In this document: in pieces, positions 1 through 5,768 of the stretch
Numbering within the stretch: the first letter of the stretch is position 1
How the letters are laid out: every line of letters starts with the position of its first letter
Source of the DNA: a virus
Lineage: Duplodnaviria > Heunggongvirae > Uroviricota > Caudoviricetes
Virus record (IMG/VR): IMGVR_UViG_3300029484_000045
Length of the DNA stretch: 5,768 nt
Strand: one strand, 5' to 3'
Translations under genes and position numbers: made by a program
The notes under the pieces: model-generated
Databases searched by the model: none
Seen by the model: only the letters and a program-made list of their open reading frames with translations
Told to the model about the DNA's origin: nothing

Positions 1-184
1 TGTTAGTCTTTTGATATAAAGACACGTCAACTTTCAGTTTCCCGTTAGTAATTTTTTCTAACTGGTACGCTCGGCCTTCAGGAATAATCTCAGGCCACTC
101 TGAAACAGACGGATGCTTAATACCTAGGGCTTCGGCGGTTTTACAAACTCCGCCGAAATAATTAATCACGTCGGATTTCCGCAT
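1..184 (-). CDS. cro: Cro-like HTH regulator, 5' complete, 3' end beyond window start
   Basis: Minus-strand ORF starting at ATG (complement of 182-184) with SD GGGAG about 6 nt upstream. Translation MRKSDVINYFGGVCKTAEALGIKHPSVSEWPEIIPEGRAYQLEKITNGKLKVDVSLYQKTN... runs off the window without a stop, which is why it is absent from the ORF track. Resembles P22 Cro as I recall it (KDVIxxFG, AxALGI, VSxWxExIPE). Divergent from the repressor across the operator region. Confidence 0.75.
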   Translation of the reverse strand, partial: MRKSDVINYFGGVCKTAEALGIKHPSVSEWPEIIPEGRAYQLEKITNGKLKVDVSLYQKTN

Positions 185-215
185 TTCTGTCTCCCGTTAA
201 ATTACGTTAAGCAGA

Positions 216-245
216 AATGTAGGATATCCAACATACCAATGTCAA
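216..245 (-). promoter_or_regulatory. PR-like promoter driving cro
   Basis: On the minus strand: -35 TTGACA (complement of 240-245), 18-nt spacer, -10 TACATT (complement of 216-221). Same -35/spacer/-10 architecture as the PL-like promoter at 1020-1049. An operator overlaps the -10/spacer. Confidence 0.6.
217..234. promoter_or_regulatory. Operator OR1-like, 18-bp palindrome ATGTAGGATATCCAACAT
   Basis: Near-perfect 18-bp palindrome. Its exact reverse complement occurs at 1031-1048 and a 17/18 variant at 996-1013. Lies between the -35 and -10 of the cro promoter. Confidence 0.7.
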
Positions 246-256
246 GAATCCTACAT
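239..256. promoter_or_regulatory. Operator OR2-like, degenerate left half
   Basis: ATGTCAAGAATCCTACAT matches the consensus ATGTWGGATAWCCWACAT at 13/18, with the outer ATGT...ACAT and right half-site intact. Overlaps the PR -35. Confidence 0.4.
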
Positions 257-263
257 GGGCATG

Positions 264-281
264 TGGTAGGATTGCCTACAT
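264..281. promoter_or_regulatory. Operator OR3-like overlapping the repressor start codon
   Basis: TGGTAGGATTGCCTACAT matches the operator consensus at 14/18. Overlaps the first ATG of the repressor ORF (280-282), as expected for autoregulation at a PRM-like promoter. The PRM -35/-10 could not be placed confidently. Confidence 0.5.
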
Positions 282-933
282 GATGAACATGAGTGATCGT
301 ATTCGCCAAAGGCGAAAAGAACTGAACCTGACACAACAAGCACTGGCTGATTTGACTGGTGTGAACCGTGTCACGGTTACTGGATGGGAAAAGGACGACT
401 ACCAACCAAATGGAGCCAACCTTCAAGCCCTAGCCAACGCACTTAAATGCGATCCTCTGTGGCTTGTTAGCGGAAAAGGCTCGCCTGAACCAAAGATAAA
501 TCTAAAACCTGAAATATTCGCAGTTAAAAAAGTCCCCCTCATCTCGTGGGTTCAGGCGGGTTCATGGACAATGACGGAGCCTGGTGTCAGGAAAGAAGAT
601 GCTGAAGAGTGGGTTTATACTACCGCCCTTGTATCAGAAATGGCATTTGCACTACGGGTCCGTGGTGATTCAATGACCAATCCCCTCGGCTCACCATCGA
701 TACCAGAAGGTTCTATCGTTATCGTAGAGCCAGATATTATTGATACAGAGTGTATTAACGGAAAAATCGTTGTTGCCCATATCAATGGTGGGCAAGAAGC
801 GACACTCAAAAAATTTGTTGAGGACTGGCCGAACAGGTATCTCGTCCCACTAAATCCTAACTATAAAACTATTGAATGCGGTGAGAACTGCAGAATAGTT
901 GGTCTTGTCAAACAAGTAATAATGGATTTTTGA
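280..933 (+). CDS. cI: CI/C2-type phage repressor (XRE HTH + S24 LexA-like autopeptidase domain)
   Basis: 217-aa ORF. N-terminal HTH (LTQQALADLTGVNRVTVTGWE). Ala-Gly autocleavage site (WVQAGSW), catalytic Ser in RGDSM and Lys in EATLKKF. Co-linear with P22 C2 as I recall it (PLISWVxAGxW, GDSM, SIPEG, NGKxVVA, ATxKK, PLNP). Three in-frame ATGs at 280, 283 and 289; true start unresolved. Confidence 0.9.
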   Translation: MMNMSDRIRQRRKELNLTQQALADLTGVNRVTVTGWEKDDYQPNGANLQALANALKCDPLWLVSGKGSPEPKINLKPEIFAVKKVPLISWVQAGSWTMTEPGVRKEDAEEWVYTTALVSEMAFALRVRGDSMTNPLGSPSIPEGSIVIVEPDIIDTECINGKIVVAHINGGQEATLKKFVEDWPNRYLVPLNPNYKTIECGENCRIVGLVKQVIMDF

Positions 934-953
934 CACATCTTCCTCACTATCGC

Positions 954-979
954 AAAACCGGGGTATCCCCGGTTTTTTT
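954..979 (+). terminator. Rho-independent terminator after the repressor gene
   Basis: A-tract, GC stem CCGGGG (958-963) / CCCCGG (967-972) with 3-nt loop TAT, then T7 tract at 973-979. Flanking A and T tracts make it look bidirectional. Confidence 0.8.
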
Positions 980-995
980 ATGAGCCTATCTTTTT

Positions 996-1013
996 ATGTA
1001 GGATAACCAACAT
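996..1013. promoter_or_regulatory. Operator OL2-like
   Basis: ATGTAGGATAACCAACAT, 17/18 identical to the OR1 palindrome. Immediately upstream of the PL -35. Confidence 0.7.
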
Positions 1014-1019
1014 AAACTC

Positions 1020-1049
1020 TTGACACTCACATGTTGGATATCCTACATT
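1020..1049 (+). promoter_or_regulatory. PL-like early-left promoter (rightward in this window)
   Basis: -35 TTGACA at 1020-1025, 18-nt spacer, -10 TACATT at 1044-1049. Operator OL1 sits in the spacer and -10. Mirrors the cro promoter. Confidence 0.65.
1031..1048. promoter_or_regulatory. Operator OL1-like
   Basis: ATGTTGGATATCCTACAT, the exact reverse complement of the site at 217-234. Confidence 0.7.
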
Positions 1050-1060
1050 TGTTTTTAGAG

Positions 1061-1114
1061 TTGTGGTGAATGCGCAGGCTGATGCGCGAAAGACATTGCA
1101 GCTATTGCGGAAAA
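1061..1114 (+). repeat. 54-bp direct repeat, copy 1 (PL transcript leader)
   Basis: Identical 54/54 to 1730-1783 (offset 669 bp); 5 of the 6 preceding bases also match. Contains hairpin GCGCA-GGCTGA-TGCGC at 1071-1088. Confidence 0.95.
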
Positions 1115-1166
1115 GAGCTGTTCGGCGGGGCCATTAAACGCCCGTATCTGGAGGTTAAAGAACAAA

Positions 1167-1283
1167 ATGAAAGTCCAGATTTTAAACAATAGTGGTGAAG
1201 TCGTTTGGTCATACGACATAGCCGCTCCTGTAGATCAGAGCGGCGATAGCTGGACCAATGGGAAACATCAGATTATGGCTGGN
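1167..1283 (+). CDS. Hypothetical small protein, first ORF after PL, 3' end obscured by N-run
   Basis: ATG at 1167 with GGAGG at 1150-1154 (12-nt spacing, long). Translation MKVQILNNSGEVVWSYDIAAPVDQSGDSWTNGKHQIMAG then runs into the N-run. The downstream frame cannot be trusted: the track's frame gives an F/R/K-rich tail, while the frame from 1301 gives a more protein-like tail to a stop at 1454-1456. Confidence 0.4.
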
Positions 1284-1300
1284 NNNNNNNNNNNNNNNNN
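1283..1300. other. Run of 18 N (masked or unresolved bases)
   Basis: Seen directly. Lies inside the repeat-bracketed insert, so gene boundaries here are uncertain. Confidence 1.
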
Positions 1301-1373
1301 GTATTCTCTTTACGCCGTGCTTTGGAACAGGCTGAAGTATTTCCATCAGACCCTGAATGGAAATGGCCTTTTT

Positions 1374-1619
1374 CTATTTGTCCAAATTCGGAGAGCACAT
1401 TTCAGAAAATTGGTCAGAAAGTCGCACTCGAAGAGCATCAGCCAACTGTTTCCTGATTTTTTCAGGTAACTCGTCGGCATCGCAGAAACAACAACGCTCG
1501 ATCATGTTGAAAGCCGATTCGTAGAACTGTTTCTGCTGAGTGTCGCTGAGACAGGAAAAGAGCGACGTTACGATGATTTTATTAATTGCATTATCAAGTT
1601 CTTTTTCATCAAAAGTCAT
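1374..1619 (-). CDS. Hypothetical 81-aa acidic protein, antisense to the PL operon
   Basis: Minus-strand ORF with ATG (complement of 1617-1619) and SD AAGGA about 6 nt upstream. Product MTFDEKELDNAINKIIVTSLFSCLSDTQQKQFYESAFNMIERCCFCDADELPEKIRKQLADALRVRLSDQFSEMCSPNLDK is net acidic with 5 Cys. No family recognised. Confidence 0.55.
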   Translation of the reverse strand: MTFDEKELDNAINKIIVTSLFSCLSDTQQKQFYESAFNMIERCCFCDADELPEKIRKQLADALRVRLSDQFSEMCSPNLDK

Positions 1620-1729
1620 TTGATTTTCCTTTTATGTATACGGGCTTAAAAGGATACCACCGAGCCTGAAGTGGTGAAAAGACAGGCACATAACAGCTAA
1701 GTATTTTCAACCAGAGAGAATCCTTAGCG

Positions 1730-1783
1730 TTGTGGTGAATGCGCAGGCTGATGCGCGAAAGACATTGCAGCTATTGCGGAAAA
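1730..1783 (+). repeat. 54-bp direct repeat, copy 2
   Basis: Identical to 1061-1114. Followed at once by an N-run, so the true repeat length may be greater. Confidence 0.95.
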
Positions 1784-1794
1784 NNNNNNNNNNN
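1784..1794. other. Run of 11 N (masked or unresolved bases)
   Basis: Seen directly, adjacent to repeat copy 2. Confidence 1.
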
Positions 1795-1871
1795 CCCACC
1801 CGTCTGGTGTGCAACCTTCGCCAGGCACCGGGAGGCACCCGGCACCACAACTTTATGCTGTGTGTAGTCCT

Positions 1872-1918
1872 GGCGGTACCAGTTTGTACCCTTGCTTCCG
1901 GCTGGTACCGTCCTTTTT
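1872..1918 (+). terminator. Candidate intrinsic terminator / regulatory hairpin in the leader upstream of yfdP
   Basis: Perfect inverted repeat CGGTACCAG (1874-1882) / CTGGTACCG (1902-1910), extendable to about 13 bp with G-U pairs, loop about 15-19 nt, then C and a T5 tract (1914-1918). Each arm contains a GGTACC palindrome, so a protein-binding DNA site is an alternative reading. Confidence 0.4.
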
Positions 1919-2055
1919 ACAAAACAGAGAAGAGCATCACCGGACGACGGGCTCATAACCCAATCCATCCGGGCGGCTGCCACCGCAGGTGTTCTTCTCT
2001 GTTTTGTGGAGAAACCAACCGACCTTGCAGGGTCGATATGATGAGGAGCAGCAAA

Positions 2056-2418
2056 ATGGCTAGCGAACGCAGTACTGATGTGCAGGCATTTATCGGGGAG
2101 CTGGACGGCGGCGTATTTGAAACCAAAATCGGCGCAGTTCTCAGTGAAGTCGCTTCCGGTGTGATGAACACGAAAACCAAAGGGAAGGTCTCACTCAACC
2201 TGGAAATCGAACCATTTGATGAGAACCGTGTGAAAATCAAACACAAACTCTCATATGTTCGCCCGACTAACCGCGGGAAAATTTCCGAAGAAGACACCAC
2301 CGAAACGCCGATGTATGTCAATCGCGGTGGTCGCCTGACTATTCTGCAGGAAGACCAGGGACAATTACTGACTCTTGCCGGTGAACCTGACGGAAAACTC
2401 CGCGCAGCAGGTCATTAA
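2056..2418 (+). CDS. yfdP: YfdP-like prophage protein (120 aa)
   Basis: ATG at 2056 preceded by strong SD GAGGAG (2045-2050). 120-aa product MASERSTDVQAFIGELDGG... matches the length and position of E. coli CPS-53/KplE1 YfdP as I recall it. The longer track ORF 1732-2418 is rejected as the start. Confidence 0.8.
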   Translation: MASERSTDVQAFIGELDGGVFETKIGAVLSEVASGVMNTKTKGKVSLNLEIEPFDENRVKIKHKLSYVRPTNRGKISEEDTTETPMYVNRGGRLTILQEDQGQLLTLAGEPDGKLRAAGH

Positions 2419-2483
2419 TATCGTTCTTAATTAACTGATTATTTATCTCATCACTGAATATCTTTATATAGTGAGGACTTATT

Positions 2484-3308
2484 ATGTCTCAGAACTTAGA
2501 CGCAACCGCAATTAATCAAATCCATGCCCTTATTTCCGCTCAGGGTGTTAATGAAATTATCAGTAAGATTGGTGCCGACGCAGTGGCATTACCTGAAAAT
2601 TTCCGCATTCATGATCTGGAAAAATTTAATTTAAATCGCTTCCGTTTCCGTGGTGCGCTTTCCACTGCCAGCATCGATGACTTTACCCGTTATTCTAAAG
2701 ATCTTGCAGATGAAGGCACCCGCTGCTTTATCGATGCCGATAATATGCGAGCCGTCAGTGTGCTTAACCTGGGTACTATTGATGAACCAGGTCACGCAGA
2801 TAACACCGCCACTCTCAAACTGAAAAAGACAGCACCGTTCTCTGCCCTGTTGTCTGTTAACGGCGAGCGTAACTCCCAGAAGTCACTGGCAGAATGGATT
2901 GAAGACTGGGCCGACTACCTTGTGGGCTTTGATGCTAATGGTGACGCCATTCAGGCAACCAAAGCGGCTGCGGCGGTCCGTAAAATCACGATTGAAGCAA
3001 ACCAAACCGCTGATTTTGAAGATAATGACTTCGGCGGCAAACGCTCCCTGATGGAGTCTGTCGAAGCGAAGACCAAAGATATTATGCCAGTGGCATTTGA
3101 ATTTAAATGCGTTCCGTTTGAAGGCCTGAAAGAACGTCCGTTTAAATTACGCCTCAGCATTATCACTGGCGATCGTCCTGTACTGGTTCTGCGCATTATT
3201 CAGCTGGAAGCGGTGCAGGAAGAAATGGCTAACGAATTTCGTGATCTGCTTGTTGAGAAATTCAAGGACAGCAAAGTAGAAACCTTCATTGGTACTTTCA
3301 GCGCCTGA
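2484..3308 (+). CDS. yfdQ: YfdQ-like prophage protein (274 aa; DUF2303-type, from memory)
   Basis: ATG at 2484 with SD GAGGA 6 nt upstream. 274 aa, matching the length and gene order (yfdP-yfdQ-yfdR-yfdS) of the CPS-53/KplE1 early-left cluster. Confidence 0.9.
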
Positions 3309-3320
3309 TTTCATTACTGC

Positions 3321-3342
3321 AAATGCCCCTGCGGGGGCATTT
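3321..3342 (+). other. Perfect 9-bp stem with tetraloop just after the yfdQ stop (weak terminator or RNA processing hairpin)
   Basis: AAATGCCCC (3321-3329) / GGGGCATTT (3334-3342), loop TGCG. U-rich sequence is only partly outside the stem, so a partial terminator or RNase site is more likely than a strong terminator. Confidence 0.4.
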
Positions 3343-3435
3343 ATGGAAACGTAATTAACTCAATAATCGCCGGATGGTGAGGGCTTCCTTTTACCAGAAT
3401 TCAGCGTGGTGCAGCACATATACGTGGAGAACAAA

Positions 3436-3972
3436 ATGTCATTTATTAAAACTTTTTCCGGGAAGCATTTTTATTATGACAAGATAAATAAAGACGACAT
3501 CGTTATTAACGATATCGCGGTTTCCCTTTCAAATATCTGTCGCTTTGCAGGACATCTTTCACACTTCTACAGTGTCGCCCAACATGCGGTGCTTTGCAGC
3601 CAGCTGGTGCCGCAGGAATTTGCTTTTGAAGCTTTAATGCATGATGCAACAGAAGCATATTGCCAGGACATCCCCGCACCACTGAAACGACTTCTTCCTG
3701 ACTATAAACGGATGGAAGAAAAAATAGACGCCGTAATCCGTGAGAAATACGGGTTACCTCCTGTTATGAGCACGCCAGTGAAATATGCCGATCTCATTAT
3801 GCTGGCAACCGAACGCCGCGATCTCGGGCTTGATGATGGCTCTTTCTGGCCTGTACTGGAAGGTATCCCGGCGACAGAGATGTTCAAAGTTATTCCACTG
3901 TCACCAGGCCATGCCTACGGGATGTTTATGGAACGTTTTAACGAGTTATCGGAGTTACGCAAATGCGCATGA
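3436..3972 (+). CDS. yfdR: HD-domain phosphohydrolase, YfdR-like 5'-deoxynucleotidase (178 aa)
   Basis: ATG at 3436 with SD GGAG (3427-3430), preferred over the GTG at 3406 in the track. HD signature: His in AQHAVL and the H-D dyad in LMHDATEAY. Length 178 aa matches E. coli YfdR. Confidence 0.9.
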   Translation: MSFIKTFSGKHFYYDKINKDDIVINDIAVSLSNICRFAGHLSHFYSVAQHAVLCSQLVPQEFAFEALMHDATEAYCQDIPAPLKRLLPDYKRMEEKIDAVIREKYGLPPVMSTPVKYADLIMLATERRDLGLDDGSFWPVLEGIPATEMFKVIPLSPGHAYGMFMERFNELSELRKCA

Positions 3973-4325
3973 ATGTTTTCGAAATGGAAGGGTTTCTTCG
4001 CGGGAAATGTGTACCGCGAGATCTGAAAGTGAACGAAACAAATGCTGAGTACCTGGTACGTAAATTCGATGCGCTTGAAGCTAAATGTACGGCACTGGAA
4101 AACAAAATAATACCAGTGTCAGCTGAACTGCCACCAGCAAATGAAAGTGTTCTGTTATTTGATGCTAACGGAGAAGGCTGGCTAATTGGCTGGCGTTCTC
4201 TCTGGTACACCTGGGGACAAAAAGAAACCGGAGAATGGCAGTGGACATTTCAGGTCGGGGACCTTGAAAACGTCAATATCACTCACTGGGCAGTAATGCC
4301 GAAAGCACCGGAGAATAAGAAATGA
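3963..4325 (+). CDS. yfdS: YfdS-like prophage protein (120 aa)
   Basis: ATG at 3963 overlaps the yfdR stop by 10 nt (translational coupling). 120 aa, Trp-rich C-terminus. Position and length match YfdS. Confidence 0.85.
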   Translation: MRMNVFEMEGFLRGKCVPRDLKVNETNAEYLVRKFDALEAKCTALENKIIPVSAELPPANESVLLFDANGEGWLIGWRSLWYTWGQKETGEWQWTFQVGDLENVNITHWAVMPKAPENKK

Positions 4326-4525
4326 GCGTGATAAAAACTCATACAGGAATTGTTATCACCCGAGACGGTCCGCAGGTAAAAAAACTGCACCAGACAAAGC
4401 GGATGTGGGTCGTCGGAAAAAACGAGTTTTACCACAAAGAAACCGGACGCCGCCACTTTGCAGAAAATACGCGCCGCCGACTGCTGATCGACAGCATCAA
4501 GCCTATCGAGGTGAAGCATGTTTAA
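4322..4525 (+). CDS. Hypothetical small basic protein (67 aa)
   Basis: ATGA start/stop overlap with yfdS. SD GGAGA 7 nt upstream. The competing frame 4405-4767 looks like low-complexity R/K read-through. Confidence 0.6.
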   Translation: MSVIKTHTGIVITRDGPQVKKLHQTKRMWVVGKNEFYHKETGRRHFAENTRRRLLIDSIKPIEVKHV

Positions 4526-4757
4526 ACAGAACGAAAAATCTATCGCTCAAATTGCTGAGTATATCCCGCGTGCGTGCCGGGGTATGCAGTTGCAGGAAGC
4601 CAAAGCGCGCCTGGAGAAAAAAATTGCGCTCTATATCGATGACGGCTGTGATGCTGCCGTTCTTAACGCAGCGTTCGCGCCAGCTCTTAACAGTCATACG
4701 CGGGAGTCTTTTTTTTCGCGCATCGCAGCGCAGATCCGTAAAGGAGGCAACCAGTGA
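4518..4757 (+). CDS. Hypothetical protein (79 aa)
   Basis: ATG at 4518 overlaps the upstream stop. SD GAGGT 6 nt upstream. Coding-like composition. Confidence 0.6.
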   Translation: MFKQNEKSIAQIAEYIPRACRGMQLQEAKARLEKKIALYIDDGCDAAVLNAAFAPALNSHTRESFFSRIAAQIRKGGNQ

Positions 4758-5308
4758 GCGAGATTAACTATCAGGCTCTGCGACTGGCGGCAGAAAATGC
4801 AACACCAGGCGAATGGTGTGCTGATGACTACCATGGAGTAATTGCCGATGCCGGACTGAACGCCAATTACTACATAGCATCATGCTCAGGACCAGATAAT
4901 CGCGCCAATAAACGATTCATAGCCGCCGCCAATCCTGCCACCGTCTTGGCGCTGCTGGATGAGCTGGAAGCAGCAGAGAAGCGAAACGCTGAATTACAAA
5001 GCGAGAATGCATACATCCGCAACCGGTACAAAGAACTGGACCTATTAATCGGGAAAAACATTCTGGTCATGCAGGCTGCCATTATCGAATGGCAGGCAAC
5101 TGGCGACGCTAAGAGCGGACTGGCATGGATTTATAACACACTGTTTGGCCCTGGCGAATTACCGGACGAATCTGAGAAAGATGCTCAGGCCTACTTTAAT
5201 CGCAAATATGCACCGATTGACGAAAAGCTCATGGCGCTTCACAAGTGGTTTTGGGAACAAAGTGAAGCCGAGCGCGCCGCCGCCAACATTGGTGTGAAGG
5301 GGAAGTGA
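4754..5308 (+). CDS. Ead/Ea22-like early-region protein (184 aa)
   Basis: GTG start at 4754 overlapping the upstream stop (GTGA), with strong SD AGGAGG 6 nt upstream. Predicted coiled-coil segment LLDELEAAEKRNAELQSENAYIRNRYKELD resembles Ead/Ea22-like proteins of enterobacterial lambdoid prophages (from memory). The family call is less certain than the existence of the gene. Confidence 0.7.
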   Translation: MSEINYQALRLAAENATPGEWCADDYHGVIADAGLNANYYIASCSGPDNRANKRFIAAANPATVLALLDELEAAEKRNAELQSENAYIRNRYKELDLLIGKNILVMQAAIIEWQATGDAKSGLAWIYNTLFGPGELPDESEKDAQAYFNRKYAPIDEKLMALHKWFWEQSEAERAAANIGVKGK

Positions 5309-5309
5309 G

Positions 5310-5501
5310 ATGAACGGACAAATCTCAATTGTTCGACCGGGAGCATGTGACGATTGCGAGATACGAATGATTATTCGTCTGGCGATGGGGAAAACAATAA
5401 CTGCTCTCATTACTCCTGAAAATCTCGCATTAGCATTAACCGGAAAGTCAGACCTGCCAGTAGAGCTAAAGCTGCGAAATATTGAGATTAAAGTGAAATA
5501 G
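5310..5501 (+). CDS. Hypothetical small protein (63 aa)
   Basis: ATG 1 nt after the upstream stop; purine-rich SD-like sequence upstream. No family recognised. Confidence 0.55.
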   Translation: MNGQISIVRPGACDDCEIRMIIRLAMGKTITALITPENLALALTGKSDLPVELKLRNIEIKVK

Positions 5502-5503
5502 TT

Positions 5504-5768
5504 ATGAATACTCTTACCAAAGAATGGTTACAGAACACGATTACCGGAATTGAGTCGATAATAGACGATAAATCGTTTGTATGTAGTGAAATAGCATTCG
5601 AAATAGGTCAGGTTAACAACATACTTACCGCATTTAAAATTGCACTGGCATCGCTGGCAGCAGTATCGGATGAACGGGCAGCCTATGAATTATTTATGGA
5701 GAAGCGTTTCGGGGAATCTGTAGATCGCCGCAGGGCAAAAAATGGTGATAGAGAATACATGGCATGGG
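5504..5768 (+). CDS. Hypothetical protein, 3' end beyond window
   Basis: ATG at 5504, 2 nt after the upstream stop. Open through the window end (88 codons: MNTLTKEWLQNTITGIESIIDDKSF...). Absent from the ORF track for lack of a stop. Confidence 0.6.
   Translation, partial: MNTLTKEWLQNTITGIESIIDDKSFVCSEIAFEIGQVNNILTAFKIALASLAAVSDERAAYELFMEKRFGESVDRRRAKNGDREYMAW

Follow-up and report, generated by a model that had tools for sequence, protein, structure and literature searches.

The insert that separates the predicted early-left promoter PL from yfdP in the window, meaning the whole stretch of 5,768 nucleotides that was analysed, is a module of two convergent small genes. Comparison with related prophages indicates that it was brought in by a recombination of two phages inside the gene of a structured RNA, and that the direct repeat on either side of it is the scar of this event. 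The full explanation combines a recombination scar in an RNA gene, an assembly product which accounts for an extra 40 nt of the repeat, and a genuine mobile module between the two copies; taken together, it is considered likely. The locus is a case of ordinary lambdoid mosaicism with an assembly problem in the copy present in the window. The apparent “perfect repeat around a cassette”, which results from phage mosaicism and a probable assembly error beside a run of N, is therefore a caution.

A structured RNA at the start of the early-left transcript

The setting is a lambdoid immunity region: the minus strand carries the end of cro, the repressor gene at 280-933 (LexA/cI-like) is followed by a terminator, and PR is located at 245-216 as the mirror image of PL (Table 1). 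The assignment of PL to 1020-1049 is plausible: in the promoter scan, the predicted element TTGACA-18-TACATT shows 10/12 consensus matches, and the same PL is also present in the loci L001, L006, L057 and L091. On the other side of the insert, yfdP is followed by yfdQ (DUF2303), yfdR and later genes. Copy 1 of the repeat opens a few nucleotides past the predicted PL start, in agreement with the initial annotation, in which it was placed in the 5' leader of the early-left transcript.

Table 1. Features of the early-left locus, with positions counted from the first letter of the window.
Feature	Positions	Strand	Remarks
Putative OL/PL	996-1049	+	operator-like palindromes at 996-1013 and 1031-1048; -35 TTGACA at 1020-1025; -10 TACATT at 1044-1049
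Copy 1	1055-1145	+	type A STnc100-like RNA, 86-nt 5' fragment at 1060-1145
Plus gene	1167-1456	+	true product 91 aa, phrog_3195; frame lost in the window at the 18 N of 1283-1300
Minus gene	1374-1619	-	81 aa, phrog_3311, invariant CCxC motif
Cargo/RNA junction	1640-1723		conserved hairpin at 1656-1675; seen beside several different cargos
Copy 2	1724-1783	+	5' end of the RNA preceding yfdP; type A letters here, type B after GAATGCG at every other locus
11-N run	1784-1794		relatives have 52 nt of type B in place of the 40 nt + 11 N of the window
Type B RNA, 3' part	1795-1851	+	helices P4 and P5; P1 3' strand CACCACAAC at 1843-1851; identical to SfV type B
Intrinsic-terminator-like hairpin with U-tract	1872-1918	+	3' end of the RNA unit; folding z-score -3.3
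89-nt hairpin in the yfdP leader	1919-2007	+	inverted repeat; MFE -45.5 kcal/mol, z-score -7.3
yfdP	2056-2418	+	first conserved early-left gene downstream of the RNA

What had been described as a conserved leader turns out to match a structured RNA family in Rfam. In a permissive scan, the STnc100 model (RF02076) aligns to 1699-1920 of the window with 38.1 bits and an E-value of 9e-6; this score, to be read against a gathering score of 47 bits, comes from a copy that is interrupted by 11 N and chimeric. With the same model, L091 and SfV, which have the intact form of the RNA found at this place in relatives (type B), reach 47.8 and 39.5 bits, respectively. In the model alignment, a core with a UGGUG/CACCA closing helix and an intrinsic terminator behind it matches the STnc100 architecture, and the terminator-like hairpin of the window is the counterpart of the terminator element in the model. 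Judged from these alignments and the predicted folds, the repeat is one strand of the closing helix P1 plus the first hairpin, which together form the 5' end of the STnc100-like RNA that precedes yfdP.

The RNA comprises 115-135 nt, is closed by the helix GUUGUGGUG…CACCACAAC and has the intrinsic terminator and a long hairpin behind it. Its hosts are N-less prophages of the SfV/CPS-53/mEp460 kind, a group of phages without N (PMC3851460), in which it lies between PL and yfdP. In the immunity type of the window, it starts a few nucleotides from the predicted PL start, and in L057 and L091 it begins at PL itself; elsewhere, the distance is up to about 300 nt. In these N-less phages, the PL transcript opens with an STnc100-family RNA whose cores are swappable. 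At least three variants (types A, B and C) can be distinguished, which have a common closing helix and unrelated interiors. The shared part consists of the helix GUUGUGGU(G)…(C)ACCACAAC and a subsequent 5-bp hairpin with a 6-nt loop, and the minimum free energy folds of all three types are each closed by a P1 of 8-10 bp. Complete type A is present in mEp460 and in many viral contigs. Its first 86 nt equal copy 1 plus the next 31 nt of the window, and beyond nt 86 it continues with …GAGAGTCTGAAATAACCGCAAGCCGGAGATCAGCACCGGTCACCACAAC into the same terminator and yfdP leader. Type B is carried by SfV, by strain CT02 and by most other loci, and type C is common. The RNA core is missing from some prophages (L018, L024). 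The terminator is kept in nearly all yfdP loci, and phiES15 has a canonical terminator in the same place.

Support for the predicted helices of type B comes from the copies in Salmonella and Cronobacter phages. The terminal pair of P1 changes from G-C to A-U, P3 covaries from U-A to G-C (GCGGGU/ACCCGC versus GCGGGG/CCCCGU), and P4 shows consistent changes on one side, with the whole of this covariation drawn from three lineages only (E. coli, Salmonella and Cronobacter).

Canonical STnc100 copies are located in the late region downstream of stx2 (PMC12370729), and the related PasD is located near Q (bioRxiv 10.64898/2026.05.13.724894). The RNA described here resembles both in its UGGUG…CACCA closing helix, in the GAAU spacer with a 5-bp hairpin (6-nt loop) behind it, in a CCGGGAGGCACCCGG hairpin stacked on the 3' strand of P1, in its terminal intrinsic terminator and in being prophage-borne. 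In contrast to these RNAs, it is found at the start of the early-left transcript and not in the late region or near Q. A further difference from STnc100 is that types A and C escape the Rfam model, with no match at E<0.01. The variants are new sequence variants of a known family.

With regard to function, the RNA could be a leader-derived sRNA of the STnc100/PasD kind whose 3' end is set by its own terminator; alternatively, it could act in cis on read-through. The latter brings to mind the put RNAs of HK022, which bind the zinc-binding domain of the RNA polymerase beta' subunit and suppress downstream terminators. In both cases, a structured RNA begins a few nucleotides from the PL start (about 300 nt downstream in other phages), just ahead of a terminator and in phages without N (PMC9378689; PMC3851460). 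However, put consists of two stems in about 70 nt, whereas the RNA of the window folds into 4-5 helices over 115-135 nt, and the three unrelated interiors argue against a single conserved surface for RNA polymerase binding. No sequence similarity was found between the RNA and putL or putR of HK022, and an antiterminator of the HK022 put type was rejected as a candidate on the grounds of both sequence and architecture. A broader proposal would be that the RNA is a cis element which steers read-through of its own terminator, as a put-like or riboregulatory antiterminator with swappable A, B and C cores, that the gene pair is a new prophage switch or a defence/self-immunity pair under antisense control from PL, and that the RNA ends serve as recombination linkers; this combination is considered unlikely.

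An independent start of the RNA next to the insert was also considered. A promoter-like site ahead of copy 2 (AAGACA-17-TATTTT, 8/12) is weak and lies under the scan threshold, and no RNA promoter in the junction passed the promoter scan. A 40-aa ORF with a CxxC motif at 1070-1192 was dismissed as a chance frame, as it yields only sub-threshold zinc-ribbon matches and, in complete type A, stops after 25 codons. More generally, PGAP and older annotations place spurious or “frameshifted” ORFs across the structured RNA.

Recombination inside the RNA gene

The insert is genuine: 89 finished E. coli genomes contain it (at least 80% coverage of 940-2060), and its sequence is 100% identical in the isolated phage vB_EcoM-720R4. 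Among the loci classified by their elements (n=92), empty as well as filled sites are found. In the empty sites, the same repressor and PL as in the window are followed by full type A and yfdP (L046, L055, L057) or by full type B and yfdP (L091), so that the alignment of related prophages, which had been suggested as a check, indeed shows PL running straight into the yfdP leader. In the filled sites (L001, L003, L006 and several viral contigs), PL is followed by a type A fragment, the two ORFs, a junction of ~85 nt and full type B. SfV-like phages carry the two ORFs, the junction and type B behind a different leader and without copy 1. This SfV-type leader precedes the module in 13 loci, in which a gene for a ClpX-type zinc finger is either present or absent.

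The position of the left joint can be read from these comparisons. Copy 1 follows the complete type A of mEp460 and L057 over 86 nt, up to and including …AAACGCCCGT, beyond which the sequences part; this places the joint between 1145 and 1146, where …AAACGCCCGT is followed directly by ATCTGGAGG… in the window. The sequence to the right of the joint corresponds to the 3' end of the ClpX-type zinc-finger gene of strain 730V1; in the window, position 86 of type A (…AAACGCCCGT) is fused to this gene end (ATCTGGAGGTTAAAG…).

Comparison with the other loci shows the following course of events. A first parent contributed the repressor, PL and the type A RNA of the window and was joined, at nt 86 of the RNA, to an SfV-like second parent at the 3' end of its zinc-finger gene. 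From this second parent come the two-gene module, the junction, yfdP and the full type B RNA ahead of it. The product carries a direct repeat of 20 nt, as types A and B are alike over their first ~20 nt. The unit of type A fragment and module is found behind three different upstream contexts, from which it follows that recombination uses the 5' end of the RNA as a boundary. The ends of structured-RNA genes may serve as module boundaries in phage recombination.

The cargo between PL and the early-left genes is variable, with SfIV, PhiR49_1, mEp460 and strain 730V1 each differing, and unique ORFs in the same slot have been described for SfIV (PMC3851460). The expectation that this is a slot for accessory genes is borne out by these differences. 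The locus resembles the known mosaicism of lambdoid phages (morons) in that a variable slot extends from the repressor and PL to the early-left genes and holds differing cargo, and in that the exchange points coincide with conserved non-coding elements, namely the RNA 5' end, the junction and the SfV-type leader. It differs in that the boundary is a closing-helix strand of a structured RNA gene, and in that the left joint is a one-off illegitimate fusion.

A direct repeat that flanks an insert missing from otherwise identical prophages would also be expected of a site-specifically mobile cassette or transposable unit, with the repeats as att sites or as a target-site duplication. The initial annotation had proposed a cassette gained by recombination at the leader, and this holds insofar as the segment is an insert relative to related prophages. 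The repeats, however, are neither cassette ends nor a duplicated target. The two copies belong to different variants of the RNA gene, with a type A fragment on the left and a complete type B on the right, and these variants have only ~20 nt in common outside the window. On the left, one single fusion links the fragment with the 3' end of a zinc-finger gene, whereas SfV and prophages of Salmonella, Klebsiella and Yersinia carry the module but no copy 1. Neither terminal inverted repeats nor a recombinase lies in or beside the module, and the combination that would mark a site-specific cassette, repeats made by the insertion together with a recombinase or inverted termini, was not found at the locus. 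A mobile cassette of this type is highly improbable, and recombination between two variants of the RNA gene is preferred.

Extent of the repeat

As the sequence stands in the window, the repeat covers 60 nt with a single mismatch at 1059/1728 (1055-1114 versus 1724-1783). Its longest identical stretch has 55 nt (1060-1114 and 1729-1783), so that the perfect 54-bp repeat noted initially is present in the window with a slightly different length. With a chance expectation of ~0.015 exact 15-mer pairs per 5768 nt, a repeat of 55 nt is far above chance. The window also contains two N-runs, one of 18 N (1283-1300) and one of 11 N (1784-1794), the second of which opens at the base directly 3' of the identical stretch. 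Copy 2 as assembled reads …GAATGCGCAGGCTG…GCGGAAAA, followed by CCCACCCG within about 11 nt, and thereby joins type A letters to type B. In relatives, the letters of copy 2 to the 3' side of GAATGCG are those of type B, GCTCAGCGCACGCGGG… (GCTCAGCGCACGCGGGTTAAGG…).

The length of the repeat is not reproduced elsewhere. In 20/20 other loci which have the same left joint and reach copy 2, this copy is pure type B, and the two copies share only TTAG[A/C]GTTGTGGTGAATGCG. In the same 20 loci, AGTT takes the place of the 18 N, and N is absent. In 5426 finished E. coli genomes, no contiguous match to the chimera of the window was found; full coverage of 1700-1925 is reached there only via copy 1 borrowed from about 670 bp away. 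Likewise, scanning the viral, genome and metagenome collections with a pattern in which CCCACCCG follows the type A tail within 30 nt gave 0 matches. The window, strain CT02 and phage vB_EcoM-720R4 are identical on both sides of the first N-run (1282/1282 over 1-1282 and 443/443 over 1301-1743). To the 5' side of 1795, the sole difference beyond that run is the 40 nt at 1744-1783, which abut the second N-run and equal copy 1 of the relatives, not their copy 2. The window thus departs from these relatives only at N-runs. The caveat attached to the initial annotation that, with both runs in this segment, an assembly artefact might be involved was justified.

Based on these comparisons, it is quite likely, with all possible routes taken together, that the extra 40 nt, and with them the extension of the repeat, are an assembly artefact. 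The contig could have been extended by reads of copy 1, or it could have been misjoined with, or collapsed onto, a second joint of junction and type A fragment like that of strain 730V1. Misjoining, or the collapse of a second copy, is plausible, since a “junction-TTAGCG-type A” joint really exists in 730V1-like prophages. With only 15 exact nt in common, types A and B offer most assemblers little to confuse, so a simple mis-extension would presuppose that the genome also contains either another related prophage or a joint like that of 730V1. The 55 nt, identical after one distinguishing base and stopping at the gap, resemble a contig end at a vertex of a k = 55 graph.

One form of the artefact explanation is a source genome with 730V1-like tandem modules or a tandem 669-bp unit, in which the assembly would have collapsed the module and misplaced the type A joint against the 3' half of type B across the gap. 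Such a collapse would fit a de Bruijn contig end at k = 55, two modules do stand in tandem in strain 730V1, and the same “junction-TTAGCG-type A fragment” joint is found in 730V1, on the CX04 plasmid and in several viral contigs (L098, L100, L102, L104). Moreover, many E. coli genomes contain 2-4 related places. Yet none of the finished genomes combines the PL of the window with a tandemly duplicated module, and this specific form, taken by itself, is rather unlikely.

Alternatively, the repeat of 55-60 nt may be real, if, once the hybrid existed, the initial ~40 variable nt of copy 2 had been converted by copy 1; this would create an A/B chimeric RNA and a long repeat able to delete or amplify the module. 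The letters of the window as given do show the repeat, a short-read assembly would equally break exactly at the end of a genuine repeat of 55 nt or more, the total length is kept (51 versus 52 nt), and the chimera still folds. Its predicted folding energy is comparable to that of type B (-51 versus -56.6 kcal/mol), and folding energy was discarded as a test of the chimera since it does not discriminate. Only the loss of P3 is informative here: the chimera has neither partner of this helix, the one that covaries in type B, so that pairing is lost on both strands. In addition, gene conversion requires homology on both sides and the right end has none; a real conversion would need an illegitimate right end that preserved the length by chance. 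The chimera is unique among all loci and collections examined, and the sole departures from the 100%-identical relatives fall at N-runs. Gene conversion is decidedly unlikely in view of these points, and an assembly product remains the preferred reading of the extra 40 nt.

The convergent gene pair

The two small ORFs noted between the copies are genuine protein-coding genes and are coupled, as shown by frames that are kept across divergence and by an excess of differences at third codon positions. In the window, the frame of the plus gene is lost at the 18 N, where relatives read AGTT only, and the 91-aa product ends at 1456; the intact ORF of 276 nt is found in L001 and as SfV orf33. The two genes converge, and their 3' ends overlap by 74-83 nt (1374-1456 in the window). 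Homologues of the plus gene with 50-68% identity are present in prophages of Salmonella, Klebsiella and Yersinia, where the minus ORF is intact at 58-64% identity, and both frames are open with the same overlap in diverged prophages of these genera and others. As substitutions within E. coli are too few to decide on coding, the diverged loci were used instead: in the non-overlapping parts, differences by codon position amount to 97/64/175 for the plus gene and 74/49/169 for the minus gene.

In the diverged genomes, the pair is the first unit after the repressor and PL, with kilR-gam, exoVIII or yfdP downstream. Its occurrence ahead of these different genes marks it as an autonomous module. Across Enterobacterales prophages, a convergent two-gene module is kept at the head of the early-left operon. 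Upstream of the minus gene, the junction hairpin at 1656-1675 is conserved better in the diverged loci than the coding sequence or the proteins, and its stem shows compensatory changes (CCAC/GUGG, CCGC/GCGG, CCACG/CGUGG).

The pair is uncharacterised yet already catalogued. In PHROGs, phrog_3195 and phrog_3311 are families of “unknown function”, and the cluster names are all “hypothetical protein”. Searches of both proteins against PADLOC, Pfam, NCBIfam and PDB sequences gave no functional or defence match, and there were no matches to toxin-antitoxin or defence models; these results speak neither for nor against the exclusion, toxin-antitoxin or anti-defence roles considered in the initial annotation. 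The AF2 model of the minus protein is a generic three-helix bundle (pLDDT 65), for which Foldseek returned nothing with E<0.9, and that of the plus protein is unusable (pLDDT 43.5). The plus family is small, with 19 representatives among 1.84 billion proteins in an exhaustive profile search. None of these 19 contains a Pfam domain; some members have an N-terminal extension, and one of these resembles the second half of a ClpX zinc finger.

Convergent transcripts that overlap at their 3' ends are known from type I toxin-antitoxin systems such as txpA/RatA and bsrG/SR4 of B. subtilis. The gene pair shares with these systems the arrangement of two small convergent units with a 3' overlap, here of 74-83 nt, the location on prophages and the fact that both units are always inherited together. 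It differs in that both partners encode conserved proteins, neither of which is hydrophobic or membrane-like.

The arrangement suggests how the pair might be expressed. The plus gene would be read early from PL, upon induction or infection. The minus gene would be read the other way, out of its own leader with the hairpin and probably during the prophage state; the promoter scan of the window yielded no promoter for it. Upon induction, transcription from PL would run antisense through the minus gene and could silence it by collision and antisense pairing. Tentatively, and with somewhat less than even confidence, the pair may be an accessory module that sets the prophage state against early lytic growth, for example an exclusion or host-modulating protein with an early antagonist. 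Annotation pipelines call either the plus ORF or the minus ORF of the overlapping pair.

Annotation and possible processing of the yfdP leader

The structured, STnc100-like RNA preceding yfdP is overlain by coding annotations in several records. In the window, an ORF of 228 aa extends from the RNA through to yfdP in a single frame, this long ORF is annotated in SfIV, and a PGAP call spanning the RNA, the terminator and the hairpin region is labeled a "frameshifted hypothetical protein." The long ORF and the PGAP call look like annotation artefacts on a non-coding structured RNA. The window also carries a run of 18 N where all relatives have only four nucleotides (AGTT). As given, the run places the plus-strand ORF out of frame, and the lengths of the N-runs therefore do not give the true gap sizes in this record.

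Immediately 3' of the terminator, the yfdP leader contains a hairpin of 89 nt whose stem is perfect over ~20 bp (MFE -45.5 kcal/mol, z-score -7.3), and this hairpin is kept in essentially all yfdP loci. The lambda N leader carries an RNase III-type processing site, and by analogy the hairpin might serve as such a site.

Coordinates of features in the window and in compared loci (L handles)
Feature	Locus	Position
ORFs or annotations over the RNA-yfdP stretch	window	1732-2418
	L001	2279-2589
	L008	2582-3262
18-N run	window	1283-1300
yfdP-leader hairpin	window	1919-2007
SfV-type leader	L005 (SfV)	1915-2020
	L112	2915-2985
	L002 (730V1)	1215-1290
	L115	~2380-2420 (reverse strand)
Operator-like palindrome	window	217-235, 996-1014, 1031-1049
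Zinc-finger/phrog_2605 cargo	L002 (730V1)	1310-1960
	L011	
	L076	
	L088	
C4 antisense RNA and isrK	L040	727-915 (minus strand)
Type B-like RNA	L118 (phiES15)	1700-1990

A possible boundary element and the cargo of the accessory slot

The SfV-type leader (CAGGCAGGACGCCCACGAAGUAGCCGCC…GAUGAUUCGU), the second of the conserved non-coding elements, contains a covarying hairpin (CCUGG/CCAGG, CCCGG/CCGGG, CCGGU/ACCGG) and has no match in Rfam. It lies upstream of the convergent two-gene module in SfV and Salmonella and downstream of it in Yersinia, and may be a further structured RNA serving as a module boundary. Some prophages carry other cargo in the slot, namely a gene for a ClpX C4-type zinc finger (67 aa; Pfam E 1.3e-10), along with a further, unrelated cargo that includes a 63-aa minus-strand gene (phrog_2605). 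In strain 730V1, the two cargo units stand in tandem, with the same junction at the end of each. Within the window, an operator-like palindrome of 19 nt (ATGTAGGATATCCAACAT) occurs three times and overlaps the PR-like and PL-like promoters; these promoters are mirror images of each other and have their hexamers in common (TTGACA…TACATT).

Related RNA modules in other prophages

In one prophage with a type C RNA (L040), a C4 antisense RNA (79.8 bits) lies beside isrK (63.7 bits) upstream of the immunity region. This arrangement resembles the antirepressor control of P1/P7 and constitutes a P1/P7-like control module inside a yfdP-type prophage. In Cronobacter phage phiES15, an RNA resembling type B lies with its canonical terminator between a DicA-type repressor region and kil, and yfdP is absent. 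The unit of RNA plus terminator can therefore be carried from one lambdoid lineage to another, within their early-left operons.

Follow-up and report, generated by a model that had tools for sequence, protein, structure and literature searches.

The put RNA of phage HK022 measures about 70 nt and is built from two stems (PMC9378689). The related phage LLS, whose early-left operon is of the yfdP/Q/R type, has no N homologue, and a put site has been merely speculated upon for it (PMC12315714, 2025). The STnc100 family has been related to the EPEC sRNA PasD (bioRxiv 10.64898/2026.05.13.724894), and 11 expressed copies are known from EDL933, where some copies carry ribosome footprints and one copy, annotated at 191 nt, was confirmed by Northern blot (PMC5331693). 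A copy of the same family sits 75 nt 3' of stx2B (PMC12370729), and the Hfq-binding sRNA EcOnc27 partly overlaps a predicted STnc100 copy downstream of that gene (PMC12711010).

The stretch of DNA analysed here (the window, 5,768 nt) comes from a lambdoid prophage of the SfV/CPS-53 type and covers its immunity and early-left region; a prophage in E. coli CT02 and phage SfV are close relatives. A short G+C hairpin in the early-left leader had been picked out in a first-pass annotation and compared there with the boxB hairpins of lambdoid nutL sites, with a put-like, RNA-based antitermination raised as a further possibility. The reading reached here is an ordinary one, namely that the hairpin feature is a piece of an element which represents a divergent variant within a known family of prophage sRNAs. 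The explanation that we favour, with somewhat better than even confidence, is that the hairpin represents stem P2 of a cut-off fragment of a prophage structured small-RNA element, and that a complete STnc100-family core located further downstream most likely acts as an sRNA.

The early-left leader and its truncated element

A cro-like gene on the - strand ends at position 185, and a CI/LexA-type repressor with HTH and peptidase S24 domains is encoded at 280-933, after which comes a terminator-like hairpin. The PL-type promoter lies at 1020-1049 on the + strand (TTGACA at 1020, a spacing of 18 nt, and TACATT ending at 1049) and is a good one, matching the sigma-70 consensus at 10 of 12 positions; from the placement of its -35 and -10 hexamers, transcription is predicted to start at about 1056-1058. 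Operator repeats of 18 nt (996-1013 and 1031-1048) flank or overlap PL, a third copy is found on the PR side (217-235), and the PL and PR regions together form a 40-nt inverted duplication (208-247 versus 1018-1057). The first conserved early-left gene is yfdP (2056-2418, + strand), 3' of which come yfdQ, yfdR and other small genes of the early-left operon, and in SfV this operon has the excision genes at its end. A long, near-perfect hairpin in the yfdP leader (1915-2010, + strand; -58 kcal/mol, z -4.85) lies directly 5' of the yfdP ribosome-binding site and may provide an extra processing step there. From the CPS-53 prophage of E. coli K-12 the whole leader element is gone, and K-12 data are therefore of no help here.

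The hairpin itself occupies 1072-1087 on the + strand, where GCGCA (1072-1076) pairs with UGCGC (1083-1087) around a GGCUGA loop. The stem-loop previously drawn at 1071-1088 is thus real, although that range adds a flanking U.G pair to the true bounds, and its computed position, approximately +15 to +31 from the predicted start, agrees with the earlier placement some 15-30 nt into the PL transcript. Folded alone, the hairpin reaches -8.6 kcal/mol (z -1.47), a value equalled by 15 of 200 shuffles, and the folding of the fragment 1057-1150 was no better than chance when compared with shuffled sequences (z -0.53). A repeat of the hairpin had been reported at 1740-1757; the same 16 nt do recur, at 1741-1756, but the genuineness of this second copy is doubtful, as discussed below. 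Both hairpin copies lie inside a direct repeat of 60 nt (1055-1114 and 1724-1783, 59/60 identical), which begins at the edge of the immunity module, that is, where the 40-nt PL/PR inverted repeat ends at 1057.

In phage mEp460 and in many viral contigs, an element identical to the window repeat in its 5' sequence is present at full length, laid out as GUUGUGGUG-AAU-[GCGCA GGCUGA UGCGC]-~90 nt-CACCACAAC and situated directly 5' of a terminator and a yfdP leader hairpin like those of the window. Relatives without an insert have a single element of about 130 nt in the early-left leader, closed by the helix GUUGUGGUG...CACCACAAC. The PL-proximal copy in the window (copy 1, 1055-1146, + strand) contains the 5' strand of the closing helix P1 (1060-1068), the AAU trinucleotide (1069-1071), stem P2 (1072-1087) and then about 60 nt; it tracks the mEp460-type element for approximately 90 nt, up to about 1146, where it enters an insert of two ORFs. 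Copy 1 consequently corresponds to the first third, at the 5' end, of a structured RNA element of the mEp460 type; it lacks the 3' half and is cut off by this two-ORF moron, and the hairpin is a single stem from a larger fold, the rest of which is missing in copy 1.

The moron spans 1147-1723 and consists of convergent ORFs on the two strands: one assigned to phrog_3195 (1167 to about 1456, + strand), which is interrupted by an N-run at 1278-1295, and one of 81 aa assigned to phrog_3311 (1374-1619, - strand). Relatives lacking the insert match the window in two pieces spanning about 340 bp. In the viral contig L131, the same insert lies between 89-nt direct repeats (98% identical) of the 5' part of the element, and the second repeat copy there is a complete mEp460-type element. 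It is the full-length relatives, the insert-less relatives and the duplication in L131 that identify copy 1 as a truncated remnant bordering the moron. Two such inserts occur in tandem in L135 and L147, with the same junction sequence.

That one junction sequence bounds single as well as tandem morons in these three contigs, and that the repeat starts exactly where the immunity module ends, would also suit a reading in which the 5' core (GTTGTGGTGAATGCG plus the hairpin) is mainly a site of moron-swapping recombination without a function as an RNA in its own right. The same pattern would, however, arise from recombination at any conserved sequence, and the full-length elements possess covarying helices, which point to selection on RNA structure and speak against a junction role only. 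We regard this reading as rather unlikely, though with a real chance of being correct; it is compatible with the truncated-element explanation given above, and the two are not mutually exclusive.

The downstream copy and the STnc100 family

Copy 2 of the repeat (1724-1783, + strand) stops at a second N-run (1784-1795), and it forms the beginning of a complete STnc100-family core at 1727-1853 on the + strand. The helices of this core are P1 (1729-1737 with 1843-1851), P2 (1741-1756), P4 (1802-1809 with 1819-1826) and P5 (1828-1832 with 1838-1842), all on the + strand, and an intrinsic terminator comes next (1872-1918, + strand), with an 11-bp stem and a U5 tract (-23.8 kcal/mol, z -3.3). In the Rfam search, 1699-1920 matched STnc100 (RF02076) with 38.1 bits and an E value of 9e-6, with 12 masked bases inside the match. 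The alignment spans the full model, terminator included, and makes the hairpin the first inner stem. The gathering threshold of RF02076 (47 bits) was reached neither by copy 2 nor by the unmasked SfV sequence (39.5 bits), and L002 and L003 gave no RF02076 match at gathering level.

A second covariance model, R1, was built independently of Rfam from 120 viral contigs with the conserved 3' motif ACCGGGAGGCACCCGGCACC, which were reduced to 47 diverse representatives; the alignment used for the model consisted of 21 of these, all of them members other than copy 2. With this model the window core 1727-1853 scored 43.9 bits (E 5e-10), the elements of CT02, ST64B and SfV scored 55-57 bits, and those of RCS47 and P1 54-58 bits. 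Judged by its match to both models, the core of copy 2 is a member of the STnc100 family, and the leader of SfV/CPS-53-type prophages contains an STnc100-family RNA gene.

The position of the allele that owns the hairpin is less certain. Full mEp460-type elements (L007 and L131) scored 14.4 bits with R1 (E about 0.05), which is the best non-canonical R1 match in 61 kb and yet a marginal one, and copy 1 scored 8.7 bits (E 1.6); the Rfam STnc100 model gave no match to a pure mEp460-type element at E<=1. The Rfam model thus misses the mEp460-type allele and scores the SfV type under its threshold. The mEp460-type allele and STnc100 share the locus position, the P1 strands, the AAU and P2, and since the model scores are weak, family membership of the mEp460-type element leans mainly on position, P1 strands and layout. 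With a marginal score from R1 and none from Rfam, the element to which the hairpin belongs appears to be of a divergent mEp460 type that is related to the STnc100/PasD family, and at best a distant variant of it. The P2 and P5 loops of this mEp460-type element carry the complementary sequences GCUGA and UCAGC.

In the family as collected here, the helices show covariation. At the second extension position of P1, a G-C pair occurs in 43 members and an A-U pair in 35, and at the third a U-A pair in 28 and a C-G pair in 29. Stem P2 is kept while its sequence varies among element types (CCCCC...GGGG, GCGG...CGC and CUUUC...GAAAG), as would be expected of a structural stem. The strand right after P2 pairs with the loop of P4 to form a pseudoknot, the pairs of which are diverse across members (AUCAGC/GCUGGU, AAGGUUG/CAACCUU and GACUGACAAA/UUUGUCAGUC); the contiguous complementarity between pseudoknot strand and loop averaged 5.96 nt within the same RNA compared to 4.18 nt between different RNAs. 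RNAalifold on a MAFFT alignment returned P1, P2 and P5 only, and P4 and the pseudoknot were assessed by running a permutation script on a structure written by hand. Using this structure, pseudoknot included, 82.5% of the alignment cells were paired, compared to 38-48% when the 3' partners were slid, and none of 500 shuffles reached the observed value in the permutation test.

Most collected members were preceded by an A-rich block resembling a -10 element, located at -16 to -10, and a terminator-like site within 130 nt accompanied 68 of the 93 members, compared to 50 of 279 random windows. Members were also found in the ban operons of P1 and RCS47, and elsewhere in several copies per genome. 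The collected members have the appearance of independent sRNA genes, ending in terminators of their own. The core, with its covarying pseudoknot and invariant junction bases, nevertheless suggests a fold more elaborate than that of typical Hfq sRNAs, and than the label 'sRNA' implies for the STnc100 family.

A separate question is whether copy 2, as assembled in the window, is genuine. Apart from the first N-run, positions 1-1743 are 100% identical to E. coli CT02. From 1744 on, sequence of copy 1 occupies 40 nt of the window (1744-1783) and is followed by 12 N, where CT02 has 52 nt of SfV type, so that the length is kept exactly, and past the N-run at 1784-1795 the window resumes as SfV-type sequence. 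No contiguous copy-2 junction was found in 5,426 complete E. coli genomes, in which the top matches were all in two pieces, and gapped searches of IMG/VR and the JGI metagenomes did not find the chimera either. An exact search with the left junction of copy 2 gave nothing among the GTDB species genomes and 18 contigs in IMG/VR, 0/18 of which had the chimera of the window.

A possible explanation is that the second hairpin (1741-1756) arose during assembly or consensus building, and that the true genome is of the SfV/CT02 type with a single such hairpin. This would account for the identity to CT02 up to 1743 followed by a swap of exactly 52 nt, and for the absence of the chimera from the collections searched; in addition, the two element types have no homology at the right-hand junction, and the other N-run (18 N at 1278-1295) stands against 4 nt in relatives, a difference that would put the moron ORF out of frame. 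On the other hand, the natural duplication around the same moron in L131 makes a recombinant conceivable, and the masked bases are unreadable. We hold this origin to be a serious possibility that falls just short of even. As the chimera occurs nowhere in the collections searched and its right-hand junction lacks homology, the second hairpin copy may be an artefact or a rare recombinant.

Antitermination signals and small proteins

The first-pass annotation had found no recognisable N-like gene, and this holds: ten ORFs (nine from the window, together with the + strand moron ORF taken from the unmasked CT02 copy) were scanned against PHROGs and Pfam, and none matched an N or Nun family. The same proteins were sought in a related genome, as had been proposed, and complete SfV is annotated with a Q-like protein and no N. 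The absence of N is confirmed for this locus, and had already been noted for related phages (PMC12315714). The accompanying statement that an arginine-rich motif is absent from the larger ORFs downstream of PL was nearly right, given that the 40-aa ORF at 1070-1192 starts MRRLMRER and the 67-aa ORF at 4322-4525 contains RR..RRR; neither matches an N-like family.

With its 5-bp G+C stem, which lies at +15 to +31 in the PL transcript and resembles that of P22 boxB, the hairpin could in principle be bound by an unrecognised N-like or host protein. The comparison with boxB did not withstand closer inspection, however. The hexaloop GGCUGA is not a GNRA-like pentaloop, the hairpin is an inner stem of a larger element, and a boxA, the lack of which had been remarked on before, has indeed no + strand match near the hairpin (1050-1170); across the whole window, YGCTCTTWA with one mismatch gave 10 matches against 4.8 +/- 2.4 expected, which was not regarded as exceeding chance. 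Moreover, no protein with an arginine-rich N-terminus has family support, the sequence at the P2 position changes with the element type while the stem is retained, and the elements of mEp460 and ST64B lie some 290-360 nt away from PL. Binding of this kind is, in our judgement, extremely unlikely.

The suggestion of a put-like RNA fared no better. It would have the leader RNA, as fragment, core or both, bind RNA polymerase in cis and render it resistant to terminators in place of N. Several features are consistent with this, including the absence of an N-like gene, the strong terminator ahead of all early-left genes, the complex pseudoknotted fold of the core with its invariant junction bases, the location of the SfV element in the PL leader, and the speculation on put for such phages by the authors of the LLS study (PMC12315714). 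Nevertheless, HK022 putL, which was located via the PL promoter and the numbering in the cryo-EM study PMC9378689, resembles the element in neither sequence nor structure: no similarity was detected by blastn, Rfam or covariance model, and the best R1 score on the HK022 genome was 7.4 bits (E 3.7). Only one match to the element exists in the whole SfV genome; it lies in the PL leader, and the PR operon has none. The family is also found where antitermination is already supplied or irrelevant (stx2B, the ban operons of P1 and RCS47, and genomes with several copies), and most members are then followed by a terminator of their own, which a put RNA should suppress; that the family RNAs do terminate is indicated by these terminators and by the Northern blot in EDL933 (PMC5331693). 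Finally, it is the PL-proximal copy 1 that lacks half of the structure. Taken on these grounds, a put-like function is decidedly unlikely.

The same segment had also been read as a 24-codon, GTG-initiated basic peptide. The ORF (1063-1137) exists and, as stated then, has no Shine-Dalgarno sequence, but a coding role is not borne out, since its length is not conserved. In the frame xTG-GTG-AAT, a start-like codon is present in 85/93 family members, because this codon belongs to helix P1, while the distance to the first stop varies between 5 and more than 75 codons.

A small protein could be encoded either by this ORF or by the 40-aa ATG ORF at 1070-1192 (MRRLMRERHCSYCGK...), both of which are present. 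The latter contains a CSYCGK motif reminiscent of ClpX-type zinc fingers, the first PL gene of one relative is a genuine 67-aa ClpX-type zinc-finger gene, and ribosome footprints have been observed on some EDL933 STnc100 copies (PMC5331693). Against this, a Shine-Dalgarno sequence is missing, the start codon falls within helix P1, and the end of the ORF in this frame varies among family members as described. The best Pfam match is a generic zinc-ribbon with an E value of 0.035, with no match to the ClpX finger, and BLASTP against the real zinc-finger protein gave an E value of 0.014 over 13 residues. The sequence conservation is explained by RNA covariation, which also argues against a peptide. 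We judge the GTG ORF to be non-coding, and a small protein from either frame to be very unlikely. The more specific idea that ORF 1070-1192 is the remnant of a ClpX-type zinc finger was rejected, as the CSxCG motif alone is shared and neither the Pfam nor the BLASTP result is significant.

Proposed role and comparison with known systems

In the explanation favoured here, that of a truncated STnc100-related element, recombination at the element would have brought in the two-ORF moron and left the 5' piece beside PL, and the complete core (1727-1853) and the terminator (1872-1918) would have stayed downstream of the moron. The copy 1 fragment would then probably have no regulatory role of its own, beyond marking the recombination junction, because its 3' pairing partners are missing. 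The downstream element most likely acts, by analogy with described family members, as a discrete Hfq-associated sRNA that is ended by its own terminator. As the element ends there, the terminator would also attenuate PL transcripts, and yfdP and the later genes would be expressed via the fraction of transcription reading through 1872-1918.

Since this phage lacks N and yet has a strong terminator ahead of all its early-left genes, the RNA might act in cis, although none of the results obtained here lends support to this. It is conceivable that the STnc100 core works as a cis-acting pseudoknotted RNA, either polymerase-binding or riboswitch-like, which through its single copy in the PL leader decides on passage of the leader terminator in N-less yfdP-type phages; we rate this as quite unlikely. 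If true, it would constitute a second class of RNA antiterminator or attenuator, unrelated to put. In N-less phages of this kind, every early-left gene is preceded by a structured RNA together with a strong terminator and a long hairpin. For annotation, the results mean that the hairpin should be named neither a nut nor a put site, and that the ORF overlapping it should not be listed as a peptide.

Compared to the nutL sites of lambda and P22, the window likewise has a short G+C hairpin some tens of nt downstream of the start of the PL transcript, but it differs in lacking boxA and N, in the hexaloop, and in that the hairpin is internal to a larger fold. The likeness to putL and putR of HK022 lies in a structured RNA with which the PL transcript begins and in the fact that both are lambdoid phages without N. 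In contrast to the two stems and approximately 70 nt of put, the STnc100-family core comprises about 125 nt, forms four or five helices as well as a pseudoknot, shows no sequence or model similarity to put, is present once per phage and not on both the left and right sides, and belongs to a family whose members stop at their own terminators.

The sequences at moron and module boundaries of lambdoid phages serve as a further comparison system. As at such boundaries, a direct repeat of conserved leader sequence surrounds a gene pair in the window, and relatives of the window carry tandem cassettes with the same junction; what sets this locus apart is that its boundary sequence belongs to a gene for a structured RNA.

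With STnc100, PasD and EcOnc27 the window core shares the P1-AAU-P2-P4-P5 layout and the invariant ACCGGGAGGCACCCGGCACC, as well as the location on a lambdoid prophage with an intrinsic terminator next to it. It departs from them in that copy 2 scores below the Rfam gathering threshold, copy 1 is just a fragment, and the mEp460-type allele that includes the hairpin differs in its P5 loop and middle part and hardly registers with the models. Furthermore, whereas STnc100 elsewhere lies downstream of stx or Q, the element in the window is situated in the PL leader of a phage without N.

The pseudoknot, a possible loop-loop contact and P1-type members of the RNA family

The core of the STnc100-family RNA contains a pseudoknot, formed between the strand immediately following P2 and the P4 loop (P4 is at 1802-1826 in the window). 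This pairing covaries family-wide in the viral contigs (L009-L127), and it is not marked in the Rfam consensus line for STnc100. In the intact mEp460-type element, a putative divergent STnc100-like allele (L007 2505-2642), a different loop contact is suggested by a 5-nt complementarity (GCUGA/UCAGC) between the GGCUGA loop of P2 and the loop of a second hairpin, the last one before the closing helix (AGAUCAGCA). These two loops could form a kissing interaction; the window holds no partner loop for the GGCUGA loop of this element.

Full STnc100-family members were also found in phage P1 (L005, AF234172; 2500-2627) and RCS47 (L006; 2500-2628), scoring 54-58 bits with R1, the covariance model built from 21 other members of the family. 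Each is embedded in a P1-type ban operon, where it is surrounded by tRNA genes and a dicF-like region; the P1 member is located between upl and tciA and the RCS47 member 5' of a serine protease gene.

The yfdP leader hairpin, moron cassettes and N-runs

Directly 5' of the yfdP ribosome-binding site, the window carries a hairpin (1915-2010; folding energy -58 kcal/mol, z -4.85) whose stem of approximately 24 bp is paired almost without flaw. The hairpin overlaps the U tract of the terminator. A hairpin is found at the equivalent position in ST64B, where both arms are made up of different bases from those in the window. The hairpin at 1915-2010 could serve as an RNase III processing site.

Moron cassettes, the inserts of the early-left leader, occur in tandem in L135 (6009-7220) and L147 (1180-1850). 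They share their junction sequences, with ...CCTTAGCGTTGTGGTGAATGCG at one boundary and ATCTGGAGGTTAAAGAACAAAATG at the opposite one, so that the leader looks like it holds a small array of cassettes. In the window, the first N-run (1278-1295) places 18 N where relatives have just 4 nt (agtt), a difference that would put the moron ORF out of frame. The second (1784-1795; 12 N) is length-preserving. Both runs have the appearance of gaps in the assembly or consensus, not of masked features.

Leaders of relatives and small early-left proteins

In ST64B (L004 ~2150-2500) and mEp460 (L007 ~2210-2500), PL is separated from the RNA element by a G+C-rich stretch of 290-360 nt, which is absent from the window. 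In ST64B this stretch contains no annotated genes and ends in a terminator-like hairpin, and in mEp460 it contains only two small 'hypothetical' ORFs on the minus strand. In E. coli K-12 CPS-53 (L148 3248-3604), the repressor, PL, the RNA element and the terminator have all been lost, and the sequence 5' of yfdP is repetitive, unrelated and adjoins yfdO. On the PR side, outside the window, homologues of IsrK and the C4 antisense RNA adjoin each other in the operon of relatives (SfV, L146 27603-27791; L007 1-163; L131 3393-3581), with scores above the Rfam gathering threshold.

Regarding small proteins, a 67-aa ORF of the window (4322-4525; phrog_1226) has an arginine-rich stretch, GRRHFAENTRRRLL, close to its C-terminus; no functional family is assigned to this ORF. 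In the related E. coli prophage L147, the first gene 3' of PL (1010-1213) encodes a 67-aa ClpX C4-type zinc-finger protein (Pfam E 1.3e-10), a position that in lambda is occupied by N.

Follow-up and report, generated by a model that had tools for sequence, protein, structure and literature searches.

Lambdoid morons, such as bor and lom of phage lambda and those of HK97 and HK022, are units that consist of a promoter, a gene, and a terminator. The prophages of Escherichia coli K-12 offer two further points of comparison. In Rac, sieB (with ydaF-ydaG) encodes an annotated superinfection exclusion protein; it lies just downstream of the repressor, is oriented against the early-left operon, and converges on a small gene that is read in the PL sense. 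In e14, ymfI and ymfJ occupy the slot right after the S24 repressor gene ymfK and its PL, where they converge with a 63-nt overlap of their 3' ends, and an STnc100-like region follows. Both pairs, ymfI-ymfJ and sieB-ydaF, have been listed as convergent excludons from K-12 RNA-seq (PMC12288877).

We analyzed a stretch of 5,768 nt (IMG/VR record IMGVR_UViG_3300029484_000045), here called the window, in which a small gene, B, is oriented against the early-left operon and convergent with a gene, A, that is read in the PL sense. The kind of locus is already known, be it as an accessory gene set against the early-left operon, as a moron, or as an excludon. As far as our searches show, no earlier description exists of a dual-coding cassette that is free of indels and carries a portable junction element. 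B shares the orientation, position, and convergence of sieB, and the A-B pair shares the slot and convergent arrangement of ymfI-ymfJ as well as the STnc100-like region behind it. However, SieB is larger than B and unrelated to it in sequence, its overlap is only 4 nt, and Rac holds no homologue of A or B; the ymfI and ymfJ products likewise show no detectable similarity to either protein. Rac ydaG/ydaF and e14 ymfJ/ymfI were thus rejected as A/B homologues and are positional analogues only. Like a moron, B is a small accessory gene of variable presence that sits between conserved operon genes with a promoter-like element of its own, and the loci that carry B alone also have a terminator. Unlike a moron, the window presents a two-gene convergent cassette that has a dual-coding overlap and lacks its own terminator.

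The window covers the immunity region of a lambdoid E. coli prophage similar to SfV, e14, and CPS-53, together with its early-left arm. Domain matches identify a P22_Cro-type cro on the minus strand (2-184), truncated by the left end of the window, and a cI-type repressor with S24 peptidase and HTH domains on the plus strand (280-933), after which a hairpin with a T-run (approximately 957-985) forms the repressor terminator. A promoter scan revealed a PL-like promoter on the plus strand (TTGACA-18-TACATT, 1020-1049, with the -10 hexamer at 1044-1049), flanked by 18-nt inverted operators at 996-1013 and 1031-1048. Promoter and operators together are the counterpart of lambda PL/OL, lying 3' of the repressor gene and co-directional with it. 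Farther along the plus strand, a match to the STnc100 RNA family (Rfam RF02076) spans 1699-1920; it falls below threshold (38.1 bits, E=9e-6, versus a gathering score of 47) and is partly masked by Ns. The plus-strand genes yfdP, yfdQ (DUF2303), and yfdR lie to its right. The STnc100-like RNA is apparently the leader of the PL transcript, and a 2026 preprint places the STnc100 family together with the prophage small RNA (sRNA) PasD. Between the STnc100-like RNA and yfdP we also noted a 25-nt inverted repeat (1919-1943/1983-2007, 84% complementary, with 39 nt between the arms). In E. coli strain CT02, the corresponding region (1919-2007) is annotated by PGAP as a frameshifted hypothetical coding sequence, and it resembles a structured leader rather than a coding region.

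Two copies of a 60-nt direct repeat, 98% identical, enclose the A-B cassette. The left copy (1055-1114, plus strand) begins at the predicted start of the PL transcript, and the right copy (1724-1783, plus strand) makes up the 5' portion of the STnc100-like RNA. The flanking copies make the cassette look as if it had been inserted into, or recombined between, duplicates of the PL leader; in CT02 the right repeat is reduced to its first ~15 nt. A 40-codon ORF (MRRLMRERHCSYCGKELFGG...) begins inside each repeat (1070-1192 and 1739-1867, both on the plus strand), within what is presumably RNA leader. Two runs of N in the window, at 1284-1301 and 1784-1794, are masks that do not preserve the true length; the second breaks up the STnc100-like RNA.

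Within this region, the original prediction had placed an acidic 81-aa ORF with a CCFCD cluster and its own Shine-Dalgarno sequence, antisense inside the PL operon. The sequence bears out each of these features. Gene B runs from ATG to TAA on the minus strand (1374-1619), and its Shine-Dalgarno sequence, AAGGAAAA (1631-1624, minus strand), ends 4 nt before the ATG, with the GGA core 7 nt off; the AAGGAAA motif is preserved in every variant found in the slot after PL (the PL slot). The placement inside the PL operon is also right, with the PL-like promoter upstream and early-left genes downstream, and B cannot be made from PL, as had been pointed out, because it lies on the opposite strand. The length of the ORF alone is not significant, since the list of ORFs in the window contains six further wrong-frame or antisense ORFs of 81 to 122 aa. 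What takes B beyond chance is its conservation together with its codon-position statistics.

The original prediction recognized no family for the product, and the only match we obtained is to PHROG 3311, whose function is uncharacterized (phrog_3311, E=1.2e-55, positions 1-81 of 81). A word-seeded search with B returned near-identical E. coli copies only. An exhaustive HMMER scan of 1.8 billion representatives brought in relatives with 38 to 58% identity, and a profile search widened the family to proteins from Salmonella, Klebsiella, Yersinia, and Cronobacter. Overall, the homologues span 35 to 63% identity, so that the ORF is conserved in related elements down to 35-40%. A scan of genome contigs confirmed no relative, and a scan of viral contigs with P0031 gave none.

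Selection on the reading frame points the same way. Among six diverged cassettes, the pN/pS ratio (Nei-Gojobori) over B codons 1-54 is 0.33, versus 1.1-1.6 in the other frames. Within the part that encodes B only, 157 E. coli-type copies carry 8 synonymous and 3 nonsynonymous changes, a within-species sample that was picked by similarity to B and is biased towards intact copies. Residues 1-74 are conserved and the tail (75-81) is variable; changes in the last seven codons are silent in A, which puts the functional length of B at ~74 residues. On the strength of these comparisons, we regard it as nearly certain that 1374-1619 on the minus strand is a genuine protein-coding gene.

Gene A (orf33 of SfV, PHROG 3195) is read in the PL sense at 1167-1456 on the plus strand. 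Its frame is interrupted by the first mask, in which 18 Ns stand in for only 4 nt (AGTT) in relatives such as CT02. The true A therefore comprises 91 aa, as in those relatives, and ends at 1456. The 100-aa ORF that begins at 1167 and ends at 1469, on which the original prediction had relied, is an artefact of reading through the Ns. A is identical to WP_001514782 (strain CT02) and to SfV orf33, and phrog_3195 matches its N-terminal part. A is itself under selection, with a pN/pS of 0.33 over codons 1-64 versus 1.57 in a control frame. Its homologues (45-68% identity), all accompanied by a convergent B, come from Salmonella, Klebsiella, and Yersinia-type prophages and from metagenome contigs. 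The locus is misannotated in most records: most annotations call just one of the two genes, PHROG 3311 and PHROG 3195 are not recorded as a pair, and some gene callers stretch A to 122 aa through B.

The two genes converge tail to tail, a relationship that had been recognized from the window and that proves to be a conserved feature of fixed geometry. Their 3' ends overlap by 83 nt (1374-1456), so any full-length A and B mRNAs must overlap as well. Seven diverged versions, with 50-65% protein identity, place the ATGs of A and B 439 nt apart, and an eighth places them 442 nt apart; six cassettes align across all 439 nt with zero indels. Up to column 217 of this alignment, the third position of A is the most variable (0.51 versus 0.19 for position 2). 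From column 259 (window position 1439) to the B ATG, the third position of B, which is the second position of A over 1439-1619, is the most variable (0.57-0.69 versus 0.20). Between them lies a core (columns 218-258, window positions 1398-1438, both strands; A codons 73-86 and B codons 61-74) in which constraint is even across the three codon positions (0.21, 0.27, and 0.18). Synonymous divergence in the core is 0.23-0.27 in both frames, versus 0.72-0.78 in the single-coding parts. This pattern of substitution indicates that ~41 nt encode both proteins.

The same comparisons bear on whether the B ORF might be an antisense shadow of a longer plus-strand gene. Some annotation would suit such a shadow, since PGAP and the SfV record annotate only the plus-strand ORF and callers picked 122-aa versions of A in some relatives; phage 720R4, annotated by RAST, conversely records only B. 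The stop of A, however, varies among relatives (91, 93, 107, and 122 aa), and the protein sequence of its tail is not conserved. Over 1439-1619 it is the third position of B that varies, while pN/pS in the A frame reaches 1.58, and homologues of B exist without any A. We consider a shadow ORF extremely improbable. Conservation of the plus-strand frame across the whole interval is likewise not what we found: it does not hold over 1439-1619, and both frames are constrained only at 1398-1438.

The B protein contains 15 aspartate and glutamate residues against 10 lysine and arginine residues, with a pI of 4.56 and 5 cysteines, and every member of the family is acidic (pI 4.3-5.2). With an alignment of 15 sequences, AlphaFold (AF2) predicted three helices (residues 5-22, 26-46, and 53-75) at a pLDDT of 83; from the single sequence, the pLDDT was 58. 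B is a soluble, acidic protein of ~75 aa with three predicted helices. Fold searches with the predicted structure gave no specific or informative match, Pfam, NCBIfam, and PADLOC returned nothing significant for A or B, and PDB sequence searches with the profiles of B and A found no match below E=0.5. Models of known toxins, antitoxins, and defence systems matched neither protein, and the two genes are convergent rather than arranged in a co-directional operon. Profile and structure searches, which had been proposed as a check, thus add no informative fold or family beyond PHROG 3311. Speculatively, B most likely works by binding another protein, whether of the host, of an incoming phage, or A itself.

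The cysteine cluster invites the idea that B is a metal-binding or redox protein. CCFCD is present at residues 43-47, as had been noted, and CC.C (residues 43, 44, and 46) is invariant in the PL-slot subfamily. This invariance is confined to that subfamily, and a special role for the cluster is not supported. Only Cys46 is semiconserved across the whole family; members outside the subfamily have one cysteine or none (P0036 and P0070 have none), and a conserved set of four metal ligands is absent from the family. The cluster also falls at the end of a predicted helix without a second pair of ligands, and zinc-finger families gave no match. The restriction of CC.C to the PL-slot subfamily makes a metal cluster in B unlikely, and a metal-binding or redox function of this kind is, in our view, very improbable.

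Homology among the mosaic versions of the locus reaches ~75 nt beyond the B ATG, to position 1694, and this upstream segment contains a conserved element that includes TTCACC-16-TGGTATCCT. The original prediction had required a promoter for B within 1620-1730, and a promoter-like element does lie there. It is a candidate sigma-70 promoter on the minus strand (1678-1651), recognized as a conserved motif at a fixed distance from the ATG. A candidate -35 hexamer, TTCACC (1678-1673), is separated by a 16-nt spacer from a candidate extended -10 element, TGG-TATCCT (1659-1651), in which the TG occupies 1659-1658 and the hexamer 1656-1651. The predicted transcript start at ~1644-1646 would give B a leader of ~25 nt. 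Diverged homologues retain the pattern TT.ACC-16/17-TA...T, and its distance from the ATG stays the same. Of 24 distinct upstream sequences, 20 place TGnTAnnnT at -40 to -42, 2 place it at -48, and 4 are without it; GGTATC.T is invariant in the upstream alignment. A generic promoter scan missed this candidate because it matches the consensus at only 8 of 12 positions.

Two inverted repeats are superimposed on the element. Written on the minus strand, S1 pairs GCCTG (1687-1683) with CAGGC (1668-1664), and S2 pairs ACCAC (1675-1671) with GTGGT (1660-1656). Across the relatives, 97% of cells are paired and three pairs show compensatory double changes; values this high arose in 0 to 1 of 500 shuffles, and pairing in slid controls was 16 to 42%. 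The spacing of the repeats differs between relatives. This covariation, together with the variable spacing, fits an RNA or other nucleic acid structure better than a protein operator. The repeats are interleaved (1-2-1'-2') and might fold into an H-type pseudoknot or into two hairpins that exclude each other. Their G-U pairs slightly favour the B-sense strand, yet the one RNA end that has been measured, that of e14, belongs to the PL-sense strand. A hairpin at 1675-1656, flagged by a scan as a minus-strand terminator, was rejected because its T-run is not conserved in relatives. We also rejected the inverted repeats as an operator for the phage repressor, since the element is common to phages with different immunity regions.

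The e14 prophage anchors this element experimentally. The first 41 nt upstream of B are 100% identical to K-12 e14 (NC_000913.3, 1201418-1201458; L105, 5419-5459), and the identical stretch sits ~40 to 80 nt upstream of ymfI. The identity takes in the candidate -35 hexamer, the spacer, and the TAT of the -10 hexamer, inside which homology stops (TATGCT in e14), so the cargo behind the shared element differs between e14 and the window. In uninduced MG1655, Term-seq placed a 3' end of ymfI-sense RNA at 1201911, and Rho-dependent termination was significant in a region at 1202011, antisense inside ymfJ (bioRxiv 10.1101/2020.07.18.207399). These data indicate that ymfI, the antisense gene behind the element, is transcribed in the repressed prophage and that Rho ends its transcript within ymfJ. 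The same data contain an abundant PL-sense 3' end at 1201423, which scores low as an intrinsic terminator (1.18) and does not depend significantly on Rho (bioRxiv 10.1101/2020.07.18.207399). The plus-strand signals in e14 are weak, at 899 versus ~1e5 for the PL-sense end. Position 1201423 corresponds to ~1699 in the window, immediately beyond the interleaved repeats and at the start of the STnc100 match. The structured element thus marks a PL-sense RNA end in e14, probably a processing site ahead of the sRNA. Because this end is PL-sense, part of the conservation of the element may serve the PL transcript instead of a promoter for B. The e14 region homologous to the STnc100-like RNA is annotated as the ymfH coding sequence and contains Term-seq 3' ends at 1201257 and 1201195, so ymfH may specify an RNA instead of a protein.

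Gene B is restricted to lambdoid prophages of Enterobacterales, including those of E. coli and Shigella, and is antisense to the surrounding operon in every context examined. The A-B cassette directly follows the repressor and leftward promoter in SfV-like, Rac-like (YdaS/YdaT, RecE, KilR, and Gam), and Yersinia-type prophages. B without A is found between the Q antiterminator and holin genes, again antisense. In three such loci (L091, L101, and L102), a strong bidirectional terminator follows B and probably also serves as tR'. In the window, a scan of the minus strand from 1374 to the repressor terminator found no terminator-like site. Among 5,426 complete E. coli genomes, 479 (~9%) carry B with its upstream element at a coverage of at least 80%, O157:H7 strains included.

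Homology breakpoints define a mosaic unit (1165-1694) made up of both genes and the 75 nt that precede B; among 83 loci, the left breakpoint falls at 1165 or 1146 and the right one at 1694 or 1728. The slot shows presence and absence between syntenic phage genes, and e14 and one IMG/VR prophage (L035, IMGVR_UViG_2778261298_000002) carry other cargo there. The latter has a second cassette upstream of A-B in the same slot (reverse complement, ~1947-2760), composed of an ORF with a ClpX-type C4 zinc finger, a 15-codon remnant of the 5' end of A, a plus-strand ORF, and a different small antisense ORF, and then another copy of window positions 1653-1783 (promoter element and repeat). This type of arrangement also occurs in some complete E. 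coli genomes (H19 and H20), and the slot behaves as an array of exchangeable cassettes.

From these observations we propose how B may be expressed. B would be transcribed leftwards from its own sigma-70 promoter (-35 and extended -10 as above) and translated from its strong Shine-Dalgarno sequence. With a promoter of its own, it would be made while PL is repressed, in the manner of a moron and thus in the lysogen. We infer that expression occurs in this state because B is antisense to PL or PR' everywhere and because the 3' end and Rho data of e14 reveal transcription of ymfI there. The B transcript would run antisense through A until Rho or the reverse side of the repressor terminator stopped it. 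Upon induction, strong transcription from PL (or from PR' in the relatives with B between Q and holin) would proceed head-on through B, turning on A and the downstream genes and silencing B by collision and by the formation of RNA duplexes. A, under the repressor-controlled PL-like promoter, and B would then be expressed in a mutually exclusive, excludon-type manner. Taken as a whole, the view of B as a real gene with its own promoter that serves as an antisense accessory gene of the lysogen state seems to us fairly probable, and near-certainty applies to the first of these parts only. An exclusion or conversion role for B, as first suggested, is conjecture drawn from the comparable position of sieB in Rac.

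Transcription against the operon might itself be the main function, damping, in the lysogen, leaky read-through from PL or PR' into toxic kil or lysis genes, with the protein secondary. In its antisense orientation, B always follows PL or Q/PR' closely and precedes KilR, early-left, or holin genes, and the element would also drive unrelated antisense ORFs, namely ymfI in e14 and the small ORF in L035. Excludons also provide precedents (PMC12288877). Against this, B is under strong purifying selection as a protein down to 35% identity and its Shine-Dalgarno sequence is conserved. Given this selection, antisense transcription can only be an additional role, and we think it unlikely to be the main one.

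Another alternative makes A and B an antagonistic pair of the kil/anti-kil or toxin/antidote type, in which A, made from PL, would act on the host or on the phage programme, and B made in the lysogen would neutralize leaky A either as a protein or through the 3' antisense overlap. The fixed, indel-free geometry with its dual-coding overlap would agree with such a pairing, as would the wiring of A and B to opposite regulatory states. Likewise, in the contexts examined A always had B beside it, while B can stand alone, and one locus (L092) retains B beside a truncated A. Yet neither protein resembles a toxin, an antitoxin, or a defence model, and where B occupies the Q-holin slot on its own, it has to work in the absence of A. 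Moreover, the independent contexts of A are few, and physical overlap alone would make A travel with B. We regard antagonism between A and B as possible but rather doubtful.

A more elaborate form of the proposal, to which we also give only a small chance, joins both genes in a lysogeny/induction module. The B protein made in the lysogen and the A protein made from PL would antagonize each other, the overlap would enforce their exclusivity, and the portable junction would allow the cassette to be exchanged. If this were true, the pair could be, for example, an exclusion or abortive factor with an off-switch at induction, or a kil-type effector with its antidote. The portable junction would then combine a promoter that has a pseudoknot-like element with a repeated 5' end of an STnc100-type PL leader.

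A-B offers a clean natural example of antisense dual coding in which the double constraint is measurable. If B is made in lysogens, it would be a widespread and unstudied prophage accessory protein. The slot after PL repeatedly holds antisense genes, namely sieB in Rac, ymfI in e14, and B, and the shared junction element beside an STnc100/PasD-type RNA suggests a general architecture for lysogen-state cargo. It also suggests a model, open to test, of how prophage switches could keep expression mutually exclusive.

Follow-up and report, generated by a model that had tools for sequence, protein, structure and literature searches.

What occupies the GC-rich stretch of about 260 nt (positions 1795-2055) that separates the early-left promoter region from yfdP in this phage sequence? 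The window analysed here, i.e., the whole stretch of 5,768 nt, shows a real rise in GC content around this interval, with values of 0.51-0.60 over 1750-2049 vs 0.31-0.47 in the upstream flank. The GC-rich stretch upstream of yfdP consists of three conserved non-coding RNA modules, namely a tRNA-like structured core, a DicF-like small RNA and a three-way-junction RNA (Table 1). An earlier note had read the interval as one untranslated leader of about 260 nt. Its structured RNA is upheld, but the single leader has to be divided into three separable, independently conserved modules, of which the first already begins upstream, at 1729, such that the interval holds only the portion 1795-1851 of the core. 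The cassette separates the immunity region from the first early-left gene in SfV-, ST64B-, mEp460- and Qin-type lambdoid prophages, and the three-module set at the start of the early-left operon is common to many temperate phages of enterobacteria.

Table 1. Coordinates of the features discussed, in the numbering of the window.
Feature	Position	Strand	Basis
Third copy of operator ATGTAGGATATCCAACAT, between cro-like and cI-like genes	217-234		pattern scan
18-bp operator ATGTAGGATATCCAACAT, two copies flanking and overlapping the promoter	996-1013, 1031-1048		pattern scan
Early-left (PL-type) promoter TTGACA-18-TACATT	1020-1049 (context 996..1049)	+	promoter scan, 10/12 matches
Truncated 5' part of class C structured-RNA core	1060..1150	+	alignment with CT02 and SfV
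STnc100/PasD-family structured RNA core	1729..1851	+	Rfam, P1 repeat, fold, covariation in relatives
P1, perfect 9 bp, closes upstream domain	1729-1737 with 1843-1851	+	inverted repeat
P2 hairpin	1742-1757	+	fold
P4	1802-1809 with 1819-1826	+	fold
P5, T-arm-like, loop AGGCA	1828-1832 with 1838-1842	+	fold
Single-stranded linker UUUAUGCUGUGUGUAGUCCU	1852..1871	+	alignment of 23 representatives; unpaired in centroid fold
DicF-like intrinsic terminator	1872..1918	+	fold, stem covariation, position
Three-way-junction RNA, 95 nt	1916..2010	+	fold, covariation
Three-way-junction RNA, long stem	1916-1938 with 1988-2010	+	fold
Three-way-junction RNA, arm	1940-1944/1968-1972 + 1946-1947/1964-1965 + GGG/CCC 1949-1951/1959-1961	+	fold
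Three-way-junction RNA, invariant 20-mer ACGGGCUCAUAACCCAAUCC	1947-1966	+	sequence
Three-way-junction RNA, arm loop CUCAUAA	1952-1958	+	fold
Three-way-junction RNA, second hairpin	1973-1976 with 1983-1986	+	fold
yfdP translation-initiation region	2011..2058	+	fold; PGAP starts in relatives

The setting is that of a repressor-controlled operon. The operator pattern occurs at 3 sites in the window vs 0.00 expected, and the gene at 280-933 encodes a repressor with HTH_3 and Peptidase_S24 domains. The proposal of a structured RNA with an intrinsic terminator in an early-left operon is borne out, and this RNA lies downstream of an operator-flanked promoter. SrsR boxes have been reported in the yfdO/yfdP spacer of K-12 (PMC9181523); none were seen on reading the window, and the reported ones belong to a different upstream sequence.

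The core can be assigned to the STnc100/PasD family. The Rfam model RF02076 (STnc100) matches the window at 1699-1920 with 38.1 bits (E = 9e-6), which is under the gathering cut-off of 47 bits. The unmasked relatives CT02 and SfV score 43.1 and 39.5 bits, respectively, and more generally the model gives 53-208 bits for class A relatives and 35-43 bits for the window and class B relatives. An Rfam search and a comparison of compensatory changes were among the checks suggested in the earlier note; the former returned this match, and the latter revealed covariation in the core, the terminator stem and the helices of the three-way-junction RNA. In the core, P1 and P5 covary in relatives, and 98.5% of cells are paired in the core helices of class B. 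The covariation of P4 was judged sequence by sequence, as MAFFT set its 5' strand out of register in alignment A3. The small CCGGG/CCCGG hairpin recognised previously corresponds to P5, and an invariant 21-mer, CACCGGGAGGCACCCGGCACC, is present exactly at 1825-1845 and in more than 120 viral contigs.

The pseudoknot predicted to join the loop of P4 to the segment that follows P2 is a previously unreported feature, absent from the consensus structure line of the Rfam STnc100 model. Its helix displays compensatory changes at 5 of 6 pairs among class B relatives, where none of 500 shuffles scores as well, and across the family it occurs in more than 15 distinct covarying versions.

Further similarities to STnc100/PasD RNAs are the GGUG/CACC closing helix, the GGUGAAU junction, the P2 hairpin, the invariant core sequence and a downstream terminator; the latter is present in the window as a 13-bp hairpin with U5 (1872-1918) that aligns to the terminator part of RF02076. 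By contrast, the window and class B elements are situated in an early-left operon and have no obvious promoter to themselves, whereas many class A copies are found in late regions, e.g., after stx2B, with promoter-like -35/-10 hexamers just upstream of P1 according to a by-eye reading. The window also differs in that the 5' third of its core is class C sequence. PasD, a relative of STnc100, is an Hfq-dependent sRNA visible on Northern blots (PMC8550237; bioRxiv 10.64898/2026.05.13.724894). A riboswitch-like link between P2 and the terminator was considered and rejected: the 3' strands of both are the same in VT2-Sakai-type copies, but this is not general in the family.

DicF is an Hfq-dependent, trans-acting sRNA, which represses ftsZ, xylR, pykA and manX. 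The hairpin that follows the core is of the type that takes the place of DicF beside the same class D core. The inverted repeat already described there, with exact 9-nt arms (1874-1882/1902-1910), is extended by RNAfold to a 13-bp stem (1872-1884/1900-1912) with a 15-nt loop (-21.4 kcal/mol, z = -3.05), and is followed by UCC and the likewise described T5 tract, U5 in the RNA (1914-1918). This stem covaries in relatives. The Rfam DicF model (RF00039, cut-off 48 bits) gives no match in the window even at E <= 10. It scores Qin DicF with 76.7 bits and the homologous hairpins of the loci L212 and L157 with 29.6 bits (E = 0.004 and 0.017), and a graded sequence series joins DicF to the window hairpin, with UUUGGCGGUAxCAGUUU and CCGYCCUUUUU as common parts.

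The linker stretch GCUGUGUG(U/A)AGUCUU is conserved in the versions from E. coli, Salmonella, Citrobacter and IMG/VR viral contigs, while the adjoining hairpin varies. We interpret this as an indication that the linker is a candidate seed and RNase E target. The seed-like stretch of the candidate sRNA of about 65 nt reads GCUGUGUGUAGUC. Against the ftsZ leader, RNAduplex gave -37.7 kcal/mol for the window RNA and a mean of -38.1 kcal/mol for shuffled sequences, in a crude comparison that likewise leaves real DicF unseparated from its shuffles (fraction 0.19). A UGUGUGU/ACACACA match between the seed-like stretch and the 5' arm of the three-way-junction RNA was discarded, as it is found in some lineages only and lacks covariation.

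The closest parallel is the dicBF operon of Qin (L237), with a class D core at 1369-1487, DicF at 1501-1558, an STnc100-like core at 1565-1705 (38.8 bits) and dicB at 1728. The order of structured core, DicF-type hairpin, second structured RNA and first gene is the same in the window, and in both cases the hairpin (GGCGGUAxCAGUUU ... CCGYCCUUUUU) immediately follows a P1-closed core, within an early operon of a lambdoid prophage that is under repressor control. The window element thereby shares the location of DicF, i.e., an early operon, an end at an intrinsic terminator, and structured RNAs on both sides that would supply processing sites. In particular, the Qin class D core recurs in locus L136, where, in place of DicF, the window-type hairpin follows it directly, succeeded by the three-way-junction RNA and a 5'-truncated yfdP-like (MVRSSK) start. 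In both systems, P1 and the U tract span about 190 nt, and in L237 the position 190 nt before the DicF terminator falls within a few nt of the P1 base. The terminator marks the 3' end of two known DicF species, one of 190 nt, whose 5' end depends on RNase III, and one of 53 nt, whose 5' end is made by RNase E (bioRxiv 10.1101/2023.04.14.536235). In a species of 72 nt the 3' end is due to RNase III, and DicF binds Hfq (PMC5069750). As P1 to U5 in the window (1729-1918) likewise spans 190 nt, as does the long form of DicF, we infer the same processing for the window. The two differ in their single-stranded 5' stretch (UGCUGUGUGUAGUCC in the window, UUUCUGGUGACGUUU in DicF), in the larger hairpin loop of the window and in the next element, which is the three-way-junction RNA in the window and the STnc100-like core in Qin.

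The three-way-junction RNA is predicted to be very stable (-48.3 kcal/mol, z = -7.31), with inverted-repeat arms of 25 nt (1919-1943/1983-2007). In its alignment 95.2% of cells are paired and 9 pairs have compensatory changes, a result matched by none of 500 shuffles. Its invariant 20-mer is found in more than 120 viral contigs, and Rfam scans of the window and its relatives returned no match for this module. It contains CGGGCUCAUAACCC, which is identical to the anticodon arm of an E. coli tRNA-Met gene (about 4 copies per genome) that we take to be the initiator tRNA; the anticodon-like stem is formed by just 3 + 2 pairs, with internal loops. In Klebsiella phages the module lies behind tRNA-Asn and tRNA-Arg, and GGCCUG/CAGGCC plus (A/G)CCA close it.

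In the lambda N leader, the RNase III site lies in a long irregular hairpin. The three-way-junction RNA recalls this arrangement, being a hairpin that is preceded by a promoter-proximal RNA element and followed by the first early-left gene's ribosome-binding site, but it differs in its three-way junction with an invariant 20-mer, and in that its RNase III cleavage is a prediction. A tiny ORF at 2006-2041 (V/M-E-K...) was rejected as a gene. Its length varies from 4 to 46 codons and its peptide is not kept, which suggests that conservation here is probably at the RNA level. The invariant loops of this RNA and of the core hint at a specific binding partner, which a cassette model leaves unexplained.

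The interval 1795-2055 probably makes up the downstream two-thirds of a conserved cassette of non-coding RNA, which includes the DicF-like module and is processed as in Qin. Transcription from the repressor-controlled promoter at 1020-1049 would run through all three modules. The first would form a compact RNA of the STnc100/PasD family, closed by P1, with the T-arm-like CCGGG-AGGCA-CCCGG hairpin stacked directly on P1, and with hairpin P4, the loop of which would normally be engaged in the pseudoknot. The second would expose the conserved single-stranded stretch, followed by the GC-rich hairpin and U5 as a predicted intrinsic terminator. The third would, in read-through transcripts, form a 20-bp stem capped by a three-way junction immediately before the yfdP ribosome-binding site. 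The structures and their covariation, the homologous or positionally orthologous relation to STnc100 and DicF, and the non-coding status are directly supported here, and the processing and sRNA steps at 1729-2010 are drawn by analogy with the Qin dicBF operon. By this analogy, transcripts stopped at 1918 and cut by RNase III at the P1 base would yield an RNA of about 190 nt (1729-1918), from which a cut by RNase E in the single-stranded stretch may release an Hfq-dependent, trans-acting sRNA of about 65 nt. In the read-through fraction, RNase III would cut the long stem of the three-way-junction RNA, which would part the sRNA from the yfdPQR mRNA and fix the 5' end and the translation of the latter.

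Alternatively, the modules might be tRNA-derived mimics, which are mainly bound or cut by tRNA-recognising machinery such as RNase P, anticodon nucleases (VapC), MetRS or the 30S P site, and might serve, e.g., as processing signals or as decoys against tRNA-targeting defence. VapC targets the anticodon loop of the initiator tRNA. P1 and P5 are laid out like an acceptor stem and a T arm, and P5 (CCGGG...CCCGG) abuts the 3' strand of P1 in exactly the way that the T arm of the tRNA-like RNA in phage contig L212 (CCGGGUUCGAGUCCCGG-CGCCACAAC) abuts its acceptor strand. In L212 and a second phage contig, L218, the GUUGUGG-CCACAAC slot holds a sequence that passes the Rfam tRNA model (RF00005, cut-off 29 bits) with 29.5 and 43.9 bits, respectively, and is followed by the same DicF-like hairpin and three-way-junction RNA. 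Class A arrays adjoin real tRNA genes, and both the tRNA-Met anticodon-arm sequence of the three-way-junction RNA and its position behind tRNA genes in Klebsiella phages are likewise consistent with a tRNA connection. Nevertheless, we consider this explanation unlikely. ARAGORN and the Rfam tRNA model (at E <= 10 in the window) find no tRNA in the window or in class B-G elements, and ARAGORN finds none in ten related loci with other core classes. The window has neither a D-arm nor a T-loop signature nor an encoded CCA, the P5 loop comprises 5 nt and is no T-loop, the anticodon-like stem is limited to the few pairs given above, and the 5' end at the P1 base in Qin is RNase III-dependent (bioRxiv 10.1101/2023.04.14.536235).

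In a wider and rather doubtful scenario, the STnc100, PasD and DicF-flanking cores together with the three-way-junction RNA would constitute one tRNA-derived RNA superfamily, heading early and late operons of temperate enterobacterial phages. P1 would then represent the acceptor stem and CCGGG-AGGCA-CCCGG the T arm, the pseudoknot would stabilise the core, and the three-way-junction RNA would carry an exact copy of the initiator anticodon hairpin. If true, the conserved loops would be handles for tRNA-recognising enzymes, guiding the release of sRNAs from operon transcripts by RNase P or RNase III, or could decoy tRNA-targeting host defences, e.g., anticodon nucleases that cut initiator tRNA.

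RNAs of the HK022 put type bind the beta-prime zinc-binding domain of RNA polymerase and suppress downstream terminators. A put- or riboswitch-like device for processive antitermination or attenuation in cis, standing in for the missing N, is a quite unlikely reading of the cassette; the core would here modify RNA polymerase or switch its fold, which would permit read-through of 1872-1918 and later terminators. The early-left operons of the window, SfV, ST64B and mEp460 have no N-like gene, and expression of yfdPQR, plus xis and int in SfV, requires terminator read-through. The cassette is promoter-proximal, the truncated copy at 1060 begins about 3 nt past the predicted PL start, and in some class B cores one strand has two alternative partners, in a local hairpin or in the pseudoknot. 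HK022, a phage without N, likewise has its structured putL RNA just downstream of PL, with terminators after it (PMC9378689). However, the put elements of HK022 (putL/putR) are two-stem RNAs of about 70 nt, whereas the window core is a multi-helix pseudoknot of about 120 nt that also occurs in arrays and late regions. Neither a sensitive blastn against the HK022 PL region nor a by-eye comparison revealed a significant match of putL to the window, which speaks against the nut- or put-like identity suggested earlier. One antiterminator would be enough, but members of the family are found as self-contained units and, in late regions, beside tRNA genes and behind stx2B, as tandem arrays of 2-5 copies. 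Neither the sequence of the terminator nor its spacing from the core is constant, and no conserved alternative pairing connects the two. In SfV, ST64B and K-15KW01, another two-stem element, which immediately follows PL, makes a better candidate for put. Moreover, the homologous Qin arrangement is processed to sRNAs, and longer read-through species were not detected (bioRxiv 10.1101/2023.04.14.536235).

The copy in the window has peculiarities of its own. Two runs of N mask 1283-1300 and 1784-1794, of which the second ends immediately before the interval start at 1795, and the first, which breaks the reading frame of orf33, stands for 4 nt in relatives; the lengths of the N runs are thus not faithful. 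Positions 1059-1113 are duplicated at 1729-1783, and the repeated sequence represents the 5' portion of a class C RNA core, full elements of which are present in K-15KW01, mEp460 and WGPS2. Its reading as the N-terminus of a ClpX-type zinc-finger gene ('CSYCGK', a PGAP label in 730V1) was dismissed, as that gene is a separate ORF (L126 1317-1520). The core in the window is composed of a class C 5' third (1729-1783) and a class B 3' part, joined across the second N run. Pattern scans of E. coli complete genomes, viral contigs and species-representative genomes did not recover this junction, and the hybrid is regarded as putative because its junction is masked and was found nowhere else searched. 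The P4 loop CAACCUU is present; AAGGUUG, with which it would pair, does not occur in the class C 5' sequence that is visible, and 11 bases at the junction are masked. Because the pseudoknot partner is not visible across the masked gap, the first module of the window may be impaired or mis-assembled.

It is nevertheless improbable that the cassette in this prophage is altogether a decaying remnant or an assembly chimera without current function. Its nearest complete-genome relative, CT02, is a truncated prophage in which an incomplete baseplate gene adjoins cro, and PGAP places a frameshifted pseudogene over the CT02 element; the truncated class C copy after PL, the hybrid found nowhere else and the broken frame of orf33 are likewise compatible with decay. 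By contrast, 1795-2055 is 98-99% identical to functional phages including SfV and PhiR49_1, and P4, P5, the terminator and the helices of the three-way-junction RNA are all intact, as is the perfect P1.

The hexamers that first drew attention to the interval are located as described (GGCACC at 1824, 1834 and 1841; GGTACC at 1875 and 1904; GTACC at 1886), and GGYACC is enriched in the window, with 10 matches on both strands vs 3.3 +/- 2.0 expected and none of 200 shuffles reaching 10. The three GGCACC are situated in the core CAGGCACCGGGAGGCACCCGGCACC, at the end of P4, in the loop and stem of P5 and at the start of the P1 3' strand, and the two copies of GGTACC make up the arms of the terminator stem, for which relatives carry other complementary pairs such as GGTGCC/GGTACC, GGCATC/GATGCC or GTCGGCGTC/GACGCCGAC. 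As they lie in helices and, for GGTACC, are exchanged for other complementary sequences in relatives, we interpret the hexamers as by-products of RNA helices. An array of protein-binding sites is not sustained by this pattern, in which the hexamers belong to RNA helices that covary or are invariant. Features that the earlier note did not mention are the helix 1729-1737/1843-1851, the hairpin arms 1919-1943/1983-2007, the adjoining N run 1784-1794 and the origin of the hexamers in helices.

It is scarcely credible that the interval encodes an extended N-terminus of YfdP or a small protein of its own, or is a GGYACC DNA-binding-site array. The hexamers are enriched, E. coli-type relatives keep the yfdP-phase frame open over 243-378 nt upstream, the class B frame starts with ATG and the region carries a 'frameshifted hypothetical protein' in PGAP annotation, but diverged YfdP homologues have in-frame stops 15-96 nt before the start, a stop lies within the class C core, the three-way-junction RNA also precedes unrelated first genes, substitutions in helices are compensatory and not codon-patterned, the GGTACC arms are swapped as given above, and an SD sequence (GAGGAG, 2043-2048) lies 7 nt before the ATG at 2056. 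The non-coding status proposed for the interval is confirmed by these closed frames and unrelated first genes, and the longer YfdP, named in the earlier note as the observation that would speak against it, is refuted by the stops. PGAP sets the yfdP start at the equivalent ATG in CT02, K-15KW01 and 730V1, and between the stem of the three-way-junction RNA and this start lie a conserved GGAGAAAC and a small hairpin (2020-2025/2030-2035).

DicF is among the oldest known bacterial small RNAs and is regarded as an oddity of defective prophages. A BLAST search of about 2,000 phage genomes in a 2016 study found no DicF (PMC5069750). The present comparison places a diverged DicF-type module at the same operon position in functional temperate phages, namely SfV, ST64B, mEp460, phiNP and some Stx phages, where it sits between two conserved structured RNAs. 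The cassette reading offers several leads: a candidate new sRNA with a conserved seed-like stretch, expected when the prophage is derepressed; a structural model, with pseudoknot and tRNA-like layout, for the widespread STnc100/PasD family; and an unlisted, very stable three-way-junction RNA with an initiator-tRNA anticodon hairpin ahead of the first early gene. The RNA cassette likewise accounts for the spurious 'hypothetical protein' and 'frameshifted' calls at this position in thousands of E. coli genomes.

The window represents the immunity and early-left part of an SfV-like prophage, and its gene order matches the annotation of phage SfV and E. coli CT02. An operator pattern search found two 18-bp operator copies bracketing the predicted promoter and a third copy between cro and the repressor gene. 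The N runs (1283-1300 and 1784-1794) mask sequence without keeping its length; the first takes the place of 4 nt (AGTT) in relatives and thereby shifts the orf33 frame. An 81-aa candidate ORF without Pfam match (1374-1619, minus strand) overlaps the end of orf33, and a putative terminator-like minus-strand hairpin (1656-1675) lies upstream of its start.

Coordinates of features in the window, the Qin dicBF locus (L237) and contigs with tandem STnc100 arrays
Feature	Locus	Position	Strand	Remarks
cro-like gene	window	ends at 188	minus
LexA-type repressor	window	280-933		HTH_3 and Peptidase_S24 domains
Terminator after repressor gene	window	~957-980
Sigma-70 promoter TTGACA-18-TACATT	window	1020-1049		predicted, promoter scan
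Structured core	window	1729-1851		of it, only 1795-1851 lies in the studied interval
Downstream genes: orf33-like ORF, yfdP, yfdQ (DUF2303), yfdR (5'-deoxynucleotidase-like), more genes	window	yfdP 2056-2418	plus
P1-closed class D core	L237	1369-1487
DicF	L237	1501-1558		76.7 bits
Class B STnc100-like core	L237	1565-1705		38.8 bits
dicB start	L237	1728
STnc100 array	L013	2265-3380	minus
STnc100 array	L063	4349-5513, 8357-8555
STnc100 array	L064	11999-12414
STnc100 array	L080	7149-7610

The region before yfdP (1795-2055) combines a new, diverged variant of known prophage small-RNA modules, STnc100/PasD and DicF, with a further conserved RNA, as yet unlisted. All elements named in the earlier note (hexamers, both hairpins and the T tract) are present, and the region is indeed richer in GC than its upstream flank. 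The Rfam search proposed there returns STnc100 (RF02076) as the sole meaningful match in the window (1699-1920, E = 9e-6), whose 38.1 bits fall short of the gathering score (47); the unmasked relatives CT02 and SfV reach 43.1 and 39.5 bits, and "class A" copies 53-208 bits. Compensatory changes, likewise proposed as a check, were found in the helices of the core and of a three-way junction that the note had missed. STnc100 is a prophage small RNA related to PasD with no assigned function in the literature (bioRxiv 10.64898/2026.05.13.724894), and PasD is an Hfq-dependent small RNA of EPEC (PMC8550237).

The 21-mer CACCGGGAGGCACCCGGCACC of the core is present in >120 IMG/VR contigs, and the copies carrying it, termed class A, have in common the 5' motif GGUGAAU-CCCCCUnnGCGGnGGGGC as well as a closing helix with covarying outer pairs. 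In the window this helix, P1 (a perfect 9 bp), and the hairpins P4 and P5 are all intact. Tandem arrays of 2-5 STnc100 copies occur elsewhere, some adjoining tRNA genes (tRNA-Lys and tRNA-Met in L013), and IsrI matches are interleaved with the copies in L063 and L064. In phage VT2-Sakai an STnc100 copy (L124 3972-4231, 207.7 bits) lies ~75 nt past stx2B; AsxR follows directly on the opposite strand, so that both converge on one terminator region.

Sequence comparison supports a pseudoknot, a new structural result for the STnc100-type core: the loop of P4, which lies directly 5' of CCGGGAGGCACCCGG, can pair with the segment right after P2. The pairing is kept by >15 different sequence versions, and in 54 of 90 unique sequences the P4 loop matches its partner significantly better than shuffled loops do. 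When ten class B members were aligned, the ST64B and Qin copies among them, 98.5% of cells paired, compared with 27-46% when the partners are slid; five of the six pairs of the pseudoknot helix show compensatory changes, and the observed score was reached by 0/500 shuffles. The class B partner AAGGUUG is not visible in the window core, where the masked run spans the junction described below.

The segment 1729-1783 exactly duplicates 1059-1113 (55 nt) and has the sequence of the 5' part of another, "class C" core, which is complete in K-15KW01, mEp460 and Stx2a_WGPS2. This makes the window core a hybrid of classes C and B, its junction concealed by the N run 1784-1794. The junction was not found in 5,426 complete E. 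coli genomes, IMG/VR or species-representative genomes, and this part of the core may have arisen by rare recombination or as a scaffolding artefact. A class C core in truncated form is located at 1059-1150, ~3 nt past the predicted PL start. Because it breaks at the start of the orf33 module, phage modules seem to have recombined at the conserved P1/P2 sequence GTTGTGGTGAATGCG.

Put-like antitermination would suit the position of the core, as an N gene is lacking and transcription has to pass the terminator. We nevertheless disfavour this role: the core has no similarity to put, its linkage to the terminator is variable, and arrays and late-region copies exist. A better candidate for a put-like antiterminator is a conserved ~75-nt element (GAACAGGCAGGACGCCCACGAAGUAGCCGCC...CCGGAUGAUUCG), absent in the window, that directly follows PL in SfV (L001 ~1886-1965), K-15KW01 (L126 ~1232-1300) and ST64B (L130 ~1952-2010), and whose second stem covaries (CCUGG/CCAGG versus CCGGU/ACCGG).

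Four lines of evidence link the hairpin module at 1852-1918 to DicF. The Rfam DicF model gives no match in the window itself, and matches homologous hairpins in the related phage contigs L212 (E = 0.004) and L157 (E = 0.017), each with 29.6 bits. From genuine DicF (UUUGGCGGUAUCAGUUUU...CUGCCGCCCUUUUU) a graded sequence series leads to CCUGGCGGUACCAGUUUG...CUGGUACCGUCCUUUUU, the form in the window. The architecture of the window cassette recurs in the Qin dicBF locus, where the P5 of the class B core (CCUGG-AGGCA-CCAGG) is a compensatory variant. In contig L136, Qin's class D core has directly after it a hairpin of the window type, then the three-way junction and a yfdP-like start truncated at its 5' end (MVRSSK); the window hairpin thus holds DicF's position. 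The single-stranded stretch GCUGUGUG(U/A)AGUCUU is conserved across otherwise divergent versions while the stem varies by complementary substitutions. Small-RNA seeds usually show this pattern, and we regard the stretch as a candidate seed. The hairpin, described earlier as terminator-like, does fold as such (13-bp stem plus U5, -21.4 kcal/mol, z = -3.05). DicF relatives occur in functional phages. L136 also carries IsrK and C4 antisense RNA matches (64 and 82 bits, 5039-5240) a few kb from the cassette, which are further immunity-type small RNAs of the same phage group.

The strongest structure of the region is the three-way junction at 1916-2010 (-48.3 kcal/mol, z = -7.3), which has no Rfam match. 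Its invariant 20-mer ACGGGCUCAUAACCCAAUCC is found in >120 viral contigs. The junction RNA usually sits between an intrinsic terminator, which it follows directly, and the first early-left gene, which may be yfdP/sb37-like, yfdR-like or unrelated. Among 19 diverse sequences 95.2% of cells are paired, versus 37-50% when slid, and nine pairs show compensatory changes, with observed values reached by 0/500 shuffles. The hairpin GGG-CUCAUAA-CCC and its preceding C are identical to the anticodon arm of an E. coli tRNA-Met gene, presumably that of the initiator tRNA, which is present in 5,426/5,426 E. coli genomes (median 4 copies).

Likeness to tRNA extends to relatives. In the phage contigs L212 (4364-4488, minus strand) and L218 (1077-1203, minus strand), a tRNA-like gene with an insertion of ~50-64 nt occupies a GUUGUGG...CCACAAC slot, and the DicF-like hairpin and then the three-way junction come after it; ARAGORN misses both genes. 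A tRNA-mimic role of the cassette modules would agree with these slot sequences scoring above the cut-off of the Rfam tRNA model (29.5 and 43.9 bits), with a T arm CCGGGUUCGAGUCCCGG abutting CGCCACAAC, an arrangement mirrored by the layout CCGGGAGGCACCCGG-CACCACAAC of the window. The window's own modules, however, are undetected by the tRNA models of Rfam and ARAGORN, and we consider mimicry improbable. A variant of the junction, present in Klebsiella phages (GZ7, L129 2503-2590) and about ten IMG/VR contigs, lies downstream of Q, where tRNA-Asn and tRNA-Arg immediately precede it; with GGCCUG/CAGGCC plus (A/G)CCA closing it, the variant resembles a tRNA that has a CAU anticodon loop but no D arm. 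In mEp460-type phages (L127 1890-2200; L128 1830-2200; L133), the leader of ~330 nt from PL to the core contains T-arm-like fragments, e.g., GGUCCGUUCGAUUCGGAC and GCUGGUUCGAUUCCAGAC, and resembles a tRNA array in decay; "hypothetical proteins" are annotated across it on the minus strand.

Beyond the structures, their conservation, homology and promoter context, which are shown here, the mechanism we propose for the small-RNA cassette is modelled on Qin. There, DicF is excised from the dicBp transcript as a 190-nt form with an RNase III-dependent 5' end and a 53-nt form with an RNase E-dependent 5' end, both stopping at the terminator (bioRxiv 10.1101/2023.04.14.536235); a 72-nt form ends at a downstream RNase III site, and DicF binds Hfq (PMC5069750). 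In L237, the position 190 nt before the DicF U tract is within a few nucleotides of P1's first base, so the "190-nt DicF" appears to be core plus DicF. The distance from P1 to U5 in the window (1729-1918) is likewise 190 nt, and given this match and the Qin processing we propose three products. Derepression of the promoter would yield a transcript giving rise to a core-plus-hairpin RNA of ~190 nt, a ~65-nt RNA freed by RNase E, and read-through transcripts, in which RNase III, by cutting the three-way junction's 20-bp stem, would release yfdPQR mRNA. The pseudoknot, the tRNA-like layout, the DicF relatives in functional phages and the initiator-anticodon hairpin merit follow-up at the family level.

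The suggested array of protein-binding sites is contradicted: GGYACC is enriched in the window (10 matches against 3.3 expected), but the hexamers are accounted for by RNA helices, three GGCACC falling within the core CAGGCACCGGGAGGCACCCGGCACC and two GGTACC forming opposite arms of one stem, where relatives carry other complementary pairs. A coding reading fails as well. In E. coli-type relatives the yfdP frame stays open for 243-378 nt upstream, but it is closed within the core in class C and only 15-96 nt upstream of the start in diverged homologues; these closures and the compensatory substitutions in helices bear out the earlier view of the region as probably non-coding. The Shine-Dalgarno sequence GAGGAG (2043-2048) serves the ATG at 2056, the start also used by PGAP. 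A tiny ORF of 11 codons (GTG-GAG-AAA..., 2006-2041) begins where the long stem ends, and the TGA of this ORF overlaps an ATG at 2038. Its equivalents in relatives have 4-46 codons and keep only "EK(L/P)T"; because length varies and the peptide is mostly not kept, conservation here (GGAGAAAC) is probably at the RNA level rather than that of a real peptide.
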